In this document: one piece after another, positions 1 through 33,974 of the stretch
Numbering within the stretch: the first letter of the stretch is position 1
Layout of the letters: the number at the start of each line of letters is the position of its first letter
DNA from: a virus
Taxonomy: Duplodnaviria; Heunggongvirae; Uroviricota; Caudoviricetes
IMG/VR virus record: IMGVR_UViG_2711768075_000013
Coordinates: 1 to 33,974 of that record
Length of the DNA: 33,974 nt
Reading direction: 5' to 3' (one strand)
Translations under genes and position numbers: made by a program
Notes under the pieces: model-generated
What the model saw: only the letters and a program-made list of their open reading frames with translations
Databases searched by the model: none
Told to the model about the DNA's origin: nothing

Positions 1-1101
1 TCAGGCTATATTTCTTGTTATGTTATGCAGCTCAGCTGTAAAAATCAGCTCTCCCTTAGCGAAGGGAGTCCCCCCTCCTGGTTGAGTCATAAAACTCTGT
101 GAGACAGTCGTCCAGCTGTTTGTGTCACTTTGTACGCCATTCTCTGTAATCGTTGCACCTTCATGGCTGCCATTTTTCACTTTCCAGGCCAGGCGGTTAT
201 TGGGGGCATCAGCACCGCGGTAAGTGACCGAGGCCATAACGGCCACAACATCACTGTTGACGTTATCCACCGCACCAAACGTGGCCTGTGCTGCATTCAG
301 GGACGGCGAGAGCATCAGATATCCGGCCTCGCTGTCAGAGGTGTTCAGCCCCGTGACAATATCTTTATTCAGTGAGTTTTTGGCGCTTCCACCGGTAAAT
401 GCCGTTACCGGGCTGTATCTGACCTCAATGCTTCCGAGCAGGGCGGGTTCTGCACTATTATTTCTACCGTATGTCACTGTTCCACAGTACATATCACCCA
501 GCATTGACGTGCCGGATGCACCCGATGAAAAAATATTGTCACCACTACCAATACTCACCTGAATTTTGTCAGTCCGGTCATCTGGTACATAAAACGATGT
601 ATTTCCAACTAATGAGCGGTTGCAGTACAGACTGGCTGAGACATAGCCGTTTTCGTTTCGCGTTGCGAAAATTTCATAGTAATAACTGGCTGCTTCATCA
701 GGATACGGGGTTGTAAATGAATAGCCATTAATCCTGATGTGGGATGGCGAAGATGAATATTTCTTTCCCGCACTTAATGTCAGACGAAATCCCAGCTGTA
801 CAGCTGAGGCTTTTAAGTCCGGAAGTGTGCTGTACAGTGTGACATATGAGGATGTCGTGAAAATCAGCCCCGTTCTTTCTACAGTATTTACGGCCTGAGT
901 GCCACGACAGACGGATGTTACAGAACCGGACATATCATTGATAAGCGTGACACCGTTTTCGTTCAGTGCTGAAATAATATTTGTTGAATAATAGTTCTCG
1001 CACAATCCCTCATTCGCCGGAATTTGTCGAAAACTTTCGAGTTTTATAATATTCAAGGTCTGCTTTCCTTTTGTATCGGTTAATATATTTCTGAATACCA
1101 C
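1..1101 (-). CDS. S/T/N/G-rich protein, 366 aa, putative distal receptor-binding / second fibre protein; start uncertain (GTG, no clear SD)
   Basis: Composition typical of receptor-binding domains; visibly AT-richer than the rest of the prophage; TGA stop at positions 1-3. Confidence 0.35.
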   Translation of the reverse strand: MVFRNILTDTKGKQTLNIIKLESFRQIPANEGLCENYYSTNIISALNENGVTLINDMSGSVTSVCRGTQAVNTVERTGLIFTTSSYVTLYSTLPDLKASAVQLGFRLTLSAGKKYSSSPSHIRINGYSFTTPYPDEAASYYYEIFATRNENGYVSASLYCNRSLVGNTSFYVPDDRTDKIQVSIGSGDNIFSSGASGTSMLGDMYCGTVTYGRNNSAEPALLGSIEVRYSPVTAFTGGSAKNSLNKDIVTGLNTSDSEAGYLMLSPSLNAAQATFGAVDNVNSDVVAVMASVTYRGADAPNNRLAWKVKNGSHEGATITENGVQSDTNSWTTVSQSFMTQPGGGTPFAKGELIFTAELHNITRNIA

Positions 1102-1112
1102 AAAAAGTTAGC

Positions 1113-1631
1113 TCATGGTTTTTGTGGCCATTGAATAAAATCAAAAGACTCCTTATCACTCACATGACTTAAATTCAGAGCCTTCACCTCTTTGATATAC
1201 GCCATCCACTGCATCAGGTGGGCCTTGTCGTCATCACTGATGGTGCCCAGCTCCAGCTCGGTTTTCCAGTCAGATGTGATGTCCTTTGCTTCAGTCAGCA
1301 GATGCTGGCGTTGTTTTTCTGCCAGTTGCGAATAATCAACAGGAACCGGCAGCACTTCGCCGTCTTTGTAATACCAACTGGCTTCAATGCCAAAACCTTC
1401 CGGCAGTTCATCAACTTCCACAATGGTGAAACCTGTCGGATAAAGACGGGACACGTCTTCCGCCATTGAATAAATCACGCCGCTTTCAGGGTGAATGCAC
1501 AATTTGTATCTCTTCGTGAATTTGTCCATGGATTCATAAAAATCCTGTCCGTCTTCACTGCGGAAATACTGAATGCCTTCACCATAAGGCATATCTTCAG
1601 GGTGGTAACGTGTAACATTTCTGAGTTCCAT
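1113..1631 (-). CDS. tail fibre assembly protein (Tfa, Mu U-like)
   Basis: Tfa-like sequence; ATG at 1631 with AAGGAGA RBS overlapping the fibre gene stop. Confidence 0.7.
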   Translation of the reverse strand: MELRNVTRYHPEDMPYGEGIQYFRSEDGQDFYESMDKFTKRYKLCIHPESGVIYSMAEDVSRLYPTGFTIVEVDELPEGFGIEASWYYKDGEVLPVPVDYSQLAEKQRQHLLTEAKDITSDWKTELELGTISDDDKAHLMQWMAYIKEVKALNLSHVSDKESFDFIQWPQKP

Positions 1632-1645
1632 TATTTTCTCCTTAA

Positions 1646-2419
1646 TTAACCAGAGATAGTGCGCCATGCGCCATTAATATAAATTTGCACTGGTTTATAC
1701 TTGATGAACTCCATTTTTTCGCCGCCATCAACAAAGGTGACCACGCAGCCTGTCGGAGCCTGATATCCGCCCTGAACCTGAGCCCCCAACTGAACATTCT
1801 GAATGTACCGGGCATCAGCTGTTGACTGACTCATTCCTGCAGGAATCGTGATATCGCCACTGCCATCAAACAGCACATTGTTAATCCTGCGGGCCGTCTG
1901 AAGCCGGGTTGCCGTTCCGGCGTTGCCGCTGATGTTGTTGATGGTGATATCCGAAGTCAGGGGCATGTTGTTGACCTTACGCGCTTTTGGCACACCGCTG
2001 ATGTTATCCAGAAACAATTGTTTATTCGGGATGTCTGCGCCGTTACGGTCTTTTGCCAGTCTGGCGTTTGCGTTATCCATCGCAATCCTGACCGCTTTTG
2101 GTGTAGCCGCTTCTGTTTCTGATTCACTGTTAACAGCACTGTTAAGCCGCACTACGCCTTTTTGCGTCAGCGATGCATCCGGGACTTTCTGGCCAATAAA
2201 CGAGGTCAGCGCCTCAACCAGCTGGTTTTGTTTTTCCGGGTCAGGGGTGACGCCAGCCTCTTTAAGGACGTTAATCACCTCCTGCTGCAAATCACGCGTT
2301 GCTGCCTGATGATTATTCATAAATTCAGCAGTAACGATGGTTCCCTCAATTCCCTGAGTCGGGTCACCATCATGAAATAACTTATCCGGCGTATTCACCG
2401 GGGGCATTAAACTCTGCAT
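1646..2419 (-). CDS. tail fibre protein (short, S-like)
   Basis: Segment TQKGVVRLNSAVNSESETEAATPKAV is the common tail-fibre motif; followed by a Tfa gene. Confidence 0.55.
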   Translation of the reverse strand: MQSLMPPVNTPDKLFHDGDPTQGIEGTIVTAEFMNNHQAATRDLQQEVINVLKEAGVTPDPEKQNQLVEALTSFIGQKVPDASLTQKGVVRLNSAVNSESETEAATPKAVRIAMDNANARLAKDRNGADIPNKQLFLDNISGVPKARKVNNMPLTSDITINNISGNAGTATRLQTARRINNVLFDGSGDITIPAGMSQSTADARYIQNVQLGAQVQGGYQAPTGCVVTFVDGGEKMEFIKYKPVQIYINGAWRTISG

Positions 2420-2465
2420 TATTTCTCCTGTAGTTATTACAAATAAACAACATCAGACCTTTTGT

Positions 2466-3458
2466 TTAAGGCTCTGTGATAACGGCAAAGTGCAGCCCAT
2501 TATGGTTAACTACTAATGGGGTACTGCTGTTATTTGCTGTTTGTAAATGTATTTTGTTAATTGTCATCGGCTCCGTGGTCTGCCTTCCCGACTGCCACTG
2601 AACGGTATTAACTGTCAGTGGTTCAATAGTTCGCCGCTCCGACAATAGTTGCATTCTGTTAATCAGCAATGGTTCCTGACTCAGGTTTCCCGCCTGAAGC
2701 TGCGTATTGTTGATTGTGAGCGGTTTACCTTTCAGTACAGGAATAACTGCAAAATGCATTCCGGCATTATTTATCAGCAGAGGCGCATCAGCATGACATA
2801 CTGACTGAAACTGAATTCTGTTAATTGTCAGTGGTGATACTGGCTCTGGCTGAGATGTGATTTCATAAGTGAAATAACAGTCTGTAAAAGCCGGTTTAAG
2901 GTCTTTAAACGTGTTTTCTAAAATGGATTCACCAAAGGCCGTCAGCGGTTCGCCGGTTGCCGATGCGCCCGTTCTGAACCGGTAGACAGGTGTTTTTGTC
3001 CCGATAACATTGACCTGCCACGCCCAGCGGATTTCTGGTATCAGCAGGCGGTCGCCGCAGCGGTTTATCCCCACCCGGAATGGTCGCGGCTCCGTAATGG
3101 TGATGGTGTAGCCCAGACTGGCGGCAAGGCTTTTGAAGTAAGGGATTGACAGCCCCCCCGTGGCAGCCATTTTTACCAGAATGTTCTGACGCCGCTCCTG
3201 TTGTGTTGCCCCTTCACGAGGAATAACACCGTACACGCGCTCCCAGTCGGACAGCGTCATCGATGCCTGCAACGGGGTGATTTGTGTCAGAACGCGCGCC
3301 GCTGACGCCTTCACGACTTCCATGACGTCAGCCTCGGCTGTCAGTTCTGCGGAAATATATTTCCCGTTCAGGTCATAACTGACAGGTGGCAGCATGGCGC
3401 GAAATAAATCGACCATATTCATAAAATCACCCCTCGCGCGGAAAAGGCTGAATATCAA
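2466..3458 (-). CDS. baseplate protein gp48-like (YmfQ/DUF2313-like) with about 130-aa C-terminal repeat extension
   Basis: N-terminal about 200 aa resemble the gp48 family; the C-terminus carries roughly seven 18-20-aa repeats of the form PLxxNxxxxQ. Confidence 0.55.
   Translation of the reverse strand: MIFSLFRARGDFMNMVDLFRAMLPPVSYDLNGKYISAELTAEADVMEVVKASAARVLTQITPLQASMTLSDWERVYGVIPREGATQQERRQNILVKMAATGGLSIPYFKSLAASLGYTITITEPRPFRVGINRCGDRLLIPEIRWAWQVNVIGTKTPVYRFRTGASATGEPLTAFGESILENTFKDLKPAFTDCYFTYEITSQPEPVSPLTINRIQFQSVCHADAPLLINNAGMHFAVIPVLKGKPLTINNTQLQAGNLSQEPLLINRMQLLSERRTIEPLTVNTVQWQSGRQTTEPMTINKIHLQTANNSSTPLVVNHNGLHFAVITEP
2470..2860. repeat. degenerate tandem repeats of about 57-60 bp encoding the gp48-like C-terminal extension
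   Basis: Recurring CTGTTAATTGTCAGTGG-like segments; peptide repeats PLTINRIQFQS / PLLINNAGMHFAV / PLTINNTQLQ and similar. Confidence 0.4.
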
Positions 3459-4506
3459 TATTTCCCGGGCGCAACCATTCCCACGTTGACGCGTTAATAA
3501 TGGCTTTTACGTTGTCCGCTGGCGTAATGATTCGCCGGTCACTGACACCGGAAATTAATGAAATCTGGGTTTCCAGTTGTGAAATTATTAATTCCTGCCC
3601 CGGCTCCAGCCGGTTCATAAAATCCGTGATAACGTCAGTTATTTGCGGTTTTATCTGCTCAACGGTCAGGCCGCTGGTTTTTACCCGGACAACGAAATCA
3701 ACGGCTTTTTTCGTCGGGGCCAGTACCATCGTGTCCTTCGCTGTGACCGGGCGGACTTCCTCAATATGTGCCAGCACGGCATTAATCAGTTCCTGCGAGG
3801 GAAGGTCATTGGCTGACGTAATGGCCACATCAACCGTTCCCAGCCCACGACGCAATGACTCCACATATGCCGAGGTAACGCCATCCACTTCCAGCGCCCA
3901 GCGTTTGTAATCATATTTGTTACCGCCAGCGGGCGGCCTGCGCAGAATATCCAGATAACGCGCCAGCAGGTCGGCGTCACTTTCCCTGTCCGTTCCGCCG
4001 GTCAGGGATTTAATCGTCACCGTGCTGTTGATGCCTTCCGGCGGACTGACCAGCGTTGCCGTCTGCGTTGTGGATGCGTTCGTATGTGCGCCCGTGGTGG
4101 TGCTTTTTGCCGTCACCTCCGCGCTGCCTTCATCACCGATGGTGCAGTCTGCGGTGGTGGCCACGCTGACACCTTCACCACGAATTTCCGCACCGGCTGG
4201 CAGCATCTTACCGGGTGTACCGGTAATCACTGCCGGGCCGGATGAGGCCGTTGCTTTTTTACGAAAAACATTGCGCGCGCGGCAGTGCAGCTCCAGATAT
4301 TCAGGGTCTGCCGTGTCAGGAAACACCTGACGGAGTATCCACCCCTGATGCATATAAAGCCCGTCAGCCACGCCAGATACGGCATTTGCACGAATGCGGT
4401 AATCGCTGTCAGCGCCGGTGTCGATGGTTTCTCCCGGCAGGGCGTTAGCGATATCACGTAGCTGGCGTTCTGTGTTTTCAGCAACGCCCGGAACTGGAAA
4501 CGGCAT
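3427..4506 (-). CDS. baseplate J-like protein (Mu gp47-like)
   Basis: 359-aa protein, gene order. Confidence 0.7.
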   Translation of the reverse strand: MPFPVPGVAENTERQLRDIANALPGETIDTGADSDYRIRANAVSGVADGLYMHQGWILRQVFPDTADPEYLELHCRARNVFRKKATASSGPAVITGTPGKMLPAGAEIRGEGVSVATTADCTIGDEGSAEVTAKSTTTGAHTNASTTQTATLVSPPEGINSTVTIKSLTGGTDRESDADLLARYLDILRRPPAGGNKYDYKRWALEVDGVTSAYVESLRRGLGTVDVAITSANDLPSQELINAVLAHIEEVRPVTAKDTMVLAPTKKAVDFVVRVKTSGLTVEQIKPQITDVITDFMNRLEPGQELIISQLETQISLISGVSDRRIITPADNVKAIINASTWEWLRPGNIDIQPFPREG

Positions 4507-4856
4507 TACATAATCCTCACAGGGTGTTCAAACGTCTGCGGTGTGCCCGCGTTATCCGTGACGGTGATTAACAGCAACAACCAGCCGCGCTGGCCCGCTT
4601 TCGTGTCAACGGTAATGGATTTTGCCCGCCCGTCATCAAGCAGGGGCTGAAGCGCCTGACTGGCATACTGCGCCGCCAGCCTGTGAACACGGGAAACGTC
4701 TTTTTCCCGCTTCAGTTCGTGCAGGCGTGACCCCAGCGACGCATCCGCCCAGTAACTGCCAAGCGGCGTCGCCAGTCGCAGATAAACCGCGTTATGAAGT
4801 GTATAAATCCGGCGGCGTTCGTAGTCGCCGGTTGCAGGTGAAATCGTCTGGTCCAT
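4506..4856 (-). CDS. baseplate protein (Mu gp46 / GPW-like)
   Basis: 116-aa protein preceding the J-like gene. Confidence 0.65.
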   Translation of the reverse strand: MDQTISPATGDYERRRIYTLHNAVYLRLATPLGSYWADASLGSRLHELKREKDVSRVHRLAAQYASQALQPLLDDGRAKSITVDTKAGQRGWLLLLITVTDNAGTPQTFEHPVRIM

Positions 4857-4884
4857 GCCGCCAGTCTGGCAGCATGGACAGGTC

Positions 4885-4912
4885 AGAATCAGGTGAGGGT
4901 GTTCAGCACTTA
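4885..4912 (-). promoter_or_regulatory. third copy of the GTGCTGAACACCC motif, between gp45-like and gp46-like baseplate genes
   Basis: Minus-sense AAGTGCTGAACACCCTCAC overlapping the stop of the gp45-like gene, about 42 nt before the gp46-like ATG. Confidence 0.3.
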
Positions 4913-5563
4913 ATTAACCGGCGTGTCAGACATGCCGTGTGGGGTCGGGTGTTTGTGCGTTCCGATTTTAATGCCATTAATGGTGACGTCAACGGAGGTA
5001 ATCACACCACCCACATGGTTGATGTTGCCTTCAAAGGTGGCGGCATATTTCTTGCCCCCACTGATGGCCATGCCACCACTGCCGGTGATTTTACCTTCCA
5101 CTGTCAGCTTATCGCTGGCCGTCAGTAACGGTGTCGTGAATGCGGCGTTCTCCTCTGCCTCAACCTCATAGCGTTTGCATTTCACCCGGTAAACGTCACA
5201 TTCGGTTTCAACAATCCGCCCGCGCTTCAGTACGATTTTCGCGCCTTCATCGGTATACAGGGCCACCTCGCCGGGTTTCAGTTCCGTCAGGCGATATGCG
5301 CCGTGCTCTGTGGCCACGATGACGGTATGGGAGGTATTACCGTTCAGCGGAACGGCAATACCCATAGAGCCGGGCGGCGGGGATGTGGTGAGGCCGTAAT
5401 GCTGAAAATACTCCGCACCGTCCAGCTGCTCGCCTGCCAGCCCGTTCAGCTGGAGAAGCTGTACTTTGGTCGAACTGTCCACCGTACCGGTCACCACCCT
5501 GAATGCCTGGCGAACGGTGGCCAGTGCCTGCTGTATGCGCTGATTAACCTTGTCCCACATCAT
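4910..5563 (-). CDS. baseplate spike / assembly protein V-like (Mu gp45-like)
   Basis: 217-aa protein, gene order. Confidence 0.7.
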   Translation of the reverse strand: MMWDKVNQRIQQALATVRQAFRVVTGTVDSSTKVQLLQLNGLAGEQLDGAEYFQHYGLTTSPPPGSMGIAVPLNGNTSHTVIVATEHGAYRLTELKPGEVALYTDEGAKIVLKRGRIVETECDVYRVKCKRYEVEAEENAAFTTPLLTASDKLTVEGKITGSGGMAISGGKKYAATFEGNINHVGGVITSVDVTINGIKIGTHKHPTPHGMSDTPVN

Positions 5564-6771
5564 TTCTCCCAGACCTTAACAATGGCGACCTCTTTTTTCT
5601 TTTTGCCCCTGCGGTGATGGCGTTTCTTCTCACGCGGGAAGGCGTCAGGTATCCACACGCCGTCCTCCTTAAAGCGAAGCCGGGTTGTCTGCCCGTTCCG
5701 GCCTCCGCTGAACTCACGCCCCATCAGGAAAAAGATGGCATCAATGCCGTGGAGTTCGCTGACAATCCGCACACGCTGGCCGGGCTGCCACAGGACACCG
5801 TCCGCCGTGCGATGGCCTGCAACCAGTGCAACGATATCCAGCCCCGACAGACGGGCATCACTCATCATTTTTTTTGCGCGCCAGTTCACCTGCTCCATGT
5901 TACTGGTGTCGCCCTGGGTGATTATCTGCGGGCGGTAATAATCCACGGTGGGGTCGGTGGCCACGGCTTTCATGTTATGAATGCCTGTCTGACCACCACC
6001 TGCATTACCGCTGCCCTGCCCGGATAATGTGCGCACGCTGCCGTCCTCGTTCCAGATGTCCAGTGGCACCACGGCTACCTGTTTCTTGCTGTCTGCGCGG
6101 CGGGCGTGGCTCTGAGCCAGTACTGTCAGTTCGGAGAAACAGCCGTTAATGGACCTGGTATCGTCCAGCTCCATCACGTTGTTCCCGGTACCGTCCAGCT
6201 TCAGAATCAGCGTGTCCACCGGCGTGGTGGTGTAGTCAGGGCCACCCACAACCAGCGTACCGTCAGGCTCAAACCACGGCCATAAGCCGCGACCGGCGGC
6301 AGCTTTAGCCAGTGCATCCCACGCACGCATCCCCGGCTCTATAACGACCTTGTCATTACGTGACACACCAGACGCCTGAATACGGATGCGCTGTATCCCC
6401 AGCGGTCTGACTATCCTGTCGATGACCTCGTCCAGTGTCAGCTGATTGGCGCTGAACACCGGCGCGGCACAGTCCACCAGAATGGCGGCATCATCACGCC
6501 CGGACAGGGTCAGCGCGCAGCTCTGACGGGATACACTGCGGCGCACGCTGTCCACGCGACCACTAAGGACCGTCTCATCTCCCACCTGCAAACGGACTGG
6601 CACACCCCGGACGATATCCGCCGGGAACACCTTTTCAGGCAGTCCCAGCTGAAGCTGCCACCCGTCGGCTGCTTTCAGGAAATCGCTGTCAATACGATAA
6701 CTGCTCCAGTCAGAATGCGATCTTCCGGCAATGACCAGGCTGATTTTGTCGTCGTTATTTTGCATAGGCAT
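5560..6771 (-). CDS. baseplate hub protein (Mu P / gp44-like)
   Basis: 403-aa protein, gene order. Confidence 0.7.
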   Translation of the reverse strand: MPMQNNDDKISLVIAGRSHSDWSSYRIDSDFLKAADGWQLQLGLPEKVFPADIVRGVPVRLQVGDETVLSGRVDSVRRSVSRQSCALTLSGRDDAAILVDCAAPVFSANQLTLDEVIDRIVRPLGIQRIRIQASGVSRNDKVVIEPGMRAWDALAKAAAGRGLWPWFEPDGTLVVGGPDYTTTPVDTLILKLDGTGNNVMELDDTRSINGCFSELTVLAQSHARRADSKKQVAVVPLDIWNEDGSVRTLSGQGSGNAGGGQTGIHNMKAVATDPTVDYYRPQIITQGDTSNMEQVNWRAKKMMSDARLSGLDIVALVAGHRTADGVLWQPGQRVRIVSELHGIDAIFFLMGREFSGGRNGQTTRLRFKEDGVWIPDAFPREKKRHHRRGKKKKEVAIVKVWEK

Positions 6772-8104
6772 TAATCACCATCCCAGCGGTTATGTTGTTC
6801 GGGTCACGCAGCTGCGGGTTCAGACGTTGCAGCTCTGCCGCACGGCTGTAATCACCGTACCACTGCCACGCCAGCAACAGCAGGCAACCGTCCGCCTGCA
6901 CCTGTTTCTGCGTCAGCGGTGGGCGGCGTGACAGAGTCAGCAGGCCGACATCCTGCACGGATGCCGCCACGTTCTTCATGCTCTGAATGATTTCCGGGTA
7001 CATCAGCCCCAGCGGTGATGCGGTTTCGGTTATCCGTTCGCGTTCGCCTTCATAGCGTTCACGGAACAGCGTGATGGCTGCCTGTAAGCGGGTGCGCACA
7101 TCCCCGACCAGTCGCCCGATATCCGCCGGTATAAGCTGCTCTGACTGGGCCTCATCTGACAGTATCGCCGTCGCCACGCTGGCCAGCTCTGAGGCTGCCA
7201 GAACCGCATAAGCCGCTTTCACGTCGTGCACGTCTTCCACGGACGCATCCGGCGGAAGTGCCACAGACGGCGTTTTATCACCGCTGACCAGTGCGACCGG
7301 CAGCGCGACCAGCTCATCCATATCTGCCATCACCTCATTCCAGCAGGTCATCACTGTCGCAGAACTGGCGACGTTGTCTTCCCCGGTCAGTCCGGTCGTG
7401 GTGGCGGAATCACTACGCGCCAGAACCGGCACCGCGTGCCCGACATCTGACGTGTGGATTTCCAGCACCTCTGCCAGCCCGCCGATAAACTTTCCGGGTT
7501 CGCTGGTCAGTGACACAACATTTTCGACTGTGGAGAATGAATCACTTTTGAACGTCAGCAGGGTATTTACCAGCGTGGCACGCACTGCCTGGATTTTTTT
7601 AATCACGCTGTTAATGGTCTTTAAAGGGGGCGTAACAGCGTCAAAAAATTCGCTTAACTGTGCCAGTAACTTATCCAGTTCTTCAAATAACTGCTGTGCA
7701 AACAGCTCTGGTAACGGGGTGCAGAACAACGCACTGCCGGTGCGGCTCTCCAGAAAGCTCATGTCGATGGTGCAGCTGTCCGGGCTTTCTGCGTCATGGC
7801 GAATGCTGTAGCCGGTCACAATCACCGACGGTACGGAGCCGTAAACCGGGTGAATCAGCTCACCATCGCCGCCTTCGTCCAGGGCAGCGATCAGCTTTTC
7901 AAGTTTATATTCGTAATACTCCCCCCACAGGAACGCCGTCATGCGGAACGGTCGCGCCTTGCGTCCGAGGTCGTGCAAATCTGCCCCGTCAACAAACGGG
8001 TATTCATAGACCGCATGGTCGCGGCTGATTTGTTCATCCGTGTTCAGTACATCAAACTGCACGCCACGAAAGGAGGCGTTTTGCAGGTTTTCAGCCCAGC
8101 CCAT
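6755..8104 (-). CDS. DNA circularization protein N (Mu gp43-like)
   Basis: 449-aa protein immediately after the tape measure gene, as in Mu. Confidence 0.7.
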   Translation of the reverse strand: MGWAENLQNASFRGVQFDVLNTDEQISRDHAVYEYPFVDGADLHDLGRKARPFRMTAFLWGEYYEYKLEKLIAALDEGGDGELIHPVYGSVPSVIVTGYSIRHDAESPDSCTIDMSFLESRTGSALFCTPLPELFAQQLFEELDKLLAQLSEFFDAVTPPLKTINSVIKKIQAVRATLVNTLLTFKSDSFSTVENVVSLTSEPGKFIGGLAEVLEIHTSDVGHAVPVLARSDSATTTGLTGEDNVASSATVMTCWNEVMADMDELVALPVALVSGDKTPSVALPPDASVEDVHDVKAAYAVLAASELASVATAILSDEAQSEQLIPADIGRLVGDVRTRLQAAITLFRERYEGERERITETASPLGLMYPEIIQSMKNVAASVQDVGLLTLSRRPPLTQKQVQADGCLLLLAWQWYGDYSRAAELQRLNPQLRDPNNITAGMVINAYAK

Positions 8105-10377
8105 CAGTAAGTTCCTCCCGTGCCTCTGTTACCGTCCTGAAGGTTGTATTTGTTCACTGCTTCCGCCACAATCTGACCATCGAGCACCAGTTGTGTGGTG
8201 AAATTAATGGGGCTGGCAGGTGGCCCCCAGTGCGTGAGGTATCCCGGCTGGGTGATGCGTCCGGGTTGCGTTGATACTGATTCAGGCGTTGTGTTTCCGG
8301 CGGCTTTGTTGACCTGCGCCGGTGATGGCAGGGCATCAGCTGCGGCTTTTTTCCTGTCTTCCTCCCAGCGCCTCAACCACTCTTCGTTTTCGGTGGAGTA
8401 GCCTTCCCCAAACTGCCACCACGGCTGGTATTTTTTGCGGGCAGCATCGATGATTTCCTGGGGATATCGGGCGCGGATGCGCTTCCAGCGTTCCTCGCTT
8501 CCTTCGACGGCGGCGTCTTCTTCCGGGCTGGTTGCGGTGGCCAGTGCCGTAACGGTGCCACCGAAAGAAAGCAGGCTACCGGCAATGCCGGGGAATTTAA
8601 ATCCTTTGCCTTTTTTGACCGTGTTTTCAATTACATCACCGACAACCTCGCCAGCCTTGCCACCGGTTTTACCCCCGGTCAGGATTTTGATCCCGGCCCA
8701 TGTCAGAGCCGCTGCGGTCATCGCTTCAATGGCGGTCGTGGCACCCACCACTGCCGTGGTCAGTCCCGGAAACTTTTCACCCGCCCAGCTTATGGCATCG
8801 GCCACAGTACCGGACGCATCAGCCAGCTTTTTCATGCTGTCCATTTGTGAAAATTCAAGCGTGTTTTTGGCCTGTTCGGTTTTAAAGTCATTGAGGCCGG
8901 ATATGAATTTAAAATCCACATCACCCGCGCGCTGACCTTCCGGCAGGGTGCGCTGCTGATTAATCGCGTCTTCAACCTTTTTCCGGTATTCAGGGTTGTT
9001 ACGGTAAGCCAGCAACGCTTTTAACGCCTGTTGGTCTGCAACCAGTTTCCCGACACCAAAGCCTTCAAGGAGTTTTGCCATCGAATCATAAACAGCTGTC
9101 TGCTCGCCTTTATCCCGGGCGGAGGCCAGTTTCTTTTGCAACTCCTGAAAGCGTTTATCGCTGGCAACGATTTTGTCTATCAGACTGGACAGCGCATCTA
9201 TCGGATCAAGCCCATGTTCGCGCGCCTGAACCAGCGTGCCGGAAAAATCAATTCCTTTACCGTTGTAATCAATGCTCTTTGCCGCTGTTTCAATATCGTG
9301 GCTGGTCAGTTTAGCCAGCAGGTTAAACACGTTATTTCCGGCCTCATCACTGCTTCCCGCCGTGATGGCGGCAGCTTCATTCAGCGCCAGAATCTTGACA
9401 AAATCATCCTTGCCTCTCATCCCCGCAGCTGACGCTGACCCCAGTTGCGAAGATAACCAGCGGGCCATGTCGCTCAGTTCAAAGCTACCTTCTTTGCCCG
9501 CTGCAATTGCCATATTCAGAACGGTGGAAATATCTTCATCCCTGAATCCAAAGGTCTTTTTACCCTTAAGCATCACATTAGCCAGGTCTGTCGCTGATGC
9601 ACCGGAAGCCGTGGCGTATTTCATCAGTTCAGGCAGCCACTTACTGGCTGTTTCAAATGAAATACCGCCATCTTTCAGCAGGGCATCCAGCGTTTCGGCG
9701 GCGTCTTCTTTCGTGCCGCCACCCCAGGTCACCGCGTTACGGATGCTGTTTTTCATCTGCTCAAGACCAGCCCTGCGCCCCTCCAGCCCGCTATCACTGA
9801 AGGCGGTATTGGCCATCATTGCCAGCTGGCGTTCGTAGCTCATCTGCTTTTTGACCGGCTGCGCCATAATGGCAGCACCTGCTGCGATACCAGCGCCTGT
9901 TGTCACGGCATTCCCGCCAAATGCAGCCGCACGGGCAAAACGCCCCGGTTCGGGGATAACAGGCGTTTTCGCCATCTTCATCTGTGCCTGAGTGACGCCA
10001 TCCAGTTCACGCTTGAGTGCCCGGGCTTTTTCCCGGGTGGCCTGCATGGCGCGTTCCTGCTCCTGCGCAGATTCAAAACCGGCACGAGCCAGACGGTTAT
10101 AACTGGCAACCGTCAGATAAATTTCACGCCGGATCTCACGCTCTGCACGAATACCGAGCGTTTCCCGGGCACGGGCGGCACGCTGTATCTCTTTTGCGGC
10201 CTTTTTCGTGCTGTTAACGCTTTCCTGTCCGGTACGCCTCTGCTCTGCGCCTGCCTTCCGTGTTGCCTTTGTTACATCTTCGGTGGCTTTGATAACCTGT
10301 TTTTGTCCCTTTTCCAGAACCTGCGAGGCTTCATCCTTCGCAGTCAGGGTCATGCCAACTTTGAAATTACCGGCCAT
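8104..10377 (-). CDS. tail tape measure protein
   Basis: 757-aa Ala/Lys/Gly-rich protein at the canonical position. Confidence 0.8.
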   Translation of the reverse strand: MAGNFKVGMTLTAKDEASQVLEKGQKQVIKATEDVTKATRKAGAEQRRTGQESVNSTKKAAKEIQRAARARETLGIRAEREIRREIYLTVASYNRLARAGFESAQEQERAMQATREKARALKRELDGVTQAQMKMAKTPVIPEPGRFARAAAFGGNAVTTGAGIAAGAAIMAQPVKKQMSYERQLAMMANTAFSDSGLEGRRAGLEQMKNSIRNAVTWGGGTKEDAAETLDALLKDGGISFETASKWLPELMKYATASGASATDLANVMLKGKKTFGFRDEDISTVLNMAIAAGKEGSFELSDMARWLSSQLGSASAAGMRGKDDFVKILALNEAAAITAGSSDEAGNNVFNLLAKLTSHDIETAAKSIDYNGKGIDFSGTLVQAREHGLDPIDALSSLIDKIVASDKRFQELQKKLASARDKGEQTAVYDSMAKLLEGFGVGKLVADQQALKALLAYRNNPEYRKKVEDAINQQRTLPEGQRAGDVDFKFISGLNDFKTEQAKNTLEFSQMDSMKKLADASGTVADAISWAGEKFPGLTTAVVGATTAIEAMTAAALTWAGIKILTGGKTGGKAGEVVGDVIENTVKKGKGFKFPGIAGSLLSFGGTVTALATATSPEEDAAVEGSEERWKRIRARYPQEIIDAARKKYQPWWQFGEGYSTENEEWLRRWEEDRKKAAADALPSPAQVNKAAGNTTPESVSTQPGRITQPGYLTHWGPPASPINFTTQLVLDGQIVAEAVNKYNLQDGNRGTGGTY

Positions 10378-10624
10378 TTTTCTGCTTACCTTTTCTGCGT
10401 TTCTTCCTGAGGGATTTAAATGACTGGCGGGTGGTCTGTGAGGTGTCCTTCCTTCCTGAGCCGCCGCCGCTCAGCCTGTCAACGGCAGCAAGCCAGCCGT
10501 CCAGCTCGGGACGGCTCATGGTCATGATTTGATCTTCGGTTATTCCGTAGCGCCCGAGGATAAGGACTGCGAGCCGGAGTCCGGCGAGCCGGGATTCCCG
10601 CCGTTCCGCTTTACCTTCAGGACG
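10367..10624 (-). other. -1 frame extension ORF for a programmed-frameshift chaperone fusion (G/GT-like)
   Basis: My translation of the -1 frame is open from about 10624 to a stop at 10367-10369, has no start of its own within the overlap, and ends just inside the tape measure start. Confidence 0.4.
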
Positions 10625-10923
10625 TTACGTGATGCCAGCAGAATATTAAAATCGTCCGGCGTCATGTTGTCGTGCAACAAATCCGCCGTCAGTTCTTCCT
10701 GCGGGATATCCCCCAGACGGACCAGCGTTGCCGCCATCACTGCACAGCGGTAGTAATAATCCGCCGCGAAGCCGTCCACTGTCTGAAAGCGTTCTTCAGT
10801 TTCTTCCAGTGCCTGCCCGTTATCACGCATGACCGGCAGACGCAGCTCAAAGTTTTTATGAACGGTGCCGTTAAACACCACGCCATCAGACAGTTCACCG
10901 GTCTGTGTATTAATCAAAGTCAT
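10540..10923 (-). CDS. tail assembly chaperone (Mu gp41 position)
   Basis: Small gene directly upstream of the tape measure gene; a -1 frame ORF overlaps its 3' end. Confidence 0.55.
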   Translation of the reverse strand: MTLINTQTGELSDGVVFNGTVHKNFELRLPVMRDNGQALEETEERFQTVDGFAADYYYRCAVMAATLVRLGDIPQEELTADLLHDNMTPDDFNILLASRNVLKVKRNGGNPGSPDSGSQSLSSGATE

Positions 10924-11294
10924 CCTGTCACCTTCCTGAGTGCAGCCAGTTTGATATCAATTTTCGCTTCATTATCGACGGTGTATTTCTCACCCACTTC
11001 GGTTGTGAAGCAGTCCAGATAGGAGGTGCGCTTGCCGCTTTTACTGAGCGGGTACAACGAGATTTTCACACCTTCAAGGTTTTCCCAGTCCGGCTCGTTG
11101 GTATCAGGGATTACCGCCGAAACGGACAATTCGTAGGTGCCAATGCCCCGGGCAAAGCCTTTGGCTCTGCCGGTTTTGTTCATGGTCTTGACCAGTTTTC
11201 GCCCGGTGTTGATCTGAACATCAAGGTCGGTGATCTCGATTTCCTGGCTGTCCACCTCCAGCACAATCGAGCCAATGTATTCATGCAGAGACAT
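10920..11294 (-). CDS. tail tube protein (Mu M-like)
   Basis: 124-aa protein directly after the sheath gene. Confidence 0.7.
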   Translation of the reverse strand: MSLHEYIGSIVLEVDSQEIEITDLDVQINTGRKLVKTMNKTGRAKGFARGIGTYELSVSAVIPDTNEPDWENLEGVKISLYPLSKSGKRTSYLDCFTTEVGEKYTVDNEAKIDIKLAALRKVTG

Positions 11295-11306
11295 TTATCA
11301 GGCTCC

Positions 11307-12728
11307 TTACAAAATCATGTCGATGCGACCGGCAAACACATGCAGGCCGTTAACCACATCCGCCGGAACCACGCAGTCGAGACGGTTTGCATCTTTCCCG
11401 TTTCGCTGAACGCGCAGCTTTGCCTTATTCGCTTCCACGTTCTCCAGAATCTCCGCTTCCTCCAGCTTGATCAGCACGTCATACAGTTCGCTTTCCACTT
11501 TTGCGATAGTGCGTGTGCTGAGTTTTTCGCGCGGGAAGCGAAGGCTGATGCGTTCGCGGCACGCCTTGCGGGTGTAGTCCAGCGTTCTGATGGACGTGAT
11601 ATCCAGTAACGAGACGTCAGTCACACCCTGTGCGTTAACCGTGTATGTACTGACCGCACGCACAATCTGCACCGTGTTACCCGGGCCAACCTCAACCGGC
11701 GTCAGGCCGTTATGCAGAGCGTTTTCCTGCTCGTTACGGCTTTCACGCTGTGACATGGCGACCACATCCAGCCCGGACAGCGCCAGCGAGTTCAGCGGAC
11801 GTGCCGGGTCTTCCTCGCCCGCCATCACAGCGCCGTAGATGGCAGCCAGTACTGCTGGCAGCTTCACGGAGCCGCGATACCAGGGGACGGACATGCGCCC
11901 GCTGTTCACACCGGCTGCCAGGGTGATCCCGTTTCCGAGACTGCCCGTCCAGCCCGCACAGCCAATCGCGCCGCGCTGTTCCATCGCGTTCCCGGTTTTC
12001 TCCAGATGCTGCTTCAGGGCGGCGAGGGCTGGCGTGGTACTGAACGGACAAATCAGAATGTTGTGACCGGCGGCAAAGACCGCATCCAGTGCGGGCTGAA
12101 TATCCGGGTCCATTTCGCCGTTCGCCATCGGTGTGGCGCTCACGGTCAGACCACCTGCCGTGGTGGACGCTGACAGGGTGATGTCATTCCCCCAGGCACC
12201 TTTGGTCCGGGTGGTCACCGTCAGCTGAGAGGTTTCTGATTTGTATTCCCCCGTCACCAGAAGCGAGGGCGTCTGCGCCATTGCTTCCACCAGTGCCGGA
12301 ATGATTTTCGACGGTTCATCACCGGTTTCCACATCCACCGTGACCTGCTCACCGGCAACCCATACCGACAGTGTGCCGCTGCTGATTGCTGTACCGTTGA
12401 TGGTAACCGCGCCGGTTGCTGCCTTTCCTGCGCCAGTGTCTGCAATACCGATAACATCCAGTTGCAGATAGCTGTTGGCATTAATGGCCGCGCGCGCCAT
12501 TGCAGCGGCCAGCGAACCGGCCCCGAAATACAAATCCGCTTCGTCTTCGGAATACACGGAAACGGCATTCAGGGGCGTGGCGGTGCCGCCTGACAGCATT
12601 GGACCAATCACCAGAACACGCTGTTCATTACCCGGCAGCGTGTTAACGGCCAGCCGGGTATTGAATTCAAAATGCACACCGGGCTTACGGATGCCGCCCG
12701 AAATGGTGTCAAACTGAATTTCACTCAT
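11307..12728 (-). CDS. L: contractile tail sheath protein (Mu L-like)
   Basis: 473-aa protein followed by the tube gene; myovirus tail order. Confidence 0.85.
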   Translation of the reverse strand: MSEIQFDTISGGIRKPGVHFEFNTRLAVNTLPGNEQRVLVIGPMLSGGTATPLNAVSVYSEDEADLYFGAGSLAAAMARAAINANSYLQLDVIGIADTGAGKAATGAVTINGTAISSGTLSVWVAGEQVTVDVETGDEPSKIIPALVEAMAQTPSLLVTGEYKSETSQLTVTTRTKGAWGNDITLSASTTAGGLTVSATPMANGEMDPDIQPALDAVFAAGHNILICPFSTTPALAALKQHLEKTGNAMEQRGAIGCAGWTGSLGNGITLAAGVNSGRMSVPWYRGSVKLPAVLAAIYGAVMAGEEDPARPLNSLALSGLDVVAMSQRESRNEQENALHNGLTPVEVGPGNTVQIVRAVSTYTVNAQGVTDVSLLDITSIRTLDYTRKACRERISLRFPREKLSTRTIAKVESELYDVLIKLEEAEILENVEANKAKLRVQRNGKDANRLDCVVPADVVNGLHVFAGRIDMIL

Positions 12729-12963
12729 CGGAACCCACCTGTTTCTCTTTCTTCACCTTCGCTTTTACCTGCACGGCGTCCTGTTCAGCCGTCACGGTGG
12801 CTTCAGACTCATCCTTCACCAGAATCAGGTCACCGTCCTGAACGGCGCGCCGGTAATAAGCGGTGTTCTCAACGGTCACCGCTTCCGTAGTGATGTATTT
12901 CCGGGCGTTATCCTCCATCGGGAACTTCATCCCGGGAGCCGCCTTAACCTTCATTTTGTTCAT
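12721..12963 (-). CDS. Mu gp38-like small protein
   Basis: 80-aa ORF immediately upstream of the sheath gene. Confidence 0.45.
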   Translation of the reverse strand: MNKMKVKAAPGMKFPMEDNARKYITTEAVTVENTAYYRRAVQDGDLILVKDESEATVTAEQDAVQVKAKVKKEKQVGSDE

Positions 12964-13540
12964 GCTGTTGCTCTCTTAATTCAGTCAGCCCTGATATTTC
13001 AGCGTCGCTGTCCTGCACCTGGTACCGGATGCCAAGGTTCAGCAGTTCCGGGTCAGGGTCTGACAGCCTGCCGTGGTAGCGGTTGAAGAGGCGATCCGCT
13101 TCTGCGCCGCGCTCCGGCCATTTGCCGTTCGCCAGCGCGTGCTCCACCCAGCGGGTATCGAACTCACAGGCAAATACGGACATTGCCCGCTCTGCCACGC
13201 CGGTGTTAAACAGCGTTCTGACCCGCCCGGGTTCGAAATAATCAATCTCCAGCCCCAAATCCTGACCGGTCAGCAGGCGGCGGACGGATTCAACCAGCTG
13301 GTTTGCCCCGACTTCATCCCGGACGGTGCCTCCCTGTCTGGCGCTCTGTTCGCTGCGGGTGTTGTAATCACCCACCACAACCACAAAGCGTCCGGTGGCA
13401 ATGTATTTCCGGCGTGACGTGGAATAGCGTTCGGTTTTCACGATGCCGCCGAACGTCACCCAGGCTGCCGGAAGGCTGCGAACAATCCGGCCCGGGTCTT
13501 CATCCAGTTCACCGGCATAGGTGCGGACCTCCTGCACCAT
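12944..13540 (-). CDS. Mu gp37-like protein (DUF1834-like)
   Basis: Position and size. Confidence 0.5.
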   Translation of the reverse strand: MVQEVRTYAGELDEDPGRIVRSLPAAWVTFGGIVKTERYSTSRRKYIATGRFVVVVGDYNTRSEQSARQGGTVRDEVGANQLVESVRRLLTGQDLGLEIDYFEPGRVRTLFNTGVAERAMSVFACEFDTRWVEHALANGKWPERGAEADRLFNRYHGRLSDPDPELLNLGIRYQVQDSDAEISGLTELREQQHEQNEG

Positions 13541-13593
13541 ATGCCCCAGACCACAGCGCAGACGCTCAACCAGCGCCCGTTCAATTTCAGTAA

Positions 13594-14025
13594 TCAGAAT
13601 GCACCTCCCCGTGTGGACTCACGCCCGAACTGACGGGAGCCGGAGCGGATACGCACCTGTGACGATGACTGGATCACGCTGCCGGACGTATCCCGTCCGA
13701 GGTTGATTTGTCCTGCCGCAACTTTCTCCAGAAAGCGGATGGCATCCCGGTAGCGCATCTGAATTTCTTCTGAGCAGATACGGTAATCGGTCGCCAGGTG
13801 ATAACGGGCGATATCGCAGCAGTAACCCACCAGACTCCCCGGGCTGTCAGGCCACGGGGTCCGGTAACGCCCCACCAGATAGCCATCAATCTGGGCACTG
13901 GCGCGTGCAAGCGCGGAGGCCAGTTTTTCTTCGTCGATGAATCCCGTCATGTCTTCATCCGTCAGTGTGCGTGCCTCGCGTTCACTGAATGCCCTGATGA
14001 ACTGTTCCGGTGTGGCGTAAGACAT
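13594..14025 (-). CDS. Mu gp36-like head/tail connector protein (DUF1320-like)
   Basis: Position and size. Confidence 0.5.
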   Translation of the reverse strand: MSYATPEQFIRAFSEREARTLTDEDMTGFIDEEKLASALARASAQIDGYLVGRYRTPWPDSPGSLVGYCCDIARYHLATDYRICSEEIQMRYRDAIRFLEKVAAGQINLGRDTSGSVIQSSSQVRIRSGSRQFGRESTRGGAF

Positions 14026-14028
14026 GGG

Positions 14029-14370
14029 TTACTTCTCCTTTTTGTCCGCTTTTTGTGTTTTCTGTGCGGCGTTCAACTGTGCGGTCAGTTCACTGACTTT
14101 CTGGCGTTCTTCTTCCAGCTGCGCTGTCAGTTCGCTGACTTTCTGACGCTCGGCATCCAGCTGTGCGGCCAGTTCATCCCCCCGGGCCGCGTCGTTCTGG
14201 CCGGATGCTTTATCGCGCTCCACCACAATCAGCATGGGGTCAGCCTTCAGCACCGCCAGCTGTTCCGGGGTGAACGCATCCGCAGGCCATGCCTTCGTGG
14301 TTGCGCTGTGTGCCACACCGCAGCGGCGAAAACCCTCACGGCGGGCGGTAATTTCAATCACCTTTTCCAT
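14029..14370 (-). CDS. Mu gp35-position protein with C-terminal coiled-coil repeat
   Basis: Repeated peptide ERQKVSELTAQL encoded by a 42-bp tandem DNA repeat. Confidence 0.45.
   Translation of the reverse strand: MEKVIEITARREGFRRCGVAHSATTKAWPADAFTPEQLAVLKADPMLIVVERDKASGQNDAARGDELAAQLDAERQKVSELTAQLEEERQKVSELTAQLNAAQKTQKADKKEK
14062..14175. repeat. imperfect 42-bp in-frame tandem repeat inside the gp35-position gene
   Basis: Units CTGTGCGGTCAGTTCACTGACTTTCTGGCG... and CTGCGCTGTCAGTTCGCTGACTTTCTGACG..., plus a partial third unit. Confidence 0.4.
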
Positions 14371-14373
14371 GCA

Positions 14374-15324
14374 TTACTCCGTCGTACCATCAGAACCAAA
14401 TGCCATCTGCCAGAAGCCGTAACCGCCGTTACAGCGCGCTTCGGCACCAAACCGAAACTTCTTACGCATGAATACGTTGTCGCTGTTGTAGTCCGTCTGC
14501 TCCACAAAAACCGGTTTCTTACGCTGCTGGAAGATCAGCGGCTTGACCGAGCGGGAGGTGTCGAACAGGAACCACGCAGAATCCGACGTCAGCTCCGGCA
14601 TCACCAGCACTTCAGCGGTGTTGCGGTACGGGTTCGGCGTACCGTCCGGGAACTTCTCGGCGGTCATCAGGTAGTTCGCGTCATCTTCCAGCGCAGGTGG
14701 CACAACCAGCAGATTCGGACGGATTCTGAGAGACGCGCCTTCGTCATCTTTCAGACTGCGCATGGCCGTACGGGCAGCACCGTAGGAGGCTTTTGCTTCA
14801 GCAAGCGACCCCACTTTGAGTTTTTTGGTGCCTTTGTTGGACACCGATTTACCGGCGACCAGGTGGTCGGTATCAAAGAACATCTGGCCGTCGTAACAGG
14901 GACTGGTAAAACCATTATTGATAAGGGACGCCACAATATCTGCCGGGAGTTCTGCCGCTGACTGGCCCGCGTCTCTGGCCTGAAGGGCATAGCCCATAAT
15001 CTGGTCGTCCTCGATGTCGTTACGATCGACTTCAACCGTGGCTTCCCAGTCCTTGTTGCGGATGGTGTAGTTGAAGGCTTCCAGAGATTTAACGTTTTTA
15101 TCACCGACCCACTCGCGCATTTTCGGGAAACGACTCAACCAGCTGTAGTCGTTCTCCTTGCTGCCTGATGGCACTTCCATTGCCACTTTTTGCCAGTCAG
15201 TGGGGGTCTGGTCGAAGGCTTTCTGATAGGTGGTCTTAAGATTGATAAAAATCTGGTTGAGGTTTTTAGCGTTAACTAACACGTTTCGCTCCTTAACTGA
15301 AATGAACCCAGACGCCATCGTCAC
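14374..15324 (-). CDS. T: major capsid protein (Mu T-like)
   Basis: 316-aa protein after the protease/scaffold region; gene order matches Mu T. Confidence 0.8.
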   Translation of the reverse strand: MTMASGFISVKERNVLVNAKNLNQIFINLKTTYQKAFDQTPTDWQKVAMEVPSGSKENDYSWLSRFPKMREWVGDKNVKSLEAFNYTIRNKDWEATVEVDRNDIEDDQIMGYALQARDAGQSAAELPADIVASLINNGFTSPCYDGQMFFDTDHLVAGKSVSNKGTKKLKVGSLAEAKASYGAARTAMRSLKDDEGASLRIRPNLLVVPPALEDDANYLMTAEKFPDGTPNPYRNTAEVLVMPELTSDSAWFLFDTSRSVKPLIFQQRKKPVFVEQTDYNSDNVFMRKKFRFGAEARCNGGYGFWQMAFGSDGTTE

Positions 15325-15688
15325 CGATGCCGATCACTTTCCCGGCGACAGGGCGGGCGCTGCTGTTGTCGGTTTTTGCCACGGTCACGCTGTCTTCCAC
15401 GTAGCACAGCTTGCCGACCTGCGATTGCGTGACCGGATCTGAGGTGCTGTTCGCCATCAGAAAGGCTTTGCCGCAACGCACCAGAACGGTGGCGTCGCCA
15501 TCGCTGCCCTTGCTGTTATCCACCCAGCCATCAGACACGCCCAGCGTAATCTGTGAGGCCGTGGCACTGGCCGGAACGGCATAACCGGATGCGTTAACGG
15601 CCACCATATGACCGCCAAAAATTTCGGTCGCAGCGGCAACCGGCACCGGGTTCAGTTCGCCGTCACGATAGGGGGTATTACGATCCAT
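15293..15688 (-). CDS. head-module protein between protease and major capsid, 131 aa
   Basis: Position only. Confidence 0.4.
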   Translation of the reverse strand: MDRNTPYRDGELNPVPVAAATEIFGGHMVAVNASGYAVPASATASQITLGVSDGWVDNSKGSDGDATVLVRCGKAFLMANSTSDPVTQSQVGKLCYVEDSVTVAKTDNSSARPVAGKVIGIGDDGVWVHFS

Positions 15689-16813
15689 TTACTTTTCTCC
15701 TGCGTAACGGGCGATATCTTCTGGATCAACGCCCATCATTGAACAAATGGCGATATCGATATCGACGTCATCGCCGGTTTTAATCTGCGCCGGGGCCGGT
15801 GACGGCGTTTGGGGTGGTTTGCCGCCCGTCTGGGTCTGACTGAGCGCAACAAGTTTCGGTGCGTTATCCAGCCAGGACTTAAAGCCGTTGATATCGCGGC
15901 TGGCGTAATCTTTCGCCCAGTCTTCCTGTGCCGGAAGCAGTCGCCCGTCAGACAGCGCCGCCTGAATCAGTGCCCCGGCTTCGGCCTCACCGGACTGTTG
16001 CGCCAGTGCGGCATAACGCCCCTGAAGTTCTTCGAAGGCAGCAAGGGAAATGTGTTTTGACGGGTCATAGGCACTGGCTGACAGGCTGGCGATTTGCTCA
16101 TCTTTCTGATTCAGCAGGGCCAGCAGGCTGACGGATGCCGCCGCCGTTCCCTGACCGTTCGAAATCATGTCAACGACCTTTTGCAGCTCGTTTTTGATAT
16201 CTTCCGCCGTTGAGGTAACCGGGAGGTTAAGCATCCAGCGCAGACTGGACAGCAAATCGTTTAACAGTTCTTCATCCACTGTTGTGGTCTCCGTTTCAGT
16301 TGACAGACTCGCCAGACGGCTGGCCGCAGCCAGCATGACCGCGTCCATACCGTCCAGCGCCGGGGTATTGGTCAGTGCGGCGTGTAACAGTTCGATGACT
16401 TCGCCGCGCCGGTTGTATCCAAATACCGGGGAAATAAATTTGTACTCTCCGGCGGCAATCATGGCCGCCGCGTTCTCCGTCCACTCCACACCGATGGCAT
16501 ACAGGCCCGAACCTTCACGCCATTCCACCTGGCTGAACCAGCCCGCCGCCGGGGCAGGCTTGCCGTTGTTTACGGCGCGCAGCGTCTGATGTTCGTAATC
16601 AATGACAAAAGGCGTGGTACGGGCTGCCACCTGTGCGACAAGCTGCGCGGCCAGTCCGGCAGTCAGCACCCATTTACCGCTTTCGACTTCATCGGTATAC
16701 GGGCGACCATCCACCGCGCTGAACTCGCCTGCCGGAAACAGCTGGATTTCGCTGTGGGTTGCTTTAGTAATTTCGAGGCTTAACGCCGCAATGTTCATCT
16801 TCATGCGCGGCAT
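15689..16813 (-). CDS. I: head maturation protease / scaffold protein I (Mu gp32-like)
   Basis: Position before the major capsid gene; ORF-track start 16858 is a GTG inside the upstream motif, so the first ATG (16813) was chosen; start remains uncertain. Confidence 0.75.
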   Translation of the reverse strand: MPRMKMNIAALSLEITKATHSEIQLFPAGEFSAVDGRPYTDEVESGKWVLTAGLAAQLVAQVAARTTPFVIDYEHQTLRAVNNGKPAPAAGWFSQVEWREGSGLYAIGVEWTENAAAMIAAGEYKFISPVFGYNRRGEVIELLHAALTNTPALDGMDAVMLAAASRLASLSTETETTTVDEELLNDLLSSLRWMLNLPVTSTAEDIKNELQKVVDMISNGQGTAAASVSLLALLNQKDEQIASLSASAYDPSKHISLAAFEELQGRYAALAQQSGEAEAGALIQAALSDGRLLPAQEDWAKDYASRDINGFKSWLDNAPKLVALSQTQTGGKPPQTPSPAPAQIKTGDDVDIDIAICSMMGVDPEDIARYAGEK

Positions 16814-16831
16814 GATGACGGAAGGGGAACA

Positions 16832-16864
16832 CGGGGTACTGTGGAGGGTGTTCAGCACCCTGCC
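16832..16864 (-). promoter_or_regulatory. conserved hairpin-like motif upstream of protease/scaffold gene I
   Basis: Minus-sense GGGTGCTGAACACCCTCCACAGTACCCC, near-identical to the lysis-site motif including the CAGTACCC extension. Confidence 0.35.
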
Positions 16865-16884
16865 ATAACGGGAAAGGATAAAAG

Positions 16885-16921
16885 GGGAAATAAAACCGTT
16901 TTTAAAACCCTTTTAAAAACG
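16885..16921 (-). terminator. AT-rich hairpin with U-tract after gene G (candidate weak intrinsic terminator)
   Basis: Inverted repeat CGTTTTTAAAA-ccc-TTTTAAAAACG followed on the minus strand by GGTTTTATTT. Confidence 0.3.
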
Positions 16922-17013
16922 ATTCTGGCGGCATTTATGGGGTGCGGTGCTGCAATGCCTCATCCGTGAGGCGTTTATGTCGTCAGAAGCGATTACAGCG
17001 CGCTTCTGGTCAT

Positions 17014-17565
17014 TCAGTCAATCACACGCGCAAAATAGCGGTTTGCGGTGTTCTCCAGCTCGTCGATGTCGTCCTGTACAAGCTGAAGGAAGGGGCGCGC
17101 GGGCATGTTGACCGTATACGCTCCGACCGTTGCGCTCTGTACAAAATTACTGTTGCGCTTCTTCACAAAGCGGGTGCTGACGCTGCCGTTCCTGTACTGC
17201 TTAAAATACAGGTTCTGCGTCCGTGCCTGATGGCGTATTTCGCCGCCTTCGTTGTGGATACGGGCATAACGGACGTTTGTCCCGACCGTGGCCTCGTTAT
17301 TGTTAACCGCAGAGCGGATACTGGCAGCCAGTCGCCCGGACTTCTGAAGGATTTGCCCGGGGCCGCGCCGTTTCGCATAGGCCGGACTCCAGCCCATCCA
17401 TTTCGGGCGACCCTGTTGTTCAAAGTTAGTTTCAACCGCATCCAGCATGGAGCCTGCAAGTGCCGTCATCAGGTCGCGCCGGTCCTTCACGGAACGAATC
17501 AGTTTCCCCAGCGTGGTGTTATACGCGCTTAAATCAATCTTAATATCCAGTTTACCGGTGCTCAT
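17014..17565 (-). CDS. virion morphogenesis protein G (Mu gp31-like)
   Basis: 183-aa protein after F; last gene before an intergenic break with hairpin and motif. Confidence 0.75.
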   Translation of the reverse strand: MSTGKLDIKIDLSAYNTTLGKLIRSVKDRRDLMTALAGSMLDAVETNFEQQGRPKWMGWSPAYAKRRGPGQILQKSGRLAASIRSAVNNNEATVGTNVRYARIHNEGGEIRHQARTQNLYFKQYRNGSVSTRFVKKRNSNFVQSATVGAYTVNMPARPFLQLVQDDIDELENTANRYFARVID

Positions 17566-18728
17566 GATGCCTCCGGGGTGTCCTGCATCACCCAGTCTGT
17601 CAGCGTGCCATCCTCAACCGTCACCACCGACCAGCGGTCGCCTGACTGTAACGCATACCGCCACGCGTTACCGTCCTGCGTGACATGCTCCGCCCGTTCG
17701 ATGGTCTGCTGCATCAGCGCATAGTCGGCGGCGGTCGGGGGCGTGTCTGCTGCGCTGAGGCGCTGCATGACGTCAGCCGTAAGGTTTACCGTCTGCCGTG
17801 CAGCGCCCGTGGCGGCGACCTGTTCCGGTGAACGGATGGCCAGCGGATATCGCTGGCGCGCATCCAGTTCGCTGACGTTCGCCAGTCCTCGGGCAAAATC
17901 CGGCCCGGTCAGCGTGCCGGTGACATACTGGCGGGCGCTGCGGTAATCATATTTTTCCAGTTCCGGCTGCCATGCCACCCGACCGGGATTAAATCCAAAG
18001 CCCGGGTCGGCGGTATACACGGATCCGTCCGGCATTTTCAGCCCCATCGTTCTGATGGTCTGGCCCGGCTGGCCATATTCCTGCTCAACCTCAACCAGCC
18101 GCCCCTCGCTGCTCTGCACCGTCAGGCCATATTTCTCCACATCCGACGCCGAACGCGCCCGGATACGGCAGCGGCATCCGTACCCGTCCGGCGCGTAGAG
18201 ATACTCCCAGACCGGATCATCCGCCCGGGCGGTAAAACCGTTCAGGGCGGCGTGTTTCGGGCGGGTGTGAAGGTCCATCACCGCCACGCGCTCAAAATAA
18301 GGCCGGTCAGCCACGTTCGCCATCTGCTGCTGATAACGTCCGGCGTTGTAGGACGACTGAATGTTGGTATCAAATATCGTGCGCAACCGGCGCGGCGTCA
18401 GCTGTCTGCCGTGCAGTTCGCCGGTGTCCTCGTCCACAATCAGCTTTTTACCCAGCCAGCCTTTTGATTCCAGCAGTGGTTCCAGTTGTGCTGCAAACTC
18501 CCGGAACGTCCCGCCATCAGCCAGTGCCGTCGTCAGGCCATCACGGATATCCTTCAGAACATCCAGTTTCAGCACGCCTGCCACCGTGAACGCCCGGGCA
18601 CTGGCGATGTCCCTCACATCGTGCCAGCGGAAGCCGATAACGTATCCCTTGCTTTCGAAATACCTAATCGCTTCTTCCGGTTTCAGGGTGTACGCATAAC
18701 CCAGGTCAACATCGTCAGCTGTCGGCAT
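17562..18728 (-). CDS. head morphogenesis protein F (Mu gp30-like)
   Basis: 388-aa protein following portal; gene order. Confidence 0.8.
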   Translation of the reverse strand: MPTADDVDLGYAYTLKPEEAIRYFESKGYVIGFRWHDVRDIASARAFTVAGVLKLDVLKDIRDGLTTALADGGTFREFAAQLEPLLESKGWLGKKLIVDEDTGELHGRQLTPRRLRTIFDTNIQSSYNAGRYQQQMANVADRPYFERVAVMDLHTRPKHAALNGFTARADDPVWEYLYAPDGYGCRCRIRARSASDVEKYGLTVQSSEGRLVEVEQEYGQPGQTIRTMGLKMPDGSVYTADPGFGFNPGRVAWQPELEKYDYRSARQYVTGTLTGPDFARGLANVSELDARQRYPLAIRSPEQVAATGAARQTVNLTADVMQRLSAADTPPTAADYALMQQTIERAEHVTQDGNAWRYALQSGDRWSVVTVEDGTLTDWVMQDTPEAS

Positions 18729-20316
18729 TCAGTCTCCCCCAGATATCCGCCACAAAGAACGCCTGTGTCAGCAACTGCCGCAGCGTGTCATCCGGCAGTT
18801 CCGGCCAGGCTTCCGCCAGTACGTTCATGGCCTCATCTGCATCACGACCTTCCTGTATGGCCTGCACCAGAGGTGCCACCAGTTCGTTCATCCCCTGCGC
18901 AATGGCCTCTGCCGGAAGTTCTGCCCGGTCAATGGCGCGCTGTGCCGGGTCGTCCTCCCCGTTGTCCTGCTGACTGAGCACGGCAATATTCAGCCGTTCA
19001 CGCAGCTGGCTGAGACCAGCCTGCACAGGGAGACGCTGAGCTACCGGCACCAGTACCTCTTCGCCGTCTTTCGGGGTGGGAATACCGGTTTTTTGGCGTA
19101 CCCACGACACCGGGATATCCTTCATCCCCACATTGTTAACCAGCACGCTGACGGCTTCTGCCACACTCTTAATGTCGGCTTCCTGCTGCACATCAAACAC
19201 CAGACGTGGCAGGCGACGCGGTGGGATATCCTGCCAGCCGTTGAGACTGGCCATCATCTGTATCAGACTACTGAACATGCCGGACAGCTGGCGAGCATCG
19301 GCGGTCAGAATGTCGTGCCGGACCTCGTTATGCACATTACCCAGCGCGTTGGTGGAGGATTTGCCGTCGGCCTGACTGGTCAGTGTACTGCCCAGGATCA
19401 CTTTTGAGGTGGTACGCTCCGCCCATTCCACCATCGACATGAACGCCTCCGGCCCGCCGGAGGCGGCCTCCTTGAATTCAATCTCGTTACCCTGAGGGAG
19501 TGCTGCCACCGCTTCATGGCCCAGATTGACCAGGGCTTCGAGAATGTTGTCCCGGTCAGCATCACTGGTGCCCTGTGCATAGTAGGCAATGCGCGCCGGA
19601 AGACCGTAAATCTCCAGAAATTCCGCCATATCACGCAGCGCAAAGTTTTTAAACAGATACGGCCAGACCAGTACGCGGAACAGGCCGGATGAACCCAGGA
19701 ACCCCGACCGGGCGTTGTAACGATGAACCAGCCAGCCGAACGGCCACAGCGCGGAACCGACTTTACCATCTTCCCCACAGTTGCCGTCATCCAGCCGGAG
19801 TTCGTCATTGTGTTCCGGCAGGGTAATAAACCAGTTATGCGGTCGCAGCGTTACCGCATCCGGTAGCCACGTTTTGTCCACGAACGCCCAGCTGATTTCC
19901 TGACAGCTGAAACCGTAACCGACACTGCTCATCCCGTTGAGGATGATGTCCTCCATATCCGGGATACCGTGCAGCCACTCATCCACGGCGGCGGCCAGCT
20001 CCTTTTCAGCCTTCGAGGCATTGCGGGGTGGCTCCACCGACCAGTCCAGCGTCAGCAACGCTTTTTTGCGCTTTTCCATCTCGGCGAACAGATGGCCGTC
20101 ACGTTCTTCCATATCCGCAAACAGCATCGCCTGCGCCGGAAGATAACCGCGTTCGGCTGCTTCCAGAATGCGCGGCAGTTTTCTGATGTTCAGACCACGC
20201 GACGGGTGGTCGGGATAAATGCGCAGCCGTTCCGCCACCCGGACCGACTGCGTGGTTTTGAGTGCCTCACGTTTCAGCGGGCGTCCGTAAATATCAACAA
20301 GCTGTGCCATTACCAT
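18715..20316 (-). CDS. portal protein (Mu gp29-like)
   Basis: 533-aa ORF between large terminase and the F-like gene, overlapping both. Confidence 0.8.
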   Translation of the reverse strand: MVMAQLVDIYGRPLKREALKTTQSVRVAERLRIYPDHPSRGLNIRKLPRILEAAERGYLPAQAMLFADMEERDGHLFAEMEKRKKALLTLDWSVEPPRNASKAEKELAAAVDEWLHGIPDMEDIILNGMSSVGYGFSCQEISWAFVDKTWLPDAVTLRPHNWFITLPEHNDELRLDDGNCGEDGKVGSALWPFGWLVHRYNARSGFLGSSGLFRVLVWPYLFKNFALRDMAEFLEIYGLPARIAYYAQGTSDADRDNILEALVNLGHEAVAALPQGNEIEFKEAASGGPEAFMSMVEWAERTTSKVILGSTLTSQADGKSSTNALGNVHNEVRHDILTADARQLSGMFSSLIQMMASLNGWQDIPPRRLPRLVFDVQQEADIKSVAEAVSVLVNNVGMKDIPVSWVRQKTGIPTPKDGEEVLVPVAQRLPVQAGLSQLRERLNIAVLSQQDNGEDDPAQRAIDRAELPAEAIAQGMNELVAPLVQAIQEGRDADEAMNVLAEAWPELPDDTLRQLLTQAFFVADIWGRLNADS

Positions 20317-22007
20317 CCTCCTGAACCAAAACGCCCGCCACGGTCACGCCCGGTGCTGCGTGGGGTGTGTATCTGAAATTTTGCGCTGCGCGATACCGCC
20401 AGCGTCCACAGCATGTGCAGACAGTCCGGGCCATCATCGTGGTCGGCTTTGGGGTAGTGGCGCAGCTGGTCAATCAGCGTCTGATGTGTGTGGCTGATAC
20501 GAATCAGGCCGTTGGCCATATGCGGCTGAAGGGATTCGATACGCAGCGCTTTATCCTCCAGCGGGATGACCGGCAGCGCCGGAACCGGCACACCCAGCGC
20601 CGCCGAACGCTCAACCAGCACGGTACGCAGAAACTCCTGAAACTGAACGGACTCAAACGACCAGCACAGGCAGTGATATTCCCGCTGATACTTAATCACA
20701 TCTTCGATAAGTTTATCTGGCAGACGCCGGCGGATATCGGCTTCAACCACATCCAGTATGCCGGTAAAACGGTTAAAGCCCCCCACGAGAATGGCCGACG
20801 GGTCGCGGTTTTTATTCTTCTTCCCGAGGCTGGGGTCAACAGCGCCGTAGAACACCCATTCATCAAGACGGTTAACCCAGAACTTAATGCAGCCCGCAAA
20901 CAGCGCATCTTCACCGCTGACCGGGTCGTTCTGGTATTCAGAATCAAAGGTGTCGTGACCGTCACGGACACGGATTTTCATCAGCGCCAGCAGGGGACGC
21001 GCCGCCCATGACACCACCGACCCGGCGAGCATGTCGGCTTCGTTCTGCCGGTAAAGTGCCTCCGCTGCTTCCGGCTGTTTGTTGCGGATGAGTTCTTCCC
21101 ACTCGTCCCACAGCTTCATGTTGGCAGGCCACTGAATAACGGCCTTAAAGCGGGCCGTTTTCCACATCGGATTATTCAGCGTGCGCGACAGTACGGAGTC
21201 GTAATGCAGGATGGTTCCGATATAAATAATATCGGTTTTACCGCCAGCCTCGCCCAGCGGCATCACGGTTTTGGTGAGCCAGTCATGCAGCTTGTCGCGC
21301 TGCTCCGGGTTACGCACCATCTCGTCGTTCTCGATATCGTCGAGGATAACCAGGTCAGGACGGTACGGGCCGTGGCGCAGACCACGCAGTTTTTTACCAC
21401 TACCGGCAACGGTCACCTTGATATTGTTGGCCGTGACGATGGTCCCCATACGCCAGACGCGACCCTGCCCGCACACTTCCGGGAAATCGTTTTTTAAACG
21501 GGGGTTAAACTCCAGTTCAGCCTTGATGGCTTCCAGCATCGGATAAGCCTGGTCGATACTGTCCATAATGATGACCGGGTAATGCTTAATGGCCCGGATA
21601 ATGGTCCACAGGGTAAACAGCTGAGTCACCAGCGTGGATTTTGCTTCACCACGGGGCGCGGCGATGGCGTCGTTCTCCGGGTCCGGGCTTGCCACAACCT
21701 GTGGCAGACGGCTGAACAGGTATTTATGCAGCTCACTTTTTGCCGGGTTGCGGACGTAGTGCGGGAAATAATTTTCGACAAAATAATCGTAGCCCGTCAC
21801 CGGGTCGCAGACTGCCGCCCGGCGGGCCTGTGTGGCCTGCGGGTTAACATCGAACCCCAGACATTCAGCCTCGATGGTCTGGCGGAGGTTGGCGATGTAC
21901 TCCTGCAGGCTTCTCTGAAACTCTTTAATGGAAAGTTTACGTTTTGCCACGTCACACCTGCACTGCTTCTGTCTGGGCTTTTTCGATACGTGCGCAGGCG
22001 ATATCAA
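20310..22007 (-). CDS. terminase large subunit (Mu gp28-like); start uncertain, TTG at 22007
   Basis: 565-aa ORF at the expected position upstream of portal; overlaps the methyltransferase 3' end by about 56 nt. Confidence 0.8.
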   Translation of the reverse strand: MISPAHVSKKPRQKQCRCDVAKRKLSIKEFQRSLQEYIANLRQTIEAECLGFDVNPQATQARRAAVCDPVTGYDYFVENYFPHYVRNPAKSELHKYLFSRLPQVVASPDPENDAIAAPRGEAKSTLVTQLFTLWTIIRAIKHYPVIIMDSIDQAYPMLEAIKAELEFNPRLKNDFPEVCGQGRVWRMGTIVTANNIKVTVAGSGKKLRGLRHGPYRPDLVILDDIENDEMVRNPEQRDKLHDWLTKTVMPLGEAGGKTDIIYIGTILHYDSVLSRTLNNPMWKTARFKAVIQWPANMKLWDEWEELIRNKQPEAAEALYRQNEADMLAGSVVSWAARPLLALMKIRVRDGHDTFDSEYQNDPVSGEDALFAGCIKFWVNRLDEWVFYGAVDPSLGKKNKNRDPSAILVGGFNRFTGILDVVEADIRRRLPDKLIEDVIKYQREYHCLCWSFESVQFQEFLRTVLVERSAALGVPVPALPVIPLEDKALRIESLQPHMANGLIRISHTHQTLIDQLRHYPKADHDDGPDCLHMLWTLAVSRSAKFQIHTPRSTGRDRGGRFGSGGW

Positions 22008-22692
22008 AATACTGGTTAGTCATTTCAATGCCGGTAAACCGTCCGCCACGGGCAAGTACAGGGATGGCGGTAGTGCCGCTTCCCATAAACGGATCAAGGA
22101 CGTGCGCATCCGGTGTCAGCGGTTTAACCAGCTCAGCCATCAGCTGAACCGGCTTTGCGGTCATGTGCAGTTTTTCGGACGGGACGACACGCTGCGTAAT
22201 CACACCCGGGAACGGGCCACCGTGCGGGCATTTGTCGAGTTTTCCGTTGCTGCCCCAGACCACATACTCGGCCTGATGCCGAAAATAGCCAGTGTGTGGC
22301 GCACGGGAAGCCTGCGTTTTATCCCAGACAACCAGACCACGCCACAGCACACCACCGGCCTGAAATGCATCTGTAAGCGCCGGTAGTTGTCGCCAGTCAC
22401 TGAACACCATGAAATAACCGCCGGAATTCAGCCTGTGCAATGCATGAGATATCCACATGGAACACCAGAACGCCCAGCTGCGCTGGTCGCGGTTATCGCC
22501 GGTGAACTCGGCATACTGGGTGTGACCGATATACTTGTCCGAAGGGGCCATGCTGCGGTCTGATTTGTGTGTACCACCACTGCTGTAAGGCGGGTCGGTA
22601 ATGACGGCATCAAAACGTTCGGATAACGCCGGCAGCACATCAAGAACATCACCGCAATACAACGTTGCGTTACCAATAATCTGTTTTTGCAT
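21952..22692 (-). CDS. DNA methyltransferase, beta-class N6-adenine or N4-cytosine (orphan)
   Basis: Motif IV DPPY (AVITDPPYSSGG) precedes motif I FxGxG (DPFMGSGTTAI); no adjacent restriction enzyme; inserted between the small and large terminase genes. Confidence 0.8.
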   Translation of the reverse strand: MQKQIIGNATLYCGDVLDVLPALSERFDAVITDPPYSSGGTHKSDRSMAPSDKYIGHTQYAEFTGDNRDQRSWAFWCSMWISHALHRLNSGGYFMVFSDWRQLPALTDAFQAGGVLWRGLVVWDKTQASRAPHTGYFRHQAEYVVWGSNGKLDKCPHGGPFPGVITQRVVPSEKLHMTAKPVQLMAELVKPLTPDAHVLDPFMGSGTTAIPVLARGGRFTGIEMTNQYFDIACARIEKAQTEAVQV

Positions 22693-22738
22693 TACAAATC
22701 CCGAATATCAGACGACCCGGAAAACCGGGCCGCTGTGG

Positions 22739-23239
22739 TTAACTGAAATTATCCTCAAGCTCTTTAGCGAAGCCTTCGAGCACCTCAAGAAACGGGGCAT
22801 ACTGCGTCGGGTGACGCTCCTTGATGAACGCGCCGAGCCGCTGCACCACTTCCAGTGCCGTGGCGAGCCGGTCGGTTTCCGGCAGGATTTTTTTACTGCT
22901 GGCCACCGCCTTACTGAGACTGTCGGACAGACTCGCCAGCAGTTCGACGGACTCCTGCGGCGGGATGTCCGGGTTCTGGTTCAGCCGTTCAAGCGTCGTC
23001 TGACACTTCACCACCAGACTGATAAGCACGGTGCGGGCGACACTTTCCAGCCCGTCACCGGCGAGCGCGTGCGCGGCCCGCAGCTTGTCCCAGTCGTCGC
23101 CGTTCTTCATCGCCTGCGTTTTCCAGCGCCGCGCGGTGTCGTGCGGCACGGCGTACTTCATGGCGACGATATCCAGCGGAAGCTGGTCAAAGATGTACCC
23201 GTTACGGACTTTGTCCCTGATATCCTGTGACCACGCCAT
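22739..23239 (-). CDS. terminase small subunit-like DNA-binding protein (Mu gp27 position)
   Basis: 166-aa alpha-helical protein directly upstream of the large-terminase region. Confidence 0.5.
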   Translation of the reverse strand: MAWSQDIRDKVRNGYIFDQLPLDIVAMKYAVPHDTARRWKTQAMKNGDDWDKLRAAHALAGDGLESVARTVLISLVVKCQTTLERLNQNPDIPPQESVELLASLSDSLSKAVASSKKILPETDRLATALEVVQRLGAFIKERHPTQYAPFLEVLEGFAKELEDNFS

Positions 23240-23445
23240 TAAGTGTCCTTCTGAGCCTGTTCAATCCTGCGCTGAACTTCGTCGGGATTTTCAAGAACAA
23301 ATACGTTTTTCCCGGTATCCAGTTCAATGACCGTGCCATCATGTGTACCGTACTGACGGTAAAAATGGGTGATTCGTTCAGCGAGCACCATGACAGCGCC
23401 AGCACCTCCTGAACCTGTGTATTCTGTAAATCTGATAATGCTCAC
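23239..23445 (-). CDS. hypothetical protein, 68 aa (Mu gp26 position)
   Basis: Stop overlaps the start of the small terminase-like gene. Confidence 0.4.
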   Translation of the reverse strand: MSIIRFTEYTGSGGAGAVMVLAERITHFYRQYGTHDGTVIELDTGKNVFVLENPDEVQRRIEQAQKDT

Positions 23446-23465
23446 TGTGTCAGACCTTCAAAAAA

Positions 23466-23648
23466 TCAGTTCTGCGAACACTGCCGGATACCGTCAATAA
23501 TCCGGCAGACCTGCGCCGCCGCGTCAAACAGCTGGCCCGCTCTGTTAATGTCTGAGCATCCCACCGGAAGCAACATCATCAGAAACAGGGCCAGAACACA
23601 GCGCGCGGCTTTACGTGGCGTTCTGTGGGGCCAGCGACTTCTGTTCAT
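23466..23648 (-). CDS. small lipoprotein (o-spanin-like lysis accessory candidate)
   Basis: Hydrophobic segment then LLPVGC lipobox-like motif, about 30-aa mature part; position right after the endolysin. Confidence 0.4.
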   Translation of the reverse strand: MNRSRWPHRTPRKAARCVLALFLMMLLPVGCSDINRAGQLFDAAAQVCRIIDGIRQCSQN

Positions 23649-23661
23649 AACCCGTCCCGCA

Positions 23662-24039
23662 TCAGCGTTTTAACTGGAAATGAGGCCCGTCTTTCAGCGT
23701 TTTCCAGTCTCCGCCCCATTCGATGGCGACACCCAGCTCTGCGGCAGCCTGTTTAAAGGCACGGGCGATTTTTTCGTATAACGGCCAGTCCCATGAAATA
23801 GTGCTACCAACGTAAGCCACGACATCAACGGCATCGCCAGTAAGGTGACGGCTGTTCATGGTCTGGCTCTTGCCTTCAGCGACAAGTTGTTTCTGACGTT
23901 CTTTCGTGCGTAAACCTTCGGTAATACCAAAATCGACGTCCGACAACGCCAGCGCACGGCGTACAACTGCCACCAGTTGTGGCTTTACGTCAGCCAGATT
24001 TTTCTCGCTACGTTGACTGAAACGGAATTTTCCCGACAT
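23662..24039 (-). CDS. endolysin, peptidase M15 family (L-alanyl-D-glutamate endopeptidase-like), about 126 aa
   Basis: Start MSGKFRF with GGAGGTG RBS; residues H..D..H consistent with a zinc peptidase; ORF-track 206-aa form is an upstream extension. Confidence 0.7.
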   Translation of the reverse strand: MSGKFRFSQRSEKNLADVKPQLVAVVRRALALSDVDFGITEGLRTKERQKQLVAEGKSQTMNSRHLTGDAVDVVAYVGSTISWDWPLYEKIARAFKQAAAELGVAIEWGGDWKTLKDGPHFQLKR

Positions 24040-24041
24040 AT

Positions 24042-24326
24042 TCACCTCCGCAATAACGAAAGGATTTTTGACAAATTCCCGTGCGCCCACACGATAAGCG
24101 CACAGAAAACCAGATTCAGCGCCACAACCAGCCAGCTGGATTGCGTGTATGTACCGGACAGCCAGCGGAACGGGATGATGACGTAGCCGAGCATCAGCCA
24201 GTACGCCAGCCAGGTAATCATCGGTTTGTGCGCCGCACCGTGGCGGCGATACACAAACAACCCCAGAACAATGGTGAGACACAGCCAGACGTTCACGATA
24301 CCGGCAAGGCTACTTTCCATTTCCAC
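24042..24326 (-). CDS. small membrane protein (holin/antiholin candidate), 94 aa
   Basis: Three predicted transmembrane segments; immediately upstream of, and overlapping, the endolysin start. Confidence 0.45.
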   Translation of the reverse strand: MEMESSLAGIVNVWLCLTIVLGLFVYRRHGAAHKPMITWLAYWLMLGYVIIPFRWLSGTYTQSSWLVVALNLVFCALIVWAHGNLSKILSLLRR

Positions 24327-24702
24327 CCCCTCCGCCGCGCAGTCTGGAAAACAGGCCGAACAGCGATGAAATTTCCTGTTGATAAAGAAAGGTCAGTATC
24401 TTGATGGATAACGCCGAGACACCGACCGCACACAATGCATCGAGCGGCTTGTCGTTGTAGTGGGTCAGCCACTGCATCAGTGACGCAGCCACGCCAGCCC
24501 CCAGAACGCCAACCACAAATGCGACGAGCAGGTGGATGGCCATTCGCCAGACCGGGATTTCTTTCTGCTGCGTGACAACAAAAAGCGCCCCGGCAAACGC
24601 GCCCACCACGACCCCGAAATCGGTATTGGTGAGAAGACCAAACACACTGGCACCACCGATGGTGACTGCCACAGCTCCGCCGCCTGATAAGGGTTCAGAC
24701 AT
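24310..24702 (-). CDS. multi-pass membrane protein, holin-like
   Basis: Several hydrophobic Gly/Ala/Val-rich segments; ATG at 24702 with AGGAGA RBS; first gene of the lysis cassette. Confidence 0.45.
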   Translation of the reverse strand: MSEPLSGGGAVAVTIGGASVFGLLTNTDFGVVVGAFAGALFVVTQQKEIPVWRMAIHLLVAFVVGVLGAGVAASLMQWLTHYNDKPLDALCAVGVSALSIKILTFLYQQEISSLFGLFSRLRGGGGGNGK

Positions 24703-24837
24703 GAGTTTCTCCTGTAAATCTGAGCCACTGACGGCCCGTAAATAACACCCTGTCAAAGGCACAGAAGCCTTTTGCAGGGCGCTATCCCTTAAGGTGCCTT
24801 GTGGTCTGAGTGGACAGGGTAAACGGTCTGGTGTGGT

Positions 24838-24868
24838 GGGTACTGCTGGGGGTGTTCAGCACCCCCGG
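24838..24868 (-). promoter_or_regulatory. conserved hairpin-like motif upstream of the lysis cassette (late-promoter activator site candidate)
   Basis: Minus-sense CCGGGGGTGCTGAACACCCCCAGCAGTACCC: 7-bp inverted arms GGGGGTG / CACCCCC around CTGAA. Confidence 0.35.
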
Positions 24869-24889
24869 CAGGTTGATTATCTGGATGGG

Positions 24890-25177
24890 TTAAAGGGAAG
24901 CGAGTTTTAATGGTGGCTTATAACATGCCCGCGCCAGCAGGTTAGCTCTTTCCACGGCATTACGCATTTCCCGTTCTGCGTCAATCATTCTGTTTACGGC
25001 TGACAGCACTTCATCATGATTCGTTACTGATTCCGGGCTTTGGGCCTGTTTCGCCAGGTAACTGGATAAATTGCACATTTCAGCATGTCGGCGACGGGCT
25101 GCATCCCGGGCCTTGTCTGAAAATGCGGTATATTCACCGAGTACTGCATAGTCGATATCGGTGTCAGAACGCATCAT
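24890..25177 (-). CDS. hypothetical protein, 95 aa
   Basis: AAGGAGA RBS upstream of ATG; lies between the activator gene and the lysis-operon motif. Confidence 0.4.
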   Translation of the reverse strand: MMRSDTDIDYAVLGEYTAFSDKARDAARRRHAEMCNLSSYLAKQAQSPESVTNHDEVLSAVNRMIDAEREMRNAVERANLLARACYKPPLKLASL

Positions 25178-25204
25178 TTCGTGTCTCCTTTTTTCTGAGG
25201 CCCA

Positions 25205-25672
25205 TTAATCAAAAAGCCCCACCTGGGTGGGGCTTTTCAGCGAAGTCTGTTTTTGTCGTCGGTGTATCAGCTGCCATGCGTACCGGTCTGAAATCCCGTA
25301 GCGGGGACAGAGCAGTGCCAGCGCCTGCCGGTGTGAGCATCCGTCTTTTACATGCTGCTGTAAATCAGCCATAAAACGGGTGTTACGCAGGGCACGTAAC
25401 GCATGATCACAACGGGGAATGTAAAACGGTGCACCGCCAAGAAAGCGGATCAGTTTGTTGATTTCGTCTTCGGTCAGCACATCATGTAACAGGGCATGGA
25501 CACCGCCGGTGCGTCCGGCGTGTGCGCCGGTTTTACCGCTTAACGTCACGCCACCAAAAGAACGGATTAACCGGGTCAGGGCGGGGAAGCCAATCACGCT
25601 AATCAGTTGCTGTACGGAATCGGGCAGCAGTGCCTGCGCATCGCGAAGATCTGTTTCACTGAAGGTCTGCAT
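25205..25672 (-). CDS. Mor/C-family transcriptional activator (middle or late activator)
   Basis: Motifs FGG...YIP and C-terminal HTH YGISDRYAWQLI typical of Mor/C; sits just upstream of the lysis cassette with its own promoter and terminators. Confidence 0.7.
   Translation of the reverse strand: MQTFSETDLRDAQALLPDSVQQLISVIGFPALTRLIRSFGGVTLSGKTGAHAGRTGGVHALLHDVLTEDEINKLIRFLGGAPFYIPRCDHALRALRNTRFMADLQQHVKDGCSHRQALALLCPRYGISDRYAWQLIHRRQKQTSLKSPTQVGLFD
25210..25234 (-). terminator. hairpin plus T-tract overlapping the 3' end of the Mor/C-family gene
   Basis: Minus strand AGCCCCACC-ca-GGTGGGGCT followed by TTTTT, ending a few nt before the stop codon. Confidence 0.4.
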
Positions 25673-25694
25673 GATGGCGTCTCCGGTAGTAACT

Positions 25695-25731
25695 TACTGT
25701 TATTATAGCCATACATGATCGCCTGTACAGA
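25695..25731 (-). promoter_or_regulatory. candidate promoter of the Mor/C-family activator gene
   Basis: Consensus TATAAT (plus 25702-25707) about 25 nt upstream of the GGAGA RBS; -35 region is poor (CTGTAC), as expected for an activator-dependent promoter. Confidence 0.4.
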
Positions 25732-25734
25732 CCA

Positions 25735-25762
25735 CAAAAAAGCCCCTGCAAGGCAGGGGCTG
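25735..25762 (-). terminator. rho-independent terminator after the GemA-like gene
   Basis: Minus strand AGCCCCTGC-cttg-CAGGGGCT followed by TTTTTT. Confidence 0.55.
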
Positions 25763-25767
25763 ATTCT

Positions 25768-26181
25768 TTATTGTTTACGTGCTGCTCTGGCTCGTTTTCT
25801 GGCGTCTTTTGTCAGCGCCACCATCACCCCGAACAGCTGATCATCTGTCAGCCATTCGATCACATGTTGCTTATACATGTGAGATGCCAGTCCTTCCGCA
25901 TACGCCCAGGAACGACCGGCATCAGCCAGCAACGCCTCAATTTTGGATAATACCGATTTTCTGCTCATTGCAACACGGGGGCGGCGACCTTTACCGGCGG
26001 GCGCTTTGCGCGGAAATCCCTGTTCGTGCATGTATTCCCGGATGATGCGCAGTTCATCGAGATTGCAGCGTGTGGTGCTGGTTTTACCGGTCAGGCGGGC
26101 CAGCGTCTGACGATAAAGGGCATCATCCCACCCCAGATACGCCTGACCGGCTTTAATGGCTCCGATCATCTTTTTCAGCAT
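25768..26181 (-). CDS. gemA: GemA-like protein (Mu gp16 family)
   Basis: Motif IGAIKAGQAYLGWDDALYRQTLARLTGKTS resembles the GemA family; ATG at 26181 with GAGGA RBS; terminator directly downstream. Confidence 0.55.
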   Translation of the reverse strand: MLKKMIGAIKAGQAYLGWDDALYRQTLARLTGKTSTTRCNLDELRIIREYMHEQGFPRKAPAGKGRRPRVAMSRKSVLSKIEALLADAGRSWAYAEGLASHMYKQHVIEWLTDDQLFGVMVALTKDARKRARAARKQ

Positions 26182-26431
26182 GTTTGTTATCCTCAAAACG
26201 CACGGTAAAACGTGAAACACCAATCCCCGACAGGAACGCGGCGGCACGGTCAAGAGACAGCCACGTCTTGTAATCGCCACGGCGTTCCTGTAGAAAATAG
26301 GACACCCCGGCGCGGCGATTCACAGCGAAGAGGTGATACACACCATCGAACCGCTGCACGACGAACTCATCCACGCCACCGCTTTCAGCCTGCTGCCGGA
26401 AGGCTGCCATTCCGATTTGTTCAATTTTCAT
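26153..26431 (-). CDS. hypothetical protein, about 92 aa, preceded by a palindromic operator
   Basis: Internal ATG at 26431 (MKIEQ...); a 28-bp palindrome lies 23-50 nt upstream; 3' end overlaps the GemA-like start. Confidence 0.4.
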   Translation of the reverse strand: MKIEQIGMAAFRQQAESGGVDEFVVQRFDGVYHLFAVNRRAGVSYFLQERRGDYKTWLSLDRAAAFLSGIGVSRFTVRFEDNKHAEKDDRSH

Positions 26432-26453
26432 AATGACCAAAACATTACTTTTG

Positions 26454-26481
26454 GCAGACCAAAACACATGTTTTGGTCTGC
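26454..26481. promoter_or_regulatory. 28-bp near-perfect palindrome (operator candidate)
   Basis: GCAGACCAAAACA-ca-TGTTTTGGTCTGC with 13-bp perfect arms; a third TGTTTTGGTC copy lies between the palindrome and the ATG at 26431. Confidence 0.45.
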
Positions 26482-26585
26482 ATTTGATTACCGTTTAAAC
26501 AACTCGCGAAATCAGGAACGTCGAGTTACGGTGATGGCTTTCATCGTGTTGTTGCTCCGTGATTCAGAAAATTCCATATCAAGCC

Positions 26586-26996
26586 TCAGTATGTGAAATA
26601 GACAGTTGCCACGCCGTTATAGTGATCAAACGACACGGCGTTTACCTCATAACTGGCCGGGAGCTTCGAGCCAAGAACGTATCCGGGCCACGTTTTCCAT
26701 GGAATTTCTCTGCGCTCACTATCGCCATATACCGTACATCCCAGTGAGCCTACAGCTTCATTAGAACGCGTGCCGCACGTTATAAATCCCAGATTTTGCT
26801 TACTGCTCTTAATGGTGATTGGGTGAACGCTGGCTGATGCATTAGCAGCACGCTGTGCCTGTTGGTTTGCGATATTCGCAGAGTTCGCAGCAGCTACAGC
26901 AGCCGTAGTCGCGGCGGTAGAGGCTACAATAGCTGCTGAAGCATGCACTTGTTGGGTAATTGTCAGCAATGCCGCCACAAAAACCATTTTCTTCAC
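26586..26996 (-). CDS. secreted / periplasmic protein with signal peptide, 136 aa (accessory moron candidate)
   Basis: N-terminus MKKMVFVAALLTITQQVHA-SA is a classic n/h/c signal peptide with an AXA-like cleavage site; strong SD AAAGGAGGTG upstream; bounded by two unusually long intergenic gaps. Confidence 0.5.
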   Translation of the reverse strand: MKKMVFVAALLTITQQVHASAAIVASTAATTAAVAAANSANIANQQAQRAANASASVHPITIKSSKQNLGFITCGTRSNEAVGSLGCTVYGDSERREIPWKTWPGYVLGSKLPASYEVNAVSFDHYNGVATVYFTY

Positions 26997-27192
26997 CTGG
27001 CACCTCCTTTACATACCGTGATTTTTCCAGCGGTTTTGGGCTGCGCTTCTGTTTCGCCAGACACCGTAAAAACGAATAGAGGACCACTCCCTAAAACCAA
27101 GATATCTATAGCGAACAACAAGCCGATTTGAGATACGGATAAGCTGTCCGGGTTTTGCTATCAGCAGTCTTGCTTTACGGTTTTTCATCGTT

Positions 27193-27381
27193 TCATTCTC
27201 CTGTATTTACCACTGACTCTGCACTGTCAGCCCTGCGGCGCGCCTGAAGTTCCAGCATTGCGGCCCGGAAATCCTGCCACCATACCTCATCGGCAACGGG
27301 GGTGTTCCGATCCAGCACCTTGTCCGCATCGGCAATCAGTCTGGCCAGGCTCTTATCGCTTATTCTGGTTTGCTGGTTCAC
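27193..27381 (-). CDS. hypothetical small protein, 62 aa
   Basis: Stop/start overlap with the upstream gene. Confidence 0.4.
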   Translation of the reverse strand: MNQQTRISDKSLARLIADADKVLDRNTPVADEVWWQDFRAAMLELQARRRADSAESVVNTGE

Positions 27382-27602
27382 TGCGCCGCCTCCTGTTTTG
27401 CCACTTTAAACGCCCGTAACATCGGGACCCTCTTACCGTAGATGACGGTTCTCATTAAAAGGCCTCCATCACTCTTATGGTGCACTTCAGGGGCCACAAA
27501 CAGCGCCGCATCCACAACCCGGCAATAGTGACGGAACTCCCAGAACCAGCAGGAAATAGTGATAACTGCGGTACCATTGTGTTCATAAAATTCAATATTC
27601 AT
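27378..27602 (-). CDS. hypothetical small protein, 74 aa
   Basis: Stop/start overlaps with both neighbours. Confidence 0.4.
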   Translation of the reverse strand: MNIEFYEHNGTAVITISCWFWEFRHYCRVVDAALFVAPEVHHKSDGGLLMRTVIYGKRVPMLRAFKVAKQEAAQ

Positions 27603-27826
27603 TTGCAGTTAAACCTCCTTTTATGGCGTTCTACGGCGGCTTTCATGGCGTTGTGCACGGTTCTTTTAATAATCCGGCGTCCCGCACTGTCATAGAACCG
27701 CCACCGGGAAGCCCCCGGATATCCGGGGAACTCAACCGCTGCGCTACCGTCATCCATCCTGTATTCGTGGCGTTCTCCGGGCGGCTGGTATATTGCTTCG
27801 GTAACACTGAGAAGTTTAAAAGCCAT
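27599..27826 (-). CDS. hypothetical small protein, 75 aa
   Basis: Stop/start overlaps with both neighbours. Confidence 0.4.
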   Translation of the reverse strand: MAFKLLSVTEAIYQPPGERHEYRMDDGSAAVEFPGYPGASRWRFYDSAGRRIIKRTVHNAMKAAVERHKRRFNCK

Positions 27827-27828
27827 CG

Positions 27829-28539
27829 TTACACCCTCCCCAGTGCCAGCGTTTTGTTGCTCTGACCATTAACCCCCTGATGCAGTCTGGCGTTTTTCCC
27901 GGCGATAAAACCGGCTGTAGCGGCAGACTCTGCACCCCGGCACGCTTTAGCGGTGCGCATATCCCCGTCGCGCAGTCCCTTGGTGCTGTGCAGGTTCTTT
28001 CTGTAAAGCTCAAGGCGGCTTTTTTCTTCCGGGGAGACGTCATACACCGCAATGACATCACGGGCACCAAAGACCCAGCCTTCGCAGAACTGGTCGCCAC
28101 GGGCCACCCGCGTGGACGGGCCGCAACGTTTGCAGTGTTTATCCTGATATTTCTTGCGCTCTGCCATCATCTGACGGGAAAGCACATCAAACGCGTAGGC
28201 CGCGATTTCCGGGCGGCTGTCAGGACCATAAAAACGAACGTAACGTTTGAGTGAACCAGAAGCCCGGTATTCGCCGGAGATGTAACACTCGACACCGAAG
28301 GCTTTACAGACCAGGTCACACAGGATGTGCATATAACGCGGCGGTGTACTGGCATCACTCGGCGCACCCGCGCTGGCAGCGTCCTGAATGTCGAACAATT
28401 CCGCGTCGTTTTCGCTGATACCATGCTGGCGCATATAAGCCTGGGCTTTTGCAATAGCGTTAGCGGCTTCTTCCGGGCTTGATGTCCCTCTTGCAAGGCG
28501 TAACAGCTTTTTAATTTTGGCGATGTATTTATTTTTCAT
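27829..28539 (-). CDS. hypothetical protein, 236 aa, DUF2786-like N-terminus with Cys-containing C-terminal region
   Basis: N-terminus IAKIKKLLRLA...AKAQAYMRQHGI resembles DUF2786; C-terminal HCKRCG / FCEGW cysteines. Confidence 0.45.
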   Translation of the reverse strand: MKNKYIAKIKKLLRLARGTSSPEEAANAIAKAQAYMRQHGISENDAELFDIQDAASAGAPSDASTPPRYMHILCDLVCKAFGVECYISGEYRASGSLKRYVRFYGPDSRPEIAAYAFDVLSRQMMAERKKYQDKHCKRCGPSTRVARGDQFCEGWVFGARDVIAVYDVSPEEKSRLELYRKNLHSTKGLRDGDMRTAKACRGAESAATAGFIAGKNARLHQGVNGQSNKTLALGRV

Positions 28540-28817
28540 GGTCGTCTGAACCTCAGCATCCTGAATTCTGAATTACGCAACTTCCGGCACGGCCTTCAGG
28601 AACGTGGGGAGTTCGTTCTGGCTGCGGTACTGAATGAGCATCTGCTGTCGATTGAGAACTGGTCGCAAGACGATTAAAACAAACGATTGTCAGATTAATT
28701 TCGCGGGCGAACTTTTTTTGCTTTGCGATATTCATAAATAAACTCTCTCTGACTCAGGCGTAAGCCAGCCCCGGCGGGTTTACGCCTGTTTTAAATAACA
28801 ATTAAAAACAAATTAAA

Positions 28818-29009
28818 TTAATGCGGTGCTTTCAGTGTTTCGATTTTAACGAAATAAGGCTCGACATTAATTTCAACCACACAACCACATTTAAAATCTC
28901 TGGCAGGTGAAACGGTTTTCACCACACGGCCACCACGCAACGCCGGATGTGCAGTGTGCATGAAGCGAGTCCCTACCGGATACTGCTTATTAAAGTTCTT
29001 CGCATTCAT
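28818..29009 (-). CDS. hypothetical small protein, 63 aa
   Basis: ORF overlapping the upstream gene by about 20 nt; followed by a long AT-rich gap. Confidence 0.35.
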   Translation of the reverse strand: MNAKNFNKQYPVGTRFMHTAHPALRGGRVVKTVSPARDFKCGCVVEINVEPYFVKIETLKAPH

Positions 29010-29223
29010 GGCGTGGCCTCCAGCCCTTCAGGTGAGCGTTAGCGCAGAACTCCGCGCGATGTTCAGCCCAGATGCGGCGCAGGGTGCTACACGGGCTTTG
29101 CGCTGCCTTGCGCCACAGTTTTTCTGCCTCATCATAATCGCCGCGTTGTTCTGCTCTGGATGCACCCAGCGAATACGCCGCGCAACGATTTCCGGCTCTG
29201 TACTCTTTGATATCCTGATGCAT
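28990..29223 (-). CDS. hypothetical small protein, about 77 aa from internal ATG
   Basis: ORF-track ORF 28990-29313; the ATG at 29223 abuts the stop of the upstream gene. Confidence 0.35.
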   Translation of the reverse strand: MHQDIKEYRAGNRCAAYSLGASRAEQRGDYDEAEKLWRKAAQSPCSTLRRIWAEHRAEFCANAHLKGWRPRHECEEL

Positions 29224-29224
29224 G

Positions 29225-29869
29225 TTAAACCCCTGCAATATCAAGCGGGATTGCGCGGTATTCATCAGAATCACCAACGCGCTCATACACACGAATATAG
29301 CTCTTGCTGCCAATCACCTGGACGGCTTCACCAATCAGCATCATGGCGTTATTCCAGCGTTCGTCCTCAATTTCGAGGCGACGCAGGGCCAGAACGCGCC
29401 CTGTGTTAATGTTGCCTTCCTTGTCCGTGCTGAATGCCTCGCTAATGATGGCTTTAATTTCAGGGCGCGCACCTTCCGTCCAGTCAGCCAGGCAATCATC
29501 AATCAGCGACTTCGCGGTCTGAATGCGTTCATCAAACGCGATACGGTCCTGCATGGCGCGCTGAATCTTGTATCGCCCGTCAAAGCTGTAAAGCGTGATA
29601 TTGCCTTTTTTGCCGCCTTTCACAGCGCCGTATTTCTCCGCCGACAGGTCAATAAATGCCTGGATATCACCAAACGCACGCAGTTTCAGTTCCCGCAGCG
29701 AGGCGGAGGCAGCAATCACCATCTCCACAAGCTCACCGACCAGCTGCTCGCGGTCGCGGTCAATATCTTTGATAAGGCTTTCAGGTGTCATTACGCCACG
29801 GGCATCCACCCAGTAACCTTCAGGCGCTTGAGTTTTCGTGTATTGCTTAACTTTATTTTCAGTCGTCAT
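29225..29869 (-). CDS. conserved Mu-like early-region protein, 214 aa (possibly DUF3164-like)
   Basis: Position in the semi-essential region; family name is from memory and unverified. Confidence 0.45.
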   Translation of the reverse strand: MTTENKVKQYTKTQAPEGYWVDARGVMTPESLIKDIDRDREQLVGELVEMVIAASASLRELKLRAFGDIQAFIDLSAEKYGAVKGGKKGNITLYSFDGRYKIQRAMQDRIAFDERIQTAKSLIDDCLADWTEGARPEIKAIISEAFSTDKEGNINTGRVLALRRLEIEDERWNNAMMLIGEAVQVIGSKSYIRVYERVGDSDEYRAIPLDIAGV

Positions 29870-29898
29870 AATTAAATTACCTCAGTGATATTTACAGA

Positions 29899-30114
29899 TT
29901 AATGTGTGTTATGTGCGCGAGGCGCAACGTTTTCAGAAAAAAGATTCACGCCGTTATAGTCATTTCTAAGCGTTTCCTTGATAACATCATGTAATCCTGT
30001 TGCCACCTGAAGCTCCCTTTTGGAAGTGCCATCCTTCGAATAACTCCCTGTAATCCGGGTAAGAGTCGCGCCTTTTTCATTGGTATAGATAATTACTTCT
30101 AATTTAACCGCCAT
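29899..30114 (-). CDS. hypothetical early protein, 71 aa
   Basis: Compact ORF in the minus-strand early operon. Confidence 0.35.
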   Translation of the reverse strand: MAVKLEVIIYTNEKGATLTRITGSYSKDGTSKRELQVATGLHDVIKETLRNDYNGVNLFSENVAPRAHNTH

Positions 30115-30126
30115 TCTGATTTCCTC

Positions 30127-30366
30127 TCATTGCCATACGACGGTACAGCCGTCGATACAGGACGTTTTAACCACGCGGCGCAGGCCGCTGAATGTCTGAA
30201 CGATTTCCGTTACCGGCCATACAGGACCACCCACAGGCGGGCAGGCATAAACCACAGGTAAACGGTGATGCTGCCCCGTTACGCGACCGCCAGTGGTATG
30301 GATAGCCACACGGGCACGGGAACGGACGGCATTAATGGCCTGCTTTTCCATCATTTTGTTCTCCAT
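30127..30366 (-). CDS. hypothetical early protein (kil-position small ORF), about 79 aa
   Basis: ATG overlaps a TGA in a TGATG arrangement inside the repeat copy; ORF-track start at 30444 looks like an upstream extension. Confidence 0.4.
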   Translation of the reverse strand: MENKMMEKQAINAVRSRARVAIHTTGGRVTGQHHRLPVVYACPPVGGPVWPVTEIVQTFSGLRRVVKTSCIDGCTVVWQ

Positions 30367-30384
30367 CAGTGAATTAACATTTCT
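30366..30384. repeat. 19-bp direct repeat, copy 1
   Basis: TCAGTGAATTAACATTTCT, identical to 30739-30757. Confidence 0.6.
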
Positions 30385-30392
30385 CTGCTGTA

Positions 30393-30725
30393 TTATCTGA
30401 GCGTAAACGCCAGTCGGGGCTGATACCGGGGCAGGTGGGCACACATGCGTGCAAGGCGGTAAGCCCGACGAAACCCCTGCAAAGTCTGCTCAAAAGGAAT
30501 AATCATTAATCGCGCACAGCATTCATCAACATCCCAGTCGTCGCTGGTATTTCCGGTTCCATTGATTTCCCGTTCACGGGAATATAAATCAATACGCAGT
30601 TCACCCGGCACGAAGCAATCAACAAACGGAATAATTTCACCGGGGGTTCCATTAAAATAAATACAACCATTACGACCGATATTCCGTAGTGCTTTAATTT
30701 CTTTTTTTACGGCAATCTGTTCCAT
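30393..30725 (-). CDS. hypothetical protein, 110 aa; inserted cassette between B and the next early gene
   Basis: ORF with RBS-like AGGT upstream of ATG; bounded by exact 19-bp direct repeats (30366-30384 and 30739-30757). Confidence 0.45.
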   Translation of the reverse strand: MEQIAVKKEIKALRNIGRNGCIYFNGTPGEIIPFVDCFVPGELRIDLYSREREINGTGNTSDDWDVDECCARLMIIPFEQTLQGFRRAYRLARMCAHLPRYQPRLAFTLR

Positions 30726-30738
30726 ACCTGACCTTTAC

Positions 30739-30757
30739 TCAGTGAATTAACATTTCT
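30739..30757. repeat. 19-bp direct repeat, copy 2 (encodes the MuB C-terminus EMLIH plus stop)
   Basis: TCAGTGAATTAACATTTCT, identical to 30366-30384. Confidence 0.6.
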
Positions 30758-31632
30758 GCGAATTTATCTATGGCCTGCACACTGACCGGCGCATCGCTGA
30801 TATCGCAAATCCGGTACACACCGCGCGCCAGTTTGAACAGGCGGCGGGCATTACCCAGCGAGCGCGCGTAAAGCGCCTCGCTGATTTCCGGTTCTGCTGC
30901 TTCCGGCATCAGCCCGGTGGCTATCTGGTTAAAATCTTCCTGCGCCAGCGTGTCGCCCAGGTTAAGCGCCAGCGCCACGCGGCTGTATAACTGCGCAAAT
31001 TCACCACGACGCCCCTTGAGATTAATCAGAAGACGAGGCATACCCGCCAGGACAACCCCGATACCCGCTTTATCATGCAGACGGCGCAGAACCTCCAGTG
31101 CGCGATAGGGGAGCAGTTCAGCTTCGTCCACCATCAGCAGACGACCGGAATCACGCAGTTCGCGCACACAGGCATCAATCAGTTCGTGAATGTTGCCGCG
31201 AACCTTTACCCCCAGCTGGCGGCACAACTCCTCAAGCAGTGTCCTGGCTGTATAGCCCGGGTCAGCCTCAATCAGGACCGCATCCCGGTTTCTGGCGGCG
31301 TATTCACGCAGAATCATTGTTTTGCCAAGGCCAGCTGCGCCATACAGCACACAGATTTCACATTCCAGGTGAGCGTAGGCCAGCACCTCCAGTCCTTTGG
31401 CAGCCATACCGGTGGTCACAAACTTTGCTTTAATACGGCGGCTGTTTTCCTTTTCCCGCTCACGGGTCACAAAGGCAGAAATGCGTTCTTCAATATCAGC
31501 CATATCGCCCTGATATTTACCCTGCAAATACTGGTTGATAACGGCGCTGCTACGACCAATTGCACGGGCGACGTGGGTCTGCGTATAGCCGCGACGGGCC
31601 ATTACGTCATTTAATTGCGTAATTAAACTCAT
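30739..31632 (-). CDS. B: DNA transposition protein B (MuB-like AAA+ ATPase)
   Basis: Walker A GAAGLGKT and Walker B LLMVDEAE; N-terminal HTH-like region; immediately downstream of the transposase. Confidence 0.85.
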   Translation of the reverse strand: MSLITQLNDVMARRGYTQTHVARAIGRSSAVINQYLQGKYQGDMADIEERISAFVTREREKENSRRIKAKFVTTGMAAKGLEVLAYAHLECEICVLYGAAGLGKTMILREYAARNRDAVLIEADPGYTARTLLEELCRQLGVKVRGNIHELIDACVRELRDSGRLLMVDEAELLPYRALEVLRRLHDKAGIGVVLAGMPRLLINLKGRRGEFAQLYSRVALALNLGDTLAQEDFNQIATGLMPEAAEPEISEALYARSLGNARRLFKLARGVYRICDISDAPVSVQAIDKFAEMLIH

Positions 31633-31650
31633 AATTAAATACCTTTTAAA

Positions 31651-33693
31651 TTAACGGTTGTTTGTGCCGTTTTTCTTTAAATTGCGCTCGCGTTCAGATG
31701 CGAATAAATAAAGTTCTTCTTTTTCCTTTTTCTCCGGGCGCTCCAGACCAAATCCAAAATTAAACTCAGATTTCTGCGTAATAGCCGGGGTAAGCTCGCG
31801 TTTCGCCTCTTCGATTTTCTGCGTGGCCCGTGCAATGCGGCCTCTGGCGCGTTTCTCCTGCTGCTGTTCGATAACAGCTTTCGGGAACGCATCAACCTTA
31901 TTACCGTTCCAGATGGCATCGCAGATATAAGAACCGTCCATCCGCCTGACAATCACGCTGTTTGCGTCGTGAATGTCGTAACAAACCCTGACTTCATTTC
32001 CGTGCTCTGCTGCCAGTTCTGTTGAGAAATAGATGTTTCTGAATAACACCACTTCACCGCGTCGCACCGTGCAGATGCTTTCCGGTCGGAACATTTCATG
32101 CAGTTCTTCCGGCGACAGCATGTCGATTTCAGCTTTCTGCTCCTTTATCAGTTTCCGGCGATACGCTGCCGGGCTGTAATGTTCACCATCCTCTTTGCGG
32201 GGAAGGCTGCTGTGTGGCCGGTTGTTATACCGTTTCACCTCCAGCTCTATTGCGGCCATCAGTTGCTCAAAGGTGGGAACTTCTCCCATAGCCTGAACCT
32301 GCCGCTTTGTCAGCTCTTTCCCTTTGTGGGTGGCCTTAATTGCTGACTGTGTGATGCGTTGCTGCATCATCACCGTTTCCTTGTCTGCATTTTTTGAGCA
32401 GTACGTCTGGAAACTCAGAGCCACATCTTTGGGTATTCCTTTGTTTGCTCGTTCTATTACCCCGCGCCCCTGCGGGTTACCAGGTATCCCCGTGTGATGC
32501 TCCACACCCAGTCGGGGCAGAATCCCGGTAATATCGGCATCAAGTACCTGGTTTTTTTCACCACCCCCGTTATCGGAGTAATAAATCAGCGGTATCCCGT
32601 GTTGTGACATGCCATGACGCAATGCATCAGCAACGGCCACTACGTTCTCCGACAGGGACAGCGACCAGCCCACAATAAAGCGTTGCCCTGCATCCATAAC
32701 CAGTGTCACTTCTGGCCGGAATGTATTCCCGGTGGCAGGGCTGAATGCCATCAGTTTCATACAGTGACCATCCCCGACCCATACCGCATTAACCGGTAAT
32801 GTGCTCCAGTCGCGCCGCACAAAGGGATTGAGCGAACGCCAGGCTGAACCGGTGGAGCGGAAACGCTCTTTAACAATCACCGGGACGCTGCTTAACACCC
32901 GTCTTACTGCGTGAACTGAAGGCAGTGCCGCCAGCATTCCCGCATCGTTCGCGTGTTTTTCATGCCACCAGGCTGAAAACTCGCGATACGCATATTCAAT
33001 GGTCGGGCGCTTCCATGAGCGATAGAACATAAAGAAATCGCTCAACCACCAGACCTGCTCCCACGGTGTTCCCTTATGATGACCGGGAGCCAGTAACGCC
33101 AGTAACTGATTGGCATCACCGCGCGCCATCAGCCAGGTGGAATACCATTCCTGTAAACATCCCCAGCTGACGCCAGTTCGCTTACCCTGTCTGGCGTTGG
33201 CAGTACCTGCGGCCTCGATAATACGCTCGGGCAATGCCATCTGACGAATACCATCAACGATGTGTTTTACTGCTGCCGTCCTGGACATTCCGGCGTATTC
33301 ACGCAGTTTATGCACTTCGGTAGCCAGCAATATCCGCGCATCAGCGATGGCCTTTTGCTTGTCGGTCAGTGCCTGAACTTCGCGTAATGCCAGCTCCGGG
33401 CATTTGACCATCACTTCCAGTTCATCGCGAACGGCGACGTTTTTAACTGCCTTCTGCTCAACCACGGCGGGCAGTTGTGCATCTTCCAGGACCTGATGAG
33501 TCAGGCGCTTACGTAAAACTTTCTGCGCTTCAGCGGGTAGGCAGTCGATGTGATACTCGAATGCTTTGGTACCTTCACGCTTGCGCCTTAATTCAGGTTT
33601 ATTTTCAATTACACGATCTAGACGCGCCCTGACATTGTGTTCACGTGTTGGTAGCCCTCCAATGCCAGCACACTCTTTTGCTGTAATCCACAT
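31651..33693 (-). CDS. A: Mu-type DDE transposase (MuA-like), 680 aa
   Basis: Size and position between ner and B; N-terminus WITAKECAGIGGLP resembles the MuA N-terminal DNA-binding domain. Confidence 0.9.
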   Translation of the reverse strand: MWITAKECAGIGGLPTREHNVRARLDRVIENKPELRRKREGTKAFEYHIDCLPAEAQKVLRKRLTHQVLEDAQLPAVVEQKAVKNVAVRDELEVMVKCPELALREVQALTDKQKAIADARILLATEVHKLREYAGMSRTAAVKHIVDGIRQMALPERIIEAAGTANARQGKRTGVSWGCLQEWYSTWLMARGDANQLLALLAPGHHKGTPWEQVWWLSDFFMFYRSWKRPTIEYAYREFSAWWHEKHANDAGMLAALPSVHAVRRVLSSVPVIVKERFRSTGSAWRSLNPFVRRDWSTLPVNAVWVGDGHCMKLMAFSPATGNTFRPEVTLVMDAGQRFIVGWSLSLSENVVAVADALRHGMSQHGIPLIYYSDNGGGEKNQVLDADITGILPRLGVEHHTGIPGNPQGRGVIERANKGIPKDVALSFQTYCSKNADKETVMMQQRITQSAIKATHKGKELTKRQVQAMGEVPTFEQLMAAIELEVKRYNNRPHSSLPRKEDGEHYSPAAYRRKLIKEQKAEIDMLSPEELHEMFRPESICTVRRGEVVLFRNIYFSTELAAEHGNEVRVCYDIHDANSVIVRRMDGSYICDAIWNGNKVDAFPKAVIEQQQEKRARGRIARATQKIEEAKRELTPAITQKSEFNFGFGLERPEKKEKEELYLFASERERNLKKNGTNNR

Positions 33694-33701
33694 AACACCA
33701 C

Positions 33702-33974
33702 CTATGCAGCGTTGCTATGCGGATTTTTATTCCGATAACGTGATGGCCAGATAACTTCCGGTTCCACACCAATCGCTTCTGCAATTGCTGATTCATATGC
33801 AGGTACGCGGCGATAAAACACGTTACGCATTGCTCCAGGTTTTAAGCCGCGTACACGCTCCATCGTAGTGATATCAACCCCTTTATTATCAAGGGCGGCT
33901 GCAATTGCTTTGCTAGACCAGTCTTGTCCGCGACGAACAAACAAGTCAGTTAGATCTTGTCTCGATAACTGCAT
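33702..33974 (-). CDS. ner: Ner-like DNA-binding regulator (Nlp family); ATG is at the window edge, N-terminus may be incomplete
   Basis: C-terminal motif EVIWPSRY shared with Mu Ner; sits immediately upstream of the transposase gene as in Mu. Confidence 0.7.
   Translation of the reverse strand: MQLSRQDLTDLFVRRGQDWSSKAIAAALDNKGVDITTMERVRGLKPGAMRNVFYRRVPAYESAIAEAIGVEPEVIWPSRYRNKNPHSNAA

Follow-up and report, generated by a model that had tools for sequence, protein, structure and literature searches.

Bacteriophage Mu modifies its DNA late against restriction by means of Mom, which acts together with Com. Mu-like prophages that have no mom carry non-specific adenine methyltransferases (Hia5, Hin1523, and Nma1821), which have been proposed to be Mom substitutes (Drozdz et al. 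2012, PMC3299994) and are encoded at the prophage's right end, in the position of mom and downstream of a com homologue. Hia5-type enzymes are Dam-related, with motif I preceding motif IV, and are called α class in a study that also describes M.EcoGII and M.EcoGI, β-class non-specific adenine methyltransferases of E. coli prophages that are silent in lysogens (Murray et al. 2018, PMC5778455). Other orphan β-class enzymes, which temperate phages carry and whose presumed role is protection of the phage genome, belong to the family phrog_67. They include Bpm of Bordetella phage BPP-1, the methyltransferase of the E. coli P2-like phage Chuche, and gp20 and gp28 of the Burkholderia phages KS5 and KL3, respectively, for none of which did we find a published recognition sequence. 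In the P2-like phage KS5, the methyltransferase is paired with a translational regulator of the Mu Com type (gp21/gp20, PMC3091744).

The gene analyzed here lies in a 33,974-nt stretch of DNA, the window (IMG/VR record IMGVR_UViG_2711768075_000013), between two genes of the same orientation:

22739 to 23239, minus strand: DUF1804 protein, the upstream neighbor (Pfam DUF1804, 2.4e-52; phrog_756, DNA binding protein)
21952 to 22692, minus strand: predicted orphan β-class DNA amino-methyltransferase, 246 aa, ATG start (ORF)
20310 to 21950, minus strand: large terminase TerL, 546 aa, GTG start at 21950 (RefSeq; NCBIfam TIGR01630 phage terminase large subunit, 2e-25)

The DUF1804 protein is a homologue of Mu gp27, which the Mu annotation calls the small terminase subunit, and a Mu-type portal gene follows TerL. 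The element is a Mu-like prophage of E. coli, in which the methyltransferase gene is optional and stands alone. An identical stretch (100%) occurs in NZ_CP086627.1, where the methyltransferase is WP_001171799.1, of which there is also a 91% allele; the gene is thus already annotated as a DNA methyltransferase in RefSeq, and represents a type of accessory gene familiar from phages. Megablast of window positions 20000-24000 against sequenced phages returned no match, which leaves the prophage lineage without a close isolated relative in the sequenced-phage collection. No restriction endonuclease gene adjoins the methyltransferase gene, whose flanks are DUF1804 and TerL only, which agrees with the first-pass annotation and speaks against a type II restriction-modification system with an adjacent cognate endonuclease. 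None is annotated in the matching RefSeq prophage or was seen in the orthologous loci and contexts examined, and the unannotated ORFs tested for defense systems gave no match.

Family, motif order, and predicted fold all point to a β-class, AdoMet-dependent DNA amino-methyltransferase. In the profile search suggested by the first-pass annotation, the protein matched Pfam N6_N4_Mtase (PF01555; E 1.7e-24, 87.5 bits vs. a cut-off of 26.7). It also matched the PADLOC MTase_II model PDLC03321 (2.4e-65) and phrog_67 (1.4e-53), a family of phage methyltransferases that is very large, with >7,500 homologues found at E≤1e-10. Reading of the translation confirmed that DPPY stands ahead of FxGSGT, the N-terminal position of motif IV being the β-class order:

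22585 to 22596, minus strand: catalytic motif IV, DPPY, residues 33-36 (Thr32-Asp33-Pro34-Pro35-Tyr36 invariant in 41 homologues)
22072 to 22089, minus strand: AdoMet-binding motif I, FMGSGT, residues 202-207, aligned with motif I of M1.HpyAVI

Residues Asp200-Pro201-Phe202-Met203-Gly204-Ser205 are likewise invariant in the 41 homologues; in the Serratia and Limnobaculum orthologues, motif I reads FMGSAST vs. FMGSGTT here. A full-length sequence match was obtained with M1.HpyAVI (5.6e-14, residues 24-236), and CcrM, M.BceJIV, and MboIIA were also matched. The best Foldseek matches of the AF2 model (pLDDT 82.9, pTM 0.84) were CcrM, M.BceJIV, and M1.HpyAVI (E 1e-14 to 1e-15, TM 0.6-0.8). Only the short loops 37-63 and 128-137 are poorly modeled, with no separate recognition domain, and family members (41 homologues) differ hardly at all in loops 128-140 and 158-163. 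M1.HpyAVI (5hek/5hfj), M.BceJIV (8urk), and CcrM (6pbd) share the fold and motif arrangement of our protein at ∼20-24% identity but, unlike it, are cellular enzymes, either parts of restriction-modification systems or chromosomal orphans. Their specificities are therefore not transferable. The modified base is most probably N6-adenine, as suggested by the DPPY motif and by the closest sequence and fold relatives, which are indicative only. NCBIfam PRK11524, the model for YhdJ, the ATGCAT methyltransferase of E. coli/Salmonella, aligned with the C-terminal motif region only (41 bits vs. a cut-off of 292). In the methylome literature on Salmonella Senftenberg, O111 STEC, ST131, and Burkholderia, we found no recognition motif assigned to the family.

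Among the described systems, the phrog_67 phage orphans resemble the gene most, with 43-53% identity over almost the full length (53% for Chuche), the same size and motif order, and no endonuclease partner. Their settings differ. Bpm follows cro in the early operon, whereas our gene is in the late operon; the Burkholderia copy is flanked by tail genes and has an orientation of its own, whereas ours abuts TerL; and in Chuche and KS5 a Com-type regulator lies upstream, whereas tblastn with Chuche Com found no match in the window or in any of the loci. M.EcoGII and M.EcoGI also have DPPY before FxGxG, are borne by E. coli prophages, and fall in phrog_67, but the enzymes of this type are 349-352 aa long, compared with 246 aa here. 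Membership of their subfamily was rejected, as the homologue in phage 1720a-02 (352 aa), which is encoded downstream of Q in a lambdoid phage, aligns with our protein at the motifs only (30%/63 aa and 29%/51 aa). The Hia5/Hin1523/Nma1821 group was also rejected: its motif order is opposite to that of our predicted β-class enzyme, its genes occupy the mom position rather than the DUF1804-TerL junction, and there is no Com-like ORF in the window. Neither com nor mom is annotated at the matching RefSeq prophage's right end. With Mom itself, the methyltransferase shares the proposed role, but no relation of sequence or position.

The junction with TerL was re-examined. Although the 3' end of the methyltransferase gene had been described as overlapping the TerL start, the two genes abut. 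TerL starts at the conserved GTG at 21950, one base past the methyltransferase TGA (21952-21954), i.e. with a stop-to-start distance of 1 nt, and its N-terminus is conserved in relatives. The apparent overlap arose because the long ORF had been read from its earliest possible start, a TTG at 22007. In Xenorhabdus and Photorhabdus relatives, the aligned TerL start is an ATG (MAKK...), and in relatives without the methyltransferase, non-coding sequence precedes the same TerL start. The TerL Shine-Dalgarno sequence lies within the methyltransferase gene, and the same AGGTG is kept upstream of TerL in relatives that do not have this gene, as assessed by junction comparison. At the other end of the methyltransferase gene there is a hairpin:

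21955 to 21959, minus strand: TerL Shine-Dalgarno sequence, AGGTG, contained in the methyltransferase's final sense codons (CAG GTG)
22714 to 22731, minus strand: GC-rich hairpin, GGCCCGG-TTTT-CCGGGTC, just 3' of the DUF1804 stop (RNA fold)

This hairpin has no T-run and is therefore not a canonical terminator. A terminator scan did not call it, reporting only a weaker overlapping stem (22722-22699). It is conserved across E. coli, Yersinia, Trabulsiella, and Intestinirhabdus loci, with or without the methyltransferase, but in only part of the clade. Neither between the holin and methyltransferase genes nor downstream of the latter did the scan report a canonical terminator, and a simple promoter scan of the minus strand upstream of the methyltransferase found no σ70-like site. 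Co-expression with the terminase is thus expected, because the methyltransferase gene has no recognizable promoter of its own, is spaced 1 nt from TerL, and holds the TerL ribosome-binding site in its last codons. Its GC content (0.55-0.57) equals that of the flanks, and its base composition does not point to a recent foreign source. With neither promoter nor terminator of its own found, and the same GC content as its surroundings, the gene is not a moron in the strict sense.

The gene is, however, optional within its lineage. Alignment with the prophages of STEC346, UMNF18, and F163 delimits the segment concerned:

21961 to 22703, minus strand: 743-nt segment separating methyltransferase-positive from methyltransferase-negative prophages

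This segment consists of an 11-nt leader and the ORF minus its last three codons, and in methyltransferase-negative E. coli prophages it is replaced by the 7 nt TGTATAC. A simple microhomology deletion was rejected, as the junction (TGTATAC vs. CGGGATTTGTA-ATG...GTG) is unfit for a clean one-step deletion. In 5,426 complete E. coli genomes, the methyltransferase is found in 36 and the DUF1804 gene of the lineage in 55, meaning that about two thirds of these prophages carry the methyltransferase and about one third do not. E2348/69 and RIVM_C036569 are among the lysogens that have it. Since prophages that are ∼97% identical do without it, the gene is dispensable, and any benefit must be conditional. 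Because it varies in presence between near-identical genomes, and because relatives have other cargo at the same site, it is a moron in the broad sense.

Outside E. coli, the same slot is filled in Yersinia (80% identity), Serratia (76%), Intestinirhabdus, Buttiauxella, and Limnobaculum (67%). Identity of the methyltransferase tracks that of TerL and DUF1804 (rho 0.89), all 22 slot orthologues have kept an intact reading frame, and dN/dS values of 0.05-0.25 reveal purifying selection. Because at least five other enterobacterial genera share the slot, and because the gene has diverged together with its flanks, this is not a one-off insertion. The term "inserted" used in the first-pass annotation therefore holds in so far as ∼97% identical prophages have 7 nt in place of the 743-nt segment, but not in so far as orthologues hold the same slot and co-diverge. 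Comparison of these loci indicates that the methyltransferase, although dispensable, has long resided in a variable cargo slot of one enterobacterial Mu-like prophage lineage. Across 138 loci, DUF1804 and TerL are separated by −4 to about 1,570 nt, and the cargo is varied; it includes a C5-cytosine methyltransferase (Neisseria), a DUF4145 protein, a HicB-like protein, and several uncharacterized reverse-strand genes. The methyltransferase is not a core gene of Mu-like phages: it occurs in two of 58 species-representative DUF1804 loci and is absent from the other 56, as well as from the gp27-gp28 position of Mu and from this position in SuMu and Klebsiella phage ST405-OXA48phi1.1. In Mu, the gap is 7 nt and has no methyltransferase, in agreement with the first-pass annotation. 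Salmonella Mu-like prophages have a homologue within the lysis cassette instead, and other phages have one at unrelated positions. In the literature searched, no paper names both DUF1804 and a methyltransferase.

Taken as a whole, the explanation that we consider likely is a stand-alone N6-adenine-type methyltransferase, expressed late with the terminase, that protects progeny DNA from restriction. The gene, in the same orientation within the late lysis/packaging/head string, would share transcription and translation with the terminase once the prophage is induced. Replicated phage DNA would be methylated before or during headful packaging, and progeny genomes would reach the next host already protected against those restriction enzymes that are blocked by the methylation. 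We infer the modified base, the late expression, and the anti-restriction benefit, the late expression from gene order and the simple promoter scan only; a promoter of a kind outside that scan, or read-through in lysogens, may also contribute. Self-protection by methylation of progeny DNA, which had been put forward before this analysis, is plausible and conventional.

The nature of the modified base might be challenged. The β class includes N4-cytosine enzymes, Pfam N6_N4_Mtase covers both activities, and the rotifer N4CMT 8s9m was matched by sequence (2.5e-6) as well as by Foldseek (9.4e-14), and M.PvuII (1boo) also figures among the matches; we count the presence of 8s9m among the structural matches against our best explanation. 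In characterized N4-cytosine β enzymes, motif IV is typically SPPY/SPPF (Malone et al. 1995, as cited in PMC3299994). Here, it is DPPY, invariant in 41 homologues, N6-adenine enzymes alone make up the best matches by sequence and by fold, and homologues are annotated as adenine-specific at source, which makes an N4-cytosine methyltransferase quite unlikely. It is unlikely, too, that the enzyme methylates adenine in a relaxed or non-specific way, replacing Mom and protecting against many restriction systems at once, in the manner of Hia5/Hin1523 and M.EcoGII. Non-specific phage adenine methyltransferases that are silent in lysogens do exist in both the α and the β class (PMC3299994; PMC5778455). 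No com or mom is annotated in the matching RefSeq prophage, P2-like phage relatives are coupled to Com, the regulator of mom, and the protein is small (246 aa), its poorly modeled parts being short loops and not a separate recognition domain. However, it falls outside the Hia5 and M.EcoGII families, its loops 128-140 and 158-163 are almost invariant, as expected of a fixed recognition surface, and the equally small β-class enzymes M.BceJIV and M1.HpyAVI are sequence-specific. The target of M1.HpyAVI is GAGG. That of M.BceJIV is reported in the literature as GTWWAC. We regard as equally unlikely the broader proposal that this small enzyme would be a broad- or relaxed-specificity Mom substitute whose production is coupled to that of the terminase, the DNA being methylated shortly before headful packaging, and that the DUF1804-TerL junction would be a dedicated anti-defense/defense slot across Mu-like phages.

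A mainly regulatory function, i.e. epigenetic marking of phage or host promoters (lysogeny, induction), or of a packaging or replication site, would suit a gene placed directly between two packaging genes. P1 offers a precedent, since cleavage of its pac site is controlled by Dam methylation. The prophage methylase gp51 of Burkholderia cenocepacia H111 is reportedly needed for lysogeny (bioRxiv 10.1101/2020.03.09.983379). Near-identical prophages without the gene nevertheless keep the same packaging genes and regulators, so it is not integral to packaging or lysogeny control, and the homologues in the Salmonella lysis cassette and elsewhere in other phages mean that adjacency to the terminase is not required; this function is very improbable. 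As for a decaying restriction-modification remnant or an inactive passenger, an endonuclease partner is indeed missing, and for many methyltransferases of prophages the methylomes of lysogens show no motif (PMC6602927). Intact frames in 22 of 22 slot orthologues, invariance of all catalytic residues, strong purifying selection (dN/dS 0.05-0.25), and contexts free of any endonuclease gene leave this idea with almost no probability.

Late methylation of progeny DNA by a stand-alone N6-adenine-type enzyme would be one more example of its kind and no new principle, because orphan methyltransferases are a standard phage counter to restriction. Should its specificity turn out to be relaxed, chromatin footprinting would gain a compact (246-aa) enzyme beside the methyltransferases already in use. 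Across Mu-like phages, the DUF1804-TerL junction is a hypervariable cargo site that could be mined for further anti-defense or defense genes. In E. coli, naturally matched prophage pairs, ∼97% identical and with or without the gene, would allow a clean test of its contribution to host range.

The window, an E. coli Mu-like prophage, has every gene on the minus strand, and its positions 20000-24000 match seven complete E. coli genomes, e.g. NZ_CP086627.1, at 100% identity. The early region is ~625 nt shorter than in NZ_CP086627.1, so the window prophage is related to that one, not identical. The methyltransferase is an intact, selected, orphan beta-class gene, co-directional within the late gene string. 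It is followed by TerL (large terminase) and a Mu-type portal gene, and preceded by a DUF1804 gene, whose Mu homologue gp27 is annotated as the small terminase subunit; farther upstream are holins, an M15 endolysin, a Mor/C-family activator and GemA.

Features of the DUF1804-TerL junction
22739-23239, minus strand: DUF1804 gene (Pfam, 2.4e-52), upstream of the methyltransferase
22714-22731, minus strand: GC-rich hairpin GGCCCGG-NNNN-CCGGG(C/T)C, directly 3' of the DUF1804 stop
21952-22692, minus strand: methyltransferase ORF, 246 aa
22585-22596, minus strand: motif IV DPPY, residues 33-36, read directly from the sequence
22072-22089, minus strand: motif I FMGSGT, residues 202-207, read directly from the sequence
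21961-22703, 743 nt: presence/absence segment defined by alignment, replaced by TGTATAC in prophages without the methyltransferase
21955-21959, minus strand: TerL Shine-Dalgarno AGGTG, inside the final codons of the methyltransferase (CAG GTG)

As the first-pass annotation had noted, DPPY precedes motif I, which is the circularly permuted order of beta-class enzymes. The profile search it proposed returned Pfam N6_N4_Mtase at 1.7e-24 (87.5 bits, cut-off 26.7); a PADLOC type II methyltransferase model matches at full length (2.4e-65), and PHROG phrog_67, "DNA methyltransferase", also matches (1.4e-53). The best PDB sequence match is M1.HpyAVI (residues 24-236, 5.6e-14), followed by M.BceJIV, CcrM and MboIIA, with N4-cytosine enzymes ranking lower (2.5e-6). 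An AlphaFold2 model built with 41 homologues (pLDDT 82.9, pTM 0.84) is of low quality only in loops 37-63 and 128-137, and its Foldseek neighbours are CcrM, M.BceJIV and M1.HpyAVI (E ~1e-14 to 1e-15). The agreement of several independent searches confirms the beta-class assignment. DPPY and the ranking of the relatives favor a putative N6-adenine rather than N4-cytosine activity. In six orthologues from Serratia, Limnobaculum and related viral contigs (L008, L009, L010, L092, L095 and L096), motif I reads FMGSAST instead of FMGSGTT.

A long ORF (20310-22007) starts at a TTG within the methyltransferase gene. The true TerL start is the GTG at 21950, because RefSeq annotates it, relatives without the methyltransferase keep it after non-coding sequence, and the aligned start in Xenorhabdus and Photorhabdus relatives is ATG (MAKK...). 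The methyltransferase stop (TGA, 21952-21954) and the TerL start are separated by one base, so the overlap originally reported is in fact a gap. This spacing and the embedded Shine-Dalgarno suggest that the two genes are translationally coupled. The absence of an endonuclease partner was borne out: none adjoins the gene or is annotated in the matching RefSeq prophage, and no defence-system match was found among the unannotated ORFs scanned. The Mu gene order given there, with no methyltransferase at this point, was also correct: in phage Mu, 7 nt separate gp27 from gp28, and no methyltransferase lies between them.

At the matching RefSeq prophage's right end, a 351-aa hypothetical protein is found where com/mom would be expected, followed by the host gene dtpB. 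The window version is a 366-aa ORF (1-1101, minus strand) beyond the tail-fibre assembly gene, roughly at the Mu com/mom position, with a different C-terminal end from the 351-aa form in the 100%-matching record; its PHROG match is phrog_8291 (unknown function, 2.5e-238), and Pfam, NCBIfam and PADLOC gave no hit. A 330-aa ORF (2466-3458) contains a Mu Gp48 domain (compared with the locus L002:2860-3423), and its NZ_CP086627.1 counterpart is labeled in RefSeq as an incomplete YmfQ-family pseudogene.

The methyltransferase is dispensable, because near-identical prophages do without it: STEC346, UMNF18, F163 and other E. coli prophages lack it although their flanks are ~97% identical, and among 5,426 complete E. 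coli genomes 55 have the DUF1804 gene of this lineage and 36 the methyltransferase. It is present in 12 E. coli-type viral contigs and absent from seven. Forms with and without the gene share the post-DUF1804 hairpin and the CAGGTGTGAC-GTG leading into TerL. Nevertheless, the gene did not arrive recently as a one-off, because precisely this slot also contains orthologues in Yersinia (80% identity), Serratia (76%), Intestinirhabdus (76%), Buttiauxella (78%) and Limnobaculum (67%), its identity declines alongside that of TerL and DUF1804 (Spearman rho 0.89), its base composition is that of the flanks, and dN/dS against orthologues is 0.05-0.25. The alignment of relatives proposed in the first-pass annotation thus upholds only half of "inserted": the gene is optional, but long resident. 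E. coli prophages without it may have lost it or may have recombined with relatives in which it was never present. Within E. coli, alleles (87, 91 and 97% identity) are more diverged than their flanks (94-99%); the differences of the 91% allele are concentrated in one patch, residues ~70-110, which points to allelic exchange.

We surveyed 138 loci with a DUF1804 gene (L014-L151), drawn from 58 species-representative genomes and from 80 viral contigs. Across Mu-like prophages the gap to TerL, 21951-22738 in the window, is hypervariable (-4 to about 1,570 nt). Among its cargo are a forward-strand family of 65-aa ORFs (phrog_19649, 43 loci), several ORF families on the reverse strand (114-273 aa, no Pfam match), a DUF4145 protein (L142) and, in L047, a HicB-like protein. 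The beta-class methyltransferase occupies the gap in 22 loci, all in the sub-lineage with TerL >=77% identical to that of the window. A Neisseria flavescens prophage (L046:5476-6322) has a C5-cytosine methyltransferase (N-terminal half, Pfam DNA_methylase 1.4e-54), hence an unrelated class uses the same site; its split over two reading frames may be a frameshift or a sequencing error.

The enzyme has more than 7,500 homologues (E<=1e-10), and the family's varied positions across phages mark it as a mobile phage methyltransferase. In Salmonella enterica Mu-like prophages (L011-L013:4001-4753), a 60%-identical homologue is flanked by the holin and lysozyme genes, with a 4-nt overlap on each side, and other genes fill the terminase slot. 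Members follow cro in Bordetella phage BPP-1 and have tail genes on either side in P2-like Burkholderia phages. In P2-like Chuche (L001:5778-5984) and in KS5, whose gp21/gp20 are such a pair (PMC3091744), a Com-type zinc-finger translational regulator precedes the methyltransferase, which connects the family with the way Mu mom is controlled; the window has no Com homologue. Mom itself is unrelated, belonging to the acyltransferase superfamily (PMC3299994), and the enzyme is also outside the Hia5 family, whose members are related to Dam, have the opposite motif order and occupy the mom position with com (PMC3299994, PMC5778455). Membership of the M.EcoGII subfamily was rejected because the phage 1720a-02 homologue aligns at catalytic motifs only. 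The closest relatives (Chuche, BPP-1 Bpm and KL3 gp28; 43-53% identity) are uncharacterised phage methyltransferases, and we found no published recognition sequence for any close relative. Already annotated in RefSeq, the gene is an uncharacterised example of a well-known type.

No sigma-70-like promoter was found upstream of the methyltransferase, and the stretch from the holin gene to it contains no canonical terminator. The post-DUF1804 hairpin, retained apart from changes in its loop by prophages of E. coli, Yersinia, Trabulsiella and Intestinirhabdus with or without the methyltransferase, has no T-run. Separately, a GC-rich inverted repeat with a 13-bp stem (24843-24871) separates ORF 24890-25177 from the holin gene, near the expected late (lysis) transcript start; it could terminate the preceding unit or be a dyad bound by a regulator. 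After induction, the methyltransferase would be transcribed together with the lysis and packaging genes, translated immediately before TerL, and would methylate replicated phage DNA ahead of headful packaging, which may guard progeny against restriction in the next host. As precedents, prophage-borne methyltransferases, M.EcoGI and M.EcoGII among them, stay silent in lysogens (PMC5778455, PMC6602927), and Mu-like prophages without mom carry adenine methyltransferases instead (PMC3299994). The first-pass observation was right except for the overlap, and its interpretation broadly right but conventional, with "inserted" better replaced by "optionally resident in a variable slot". Among the by-products, the natural pairs of prophages that differ in having the methyltransferase and the variable DUF1804-TerL cargo slot are of most use.

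Follow-up and report, generated by a model that had tools for sequence, protein, structure and literature searches.

Candidate operator sites for a Mor/C-family activator at three late promoters of a Mu-like prophage of E. coli

The stretch of DNA analysed here (the window, 33,974 nucleotides) carries one short motif in three of its intergenic gaps, and the question raised by this locus is whether the copies are binding sites for the Mor/C-family activator that the same element encodes or elements that act in RNA. The DNA is that of a Mu-like transposable prophage of E. coli whose genes lie on the minus strand, and a segment of E. coli RIVM_C036569 is 100% identical to the window. Relatives of the prophage occur in 61 of 5426 complete E. 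coli genomes. A megablast comparison of the region with the phage collection gave no match, and among sequenced phages the best relative at the protein level has 41% identity. According to the PGAP annotation of the identical E. coli prophage and to PHROG and Pfam scans, the early side runs from transposase A and B through early genes and GemA to a 155-aa Mor-family protein and a 95-aa ORF. These are followed by a lysis and packaging side (holins, M15 endolysin, terminase, portal, F and G), a head and tail side (protease I, major head protein, sheath, tape measure, N, gp44-like and gp45-like) and a tail end (gp46-like gene, gp47 and tail fibres). The entire late region lies inside the window, and the host gene dtpB starts just past window position 1.

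The repeated motif and its placement

The plus-strand core GGTGTTCAGCAC is exact at the three sites and belongs to a 13-mer, GGGTGTTCAGCAC on the plus strand and GTGCTGAACACCC in the minus sense, that has exactly three copies (Table 1). All copies share one orientation, which is the sense of the minus-strand phage genes, and all lie in non-coding gaps, namely between the 95-aa ORF and the holin, between G and protease I, and between the gp45-like and gp46-like baseplate genes. The original prediction, made from the letters of this stretch, had described three intergenic sites with a common core, a lysis copy that heads the lysis operon, and an extension shared by the lysis and I copies at an equal offset. 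Each of these descriptions holds, and the extension is CAGTACCC, which is present only at those two copies with an offset of 5 nt.

Copy number by itself is weak evidence for the motif, since some 12-mer reaches at least three copies in 16 of 100 mononucleotide shuffles and six other such 12-mers are found in the window, all in coding sequence and in mixed orientation. Copies with one mismatch at 340-351 and 6449-6460 lie in coding sequence and have background scores. We judge the motif to be non-random because of its placement, its orientation, and the 23-29 bits that a matrix from other genomes assigns to the three sites.

Table 1. Positions of the motif copies, predicted promoter elements and neighbouring features in the window
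Feature	Position	Strand	Details
Motif copy, lysis	24850-24862	(-)	core 24851-24862
Motif copy, I	16846-16858	(-)	core 16847-16858
Motif copy, gp46	4897-4909	(-)	core 4898-4909
Plys operator	24845-24860	(-)	imperfect dyad; alignable to lysis-upstream sites in 12 relatives; PWM 24.6 bits
Plys -10-like hexamer TACCCT	24816-24821	(-)	23 bp after dyad; A2/T6 conserved
Plys predicted start	~24809 +/-2	(-)	leader ~107 nt to holin ATG; SD sequence AGGAG
Holin, first ATG	24702	(-)
PI operator	16841-16856	(-)	aligned counterpart in the G-I spacer of every relative examined; PWM 23.1 bits
PI -10-like hexamer CATCAT	16812-16817	(-)	followed by 7 nt, then gene I ATG
PI predicted start	16804/5	(-)	at gene I ATG
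Protease I ATG	16802-16804	(-)	starts at 16804
gp46 promoter operator	4892-4907	(-)	begins 3 nt past gp45-like stop codon; top window PWM score, 28.8 bits
gp46 -10-like hexamer CAGACT	4863-4868	(-)	followed by 6 nt, then gp46-like ATG
gp46 predicted start	4856/7	(-)	at gp46-like ATG
gp46-like ATG	4854-4856	(-)	starts at 4856
Mor/C-family activator, 155 aa	25205-25672	(-)	Pfam PF08765 28.3 bits (gathering cutoff 24.9); PHROG 836 'late transcriptional activator', E 1e-42
95-aa ORF	24890-25177	(-)	directly upstream of Plys
Extended hairpin CUGCCGGGGGUG-CUGAA-CACCCCCAGCAG	24843-24871	(-)	lysis site only; overlaps operator; no U tract after
Predicted lysis-operon leader	24703-24809	(-)	long hairpin structure, -43 kcal/mol, z -3.5
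Terminator-like hairpin + U6, gemA/activator gap	25702-25761	(-)	hairpin and U6 at 25761-25741; -18 kcal/mol, z -3.9
Near-consensus sigma-70 promoter TGTACA-16-TATAAT	25729-25702	(-)	past the gemA-side terminator
12-bp hairpin AAAAGCCCCAC-CCAG-GTGGGGCUUUUU	25210-25240	(-)	overlaps activator stop codon; -21 kcal/mol, z -2.3
Activator C-terminus QVGLFD	25205-25225	(-)	fits sliding-clamp-binding pattern Qxx[LM]F
A/T-tract element	16895-16925	(-)	minus sense CGTTTTTAAAAGGGTTTTAAAAACGGTTTTATTT

Anatomy of the sites and their conservation among relatives

The sites were compared across ~15 related Mu-like prophages, whose activators are 31-92% identical to that of the window. Close relatives were IMG/VR loci (L003-L020, activator 92-100% identical), and more distant ones (L023-L034, activator 36-55% identical) were found by scanning GTDB genomes with an alignment, in Xenorhabdus, Trabulsiella, Photorhabdus, Intestinirhabdus, Morganella, Buttiauxella, Lonepinella and Serratia. 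Orthologous genes were located by tblastn and the sites were aligned on CTGA, which gave a set of 29 sites from ~15 genomes that includes the first seven of these genera, IMG/VR contigs and the Klebsiella phage ST405-OXA48phi1.1. Most comparison loci were retrieved via the activator homolog, so the co-occurrence of protein and site is no independent test, and the sites are related by descent, so site counts do not represent independent events.

Judged by this alignment, the motif is the left half and spacer of a 16-bp dyad, GCTGA-N6-TCAGC (Table 2). The original prediction had found no convincing -10 hexamer after the motif, which the comparison contradicts: an nAnnnT hexamer lies exactly 23 bp past the dyad at each window site and at 27 of the 29 sites overall, with the other two displaced by 1 bp, against a background of 4.3% in the same stretches. 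This spacing places the dyad centre at -43.5, a value computed from the predicted -10. Information content across the 29 sites peaks only in the dyad and at A2 and T6 of the hexamer, and the bases between them are unconserved. At the Plys position, the diverged relatives L020 and L019 have TATCCT or TATCTT while adjacent bases change. The PI position reads CATCAT, CATGAT, TATGCT, TACGCT or TACACT in relatives, each followed after 6-7 nt by an ATG, and the gp46 position reads CACACT, 7 nt and ATG in L063 and CATCAT, 6 nt and GTG in L157.

The -10 hexamers of the window match TATAAT weakly, at 3-4 of 6 positions, its right half-sites (CCAGC, TCCAC and TCACC) are degenerate, and the -35 positions read AGTACC, AGTACC and TGATTC. 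A consensus sigma-70 scan detected no complete promoter at the three sites. Each window site has a recognisable -10 without a -35 hexamer, an imperfect ~16-bp dyad that is centred at -43.5 relative to the predicted -10 and lies at or abuts the -35 region, and a position at the head of a late operon (lysis, head and tail, at holin, protease I and gp46, respectively).

Other ways of parsing the sites were dropped. A larger dyad, GGGTGCTG-N11-CAGTACCC, was set aside because only the window lineage has its CAGTACCC arm, and the gp46 site lacks it. An upstream -10 (GATAAT or CGTTAT) that would put the motif at the RNA 5' end was abandoned because neither hexamer is conserved in sequence or in distance, and a sigma-54 reading by eye (TGGCAC-N5-TTGC) does not fit in spacing.

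Table 2. Dyads and -10-like hexamers of window, relatives and Mu in a common frame
Site	Left half, spacer, right half	Dyad to -10	-10-like hexamer and following bases
Window lysis	GCTGA-acaccc-CCAGC	23 bp	TACCCT
Window I	GCTGA-acaccc-TCCAC	23 bp	CATCAT gccgcgc ATG
Window gp46	GCTGA-acaccc-TCACC	23 bp	CAGACT ggcggc ATG
L027 lysis	GCTGA-accccc-TCAGC	23 bp	CACAAT
L027 I	GCTGA-accccc-TCAGC	23 bp	CATCAT
L023 lysis	GCTGA-acccct-TCAAA	23 bp	TACACT
L023 I	GCTGA-accccc-TCAAC	23 bp	TATGCT
L028 lysis	GCTGA-accctc-TCAAC	23 bp	TATACT
L028 I	GCTGA-accctc-TCATC	23 bp	TACGCT
L030 lysis	GCTGA-accccg-CCAAC	23 bp	TATACT
L030 I	GCTGA-accccg-CCAAC	23 bp	TACACT
L032 lysis	GCTGA-atgggg-TCATC	23 bp	AAAAAT
L032 I	GCTGA-atgcgg-TCATC	23 bp	TATGCT
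Mu Plys	TTCCT-gtcacc-ATAAT	23 bp	TAGACT
Mu PI	ACTCA-aatagc-ATAAC	23 bp	CAAACT
Mu PP	AGTTA-actgcc-ATAAC	23 bp	TATCCT
Mu Pmom	ATTAT-gcccca-ATAAC	23 bp	TAAGAT

In every relative, the G-I spacer and the region downstream of the activator gene each contain a version of the motif. The site between gp45 and gp46 is conserved in L063 and L078 (~60% aa identity), in the close relative L121 and in the Klebsiella phage. That sequenced phage, whose activator is 41% identical, has the variant ACTGA-AGCCCN-TCAAC upstream of the lysis genes, I and gp46, and in Serratia prophages the lysis and I sites read GACGA-ACCCCA-TCATC. The original prediction had staked itself on the motif recurring at orthologous positions in related phages, and it does so at lysis, I and gp46. 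When a matrix was built from 23 sites with the window lineage excluded, it ranked the three window sites first (scores in Table 1), followed by a window site at 14.0 bits, and the maximum among 30 shuffles was 15.2 bits. Scanning the window, the prophage ends and remaining prophage DNA, and phage Mu with this matrix revealed no further site and no fourth promoter.

The operators also vary in concert. Between the different promoters of one genome the operators differ at 2.07 of 20 positions, and between genomes orthologous operators differ at 5.78 of 20. None of 2000 label permutations reached the observed value, and the flanks are without such an effect. This concerted variation within genomes points to a phage-encoded binding protein.

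An exact-pattern scan of IMG/VR for GCTGAACNCCCTCANC matched at least 120 loci, and among the matches listed 90 of 120 were without Mu-like genes and some lay inside tail-fibre-region coding sequence without a -10. In another prophage lineage, L042, L147, L131 and five similar IMG/VR loci carry one very strong site, GTGCTGAACACCCTCAAC, followed after 23 bp by TACGAT (33-34 bits). This site follows the holin genes and precedes a homolog of window ORF 23466-23648, and the DNA examined for that lineage showed no site upstream of the holin. A Tenebrionibacter contig (L026 at 9938-9990) has GTGCTGAACACTC ~60 nt upstream of the activator homolog itself, with a combined score at background (14.5 bits) and a neighbourhood without recognisable Mu late genes.

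The predicted promoters also bear on how two late genes begin. Among all late genes, pairing with the anti-SD is weakest at gene I (+1.2 kcal/mol) and second-weakest at the gp46-like gene (-1.5 kcal/mol), compared with -4 to -12 kcal/mol for most others. In enterobacterial relatives, the I ATG and the gp46 ATG or GTG stand 6-7 nt past the -10, and the Pasteurellaceae relative L032 has a gene I leader of ~35 nt with GGAGA. Because their ATGs follow the -10 by 6-7 nt and they have no Shine-Dalgarno sequence, the I and gp46 mRNAs are predicted to be leaderless. We put at even odds the combined proposal that the A of the ATG is the 5' end of these mRNAs and that the half-site variants (GCTGA, ACTGA, GACGA and Mu TTAT) track the activator paralogs closely enough to yield a Mor/C recognition code.

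The activator and the competing explanations

The assignment of the gene at 25205-25672 to the Mor/C family is borne out by Pfam and PHROG (Table 1), so that the same element encodes such an activator. Its gene lies directly after gemA and 0.35 kb upstream of Plys, and tblastn found no second copy in the window. The protein shares 30% identity with Mu C and 23% with Mu Mor; compared with relatives that have two activators, it is 49-54% identical to the paralog in the C position and 36-37% to that in the Mor position. A single Mor/C gene closest to the C-position paralog implies a shortened cascade. The putative recognition helix has SDRxxW in place of the SQPQIY of Mu C, in which residues of this helix contact DNA and which is reported to bind as a tetramer covering ~26 bp (bioRxiv 10.1101/2025.05.02.651988). 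We presume that the 155-aa homolog is the protein that binds the dyads. A correspondence between paralog type and the first operator base (G or A) was considered and found too weak, as the Klebsiella phage protein is 45-47% identical to Mor-position paralogs and 43-44% to C-position paralogs.

Several features around activator genes were observed alongside. The Q..LF of the C-terminal motif (Table 1) is nearly invariant in 15 homologs, and late transcription by MuC requires a QPDLF motif and the sliding clamp (PMC12867686). The activator gene may be its own transcription unit, because a terminator-like hairpin and then a near-consensus promoter precede it. The hairpin over its stop codon looks like a terminator and was not called by the consensus scan. 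At 8920-10010 of L023, L025, L028 and L030, two Mor/C paralogs flank a small ORF, and upstream of the second activator gene CCACTGAACCCCTTCAAC is followed after 23 bp by AATACT, which makes a candidate middle promoter (Pm-like); past the AATACT lies a terminator-like hairpin that itself contains ACTGAACACC.

We consider it highly probable that the motif copies are the upstream operator halves of three activator-dependent sigma-70 late promoters, bound and activated by a single Mor/C-family protein. The comparison shows the sequence architecture directly, together with its conservation, the fixed spacing and the co-variation within genomes, whereas the identity of the binding protein and the activation itself are what we infer by analogy with Mu. 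The original prediction had named the sites as candidates for binding by this family, and in their placement and orthologous conservation they appear to behave as phage-activator sites within late promoters. The three promoters would drive the lysis and packaging operon, the head operon from gene I, and the baseplate and tail-fibre operon from the gp46-like gene. At each, an imperfect dyad at ~-43.5 would abut a poor -35 region, with a weak TAnnnT-type -10 located 23 bp downstream. A single Mor/C-family protein, made from the early region, would bind the dyad as an oligomer and recruit or reposition host sigma-70 RNA polymerase, in the manner of Mu C at Plys, PI, PP and Pmom.

The lysis copy may have a second use. 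Its arms are 7 bp long and, if one mismatch is allowed, extend to 11 pairs (-21 kcal/mol, z -3.9), whereas the I copy has arms of 5-6 bp and a weak hairpin (z -1.3) and at the gp46 copy a hairpin is essentially absent (z +0.5). The window hairpin exists because the spacer (ACACCC), in this lineage only, happens to complement bases upstream of the dyad (GGGTG), and other lineages have a different geometry or none; the promoter model does not require it. Strong hairpins nevertheless overlap the operator left half at the lysis sites of three lineages (window; L020; L023 and L025; z -2.6 to -4.9), and the Mu annotation has a terminator (10383-10406) that overlaps the Plys promoter feature (10403-10469). 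Because hairpins recur at lysis sites and, in Mu, the terminator of the middle operon extends over the left half of the Plys operator, the lysis site could serve both as operator and as a hairpin at which the upstream transcript (activator and 95-aa ORF) ends or by which its 3' end is stabilised. We regard this addition as unlikely, though worth keeping in mind, since the hairpins of the three lineages have three different geometries and six other lysis sites are without a significant one. In addition, the sense-strand tail is AGUACCCACC, with no U tract, the terminator scan flags 24843-24871 on the antisense strand only, and the I and gp46 copies have no stable hairpin, which is not how an intrinsic terminator appears.

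The dyad could also be a late-promoter operator that is bound by another factor, such as the 95-aa protein, GemA or a host protein. The position of the 95-aa ORF directly upstream of Plys is compatible with such a role, but the ORF is a swapped module with alleles ~46% identical in protein while the operator stays constant, and it is missing from most relatives that keep the operator. Furthermore, the geometry matches Mor/C sites exactly, and the within-genome co-variation of the operators speaks against a host factor, all of which makes another binding factor improbable.

The swapping of this module is sharply delimited. Among close E. coli relatives, the 95-aa ORF (PHROG 7152; module at 24866-25177) occurs as two alleles ~50% identical in DNA, and identity returns to 97-100% exactly at the Plys operator and at the ribosome-binding site of the ORF. 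The predicted lysis-operon leader (Table 1) is identical in both alleles of this upstream module.

The original prediction had held an RNA-level element to be equally possible. In such a reading, late transcripts would carry a stem-loop (GGGUG-CUGAA-CACCC), internally or at their 5' end, that controls stability, processing, antitermination or translation. The strong fold of the lysis copy is in favour of this reading, as is a GATAAT 13 nt upstream of that copy, which could set a start just before the hairpin; however, this GATAAT is missing from the alternative allele and from distant relatives, and the I and gp46 copies fold weakly or not at all. The predicted inverted repeat, with arms of 7 bp at lysis and 5 bp at I, was confirmed as such, but GGGTG-CTGAA-CACCC is not a conserved unit: 40% of its pair cells are complementary across the 29 sites, within the 25-48% of slid controls, with no excess covariation, and a structured cis-acting RNA whose stem is maintained across relatives is not what we find. 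An A>T spacer variant that is common in close relatives breaks one stem pair without compensation, and Rfam has no match for the motif. In contrast, 81% of cells obey the GCTGA/TCAGC symmetry (slid controls, 12-52%), and this symmetry is conserved in sequence with essentially no covariation, as is characteristic of a palindrome bound by protein and not of an RNA helix. Given the conserved -10, transcription would start downstream of the motif, and the motif would not be transcribed from these promoters, which makes the RNA reading untenable as an equal alternative and, in our estimate, very improbable. Finally, a chance repeat or a recombination or module-junction scar without regulatory role, to which the frequency of three-copy 12-mers and the position of the lysis copy exactly at a mosaic junction would lend themselves, is effectively refuted by the comparative data, as the other repeated words lie in coding sequence in mixed orientation and this motif is kept at three orthologous intergenic places across genera with a -10 at a fixed distance.

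Comparison with Mu and other systems

The late promoters of Mu have a 16-bp imperfect dyad centred at -43.5 and a recognisable -10 without a -35 (PMC2582627), and the consensus of the Mu C site is TTAT-N5-6-ATAA (PMC12867686). We placed the four annotated Mu late promoters (AF083977) in the frame of the window sites (Table 2). The two sets share an imperfect 16-bp dyad with 5-bp half-sites and a C-rich 6-bp spacer centred at -43.5, 23 bp from the dyad to a weak TAnnnT-type -10, and the lack of a usable -35. Both sets lie before the lysis and I operons, with one further promoter in the tail region, and in both phages a Mor/C-family activator gene lies just upstream of the lysis promoter. The parallel with the C-dependent promoters that the original prediction had drawn for lysis and I is therefore upheld, as the window sites match the positions of Mu Plys and PI. 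The half-sites differ, with GCTGA/TCAGC in the window and TTAT/ATAA in Mu; the window sites do not have the Mu C recognition sequence, and the clade matrix gives nothing above background in Mu, which suggests that the window sites function in the manner of C sites without being sites for Mu C itself. Promoters of the Mu C type are a well-known kind of element, here with another recognition sequence.

Further differences concern the layout. The third promoter lies upstream of gp46 in the window, whereas Mu PP lies inside gene N upstream of P, and Mu has a fourth promoter of the mom type that the matrix scan did not find in the window. Mu has two activator genes (Mor plus C) and the window one. 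The start codons of I and gp46 coincide with the predicted transcription starts in the window, whereas in Mu both lys and I are preceded by a leader of ~17-20 nt that includes a ribosome-binding site. The Mor-dependent Pm of Mu resembles the window sites in its protein family and in the class of dyad upstream of a poor -35, but a second activator gene and a middle promoter of this kind are both missing from the window. As a separate observation, the A/T-tract element at 16895-16925 is conserved in every relative's G-I spacer and resembles ATTTTTTAAAACGCG...GGGATTTTTAAACCGG of Mu (17890-17925) beside the annotated gyrase cut site, which suggests that it may be the counterpart of the strong gyrase site of Mu.

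In full-text literature searches, the operator sequence matched unrelated primers only, and queries about late promoters or leaderless genes of Mu-like phages turned up no earlier account of this operator or of leaderless late genes. The analysis provides an operator consensus and exact coordinates of the predicted promoters for a widespread Mu-like prophage group of Enterobacterales, including prophages of pathogenic E. coli, and the consensus enables late-operon annotation, prediction of transcription starts and design of inducible late-gene reporters. The sites are useful comparative material now that Mor/C-RNA polymerase structures and a link to the sliding clamp have been reported for Mu.

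Outside the Mor/C family, the late promoters of P2 and P4, which depend on Ogr and Delta, respectively, have a dyad, TGT-N12-ACA, near -55. They resemble the window sites in that several late operons of a temperate myovirus are each headed by the dyad of one activator and a weak sigma-70 promoter, but the activator belongs to an unrelated zinc-finger family and the dyad differs in position and spacing, which limits the likeness to analogy. Leaderless mRNAs are known as well, for example lambda cI from PRM, in which the start codon is the transcription start and no Shine-Dalgarno sequence is present, as predicted for I and gp46; in the window, unlike in lambda, leaderlessness is predicted from promoter geometry only. 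Taken together, these comparisons extend the Mor/C promoter model to sites with the same geometry and a different half-site, and the predicted leaderless I and gp46 mRNAs and the one-activator cascade represent testable departures from Mu.

Follow-up and report, generated by a model that had tools for sequence, protein, structure and literature searches.

An accessory gene for a predicted exported protein in the early operon of a Mu-like transposable prophage

Gene content of the locus

The stretch of DNA analysed here (the window; 33,974 nucleotides) is a Mu-like transposable prophage. The 1.2 kb surrounding the gene of main interest, which encodes a protein of 136 amino acids, are 100% identical to a prophage of E. 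coli O166:H15 JNE21-009, and the PGAP annotation of that prophage supplies the gene order. Along the window-minus strand this order starts with an HTH (ner-like) gene, the Mu transposase, an AAA ATPase and a run of small genes, and continues with DUF3164, an ANR-family regulator, DUF2786, five small hypotheticals, GemA and Mor, after which the holins and the endolysin follow. The gene order thus places both the 136-aa gene and the 59-aa gene upstream of it in the distal, non-essential part of the early operon. In the list of ORFs, the four small genes that run from 27602 down to 26586 are separated successively by a 4-nt overlap, a 4-nt spacer and a 12-nt spacer, and the lysis genes of the window are not neighbors of the 136-aa gene. 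The features of the locus are collected in Table 1.

Table 1. Coordinates of the genes, protein segments and non-coding features at the locus, as positions in the window.
Feature	Position	Strand	Remarks
136-aa gene	26586..26996	-	GTG start; TGA stop at 26586..26588; product identical to WP_032300908.1; PHROG 8805
Shine-Dalgarno AAGGAGGTG of the 136-aa gene	27001..27009	-	Overlaps the TAA stop of the 59-aa gene (27009..27011)
Predicted Sec-type signal peptide MKKMVFVAALLTITQQVHA, codons 1-19	26940..26996	-	Hydropathy profile; predicted SPase I site after VHA
Ala/Thr/Asn/Gln-rich low-complexity linker, codons 20-58	26823..26939	-	AF2: low-confidence helix, pLDDT 50-68
Conserved C-terminal domain, codons 59-136	26589..26822	-	Beta-rich with one helix; ends ...VATVYFTY
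519-bp cassette	26499..27017	-	Shine-Dalgarno, 136-aa ORF and relic; present or absent among related Mu-like prophages
Decayed 5' relic of the 'MKFSKF...' gene	26499..26581	-	DNA alignment; ATG at 26575..26577; 17-nt deletion
Perfect 28-bp palindrome, 12-bp stem	26454..26481	.	Prophage backbone, not cassette
59-aa basic protein gene	27009..27188	-	Product identical to WP_029392801.1; PHROG 1380

The original prediction described a 136-aa ORF with a signal peptide and a strong Shine-Dalgarno sequence, and all three are found. RefSeq carries the product as a hypothetical protein of the E. coli O166:H15 prophage, and residues 1-136 match profile positions 1-136 of the 136 in PHROG 8805 (E 7.4e-87). 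Close homologues form 55 clusters with identities of at least 71%. Compared with five other copies, the gene has a dN/dS of 0.14-0.38, with an excess of synonymous changes (p 1e-3 to 7e-9), and it is a real gene under purifying selection. The GTG start is kept in all six copies compared, and the internal Met4 is replaced by Ile in the copy from phage Av-05. The AAGGAG of the Shine-Dalgarno sequence is conserved, at an equal distance to the GTG, in the plasmid, lambdoid and Av-05 copies.

The 136-aa gene had also been described as lying between two long intergenic gaps, and only the downstream one stands. What had been taken for the upstream gap is coding sequence, apart from the 12 nt that precede the GTG. 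It is filled by the small basic ORF that had been proposed as a possible hidden gene, and this ORF is as it had been described, uninterrupted on the minus strand and rich in Arg and Lys, with a start 4 nt beyond the stop codon of the preceding gene. The start is an ATG, and the stop is the TGA (27193..27195) of a 62-aa gene. An AGGAG at 27198..27202 serves the small ORF itself, whose product contains 15 Lys and Arg residues against a single acidic residue, with a predicted pI of 12. An ORF filling the 192-nt stretch appeared in 444 of 20000 shuffles (about 2%), so the length of the 59-aa ORF is weak evidence when taken alone. Its conservation decides the matter: the product matches PHROG 1380 (E 8.2e-10), and its homologues form 20 clusters, the most distant at 56% identity, in which 21 positions are invariant. 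The reading frame is conserved, with a dN/dS of 0.055-0.45, and the E2348/69 copy differs by 11 changes, 9 of them synonymous (p = 6e-5). The ORF is therefore a real, conserved gene under purifying selection. It is neither hidden nor new, being annotated by RefSeq/PGAP as a hypothetical protein in the E. coli O166:H15 prophage, and PGAP is inconsistent on it, with many genomes having no feature under the match. The extreme basicity of the protein suggests that it probably binds nucleic acids.

The downstream gap (26432..26585, 154 nt) is the only genuine non-coding gap at the 136-aa gene, and two elements account for it. The first 83 nt or so past the stop codon align to the 5' end of a gene whose product begins 'MKFSKF...', with further decay. 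In plasmids, lambdoid prophages and Av-05 this gene is conserved, 8 nt after the 136-aa gene, and its relic in the window arrived together with the cassette described below. The second element is the palindrome, which also occurs at empty sites, where its stem is conserved and its center variable. It has no U-tract directly after it on the transcribed strand, and it is therefore not a canonical terminator. From its alignments, the gap reads as a gene relic followed by a conserved backbone hairpin. A scan of 26100-27400 with Rfam returned a spurious miRNA match only.

Features of the 136-aa protein

The N-terminus of the 136-aa protein (the segment given in Table 1, followed by SA) has all three parts of a signal peptide, since residues 1-19 consist of MKK, an 11-residue hydrophobic core (MVFVAALLTIT) and QQVHA. 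The n-region contains K2 and K3, and it is net positive in 92 of the 97 full-length family members; the five others are truncated or mis-started gene calls. A hydrophobic h-region, defined as a 10-residue window with a mean Kyte-Doolittle value of at least 1.8, is present in 95 of the 97. A candidate (-3,-1) site, here V-H-A before S, occurs in all 97, and the alignment has A19, at the -1 position, invariant across subfamilies. In distant members (35-52% identity) the N-terminal sequence has diverged and the three-part signal is retained. Other annotators have reached similar assignments, with a UniRef homologue named 'Prophage exported protein' and a homologue from Klebsiella phage KLB16 independently annotated as 'contains ... 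a signal peptide domain'. Together with two invariant cysteines, these features agree with the periplasmic export that had been proposed, and the 136-aa protein is very probably exported by way of its predicted Sec signal. It is also the only early-operon product of this prophage with an export-type N-terminus, in keeping with the remark that such a signal is unusual in this operon. A lipoprotein reading was rejected, as there is no L-x-x-C lipobox and no Cys before residue 74.

The low-complexity linker that follows differs in length between close homologues, and in the distant siphophage subfamily short Pro- or charge-rich linkers stand in place of the Ala-rich one. This variable length and replacement mark residues 20-58 as a spacer rather than as another membrane segment. 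The idea that the Ala-rich segment is transmembrane was likewise rejected, because it is not hydrophobic enough and is missing from distant homologues.

The C-terminal domain comprises about 75 amino acids, with Cys74 and Cys87 invariant in the family alignment and the consensus GF[IV]TCG..SLGC..P[WY]..P....G...Y.V..[VI].[FY]D..N..[AT]T[VI]YF.Y. When AF2 was run on close homologues only, the pLDDT was 49, and the addition of distant members gave a confident model of the domain. With the diverse alignment, residues 71-136 have pLDDT values of 84-93 and are predicted to fold into a small beta-rich domain containing one helix. The C-terminal ..YFTY was considered as a PDZ ligand or as an OMP-like terminus and set aside, since some members extend beyond the terminal Tyr.

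An exhaustive HMM search of 1.84 billion representatives gave only 17 matches, and the family is therefore a narrow one with no annotated distant relative. A second profile search gave 107 clusters. The named sources are all Enterobacteriaceae (Escherichia, Salmonella, Shigella and Citrobacter, with the addition of Cronobacter plasmids). Sequence and fold searches of PDB and BFVD recovered no relative of the C-terminal domain except one family member, and a sequence search of PDB with the family profiles recovered nothing for either the 136-aa or the 59-aa protein. Scans with Pfam, NCBIfam and PADLOC of these two proteins and three neighbors gave nothing significant, and the PADLOC models did not match any of the five proteins of the block at E values up to 1. 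The best match in these scans, DUF7153 (E 0.057), was discarded as inconsistent across family members. The protein has no sequence, profile or fold similarity to a characterised exclusion protein, lysozyme inhibitor or defence component. PHROG 8805 and PHROG 1380 have no characterised member, so that membership is silent on function. Literature searches with accessions and PHROG numbers found no publication, and a keyword search on periplasmic superinfection exclusion found nothing on the 136-aa family.

Expression and mobility of the 136-aa gene

Independent expression of the 136-aa gene, which had been proposed from its apparently long upstream gap, is not borne out. The 12 nt between the stop codon of the 59-aa gene and the GTG hold the Shine-Dalgarno sequence and no promoter-like site. 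A crude consensus scan of 27000-27190, the interval for which promoter prediction had been suggested, returned no sigma70-like promoter, although a weak or non-sigma70 site inside the 59-aa gene could escape such a scan. There is no strong terminator upstream of the gene within 25500-29500. The start codon of the plasmid and lambdoid copies shares bases with the stop codon before it (GTGA), and in none of the contexts compared is there room for a promoter ahead of the gene. The upstream boundary of the cassette lies at the Shine-Dalgarno sequence, and what is transferred is the Shine-Dalgarno sequence with its ORF. By this arrangement the gene appears to be a promoter-less add-on and not an independent transcription unit, and its transcription would be that of the early operon, occurring upon induction or infection and not in the repressed lysogen.

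The Mu early operon is repressed in the lysogen, so the 136-aa protein would be made on induction or infection and not as a lysogenic-conversion factor. The occurrence of homologues in strictly virulent phages also points away from lysogenic conversion. The suggestion that the protein acts in the lysogen, by conversion or by exclusion, is thus difficult to maintain.

The gene had also been thought to be accessory, and this is upheld by comparison with related prophages. In the closely related E2348/69 and OkiPb01701 prophages, which do not have the cassette, position 27018 is joined directly to about 26498. Among complete E. coli genomes, 58 have the backbone marker (the DUF2786 gene) and 28 span the junction between the 59-aa gene and the cassette; the 136-aa gene is accordingly present in about 28 of 58 related prophages. 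The other E. coli matches break exactly at 27018, where only the 59-aa gene is found, or at 27010, where only the cassette is found. None of the Mu-like phage records of the phage collection has the 136-aa gene, and a tblastn search of its 50,697 records gave matches only in Av-05 and in three 45-kb siphophage records.

The 59-aa protein ends in ...WKNHTNAK without the cassette and in ...WKNHGM with it, its C-terminus having been clipped by the insertion. The ...KNHGM end is present in all three translated 59-aa products from cassette-bearing Mu-like prophages, and the 27017/27018 junction is common to all 28 paired copies, which together indicate a single ancestral insertion. In strain 20KM0223N, an extra 83-aa gene lies at the cassette junction, which marks the site as a recombination hotspot.

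The core that is common to other phages consists of the Shine-Dalgarno sequence and the ORF only (26582..27010). Copies with 88-95% DNA identity are found on non-mobilizable plasmids of about 85-108 kb that belong to one replicon cluster, among ead/Ea22-like genes, and a lambdoid prophage has another such copy in its nin-like region. The copy in Av-05, an rV5-like phage that is virulent, is 81% identical. A subfamily of about 50% identity adjoins hot/humD/phd/doc in P1-like phage-plasmids, and members of about 36-49% identity adjoin a cytosine methyltransferase, near the terminase, in 45-kb siphophages. The locus is ordinary phage mosaic and not a hidden system.

The 59-aa gene forms a small module of its own, with no functional tie to the 136-aa gene. 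Without the latter it is found in many chromosomes and plasmids and, intact and unannotated, in E2348/69. Phage HEMP4 has two tandem 59-aa paralogues followed by an unrelated 319-aa ORF, and no 136-aa gene. Conversely, the plasmids, lambdoid prophages, Av-05 and the siphophages have the 136-aa gene without the 59-aa gene.

Possible function of the 136-aa protein

The best overall explanation, to which we assign a probability of roughly 0.6, is that the locus contains a horizontally exchanged, promoter-less cassette encoding an exported envelope protein of the lytic phase. A Shine-Dalgarno sequence with its ORF would have recombined into the non-essential early operon of a Mu-like transposable prophage. 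Judging by its sequence, the 136-aa precursor would be exported through Sec, and cleavage after VHA(19) would leave a mature periplasmic protein of about 12 kDa that combines a flexible Ala-rich linker with a beta-rich domain stabilised by a Cys74-Cys87 disulfide. During lytic growth this protein may, by analogy, alter or guard the cell envelope in a manner independent of the carrier phage's own receptor. A small periplasmic protein made early by five unrelated phage architectures is most simply read as guarding or modifying the envelope in a generic way.

The most likely specific role can be suggested tentatively. T4 Sp (spackle), T4 Imm and P1 Sim are envelope-located superinfection-exclusion proteins of an infecting or resident phage, and the 136-aa protein may similarly block secondary or competing phages or protect the envelope of the infected cell. 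Like these proteins it is small and non-structural, with an N-terminal export signal, an early or non-essential gene and a probable periplasmic location. However, it has no sequence or fold similarity to them, and the likeness is one of analogy.

The phage-encoded outer-membrane lipoproteins T5 Llp, phi80/N15/T1 Cor and lambda Bor offer a second comparison. These proteins have a lipobox cysteine, and the one receptor that Llp and Cor mask is FhuA. They resemble the 136-aa protein in being exported accessory proteins of enterobacterial phages, with action on the envelope proposed in the case of the 136-aa protein, which differs from them in its predicted SPase I (A-x-A) site and in the lack of a Cys before residue 74. 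Moreover, members of the 136-aa family occur in five phage groups that are unrelated and presumably differ in their receptors, and the masking of a single receptor, as by Llp and Cor, fits this distribution poorly. It is conceivable, if rather speculative, that PHROG 8805 and its distant relatives are a new class of periplasmic effector without detectable fold relatives, exchanged as a bare Shine-Dalgarno sequence and ORF between temperate, plasmid-borne and strictly virulent phages of enterobacteria. During lytic growth such an effector would keep competitors from passing through the envelope, or neutralise a host defence located there, by a mechanism unlike those of Sp/Imm, Sim and Cor/Llp.

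The strongest competing explanation, itself doubtful, is that the protein acts on a periplasmic target of the host for the benefit of the phage itself, by inhibiting a hydrolase, protease or nuclease, by adjusting the timing of lysis or by neutralising an envelope defence. The gene lies in early or host-takeover regions in every context, a generic target would suit carriers of very different lifestyles, and small disulfide-bonded beta-rich domains are found in several periplasmic enzyme inhibitors. However, neither fold nor sequence comparison finds similarity to inhibitors of the Ivy, PliC or MliC type or to any solved structure. The gene is also not next to the lysis genes in the window, and its neighbors include no PADLOC hit or other defence-related gene that would hint at an anti-defence pairing.

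A different topology, which we consider unlikely, would leave the signal uncleaved as a signal-anchor. In that case the product would be a bitopic protein of the inner membrane, with the Ala-rich helix as a periplasm-spanning stalk that holds the C-terminal domain near the peptidoglycan or outer membrane in the manner of i-spanins and membrane-anchored exclusion proteins. AF2 draws residues 7-53 as a single continuous helix, as such a stalk would require, but the pLDDT of this helix is low (46-68). A 40-residue spacer would make more sense on a tethered protein than at a free N-terminus, and close homologues keep many residues of the Ala-rich segment unchanged; one member has a weak 'alanine-zipper' match in Pfam, which is not significant (E 0.29). 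Against this, the distant members with short Pro- or charge-rich linkers show that the stalk is dispensable, and a (-3,-1) site of the A-x-A type is found at the aligned position in all subfamilies, including the invariant A19. Cleavage and release into the periplasm therefore remain the preferred topology for the exported envelope protein.

It is improbable that the cassette is a classical moron, which as defined by Hendrix and co-workers is an extra prophage gene inserted between two genes with its own promoter and terminator. A lysogenic-conversion gene of this kind would be expressed from that promoter in the lysogen and could confer receptor masking, serum resistance or phage exclusion. 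The cassette is moron-like in encoding an exported protein, in its presence or absence between collinear prophages, in its sharp boundaries and in being common to unrelated phages, and it has a non-coding stretch with a stable hairpin downstream. However, it has no promoter of its own, with only 12 nt upstream and the cassette boundary at the Shine-Dalgarno sequence, and the hairpin is part of the backbone, with no U-tract directly behind it on the strand that is transcribed. It also lies in a repressed early operon, and the homologues of virulent phages, which have no lysogenic state, are operon-internal.

A functional two-gene module of the 59-aa and 136-aa genes, for example a regulator and its effector, is very improbable, since the adjacency of the two genes at 12 nt, the overlap of the Shine-Dalgarno sequence with the upstream stop and the conservation of the pair in 28 E. 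coli genomes are set against the occurrence of each gene without the other, and the one junction of all 28 pairs, with an altered 59-aa C-terminus in the three inspected, fits a single insertion.

The present value of the analysis lies in the corrected reading of the locus, in which there is no independent transcription unit and no hidden gene, and in which the downstream gap is explained. If the lytic-phase envelope protein proposed here is indeed an exclusion or envelope-protecting factor, it would represent a new, very small and easily tested family among the few periplasmic phage effectors. Beyond this, an exported family without a characterised member or a detectable fold relative is of interest for being kept by temperate, plasmid-borne and virulent phages alike. 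Its carriers comprise at least five phage types in Escherichia, Salmonella, Shigella, Citrobacter and Cronobacter, and the P1-like phage-plasmids among them are of a kind common in clinical and livestock isolates.

Cassette origin and right-hand junction

Downstream of the 136-aa gene lies a decayed gene fragment (see table below), and in P1-like plasmids, lambdoid prophages and Av-05 it is the gene matching this fragment that comes after the 136-aa gene. The fragment is a footprint of the source of the cassette. In E. coli 20KM0223N (comparison locus L004, 4005..4287, which corresponds to approximately 26491..26504 in the window), an extra 83-aa hypothetical gene, for which no Pfam match was found, is inserted exactly at the right-hand junction of the cassette, so this point looks like a hotspot at which small accessory genes recombine in.

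Features of the window
Feature	Window position	Strand	Details
60-aa ORF	23466..23648	minus	after M15 endolysin; annotated only as hypothetical
Intrinsic-terminator-like hairpin, strong	25741..25761	minus	9-bp stem, 7 GC pairs, then TTTTTTGTGG
92-aa gene	26153..26431	minus	downstream of gap; PHROG 7844
Perfect palindrome	26454..26481		28 bp, 12-bp stem; GCAGACCAAAAC.ATGT.GTTTTGGTCTGC; upstream of 92-aa gene
Decayed 5' fragment of 'MKFSKF...HSPG...GFDWDSG' gene	26499..26581		ATG at 26575..26577; 17-nt deletion

The 59-aa gene

The E. coli UMNF18 allele of the gene for the 59-aa basic protein (locus L003, 5773..5949) has an unrelated, Cys-rich middle, while both the N-terminus MKNRKAK and the C-terminus SAAQNRRKNHGM are kept, and its naive dN/dS exceeds 1. 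This pattern suggests an internal replacement or a frameshift-and-return, and the middle of the protein may therefore be dispensable or diversifying. In Escherichia phage HEMP4 (locus L005, 2776..3194), the protein is present as two tandem paralogues, the first highly diverged (MKNRKAKLLLLSRSTGYEKLPISNHKR...) and fused behind a short leader, and the second 91% identical to the window copy at the DNA level.

PGAP is inconsistent in calling this gene. An intact ORF of the 59-aa family goes unannotated in over 20 complete RefSeq genomes (matches H91-H109 and H228-H255 in the complete E. coli genome set, ecoli_genomes), with 'none' listed under the match; elsewhere, identical or near-identical copies carry an annotation.

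Other elements of the window

The palindrome in the downstream gap preserves an 11-bp outer stem around a variable center in related prophages that lack the cassette, and no U-tract directly follows it on the transcribed strand. Its possible roles are in RNA processing or stability, in attenuation, or in binding a protein. For the neighboring 92-aa gene, the ParC partition-associated protein family of NCBIfam gives a weak match, with E = 0.0016 and 18 bits where the cutoff is 95, which is probably not meaningful.

The terminator-like hairpin follows the gemA stop at 25768 and precedes the mor start at 25672; it would act within the early operon, just ahead of the middle-gene activator. Finally, the N-terminus of the 60-aa ORF looks like a lipoprotein signal (…ALFLMMLLPVG, 4 Cys), and this ORF probably encodes the lysis cassette's outer-membrane spanin.

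Follow-up and report, generated by a model that had tools for sequence, protein, structure and literature searches.

A variably present gene following B in an E. coli-type Mu-like prophage, bracketed by 19-bp direct repeats and probably regained from a related phage by unequal short-homology crossover

Morons of lambdoid phages carry their own promoter and terminator. They are extra genes between genes that are adjacent in relatives, with a lower GC content than their surroundings; the concept, that of Juhala/Hendrix, is summarised in PMC4378225. Single-ORF insertions and deletions in the Mu-like phages of Pseudomonas aeruginosa lie mostly in the early (left) arm, are of unknown function and are sometimes deviant in composition (Cazares et al. 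2014, PMC4378225), and no flanking sequences that would explain acquisition were found for these regions of genomic plasticity (PMC4378225). T4-type phages contain multi-copy regulatory cassettes of promoter and stem-loop, the PeSLs (Arbiol et al. 2010, PMC2839356; PMC4122927), and the direct repeats around ORFs ease their gain and loss by recombination. Phage mosaicism can also arise by illegitimate or homeologous recombination over short homologies (Martinsohn et al. 2008, PMC2327257). In phage Mu itself (AF083977), the early region has the order ner-A-B-kil with semi-essential early genes E5-E15, and kil follows B after 18 nt.

The window, the whole 33,974-nucleotide stretch of DNA analysed here (IMG/VR record IMGVR_UViG_2711768075_000013), carries the early operon of a Mu-like prophage on its minus strand, in the order ner, A, B, ORF110, kil and onward (Table 1). 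The order is that of Mu, and the B and Kil homologues are recognisable; however, in Mu no gene separates B from kil, and no ORF110 relative was found there. As in the P. aeruginosa phages, a short single accessory ORF is present or absent at a fixed slot between core genes. Those phages and their proteins are unrelated in sequence to the ones in the window, however, and the E. coli unit, which is seen filled and empty in two lineages, has a legible putative scar of 19 bp.

Table 1. Features of the B-kil region and its surroundings in the window
Feature	Position	Strand	Remarks
MuA-type transposase gene	31651-33693	minus	680 aa; homologous loci have HTH_Tnp_Mu_1 and Mu-transpos_C
MuB-like AAA+ ATPase gene (B)	30739..31632	minus	297 aa; C-terminus ...FAEMLIH-stop; directly downstream of the MuA-type gene
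B-side copy of the 19-mer	30739..30757	minus	final B codons and stop
B-ORF110 spacer, GTAAAGGTCAGGT	30726..30738	minus	13 nt; Shine-Dalgarno-like AAGG/AGG for ORF110
ORF110	30393..30725	minus	110 aa; 'post-B' family of Mu-like phages, without annotation
ORF110 3' flank, TACAGCAG	30385..30392	minus	8 nt; homologous to the flank TGCAGCGG of repeat-less loci
AGAAAT	30379..30384	minus	putative crossover zone; first 6 nt of the kil-side repeat copy
kil-side copy of the 19-mer	30366..30384	minus	non-coding; fossil of the recipient phage's B 3' end
kil Shine-Dalgarno region, TGGAGAAC	30358..30365	minus	abuts the stop codon of the repeat copy
kil homologue	30127..30354	minus	74-75 aa; likely start is the second ATG, 30351..30349
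71-aa gene		minus	downstream of kil
DUF3164 gene	29225-29869	minus	follows the 71-aa gene

The product of the gene upstream of ORF110 matches Pfam AAA_22 (E=9e-23), TniB and an N-terminal HTH domain, and is 32% identical to the B protein of phage Mu over 214 aa (BLASTP, E=3e-21); it is an AAA+ ATPase and a Mu B homologue, encoded directly after a MuA-type gene. At the protein level its C-terminus, (E/K/N)MLI(H/N)-stop, is kept in distant relatives with synonymous variation, as compared in L008, L014, L030, L037, L042, L045 and L046, where the B proteins are otherwise divergent. Mu B ends differently (...LLRN-stop, not EMLIH-stop). The E. coli/Salmonella alleles that end in LIH-stop are identical over the final 14 nt of B, synonymous positions included. 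The product of the downstream gene matches PHROG 2679, 'Kil protein for bacterial septation inhibition' (E=3e-35), and Mu Kil itself (BLASTP, E=2e-5), and the equivalent gene in L037 has a precomputed Pfam Kil_protein match. By these sequence criteria the gene qualifies as a homologue of Mu kil, in agreement with its first assignment.

The exact 19-mer TCAGTGAATTAACATTTCT, which reads AGAAATGTTAATTCACTGA in the transcribed sense (minus strand), is present in two copies spaced 373 bp apart, and no further copy was found in the window at up to three mismatches. Exact search and frame reading confirm the preliminary description of a 110-aa ORF between B and kil that is bracketed by 19-bp direct repeats, one copy being the 3' end of B (EMLIH-stop). 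The kil-side copy starts 8 nt past the TAA of ORF110, reads EMLIH-stop in the frame of that TAA and ends in TGA-TGGAGAAC. Two matches to the 19-mer were obtained in 0 of 100 dinucleotide-preserving shuffles; the pair is not expected by chance. The filled structure is also found in eight other independently assembled loci. An assembly artefact or a chance repeat was rejected on account of the shuffles and of the same structure across nine independent assemblies. A general translational-coupling signal was likewise rejected, the window holding only the two copies.

ORFs bracketed by direct repeats could excise as circles and re-integrate, as for PeSL-flanked genes (PMC2839356), and the 19-mer might accordingly serve a dedicated cassette system (integron attC-like or T4-type PeSL-like) as its site of attachment or shuffling, with ORFs cycling as minicircles. 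However, the 34-kb prophage has only the two copies and none at other gene boundaries, they contain no promoter or stem-loop, no site-specific recombinase other than MuA is encoded nearby, and a single ORF family occupies the B-kil junction across the loci examined. We regard such a system as highly improbable. The 19-mer differs from a PeSL in being a two-copy duplicate of a coding 3' end.

Empty sites were sought with an 801-bp query across the region against 5426 complete E. coli genomes. The B-kil backbone was matched in 58 of them, over the full length of the query in 10; most of the others gave two-piece matches spanning 428 or 399 bp, in each case 373 bp less than the stretch of query matched. 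With a cassette-only query the unit was again found in just 10 of the 5426 genomes. Two of the ten unit-bearing records are plasmids of ~249 kb (NZ_OZ547097.1 and NZ_OZ547049.1); the Mu-like prophage has therefore also transposed into large plasmids. No match was found in sequenced phages for the DNA (blastn), nor in sequenced phages and plasmids for the proteins (tblastn). An alignment-based search for related loci returned five IMG/VR loci. Representative-genome DNA was also scanned, with nothing found for a kil-start pattern and only chance matches for the B-end 18-mer, one of which (L020) is a chromosomal non-phage region.

At base level, four E. coli-type loci (L002-L005) have a single 19-mer, and the B stop codon is followed directly by TGGAGAAC and kil. 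The filled locus L001 and the empty locus L005 are nearly isogenic: they differ by exactly positions 1738-2110 of L001 (373 bp), their B and Kil proteins are identical, and the adjacent genes are ~99% identical, with 6 substitutions in B and 7 in kil. Empty sites are known from the E. coli-type loci L002-L005, from the Salmonella-type loci L022-L035 and from Mu. The preliminary description had proposed that the gene after ORF110 was originally coupled directly to B, and that related Mu-like prophages should provide empty sites. Both proposals hold: E. coli-type prophages and Mu have such sites, and in the related prophages B and kil are adjacent, with one 19-mer and minus exactly 373 bp. Relatives are thus not uniformly filled with the repeat, nor is the repeat a general coupling signal, either of which would have spoken against the proposal. 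Because the empty relatives keep one 19-mer, the filled state derives from a B-kil junction with duplication.

The opposite polarity, in which the filled state is ancestral in the E. coli lineage and every empty site is a deletion between the repeats, so that the polymorphism is one of loss only, gains some plausibility from the near-isogenic pair L001 and L005, which differ by exactly one repeat unit, from direct repeats of 19-22 bp being good substrates for precise deletion, and from the age of the family and its being native to the slot after B. It leaves unexplained, however, the presence of a B 3'-end copy downstream of the ORF, which itself requires a prior B-kil junction. Empty junctions free of the repeat are moreover present in Mu and in Salmonella-type phages, and outside the E. 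coli lineage repeat-less filled loci are the rule. Loss alone is therefore an unlikely account. The direct repeats do now allow precise loss of the unit by repeat-mediated deletion, and some empty sites, L005 among them, may have arisen by later loss.

ORF110 is a genuine gene. Pairwise dN/dS values are 0.09-0.33, mostly ~0.1, and dS reaches 1.28; since dN/dS is low at such a dS, the gene is old and has been maintained by purifying selection. Among close homologues, which come from E. coli and Salmonella, there are only five full-length clusters, at 74-97% identity. In an exhaustive profile search with the ORF110 family, covering 1.84 billion representatives, 21 matches were obtained. One is a 573-aa repeat match and 20 are family members, namely P0002, the closely related P0006 (89 aa) and 18 further proteins that are 86-111 aa long and 27-53% identical. 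Overall, family members are 85-111 aa long and come from E. coli, Salmonella, Enterobacter, Providencia and Aeromonas; those that have been named all carry the label 'hypothetical protein'. The family alignment has the motifs D.YS..RE..G and DWDVD and a basic C-terminal helix, FRRAYRLAR. A cysteine-based metal site was considered and dropped, as the cysteines are not conserved in distant members. In one IMG/VR locus (L049), otherwise identical to the window, a run of seven A at 30702-30708 (T7 on the plus strand), in codons 7-9 of ORF110, is shortened to six, which shifts the frame after ~8 codons; the change is either a sequencing error in the homopolymer or inactivation of the gene at a slippage-prone run.

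In every context examined (three close and five distant clusters) the family gene lies immediately downstream of a MuB homologue, within an early operon of the Mu type. Its 3' neighbour varies: some loci have kil there, and others have small ORFs unrelated to it. What characterises this 'post-B' family in the Mu-like phages of Enterobacterales and Aeromonas is a conserved position combined with variable presence; it is missing from Mu and from all deposited phage genomes and plasmids that were searched. The composition of ORF110 differs from that of its neighbours (GC 46.5% and GC3 41.4%, against 55.1/58.1 for B and 57.5/56.6 for kil). The earlier suggestion that the ORF is foreign cargo inserted into the operon is nevertheless not borne out, as the family sits after a MuB homologue in all contexts, down to 27% identity, in several genera and mostly without repeats. 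ORF110 is a native early gene, variably present and exchanged between related phages.

No duplicate of the B end was found in the Salmonella-type filled loci (L008-L014 and L053) or in the distant loci (27-53% identity); the 19-bp repeat is specific to the E. coli lineage. Comparison of the junctions suggests how it may have arisen. Salmonella-type filled loci read ...CACTGA GTAAGGATTTATGT, the ORF with its TAA, TGCAGCGGAGAAAT, CATC and the ATG of kil, and the corresponding empty loci read ...CACTGA GTCCGGGTAATTATTTAATTCGGAGAATCTTTT and the ATG of kil. In E. coli-type loci the filled junction is the ORF with its TAA, T(A/G)C(A/G)GC(A/G)(G/C), AGAAAT, GTTAATTCACTGA and TGGAGAAC..., and the empty junction is ...TTCGC, AGAAAT, GTTAATTCACTGA and TGGAGAAC.... 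On the left, the spacer of the window, GTAAAGGTCAGGT, is homologous to the Salmonella-type filled spacer GTAAGGATTTATGT. On the right, the 3' flank of E. coli-type filled loci agrees with that of repeat-less loci at 12-13 of the 14 positions through AGAAAT; from AGAAAT on, it does not differ from the sequence of the empty site. The hexamer AGAAAT occurs both in the ORF-kil spacer of repeat-less loci, GGAGAAAT, where it ends the ribosome-binding region of kil, and in the 3' end of B, GCAGAAAT; when the flanks are included, 8 of 9 positions match. Since Mu has GGAGAAGAAAT ahead of kil, a motif of the AGAAAT type is native to the ribosome-binding region of kil.

On the evidence of these alignments, the 19-bp repeat is most plausibly a scar, left when two related phages crossed over unequally at a short homology, and not a transposon target duplication. 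The slot would have been empty beforehand in the E. coli lineage, with the stop codon of B abutting the kil Shine-Dalgarno sequence. The donor would have been a related phage with a repeat-free gene of the ORF110 type, whose ORF-kil spacer, ...TGCAGCGGAGAAAT, would have paired with the 3' end of the recipient's B, ...TTCGCAGAAAT, over a microhomology of 6-9 bp. In the recombinant, B and ORF110 would be followed by the final 19 nt of the recipient's B and then by kil. The unit could afterwards have been joined to different B alleles by ordinary homologous recombination at or close to the conserved 3' end of B. This is mosaicism by short-homology recombination of the kind already described (PMC2327257), with the joint at AGAAAT; there is no difference in kind, only that junctions of the donor type, the recipient type and the product can all be aligned here.

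The idea that the next gene was separated from B by a cassette inserted with duplication of the junction stands as far as the duplication of the B-kil junction is concerned. It does not stand as a flush target-site duplication, the homology to repeat-less loci running 6 nt (AGAAAT) into the kil-side copy and not stopping at its edge. Taken literally, the insertion model invokes a mobile cassette that entered B-kil by a staggered cut (transposase, homing or end-joining) and left a true target-site duplication of 19-22 bp, and it would account for a single ORF between exact direct repeats, for the one 19-mer copy at empty sites and for the GC3 of ORF110 being below that of its neighbours. However, the unit has no terminal inverted repeats at its ends, the 110-aa protein has no transposase or nuclease domain (Pfam, NCBIfam, PHROGs, PDB), the unit is found solely after B in the loci examined, and most family members occupy the same slot without any duplication. 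To our knowledge, 19-22 bp also far exceeds the target-site duplications of transposable elements. We consider a mobile cassette very unlikely.

The best explanation overall is that the gene was probably regained from a related phage by unequal crossover and that the repeat is the recombination scar. Several observations fit this reading less well. The known repeat-less loci have only 74-79% protein identity to ORF110, which implies either an old event or a true donor that is still unsampled. The AGAAAT homology spans just 6 bp (8/9 with flanks), and the model is built on one junction type, seen in three flank haplotypes. The left-hand exchange is a further difficulty, as B is of the E. coli type up to its last ~18 nt. 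Finally, L001-type loci read GCGCAGAAAT, which extends the repeat to 22 bp. This could have come about through a slightly shifted crossover, through a second event or through substitution at a later time; it is compatible with the same imperfect 9-bp heteroduplex resolved towards the recipient, as well as with the latter two.

The unit has since been combined with different neighbours. Two other alleles of the B-ORF110 spacer exist, one in L006 and one in L036, L051 and L052. The latter three loci have a divergent B that ends ...MLIK-stop (TTAATTAAGTGA) and departs from the identical last 14 nt noted above, and in L031 an E. coli-type B is joined to a Salmonella-type spacer and kil. These combinations show that the ORF-kil unit has been paired with different B alleles by exchange, and recombination of B alleles at the B 3' end has occurred repeatedly (for example L031, L036, L051). 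The direction and the number of the recombination events are inferred. L036 (E. coli RM9088, NZ_CP042298.1) is a prophage degraded by two IS1A insertions, one truncating transposase A and the second downstream of kil; its B, ORF110 and kil are still intact.

The kil-side copy is identical at 19/19 positions in all nine E. coli-type filled loci, L036, L051 and L052 included. Because it has the canonical LIH-stop sequence even in loci whose B ends in LIK-stop, it is a fossil of the original recipient's B end and not a copy of the resident B. Over the three flank haplotypes, variable positions number 0/19 in the repeat and 0/8 in the Shine-Dalgarno region, versus 6/14 in adjacent non-coding sequence (Fisher p=0.003, repeat vs adjacent), and TGGAGAAC does not vary among the E. 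coli-type loci, whether filled or empty. Such invariance of a non-coding copy is not predicted by a neutral scar; the crossover model needs in addition either selection on the sequence preceding kil or recurrent exchange with phages of the empty-site type. The conservation accordingly points either to constraint upstream of kil or to homogenisation with empty-site phages, in which the block is coding.

The first of these would make the kil-side copy functional: the 19 nt together with TGGAGAAC would be the native translation-initiation context of the toxic kil, and only recombinants that preserve it would be viable. It could act, for example, as an AU-rich leader or as a mini-ORF, AUG-UUA-AUU-CAC-UGA, ending on the kil Shine-Dalgarno sequence. 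A functional copy would complement the scar model. The 27-nt block is invariant in nine filled and four empty E. coli-type loci, it remains canonical even in loci where the end of B itself is altered, and the ORF110 stop, the mini-ORF and the TGA share one frame. However, Salmonella-type phages and Mu express kil without the 19-mer sequence, the RNA structure of the repeat regions is not above that of shuffled controls, only three flank haplotypes are independent, and recombination with empty-site phages could maintain the uniformity. A function of the copy is thus possible but doubtful.

The region also bears on where kil starts. The preliminary description had the stop of the repeat overlapping the start of the next gene in TGATG. 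The TGATG is indeed present at the kil-side copy, but the ATG within it is probably not the start of kil. Starts in PGAP annotations and in the Salmonella and Mu homologues lie 12-15 nt beyond it (MMEKQ/MEKQ), the kil Shine-Dalgarno sequence GGAG is immediately 3' of the TGA, and the kil genes of Salmonella-type phages and Mu have no overlap of the TGATG type. The overlap is probably that of the B-copy stop with the Shine-Dalgarno sequence. The ATGATG at 30349-30354 is ACGATG in L001, L003 and L005; the second ATG is the conserved kil initiator because the first is ACG in these loci.

On the minus strand no sigma-70-like promoter or intrinsic terminator was found in 30366-30757. ORF110 starts 13 nt after the B stop codon, behind AAGG/AGG, and 41 nt separate it from kil. 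With neither signal supplied by the unit itself, ORF110 would be translated from the early polycistronic transcript.

Searches for a function of ORF110 were negative throughout. ORF110 has no match in Pfam, PHROG, NCBIfam, PADLOC or PDB; searches of all 22 family members against Pfam, PHROGs, NCBIfam and PADLOC gave nothing meaningful, and the family profile has no match among PDB sequences. The AF2 model has a core pLDDT of 82-94, and its fold has no significant match: no similar PDB chain was found, and the best viral predicted structure scored E=0.066. Our guess, offered with low confidence, is that ORF110 is a small protein-binding accessory factor that acts early in the lytic cycle and is tied to B or transposition; a link to these rather than to kil is suggested because only the adjacency to B is conserved. 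The anti-defence or host-takeover role proposed earlier is neither supported nor excluded.

A more elaborate scheme would give the 'post-B' family a hitherto unrecognised accessory role in Mu-type transposition or in the early takeover of the host. Its members might, for instance, modulate target capture or immunity by MuB, or block a host defence that responds to transposition. The 19-bp repeats would then form a reversible on/off module, switched by precise deletion and by re-acquisition from filled relatives, and the kil-side copy would double as a leader that couples translation of the toxic kil. As a whole this scheme is speculative and distinctly unlikely.

Of the known categories, the ORF110 unit resembles the moron in being an extra ORF of deviant composition, but it lacks a promoter and terminator, is read from the early operon and belongs to a family that is native to its slot and not imported. 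Neither the inverted repeats and enzyme of a transposable element nor its flush duplication and varied targets were found. Features of PeSL or integron systems are likewise missing, as there are two copies, no structure beyond shuffles and one ORF family. Because the defining features were looked for and are absent, the unit is not a moron, a transposon or a cassette system; it works like short-homology recombination.

Other parts of the early region are variable too. The slot of the DUF3164 gene (also compared in L012, L014 and L030-L033) holds either a DUF3164 gene (214 aa) or a homologue of Mu Gam (174 aa, PF07352), which looks like replacement by alternative genes. Between kil and the DUF3164 gene (29899-30126 in the window) there is one small ORF in the window, L002 and L004, and there are three in L001 and L005. 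The number of small ORFs being variable, the early region therefore has several other single-gene indel slots.

The molecular joints behind the gain and loss of phage genes are rarely legible. Here an unequal crossover over 6-9 bp that would have duplicated the end of an essential gene can be read from the junctions. It is a clearly resolved yet mechanistically ordinary case of phage gene shuffling, and it does not overturn current understanding. The protein family defined here is unannotated and absent from Pfam, PHROGs and NCBIfam, and its only constant feature is its position right after MuB. The 'post-B' family is thereby a cheap and concrete candidate for studying the accessory control of Mu-type transposition or early phage-host conflict.
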